Source: Promethearchaeota archaeon
Lineage (GTDB): Archaea; Asgardarchaeota; Lokiarchaeia; Sigyniarchaeales; SOKP01
Length of the DNA: 12,702 nucleotides
Direction of reading: 5' to 3'
Assembly (NCBI GenBank): GCA_016839765.1
Contig: JAEOTP010000092.1
Span: forward strand, 1-12,702
Below, one piece after another: positions 1-12,702 of this stretch. The position numbers and the translations under genes were made by a program. Position 1 is the stretch's first letter. Each line of letters opens with the position of its first letter. The notes beneath the pieces are model-generated. The model had not been told where the DNA came from, made no database searches, and saw nothing but the letters and a program-made list of their open reading frames with translations.

Positions 1-661
1 ATTCAGATAAATGTCTTGAAGTTTTGGATCTTTCTGCTCTAAATGTTGGCCCCATATTATAAATTTTCCCTAGTGAAAAGATACCTGCCTCAGCGTACAA
101 TTGCCATGTTTGGCTTAGATAGATTTTGTCTTCAAAATATTTAACTTCAAATAAAGTAGCACCACCTTCGGATTGGGTAGGTTGGAATATTGGTGCATCA
201 AATTCATAATAACCATGACTCCTAAAAAATTCATGAATCGCTCCAACGACAGTATGCCTTATTTTTAAAACTGCGTTCAATTTCCTTGATCTTAGCCATA
301 GATGTCTGTTATCGTATAAAAGCTCAGGAGATTGATGTTCCGTAATTGGAAAAGGTTCTGCAATCTGTATAATTTCCAAATCAGATACAGAAACTTCATA
401 ACCAGTAGGAGCCCTTTCATCCTCCTTTAATTTACCTGAAACTTTAACTGAGGATTCAATCGTTAATTTCTCAGCTTTTTCAAACGCTTCTGGATTTTTA
501 CTTTTAGAAATAACACATTGTATTATATCAGATTCATCCCTTAAAACTATAAATACAAACTTATTTGACTTCCTTTCTCGATATACCCAACCTCTTAAAT
601 TTATTTCACCAGAGCCTTTTTTCAGAGCTTCTTCAATTGTTAAATATTTTGATTCCTTCAT
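1..661 (-). CDS. asnS: Asparagine--tRNA ligase, N-terminal 220 codons; continues beyond the left edge of the window
   Basis: Not in the ORF track; translated by hand from ATG at 661-659: MKESKYLTIEEALKKGSGEINLRGWVYRERKSNKFVFIVLRD... (OB-fold anticodon domain), DERAPTGYEV, NRHLWLRS, EGGATLFEVKYF, YLSQTWQLYAEA, and class II motif 2 GPTFRAERSKTSRHLSE. RHLWLR and FRAE..KT.RHL favour AsnRS over AspRS. Confidence 0.93.
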   Translation of the reverse strand, partial: MKESKYLTIEEALKKGSGEINLRGWVYRERKSNKFVFIVLRDESDIIQCVISKSKNPEAFEKAEKLTIESSVKVSGKLKEDERAPTGYEVSVSDLEIIQIAEPFPITEHQSPELLYDNRHLWLRSRKLNAVLKIRHTVVGAIHEFFRSHGYYEFDAPIFQPTQSEGGATLFEVKYFEDKIYLSQTWQLYAEAGIFSLGKIYNMGPTFRAERSKTSRHLSE

Positions 662-814
662 TTTCGAGATAAGATAATTTCAAAATGATATATATGAAAG
701 GATAGGATTTCTAAAAAATTTCACTAAAAACGCTATTTACTTTTAGAATTATATCTTTTTAGAGAATTAAAAAATTTAAAATAAAAGAAAATATATATAT
801 CGAAAAAATTAGCG

Positions 815-1363
815 CTATAATATAAAAATCGCTGCAGCTACAACTGAAGCCCACTCATCTTCATCTCGAACAGTTGCAGATGCTGTAATGTTCTTAGTCT
901 CTACAATTTTCCCTCCCATTTTAAAAACTTCTCGTTTTTCGTCATAGTTAGCATTAGGGTCAAATTCTATTCCTAAAGTAGTAGCTAACATTTCAGCGGC
1001 TAGATCTTCAGCAGTATCTCCTGTTTTTTCTGGTTTAACGCCAAAAGTATGATGTTCACTTAAATATCCATATTGATTTTTATCCGCAGGTTTTGCAACA
1101 CCAATTGAAGCACAAATTAAACGATTATATTCATTAGAATCTACTCTAGCGATAACAGCAAATACAACCTGCCCTGATCGAAGTTGTTTTAGACCATCCT
1201 CTTTGTTTATTTCGATACAATATGGTGGTAAGATAGAAGATACATTAACTAAATTATATTTTTCAATACCAGCATCTCTAAGTGCTTGTTCGAATGCTGC
1301 TAATTTGGATTTATGAAATCCTTTACCTTTTACAAAAAATACCTTCTTTGGGACAAGTGACAT
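815..1363 (-). CDS. pdaD: Pyruvoyl-dependent arginine decarboxylase (produces agmatine)
   Basis: 182 aa with AFEQALRDAGIEKYNLVNVSSILPP, containing the Ser-Ser self-cleavage site, plus YGYLSEH (catalytic Glu), AEDLAAEMLATT and C-terminal VVAAAIF, all typical of the PvlArgDC family. Confidence 0.92.
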   Translation of the reverse strand: MSLVPKKVFFVKGKGFHKSKLAAFEQALRDAGIEKYNLVNVSSILPPYCIEINKEDGLKQLRSGQVVFAVIARVDSNEYNRLICASIGVAKPADKNQYGYLSEHHTFGVKPEKTGDTAEDLAAEMLATTLGIEFDPNANYDEKREVFKMGGKIVETKNITASATVRDEDEWASVVAAAIFIL

Positions 1364-1714
1364 CTCTTAACTTAGGTGTATATAATCTTTATTTATTATA
1401 ATAATAGTAAATACTAAACTTATTTAAACTTAATCAAAATATATTAATAATCTAAAATTATGAAGGAGTAGAAACTAATTTTTCTACTGGATTTCTAAAA
1501 TATCCTGAGAAATATTATAAATCGGCATTTAAGTTTAAGATTTTTAAGGTTAAATCAATAGGTTGAAATATGTGGTTTAAATACGTTATTAGAAAAATCT
1601 TAGCCAATATTTTTTTTTTATAATAGCACTTATTATCAATTAATTAAATCCTATCTAATTTTTGAAATGACAATTTAGTTTTATTTAAAAAATTTAAAGC
1701 ATTTAACTTAATCT
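1364..1714. promoter_or_regulatory. Divergent promoter region between pdaD and DHS paralog 1
   Basis: 351-bp very AT-rich gap between head-to-head genes. TATA-like TTTAAAAA at 1684-1691 lies about 24-31 nt before the ATG at 1715; inverted repeat at 1467-1488. Confidence 0.5.
1467..1488. repeat. Perfect 8-bp inverted repeat AGTAGAAA-N6-TTTCTACT
   Basis: AGTAGAAA (1467-1474), spacer CTAATT, TTTCTACT (1481-1488), read directly from the sequence. Function unknown. Confidence 0.6.
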
Positions 1715-2704
1715 ATGAATAAAAATCATAAAGAAAAGTACCTCATTAAAAAAATATCTCCATTTAATGTCTACAAAGTTAAAAATATCGATGATCTGTT
1801 AAGAAATTTAAAGAAATGTGGATTTCAAGGAAGAAACCTAGGAAAAGCTCTTGATATATTATATAAAATGGTTACTGACCATAAAATCTTAACTGTCTTA
1901 ACTCTTTCAGGAGCAATGATTCCAGCGGGTATGGGTGATATAATATGTGCTTTGATTGAAAATAAACTAATTGATGTCATAGTAAGTACTGGAGCCAATA
2001 CTATTCATGATTTAGTCGATGCTGTTTCAGATATTGGGCATTACATAGGAAGCCCAAATGTTGATGATAATGAGTTATTTAAAGCCCGAATTAACAGAAT
2101 TTATGACACCTTTTTACCAGAGGATAACTATAAACGTGCTGAAAACGTTTTATTGGATATTGTCCATGAAAGCTTTAGCTCAAAAGACATAAATATAACG
2201 CCTTCAGACCTAATGAAAAAAGTAGGAGAAAAAGTAAATGAAAGATGCATTCTTTCTATTGCAGCTAAATATAATATTCCTATATTTGTACCTGCGTTTT
2301 CTGATTCTGAATTTGCATTGAATTTAATAAAATATTCTGTAAGAGAAGGGTATAAGTTTAATTTAGACATATTTGGCGATGTCCTTATATTTGCGAATAT
2401 TATAAGAAAATCAGATGAGTTTGGAACTTTCATTATCGGAGGGGGTGTTCCACGAAATTGGGCTCAACAAATATTTCCATTATTGGATCAAATAGATAAC
2501 ATTGAATCTATGGGTTATAATTACTCAGTCAGAATTACTAGTGCGGTAGAATATGATGGTGGATTATCAGGGTGTACAATAAGTGAAAGTAAATCATGGG
2601 GAAAGTATTCTTTAGAATCTAAATATATCACTGTATGGTGCGATGCAACTATTGCTTTACCAATATTGATTACTGGCTTATTTCAACGTTTAAATATCAT
2701 TTAG
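1715..2704 (+). CDS. Deoxyhypusine synthase family protein, paralog 1 (NAD-dependent aminobutyl transferase-like)
   Basis: GFQGRNLG, LSGAMIPAGM, STGAN..HD, RINRIYD, FVPAFSDS, GGGVPRNWAQQ, DGGLSGCTISESKSWGK (catalytic Lys297 at 2603-2605), CDATIALP. Confidence 0.92.
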   Translation: MNKNHKEKYLIKKISPFNVYKVKNIDDLLRNLKKCGFQGRNLGKALDILYKMVTDHKILTVLTLSGAMIPAGMGDIICALIENKLIDVIVSTGANTIHDLVDAVSDIGHYIGSPNVDDNELFKARINRIYDTFLPEDNYKRAENVLLDIVHESFSSKDINITPSDLMKKVGEKVNERCILSIAAKYNIPIFVPAFSDSEFALNLIKYSVREGYKFNLDIFGDVLIFANIIRKSDEFGTFIIGGGVPRNWAQQIFPLLDQIDNIESMGYNYSVRITSAVEYDGGLSGCTISESKSWGKYSLESKYITVWCDATIALPILITGLFQRLNII

Positions 2705-2756
2705 TTTATAAAAAATAGTACAATAATTTTAAAATGGCTACTTTATTACATCTATT

Positions 2757-3758
2757 ATGCTTAACTCTCGAAAAGAAGATTATCTTATTAGAAAAATCTC
2801 TCCTTTTGATATCAATATTATTAAAAACGTTGATGATGTTTTAAAATCATTGAAACTCTGTGGTTTCCAAGGTAGAAATTTAGGTATAGCTGCTGATATT
2901 CTATATGAAATGTTCAAAGATGAAAGTTGTTTAACCATTCTAACCTTAAGTGGAGCAATGATCCCAGCTGGAATGGGATATTTAATATGTGAATTAATCG
3001 AAAACAAATTAATTGATGTCATTATCTCAACAGGGGCTAACATTACTCACGACTTTATTGATAGCATTTTGAATGGGGGTCATTACCAAGGAAGTGAGGA
3101 TCTAGATGATGAAGATTTATTTAAACATCGAATAAATAGGATATATGATGTTTTTCTTCCTGAAGATAACTATGATACCGCAGAAAAAGAATTACTTAAA
3201 ATCTTATTAAGTAAATTTCCTAATAAAAAATTTGAAATTACTCCATCAGAATTCTTTAAAATTATTGGAAAGGAAATAAAAAACAGAAGTATTTTATCTA
3301 GTGCAGCTAATAATGAAATTTCAATATTTGTTCCAGCTATTTCTGATTCTGAATTTGCACTAGACTTAATAAAATTCACGGATACTGAAGGATTTGATAT
3401 CGATTTTCGAGTACTTAAAGATGTCAAGAATTTTGCTGAAATTGTTAAGAAATCAGATTCTTGTGGAACCTTTATTATCGGAGGGGGCGTTCCGAGAAAT
3501 TGGGCTCAGCAAATTTATCCTTATATTGAAAATGTTGAAAGATTAACCAGAGCGAATTATGAATTTGGTTATAAATACGCTGTAAGAATTCACACCGCAA
3601 CAGAGAAAGATGGCGGTTTAAGCGGGTGTACCTTAAGTGAAAATAAATCTTGGGGTAAATACGCTATGGATGCTAAATATATAAGCGTATGGTGCGATGC
3701 TACTATTGCCTTACCAATATTAATTACGGGAGTTCTACAAAGATTAGAAATAATCTAG
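2757..3758 (+). CDS. Deoxyhypusine synthase family protein, paralog 2
   Basis: Same motif set as paralog 1, with DGGLSGCTLSENKSWGK (Lys301 at 3657-3659). About 60% amino-acid identity to paralog 1 by hand alignment, colinear apart from a 4-aa indel. Confidence 0.92.
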   Translation: MLNSRKEDYLIRKISPFDINIIKNVDDVLKSLKLCGFQGRNLGIAADILYEMFKDESCLTILTLSGAMIPAGMGYLICELIENKLIDVIISTGANITHDFIDSILNGGHYQGSEDLDDEDLFKHRINRIYDVFLPEDNYDTAEKELLKILLSKFPNKKFEITPSEFFKIIGKEIKNRSILSSAANNEISIFVPAISDSEFALDLIKFTDTEGFDIDFRVLKDVKNFAEIVKKSDSCGTFIIGGGVPRNWAQQIYPYIENVERLTRANYEFGYKYAVRIHTATEKDGGLSGCTLSENKSWGKYAMDAKYISVWCDATIALPILITGVLQRLEII

Positions 3759-3803
3759 GACCTTATATTATCTTAGAATTAAGATTAAGAATTGAATCAT
3801 TAA

Positions 3804-4589
3804 TTATGAATCTTCTTTTTTCCTAAGGAGATATTTTGAGAAAATATTCATATAAAGACATTCTTCAGGAGGCATTTCCATTGTTAGTTTTGGTTTTTCT
3901 GTAAATTCCACATCTGTTCCTCGAATGATTACGACAGGCGTTTGTTTGTCTGCTTCACTTAATAGGAACTGAGCAGCACTCGCAAGATCATCAGCTATAG
4001 CCCTCATGGTTATTTCTAAAGGTCTATTAAATAGATCTGGTTTACCTCGTAAATCCTCGATGGGTTCAAATCCCACAGTTGCTATTGCAATCCCAATTGT
4101 ACCTTTTCTAAGGGGTTGAACACGAGAATCTGCTATAATAATCCCTAGATTATTTAATTTGAACTCTTTTCTTAGAGTCTTCCAAAACTTCCAGATTACT
4201 TCATCAAGATTTTTTGGAAGAAGGACTACTTTACCACCTCCCGCATTAGATTGGTCTATTCCTGCATTTGCAATTAGAAAATCATTTACTTTAGTCAAAA
4301 TTACGTGTTTCATTCCTCCCAAAACCATGGAAGCTTCATCTAAAATCAGTTTAACGTATCGTTCATCCATATTATATTGTCTTGCTAAATCTTTTGCTTG
4401 ATTTGAGATATTTTTTACTTCGGATAGTTTTTTAACTCTTCCTTGGGATGTTGCAACTACTTTTTCAGCAATTACTATAATATCTCCTTCATTTAAAGAA
4501 CCTATTGTCTTTCTAATATTTGTAATGATGATTTTGAGTAAATCATCATTTTCTTTTATAAGTGGAAGTTTAATTTCAAATAACTCCAT
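3804..4589 (-). CDS. CofE-family gamma-glutamyl ligase (F420-0:glutamate ligase fold); possible alternative folate/pteroate glutamate ligase
   Basis: LPLIKENDDL, GDIIVIAEKVVATSQGR, ANAGIDQSN, IIADSRVQPLRKG, DLRGKPDLFNRPLEIT, ADDLASAA and TPVVIIRG are CofE-family motifs. Substrate is uncertain. Confidence 0.88.
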   Translation of the reverse strand: MELFEIKLPLIKENDDLLKIIITNIRKTIGSLNEGDIIVIAEKVVATSQGRVKKLSEVKNISNQAKDLARQYNMDERYVKLILDEASMVLGGMKHVILTKVNDFLIANAGIDQSNAGGGKVVLLPKNLDEVIWKFWKTLRKEFKLNNLGIIIADSRVQPLRKGTIGIAIATVGFEPIEDLRGKPDLFNRPLEITMRAIADDLASAAQFLLSEADKQTPVVIIRGTDVEFTEKPKLTMEMPPEECLYMNIFSKYLLRKKEDS

Positions 4590-4645
4590 CGTAGATTAAA
4601 AAAATTAAACTTATTTGATATAGTTTTTTACACTTCTAGATATAT
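4590..4645. promoter_or_regulatory. Compact bidirectional promoter region for cofE-like and folP
   Basis: Only 56 bp separate the divergent ATGs; central AT-rich core AAACTTATTTGATATAGTTTTTT; no SD on either side. Confidence 0.5.
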
Positions 4646-5509
4646 ATGAAAAAAATTTATGCAAAATTCTTTGATTCTTTAGAAATTGGTGATGAGTTCC
4701 CTACGGTTATAATGGGAGTATTAAATTTAAGCCCTGAATCTTTCTACAAAGGTTCTGTGTATAATGATCTTAGTCAGATGAAAAATGCTGCTTTAGAGAT
4801 GGTTAATAATGGAGCAAATATTTTAGATTTAGGTGCTAGATCAACGGCTCCATGGTCTAGAAAAATTAAAATTGAAGAAGAAATTAGTAGATTCACACCT
4901 GCTATGGAAAAGTTATGTGAAGTAATGCCTGAAAATGTAATCATCTCAGTTGATACCCAATTTAGCCAAGTAGCCCAAAAAGCTTATAAAATTTCAAAAA
5001 AGTATGATAGAAAAATAGTAATCAATGATGTAAGCTGCTTAAAAACCGATCCTATGTTAGCGGATTTCATAATTGAAAACAATCTTCCCATTATTATAAT
5101 GGCTTCAAAAAAATTTCCAGGGGATTTATTAACTATAGAAGAGATCATTAAGGAATTTAAATTTACTATTAATAATTTGGTACAAAAGGGCTATGATGAG
5201 ACCAAAATAATTTTAGATCCGGGTATAGGGCATTGGATTGAAGAAAAAACACATATATATGATTTAAAGATAATTAACAACCTATCCAAATTAAGAACTT
5301 TAAATAAACCAATATTGGTGGCAATATCAAGAAAATCCTTTATTGGTACAACCTTGAATAAACCAGATCCAAAGCATCGCTTAAATGGTACTTTATCTGC
5401 TACAAGCATAGCTGTTTTTAATGGTGCCCATGTAGTCCGCACTCACGATGTTAATGAACAATTATTAGAAATAGTTAGAATGGCAAGAGAAATAAGGATC
5501 AATTATTAG
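4646..5509 (+). CDS. folP: Dihydropteroate synthase (archaeal-type motif variants)
   Basis: IMGVLNLSPESFY, LDLGARSTAP, ISVDT, INDVS, ILDPGIG, ISRKSFIG (pterin-binding Lys) and VRTHDV fit the DHPS TIM barrel. Confidence 0.93.
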   Translation: MKKIYAKFFDSLEIGDEFPTVIMGVLNLSPESFYKGSVYNDLSQMKNAALEMVNNGANILDLGARSTAPWSRKIKIEEEISRFTPAMEKLCEVMPENVIISVDTQFSQVAQKAYKISKKYDRKIVINDVSCLKTDPMLADFIIENNLPIIIMASKKFPGDLLTIEEIIKEFKFTINNLVQKGYDETKIILDPGIGHWIEEKTHIYDLKIINNLSKLRTLNKPILVAISRKSFIGTTLNKPDPKHRLNGTLSATSIAVFNGAHVVRTHDVNEQLLEIVRMAREIRINY

Positions 5510-5527
5510 TTTTTCTTTTTTGTATTT
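5510..5527 (+). terminator. Putative oligo-T (archaeal-type) terminator after folP
   Basis: TTTTTCTTTTTTGTATTT directly follows the folP stop codon; no hairpin seen. Confidence 0.4.
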
Positions 5528-5851
5528 GGATTTGAAAGCGTTAAAGATCTTAAATATTCAAACGAAAATTTGAAAGGAATTATATTAAGCTTTTCAATTT
5601 TTTACTATTTTTTATAGTCGAAATTATTGCCCGCCTAATCAATCCCTCTAAAATTTAAAGCCAAATTAAAAATATCCCCCAACTTAAATTGTATTATTCA
5701 CAAGAAATTTAACTATATTAATTTTTTCTTTATTTTGGTTAATGAAAAACTGTGCTTATATTTAAATTAGCGGAATACCTTATATTATATGTAAAAAGTT
5801 AAATTATCACATAACTTCAACTAAGAATTGATTAATTTAACCTTACATTAG

Positions 5852-7879
<2,028 letters not shown>

Positions 7880-7927
7880 TTCTAACTTATTTAATTATAA
7901 TAATTTAAATTTGAAAAGGTGCCATAA

Positions 7928-10366
7928 TTGACTTCAGAACAGATTGAAGAGATTTTATTAAAAGAGGAAATGAAAAGTAGTTATATCGATTATGCTATGA
8001 GCGTGGTCGTTGGACGTGCAATCCCGGATGTCAGGGATGGCTTGAAGCCGGTTCATAGGCGTATTATTTACGCAATGGCGACAAACAATTGGTATTATAC
8101 AAGTTCTCATGTTAAATGCGCTAAAATTGTGGGTGAAACACTAGGAAATTATCATCCTCATGGTGATATGGCTGTGTATAATGCTTTAGTGAGAATGGGA
8201 CAAGATTTCTCATTAAGATATCCTTTAATCCATCCACAGGGGAATTTTGGGTCTATTGATGGAGATCCACCAGCTGCTTATAGGTATACTGAAGCGAGAT
8301 TATCACTGATATCAAATGAGTTAATTGAAGATATAGATAAAGAGACTGTGGAGTTTCAACCTAATTTTGATAATAGTATTTCTGAACCAACATATTTACC
8401 CGCAAAGCTTCCTAATATGTTATTAAATGGTACTAAAGGAATTGCCGTAGGAATGGCAACCTCTATGCCACCTCATAATTTAAGAGAGGTTTGTAATGGA
8501 ATAATAGCAACTATTAATGATCCTGAAATTTCTATAGAAGAATTAATGGAAATCATAAAGGGTCCTGATTTTCCAACAAGTGGAATTATTACTGATACAA
8601 ATGGTATCTATAATGCATATACTACTGGAATGGGAACGATAAATATTAGTGGAAAGGTGGAGACTGAAACGAAAGGAAATAAAACTAGCTTAATAATTAC
8701 AGAAATTCCTTACTTAGTTAATAAGACAGACCTGATTGAATCTATAGCTAGACTAATTAAAGAAGGAGTCCTTAAAGATGTTAGAGATTTGCGTGATGAA
8801 TCCGATAGAAAAGGTATGCGCATTGTTTTGGATTTATCTAAAAATGCTCAACCAGCTATCATAAAAAATATCCTTTTTAAAAGAACTAGACTTTTAACGA
8901 CTTTTAACACAACTAACCTAGTTTTAATTAATGAGGGAAAACAACCAAAAATTCTCAATTTAAAAGAGATTATTAATGAATACATTGAACATCGTTTAAT
9001 TATCATTTATAAAAGAACCGAATATCTTCTTAAGAAAGCAAAAGATCGCCTTCATAGAGTAGAAGGGCTTTTAATTGCATTAAACGATATAGATAATGTT
9101 ATAAATATAATTAAAAATTCGAAGGATACTAATGAAGCAAAAGGAAAGTTAAAAACAACTTATACGTTAAGTGATATTCAAGTTCAATCAATATTGAGTA
9201 TGCCATTATCACGATTAACGAATTTAGAACAACAAAAGTTAGTTGATGAACAAAAATCACTACAATCCAGTATTAAGGAATATAATAAAATTCTAAAAGA
9301 AAGGGAAATCCGTTTAGACATAATTAAAAACGATTTAATTGAATTAGAGAAGAAATATGGAGATGATAGAAAGACTGAAATTAAAATGGTTGAACATCAC
9401 CAACTAAAAGAAATTGAAAGGAAAGATTTGATAAAAAAAGAACCAACAATTGTCATTTTTACTAAAAATCAATATATTAAACGAATCTCACTAGAAGAAT
9501 ATCAAGCTCAAAGACGGGGAGGTCGTGGAAAAAAAGGTATGACCGTACGCGAAGAAGATTTTATTACCGATTTATTTGTAGGCTCTACCCATGATACAAT
9601 TTTAATATTTACATCAAAGGGTAGAGTATATTCTATTAAATGTTATGATATTCCTTTACAAAAGAGAACAGCTAGGGGTAAACCGATTATAAATTTAATT
9701 CCTTTACAAGAGGGAGAAAAGATAGCTGATATGATTCCTATAAATAATTTCAATACAAATGAAATGTTAATAATGACGACTAAAAATGGAATTATCAAAA
9801 AGACACCTTTAAAAGATTTTTCTAAATTTAGAACTACAGGTGTTAAAGCTCAGAGGATCCGTGCGGATGATGAATTAGTAAGCGTTAAAAGGCTTTCAAA
9901 TGAATTACAAGATATATTTATAGCCACAAAATTAGGTTATGCTGTTAGATTTGATGAATCAGAATTACGAGAGTTAGGGAAATATTCGATGGGAGTTAAA
10001 GGAGCGGAATTAAGAGAAGATGATAAAGTTATTGATACTCTTTTAGTAACTAATGATGAAATTATTCTAACCTTGACCGAAAATGCCTACGGTCAAAGAA
10101 CACCAGTTAAAGAGTATCGAAAAACTGGTAGAGGGGCCAAAGGAGTAAAAAATATCACACTAGATCATTCTAAAAATGATCGGGTTATTGCAATCAAAAT
10201 AGCTAAGCATATGGACATTTTAATCGGAACAGAACAAGGGCAAATGATAAGGGTTCCTGTAGATTCTATTCGGATTACCCATAGGAAGGCAAAAGGAGTT
10301 AGAGTAATAAAGCTATATGAAGGAGATTCTGTAGTCGCTATTGGGAAATGTGAAAAGGAACATTAG
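7928..10366 (+). CDS. gyrA: DNA gyrase subunit A
   Basis: TTG start with SD-like AGGTG upstream; DYAMSV, PDVRDGLKPVHRR, YHPHGD, catalytic AAYRYTEAR, GPDFPT; GyrA-box QRRGGRG at 9509-9529; C-terminal beta-pinwheel repeats. Confidence 0.97.
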   Translation: MTSEQIEEILLKEEMKSSYIDYAMSVVVGRAIPDVRDGLKPVHRRIIYAMATNNWYYTSSHVKCAKIVGETLGNYHPHGDMAVYNALVRMGQDFSLRYPLIHPQGNFGSIDGDPPAAYRYTEARLSLISNELIEDIDKETVEFQPNFDNSISEPTYLPAKLPNMLLNGTKGIAVGMATSMPPHNLREVCNGIIATINDPEISIEELMEIIKGPDFPTSGIITDTNGIYNAYTTGMGTINISGKVETETKGNKTSLIITEIPYLVNKTDLIESIARLIKEGVLKDVRDLRDESDRKGMRIVLDLSKNAQPAIIKNILFKRTRLLTTFNTTNLVLINEGKQPKILNLKEIINEYIEHRLIIIYKRTEYLLKKAKDRLHRVEGLLIALNDIDNVINIIKNSKDTNEAKGKLKTTYTLSDIQVQSILSMPLSRLTNLEQQKLVDEQKSLQSSIKEYNKILKEREIRLDIIKNDLIELEKKYGDDRKTEIKMVEHHQLKEIERKDLIKKEPTIVIFTKNQYIKRISLEEYQAQRRGGRGKKGMTVREEDFITDLFVGSTHDTILIFTSKGRVYSIKCYDIPLQKRTARGKPIINLIPLQEGEKIADMIPINNFNTNEMLIMTTKNGIIKKTPLKDFSKFRTTGVKAQRIRADDELVSVKRLSNELQDIFIATKLGYAVRFDESELRELGKYSMGVKGAELREDDKVIDTLLVTNDEIILTLTENAYGQRTPVKEYRKTGRGAKGVKNITLDHSKNDRVIAIKIAKHMDILIGTEQGQMIRVPVDSIRITHRKAKGVRVIKLYEGDSVVAIGKCEKEH

Positions 10367-10400
10367 TTTATTTTTAATTTGAGAAAGTTAATTATTTAGA

Positions 10401-10757
10401 TTATTCTTTAAGATAAGGAATAAGGCATAAAAAAACTAAATTTTCAGATCCAGAATTATTTATTCCATGCTTTTCATTTGGAGGAATATAAACAACATCC
10501 CCCGGATTTACTATTTCTTCTTGTCCTGAATCATTATAAAAAACTCCATTTCCGGTTAATATATAAATTTCATGATCTTGAACATGACCATGTAATGGTA
10601 CTTTAGCACCTGGTTTAATTTCAAACCTCCTCATAGCAAAATTTATAGCCCCATCATTTTCATCTATTAGCCATCTGACATATACATCTTTAACTGGGGT
10701 TCCATCTGTTAATGTTGCTGATTTATTTTCTACATCTTTAAAATACTTTTTCAACAT
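10401..10757 (-). CDS. Cupin-domain metalloprotein (TM1459-like, 4-His site)
   Basis: VRWLIDENDGAINFAMRRFEIKPG, HGHVQDHE (H-x-H-x3-H-E), PGDVVYIPPNEKH and FLCLIP. Confidence 0.88.
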   Translation of the reverse strand: MLKKYFKDVENKSATLTDGTPVKDVYVRWLIDENDGAINFAMRRFEIKPGAKVPLHGHVQDHEIYILTGNGVFYNDSGQEEIVNPGDVVYIPPNEKHGINNSGSENLVFLCLIPYLKE

Positions 10758-10824
10758 AACTTAAATAGTATATAATCTAATAAAACCATATCTTATATTA
10801 AAAATAAAAATAAATCGATAAATT
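10758..10824. promoter_or_regulatory. Compact bidirectional promoter region for the cupin and GIFT-RHH genes
   Basis: 67 bp separate the divergent ATGs. TATA-like CTTATATTAAAA at 10792-10803 lies about 22-33 nt upstream of the ATG at 10825. Confidence 0.45.
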
Positions 10825-11754
10825 ATGAGTACTGAATTTAATATTGGTTTTGATTATTCACATAAGAATAAATTTGTAATTGAAGATCCAGCTTTTAACG
10901 ATTTTGTTGAGTTTCTTTTTAATTCTGACCTTAAATTGGGAAAGATTGAGGGAGGTATAACATATCAAAAACTATCAAAATATAATATTTTTATAATTGG
11001 TGTGCCTATTGCTCAATCTTTCTTGAGTAATGAGGAAATTGAGGACTTGGTAGGCTATGTTAAGGATGGAGGCTCTTTATTAATCTTAAATGACAAGGGT
11101 GGAGATTTGGCAAATAAAAATAATCTTTCTGATTTAACAAAGTATTTTGGAGTTAAATTCAATTCAGATCAATTATTTGATAATGAATCTTTTTCGAAAG
11201 ATAATTCTCGTCCAATTATCAAAAAGTTTAAACCACATTTTCTTACTCGTGATATTACCCAAATTATCCATTCTAATGGTTGTACTCTGGAAGTTATTAA
11301 AGAAATTGATGACAAGGACCTAGATGTTATCACGATAGCTTTTTCCTCTGAGGACTCTGCCTGGCATAAAACCTTTACTGGAGAGGAATGGTTTGATGAA
11401 CCTGTTCAGAAAACTCCTATTATTACTGCTGCACATTATGGGCTTGGTAAAGTTGTAGTATTAGGAAATTTATCCCTCTTTTCAAGCTTCCATGACGCTT
11501 ATGGTATCCATGCAGCAGACAATTTTAAACTAATCTCAAATATTATTTCATGGCTTATGAATAAAGCTTATTCAGAACAAGCTCAATTAACCCAGCCAAT
11601 TTATACTACAATTCCAATTGAACAAGATGTATATTATTGGATTAAAGGAAAGATTGATGAAGGAAGATGGAAAAACATTGAAGAAGTTATTAATTTTGCA
11701 TTAAAAGTTGTAAAATTTAGAATGAGAAAACAAGAAAACATAGAAGAGGAATAA
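10825..11754 (+). CDS. GIFT/GATase-like (IFT52-N/GldG/DUF4350-type) domain protein with a C-terminal ribbon-helix-helix-like domain
   Basis: IGFDYSH start, ITYQKLSKYNIFIIGVP, EEIEDLVGYVKDGGSLLIL..KGG, LTKYFGVKFNSD, GCTL, GLGKVVVLGNLSLFS and DNFKLISNIISWL fit the GIFT pattern. The tail YTTIPIEQDVYYWIKGKIDEGRWKNIEEVINFALK fits a CopG/ParD-type RHH pattern. No signal peptide or transmembrane segment visible. The gene itself is secure; the domain calls are by eye. Confidence 0.7.
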   Translation: MSTEFNIGFDYSHKNKFVIEDPAFNDFVEFLFNSDLKLGKIEGGITYQKLSKYNIFIIGVPIAQSFLSNEEIEDLVGYVKDGGSLLILNDKGGDLANKNNLSDLTKYFGVKFNSDQLFDNESFSKDNSRPIIKKFKPHFLTRDITQIIHSNGCTLEVIKEIDDKDLDVITIAFSSEDSAWHKTFTGEEWFDEPVQKTPIITAAHYGLGKVVVLGNLSLFSSFHDAYGIHAADNFKLISNIISWLMNKAYSEQAQLTQPIYTTIPIEQDVYYWIKGKIDEGRWKNIEEVINFALKVVKFRMRKQENIEEE

Positions 11755-11798
11755 AACTAGTTTGAGCTTAAACCTAATTAGATAATGAGGGTAAAGAT

Positions 11799-12341
11799 TT
11801 GATCAAAACAGACAAAATTGAATTGCTAATTGGAGTTCTCTCAGATACTCATGTTCCTCATAGAGCCTCCTCAATACCAGAAAAGGTTTTAGATGATTTC
11901 AAAAGGAGAAATGTTGACTTTGTTTTTCATTTAGGAGATTTTACTACTCTTGAGGCTTATGAAACGCTTATTAATATTTTTGGTAAAAATAAAGTTATCG
12001 CTATTCATGGAAATATGGATTTTGACCCGAAATTGAGAAAAATATTGCCTGATAAGTTGGAATTGGAAATTTTTGGTCATAAAATTCTACTGATTCATGG
12101 AATGGGAGGCCCTAATATGATAGTTAAACGTTTGATTAAAAAGTTAGCTCTTCCTAACTCTGATTATGATGTTATTATCTTTGGCCATACTCATAGACCA
12201 GTTAATGAAAAAAAGAATAATATATTATTTTTTAACCCTGGAACTACCACACCTATCGATAATAGGCTAACAGTAATAAGCTCCTATGGTTACCTGAAAA
12301 TTTCTAAAAATAATGTGGAGCCAGAAATAATCTACTTATAA
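11799..12341 (+). CDS. Calcineurin-like metallophosphoesterase, YfcE/MJ0936/Vps29 family
   Basis: TTG start with GAGGG 7 nt upstream (11787-11791). Complete motif set: SDTH, LGD, GNMD, IHG, GHTH and NPG. Confidence 0.9.
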   Translation: MIKTDKIELLIGVLSDTHVPHRASSIPEKVLDDFKRRNVDFVFHLGDFTTLEAYETLINIFGKNKVIAIHGNMDFDPKLRKILPDKLELEIFGHKILLIHGMGGPNMIVKRLIKKLALPNSDYDVIIFGHTHRPVNEKKNNILFFNPGTTTPIDNRLTVISSYGYLKISKNNVEPEIIYL

Positions 12342-12390
12342 AGAATAAGAATTACAATTAAAGATTAAATTTTTAAAAAAAAGCTTGTAT

Positions 12391-12702
12391 CTAAAAACCT
12401 TCCATAGGTTTTCCTGAAAGTTTTTTATAATGATTCAACACTGCTTGACGAGAGGCATACACAAATGCTCTTTTTACATTAACTCCTTGAATCGCGATGG
12501 TTTCATATACCAAGCAATGGCTGAGCTTAGCAGTGTCTAACACCTGTCTGATTTTAGAGATTTCAATTATTTCATCTAAGTCCCTCTTATTAGCCAATAA
12601 AACTATCGGGACTTCAGGGGGTTCAAACTGGGCTGGTGGTTGGAGTTTATCACCGTAGAATTTTAATAACTCTTTAAGAGACCAGATATTCTCTTGCCAT
12701 TG
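12391..12702 (-). CDS. Small GTPase (MglA/Arf-like), C-terminal part; starts beyond the right edge of the window
   Basis: The frame is open to the window edge: QWQENIWSLKELLKFYGDKLQPPAQFEPPEVPIVLLANKRDL...VYETIAIQGVNVKRAF... It contains G4 (NKRD), a G5-like ETIA and the final helix. G1-G3 lie outside the window. Confidence 0.8.
   Translation of the reverse strand, partial: QWQENIWSLKELLKFYGDKLQPPAQFEPPEVPIVLLANKRDLDEIIEISKIRQVLDTAKLSHCLVYETIAIQGVNVKRAFVYASRQAVLNHYKKLSGKPMEGF

Follow-up and report, generated by a model that had tools for sequence, protein, structure and literature searches.

In a Lokiarchaeial (Asgard) metagenome-assembled genome that is 96% complete, the gene for an arginine decarboxylase (pdaD) stands head-to-head with two genes of the deoxyhypusine synthase (DHS) family. 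Which reaction do the two proteins, here named DHS2A and DHS2B, catalyse, and is the agmatine made by PdaD their substrate? The whole stretch of DNA analysed, hereafter the window, has a length of 12,702 nucleotides. The first-pass annotation had described a divergent pairing of pdaD with two intact DHS-family genes, and the open reading frames lie exactly at the positions that it gave; its remark that the window encodes neither agmatinase nor spermidine synthase also holds, since profile searches of the window found neither. The features are as follows.

815..1363, minus strand: pdaD, pyruvoyl-dependent arginine decarboxylase of 182 amino acids, whose product is agmatine; sole genomic copy (single match)
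1364..1714, no strand: divergent intergenic region, 351 bp, A/T-rich, studied by its sequence and an alignment of 12 orthologous spacers
1715..2704, plus strand: DHS2A (P0001), SpeY-like DHS-family protein of 329 amino acids, predicted NAD-dependent agmatine-coupling enzyme (PF01916, 297.9 bits; tree; pocket; dN/dS about 0.1)
2757..3758, plus strand: DHS2B (P0002), second SpeY-like DHS-family protein, 333 amino acids (PF01916, 297.4 bits)

Organisation and conservation of the pdaD-DHS2 locus

PdaD is full-length (PF01862, 194.9 bits; TIGR00286, 135.3 bits, above the cut-off of 106.95) and carries a VSSI motif at residues 41-44, including the pair Ser42-Ser43 at the self-cleavage site expected from the M. 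jannaschii enzyme. DHS2A and DHS2B, encoded by co-directional genes 52 nt apart, are 61% identical; their matches to PF01916 span profile positions 1-286 of 288, above the gathering score, and both resemble solved DHS structures (E-values from 1e-26 to 1e-33, with PDB 6DFT among the matches). The SWGK catalytic lysine and the GGGVP motif are kept in both proteins. Residues K297, E291 and W295 of DHS2A occupy the columns of human Lys329, Glu323 and Trp327, and the same columns are kept in DHS2B. Both genes evolve under purifying selection, with dN/dS values of 0.07-0.16 against their orthologues.

The spacer between pdaD and DHS2A contains two TATA-like boxes, both putative archaeal promoters. 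One, TTATTTAAAC, spans 1420-1429 and lies 57-66 nt from the start of pdaD; the other, TTTATTTAAAAAATTTAAAGC, spans 1680-1700, 15-35 nt ahead of the DHS2A ATG. In the 12-spacer alignment the two boxes are conserved separately and the middle of the spacer is kept in close relatives only. A riboswitch or shared regulatory element was considered and rejected, as the 351-bp spacer matched no Rfam family and conservation is limited to the two boxes. A sigma-70 promoter scan of the spacer stayed at shuffle level, the sigma-70 model not being applicable to archaea.

The linkage on which the first-pass annotation had built its reading is strongly conserved: pdaD adjoins DHS2 in 74 of the 80 related loci across the order, and in five of the six loci without an adjacent pdaD the upstream flank is shorter than 700 bp. 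The two genes are divergent in 72 loci and co-directional, with pdaD immediately upstream, in the two most distant ones (L116 and L117). The outer neighbours of the pair vary between loci. The head-to-head arrangement is thus not due to chance. Archaea need pdaD in any case, for the agmatidine of tRNA-Ile, and adjacency to this gene for that reason counts for less here than in a bacterium.

A third DHS copy, the family tree and the active-site pocket

A third member of the family (DHS1, about 36% identical) is encoded on another contig in an argS-agmatinase(speB)-DHS operon, which also holds the only arginase-family gene of the genome; the pdaD-DHS2 cluster has none. The first-pass annotation had proposed to check the genome for a separate canonical DHS, an agmatinase and speE. 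The first two are present in this operon, and searches of the 96%-complete genome found no SpeE, AdoMetDC, BpsA-like gene or agmatine deiminase. One gene for aIF5A was found, at 24727-25155 of contig C22, with its SGKHGHAK target loop kept.

The family tree splits in two (SH-aLRT 97 in one tree and 96/91 in another), in reconstructions that contained neither eukaryotic sequences such as human DHS, nor Haloferax HVO_2297, nor the validated SpeY enzymes of Thermus and Caldilinea. DHS1 falls in the canonical archaeal DHS clade, on the same side as Haloferax HVO_B0182 and the proteins scoring above the cut-offs of the canonical archaeal DHS equivalogs. The other side comprises DHS2, cyanobacterial and alphaproteobacterial SpeY relatives and further bacterial and archaeal homologues. 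The 96/91 branch divides DHS2 from the canonical archaeal clade, DHS2 does not group with aIF5A/eIF5A-modifying enzymes in these trees, and a clade of DHS1 plus DHS2 is rejected (delta lnL 156.8, p-AU 3e-8). DHS2 shares only its side of the tree with the included SpeY relatives and lies outside their clade. The window pair also scores below every NCBIfam equivalog cut-off, including those of the SpeY equivalogs NF002699 (206 and 201 bits, cut-off 500) and NF001980 (213 and 191 bits, cut-off 450). DHS2A and DHS2B represent two sub-lineages within a single paralogue clade specific to Loki, that of DHS2B being old and separate from DHS2A.

DHS2 and its sister clade have in common the derived motifs GGGVPRNWAQQ and SDSE[FL]AL and a signature of Arg at the Lys287 position and Trp at the His289 position. 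The sister clade, the nearest to DHS2, is at least partly bacterial: wherever taxonomy or context is known it points to bacteria, with one Desulfohalobiaceae cluster and, at one locus, a neighbouring sigma-54 activator. Among 80 sister-clade loci from a metagenome scan, 19 have a pyruvoyl PdaD within 6 kb, 49-58% identical to that of the window, and 24 an arginase-family gene within the same distance; among them are compact pdaD-speB-DHS operons, in L147 and L160.

For the active-site pocket, columns were mapped with the human DHS sequence and PMC10981699, and checked against the known numbering of Lys329, Trp327, Glu323 and His288. The columns of human Asp243, His288 and Asp316, spermidine-binding and catalytic residues of spermidine-dependent DHS, are Leu, Asn and Leu in DHS2A (L202, at the Asp243 position, N248 and L284), in DHS2B and in DHS1. 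Both window proteins have therefore replaced all three residues and carry non-acidic ones at the Asp243 and Asp316 positions, as do SpeY, with a Phe/Asn/Leu pocket, and CdmS, with Phe204 and Leu286 at these two positions (PMC10981699). DHS1 is alike, so that the pocket, tried as a discriminator between DHS1 and DHS2, says nothing about the acceptor.

DHS1-type matches are near-universal in the 151 genomes of the order, whereas DHS2 was found in about 112 of them; the other 39 or so (approximately 26%) keep DHS1. A spermidine-dependent DHS, as essential partner of aIF5A, would be expected in every genome with aIF5A, and DHS2 does not follow this pattern. One of these absences is clean, the locus of genome G008 reading AsnRS-PdaD-CofE-DHPS with no DHS-family genes. 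Within Asgard archaea, DHS2 is confined to this Loki order. Since DHS1 is effectively universal and DHS2 is missing from about a quarter of the relatives, DHS2A and DHS2B are unlikely to be what modifies aIF5A. Genomes seemingly with DHS2 only were considered as cases of DHS1 replacement and discarded: argS, an essential gene, is likewise missing from G007 and G238, and the contigs of G236 and G247 break off inside dhs1 or speB. The apparent DHS2-only genomes examined are assembly artefacts.

A complementarity between DHS2 and SpeE was likewise abandoned. Among the 41 genomes looked at first, only two had SpeE-like genes, both without DHS2, which we judged a small-sample coincidence; in the 151 genomes, six or seven of the ten SpeE-positive ones also carry DHS2.

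A candidate agmatine-based polyamine route

We consider it probable, with room for doubt, that DHS2A and DHS2B couple two agmatines into bis(guanidino)homospermidine, which the lone agmatinase would turn into homospermidine, and that DHS1 and the agmatinase modify aIF5A. In this route, all of whose substrates and products we infer, PdaD would decarboxylate arginine to agmatine. With NAD and the conserved active-site lysine, the SpeY/CdmS-like DHS2A and DHS2B would each oxidise an agmatine whose 4-guanidinobutyl group, held as an imine of the enzyme, is then transferred to another agmatine at its primary amine; the product would be N1,N9-bis(guanidino)homospermidine (G44G). The single agmatinase-family enzyme of the argS-speB-dhs1 operon would strip the two urea groups from G44G, and the resulting homospermidine would serve as the cell triamine, the genome encoding neither AdoMetDC nor spermidine synthase nor a carboxyspermidine route. 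Modification of aIF5A would fall to DHS1 and the agmatinase and not to the window genes, the donor probably being agmatine, as proposed for Haloferax. The window would then most likely encode the steps that supply agmatine and couple it in an agmatine-based polyamine route. The first-pass annotation had suggested that agmatine is channelled into DHS-like chemistry, either to couple it into guanidino-polyamines or to transfer a guanidinobutyl group onto a protein. The former gains from the linkage, the missing spermidine route and the SpeY-like pocket, and the latter loses ground with the presence of DHS1.

The two enzymes might instead use agmatine as donor with another acceptor (putrescine, cadaverine, G44G, homospermidine or another amine), so that their products would be guanidino-polyamines different from G44G; A and B might differ in acceptor, for example with one starting a chain and the other extending it. 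We regard this as a minority possibility. It draws on the separate subfamily formed by DHS2 and its sister clade, with its own signature and scores under all equivalog cut-offs, and on the retention of two diverged copies by purifying selection. Genomes that lack an AdoMetDC homologue also have tandem pairs somewhat more often, but this association with the absence of a BpsA_C-AdoMetDC fusion (a homologue in 5 of 16 tandem genomes vs 77 of 151 overall) is weak and confounded by shared ancestry, and we rejected it as an indicator. Against this reading, the majority of genomes of the order carry a single DHS2, A-type alone or B-type alone, with few exceptions beside pdaD, which indicates that each works alone. 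Moreover, the bacterial SpeY homologues assayed so far all yield G44G, including one whose gene lies in a cluster of pyruvoyl-ADC + SpeB + SpeY (PMC13625781).

It is improbable that DHS2A and DHS2B modify aIF5A from agmatine, by guanidinobutyl transfer finished by agmatinase, as a second or condition-specific enzyme beside DHS1. The relatives that dispense with DHS2 retain DHS1, the DHS2-only genomes reflect assembly gaps, a single aIF5A gene was found, DHS2 is restricted to one order of Asgard archaea, and its nearest relatives include bacteria, which are not known to have aIF5A, with the genes in pdaD-speB clusters. What speaks for such a role is the identity of the pocket columns in DHS1 and DHS2, the intact target loop of aIF5A, the occurrence in several archaeal lineages, among them Bathyarchaeia, Hydrothermarchaeota and Desulfurococcales, of proteins from the DHS2 half of the tree, and the agmatine-donor proposal for Haloferax (PMC5178350).

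DHS is a tetrameric enzyme whose active sites lie where subunits meet, and the tandem co-directional genes and the match to PDB 6DFT would fit an arrangement of the trypanosomatid DHS type, with an obligate hetero-tetramer and one subunit as activator of the other, but we hold this very improbable, as every catalytic column checked is kept in both copies and most genomes of the order encode a single DHS2.

Bacterial SpeY and eukaryotic DHS are both thought to be archaeal in origin, and Li et al. (JBC 2026, PMC13625781) ask whether there are archaea with both agmatine- and spermidine-dependent DHS. The Asgard locus offers a concrete test case: a single genome without a spermidine pathway combines a DHS of the canonical clade, linked to an agmatinase, with a SpeY-like pair linked to pdaD, and the pocket of each of the three enzymes is of the non-spermidine kind. 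More speculatively, and with rather low confidence, the two Loki branches of the family may share the agmatine-donor half-reaction and differ in acceptor only, DHS1 and agmatinase making deoxyhypusine on aIF5A without spermidine and DHS2A/B making polyamines, with A and B possibly having split acceptor specificity for longer aminobutyl or guanidino polyamines. If so, archaea do hold agmatine-dependent DHS proteins, and hypusination would have come to depend on spermidine secondarily, as a derived trait. Three DHS-family proteins, one agmatinase and one aIF5A would suffice to study how hypusine and a triamine are made without spermidine. Homospermidine or its guanidino precursor is predicted to be the main polyamine in many Lokiarchaeia, which are close archaeal relatives of eukaryotes.

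Comparison with known DHS-family systems

The heteromeric DHS of Trypanosoma brucei (a catalytic and a regulatory paralogue, PDB 6DFT) likewise has two DHS-family paralogues in one genome. It differs in that DHS2A and DHS2B are both catalytically intact and each is found alone elsewhere, so that neither the dead paralogue nor the obligatory co-occurrence of the trypanosomatid type is seen. Eukaryotic and canonical archaeal DHS (EC 2.5.1.46; PDB 1RLZ, 6XXJ, 7CMC and 8PUT) share with DHS2 the fold, the family, the lysine and the equivalents of Glu323 and Trp327. In contrast, DHS2 has replaced the equivalents of Asp243, His288 and Asp316, is dispensable in relatives, has no spermidine source and stands phylogenetically apart from the canonical archaeal clade.

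Haloferax volcanii (HVO_2297 DHS, HVO_2299 agmatinase-like protein and aIF5A; HVO_B0182) resembles the Loki genome in lacking spermidine and having two kinds of DHS-family protein, one of which shares a gene cluster with an agmatinase; for aIF5A modification in Haloferax, the donor has been proposed to be agmatine (PMC5178350). The Loki argS-speB-dhs1 operon fits this arrangement, although its aIF5A gene lies outside the operon and the DHS2 genes are not the agmatinase-linked copy. HVO_B0182 belongs to a His288-retaining subclade on the canonical side and is therefore not the counterpart of DHS2.

The closest parallel is with bacterial SpeY/CdmS. That DHS homologues can couple agmatine to itself was demonstrated in 2024 for Thermus (PMC10981699) and in 2026 for diverse bacteria, including the pyruvoyl-ADC + SpeB + SpeY cluster (PMC13625781). 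As in these systems, a DHS-family enzyme that keeps the catalytic lysine and has a hydrophobic residue in place of Asp243, Asn in place of His288 and Leu in place of Asp316 is linked to an agmatine-producing pyruvoyl-fold decarboxylase, in a genome without a spermidine pathway, and falls in the same half of the family tree. Unlike them, the Loki host is an Asgard archaeon with aIF5A and a canonical-clade DHS, its cluster has no ureohydrolase, the lone one being elsewhere and shared with DHS1, and DHS2 is a tandemly duplicated Arg-Asn-Trp subfamily, known from sequence and well under the SpeY equivalog cut-offs. SpeY has been argued to work poorly beside a canonical agmatinase (Li et al., PMC13625781). 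This counts against the favoured route, as do the lack of a ureohydrolase gene next to DHS2, the scores below the SpeY cut-offs, the position of DHS2 outside the clade of the included SpeY relatives and the failed complementarity with SpeE. The first-pass annotation had called the pathway uncharacterised in this lineage; that novelty shrinks to the archaea, the chemistry having already been demonstrated in bacteria (PMC10981699; PMC13625781), and the DHS2 pair is most likely an archaeal member of this recently described bacterial pathway and not a case of new chemistry.

The pdaD-DHS2 locus and its conservation

The 12.7 kb window (G+C about 30%) belongs to a genome of 3.32 Mb (96 contigs, about 96% complete), and its near relatives are all MAGs labelled Promethearchaeota/Promethearchaeia, i.e., Lokiarchaeia of the Asgard archaea. 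Its genes are as follows:

2-661, minus strand: AsnRS, partial gene
815-1363, minus strand: PdaD, pyruvoyl-dependent arginine decarboxylase
1715-2704, plus strand: DHS2A (P0001), deoxyhypusine synthase (DS)-family protein
2757-3758, plus strand: DHS2B (P0002), DS-family protein
3804-4589, minus strand: CofE-family ligase
4646-5509, plus strand: dihydropteroate synthase (DHPS)
After DHPS, in window order: GyrB, GyrA, then cupin and further genes

The first-pass annotation correctly read this locus as pdaD with two intact DS-family genes: PdaD is full length and single copy in the genome, and in both DHS2A and DHS2B the lysine of SWGK is retained, as are the remaining conserved catalytic columns. 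The two DS genes, separated by 52 nt, encode proteins that are 61% identical and are under purifying selection (dN/dS 0.07-0.16 against orthologues). The pdaD-DHS2A spacer contains two separately conserved TATA-like boxes, one close to each gene; an Rfam search of this spacer returned no match.

The anticipated synteny was borne out among 80 related loci from species-representative genomes, with pdaD adjoining a DS gene in 74 of them. The two genes are divergent in 72 loci, and pdaD is co-directional and directly upstream in the two most distant ones (50-53% identity). Five of the six loci without adjoining pdaD have an upstream flank of less than 700 bp. The outer neighbours (AsnRS, CofE, DHPS and GyrB) are common only to closer relatives. 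One MAG (isolate bin60) carries two unlinked DHS2 genes, one adjoining pdaD (L102) and the other without it despite 6 kb of upstream flank (L099).

A DHS2-type gene is present in about 112 of the 151 genomes of the order, in which matches of the type of DHS1 (P0003), a third DS copy encoded on another contig of the window genome, are near-universal. At E <= 1e-60, DHS2 is restricted to the Loki order save for three marginal matches (151 Asgard genomes). The A and B copies form two old sub-lineages within the Loki DHS2 clade; many genomes encode only A or only B, and the lone copy adjoins pdaD with few exceptions. The apparent DHS2-only state of four genomes is artefactual: the essential argS is missing as well from G007 and G238, and contigs of G236 and G247 stop within dhs1 or speB. 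The genome G008 has the order AsnRS-PdaD-CofE-DHPS, with the DS genes cleanly missing. G211, of the same genus and about 99% complete, gave zero DS-family matches to DHS2A at E <= 1e-30; either both DS loci lie in assembly gaps or the family is absent from this genome.

Elsewhere in the window, the CofE-family gamma-glutamyl ligase is divergent from DHPS (3804-5509, spacer of 56 nt), scores just over the F420 cofE cut-off and also weakly matches a putative folate gamma-glutamate ligase model. The pairing is kept in relatives, suggesting a role in pterin or folate glutamylation rather than F420 synthesis. A bacterial-type DNA gyrase (GyrB/GyrA, 5867-10366) gave strong full-length matches; the Toprim region of GyrB has 131 residues for a 96-position model and may contain an insertion. 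A 309-aa protein (10825-11754) matches the IFT52 GIFT domain at a modest 40 bits; its similarity to an ABC-transport auxiliary domain and to DUF4350 is weaker and lies below threshold.

DHS1, aIF5A and polyamine genes

DHS1 is 35-37% identical to DHS2A and DHS2B, and its gene lies on contig C67 within a tight argS-agmatinase-dhs operon, a trio already recorded in Lokiarchaeota (Manoharan et al., PMC6737245). The agmatinase of this operon is the sole arginase-family gene of the genome, which also encodes one aIF5A with the SGKHGHAK loop retained. Of the genes sought outside the locus, a separate canonical-clade DHS and an agmatinase are thus present, and no real speE was found, the single spermidine synthase match scoring 21.5 bits. 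Searches of this genome for AdoMetDC, agmatine deiminase and relatives of the SpeE, BpsA-like and BpsA-AdoMetDC proteins of a sister genome found none. Of its two decarboxylases with the alanine-racemase fold, one is LysA and the other a LysA-like enzyme. The genome therefore has no visible spermidine route.

The LysA-like enzyme (C91:17116-18336; L141:1120-2340, minus strand; 165 bits to lysA against a cut-off of 298) adjoins a GT4 glycosyltransferase and FtsZ, and may be an ornithine or arginine decarboxylase. In G008, a BpsA-like domain (branched-chain polyamine synthase C-terminal) and an AdoMetDC domain are combined in a single protein (contig C40, L139:2630-4063). Similar frames of about 475-500 aa occur in many genomes of the order, and the family as a whole shows AdoMetDC matches in frames of about 480 aa, SpeE being absent in most cases. 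This fusion, absent from the window genome, may be a self-contained aminopropyl-transfer enzyme.

Two branches of the DS family

Phylogenetic analysis of 50%-clustered representatives nearest DHS2A, with named, plasmid-derived outgroups (SpeY-type genes of Trichormus and Sphingomonas, and Haloferax HVO_B0182), divides the DS family in two (SH-aLRT 97 in a quick tree and 96/91 in a more careful one). DHS1 groups with proteins passing the canonical archaeal DHS equivalogs NF002630 and TIGR00321, one protein of its group scoring just below the NF003052 cut-off. The DHS2 side comprises SpeY relatives and mixed bacterial and archaeal homologues (Planctomycetota, Desulfohalobiaceae, Bathyarchaeia, Hydrothermarchaeaceae and Desulfurococcales). 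A single clade of DHS1 and DHS2, a group named after the tree had been seen, is rejected (delta lnL 156.8, p-AU 3e-8).

The Thermus study singles out Phe204 and Leu286 of CdmS, where the human enzyme has Asp243 and Asp316, as the two differences in the pocket (PMC10981699). In our alignment, the Asp243/His288/Asp316 columns are Leu/Asn/Leu in DHS2A, DHS2B and DHS1 and Phe/Asn/Leu in SpeY relatives, His288 being kept solely in a small subclade including HVO_B0182. Judging from these residues, the three Loki enzymes look suited to a non-spermidine donor, in keeping with the missing spermidine pathway. The pocket columns do not discriminate between the DHS1 and DHS2 paralogues. Both could share an agmatine-donor half-reaction, the acceptor being the aIF5A lysine for DHS1 and a second agmatine for DHS2, which would account for their identical pockets.

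The proposal that agmatine is fed into DS-like chemistry is reasonable, but its variant in which the window pair modifies aIF5A is disfavoured. From sequence evidence, modification of aIF5A most likely falls to DHS1, which is separate, near-universal and linked to the agmatinase, and DHS2A/B are best read as a duplicated archaeal SpeY-like polyamine enzyme.

Relationship to known agmatine pathways

DHS2 and its nearest clade, bacterial wherever its members are identifiable, have in common the derived motifs GGGVPRNWAQQ and SDSE[FL]AL. A metagenome scan with this clade gave 80 loci, 19 of which encode a pyruvoyl PdaD (49-58% identical to that of the window) and 24 an arginase-family gene at most 6 kb away. 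Some (L147, L160) are compact pdaD-speB-DS operons; others show the recurrent order DS-thioredoxin-small ORF-aldehyde dehydrogenase-pdaD-speB and are probably bacterial. In this layout (L164, L166, L170, L172, L175, L177, L178, L180, L198, L203 and others), the DS homologue is accompanied by a thioredoxin/DsbA-like protein, a 90-aa ORF with no Pfam match, an aldehyde dehydrogenase, a pyruvoyl PdaD and an arginase-family gene.

The pdaD-speB-DS loci have the same architecture as the agmatine-dependent homospermidine pathway, in which SpeY/CdmS joins two agmatines into N1,N9-bis(guanidino)homospermidine (G44G) and a SpeB-type ureohydrolase converts it to homospermidine (PMC10981699, PMC13625781). 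The pyruvoyl-ADC, SpeB and SpeY cluster of Caldilinea aerophila is one validated example (PMC13625781). The chemistry, first taken as uncharacterised in this lineage, is already in the literature for bacteria. The novelty lies in the lineage and in the presence of both DS branches together in one Asgard genome, which bears directly on the closing question of the 2026 paper (PMC13625781), namely whether archaea encode both agmatine- and spermidine-dependent DHS proteins.
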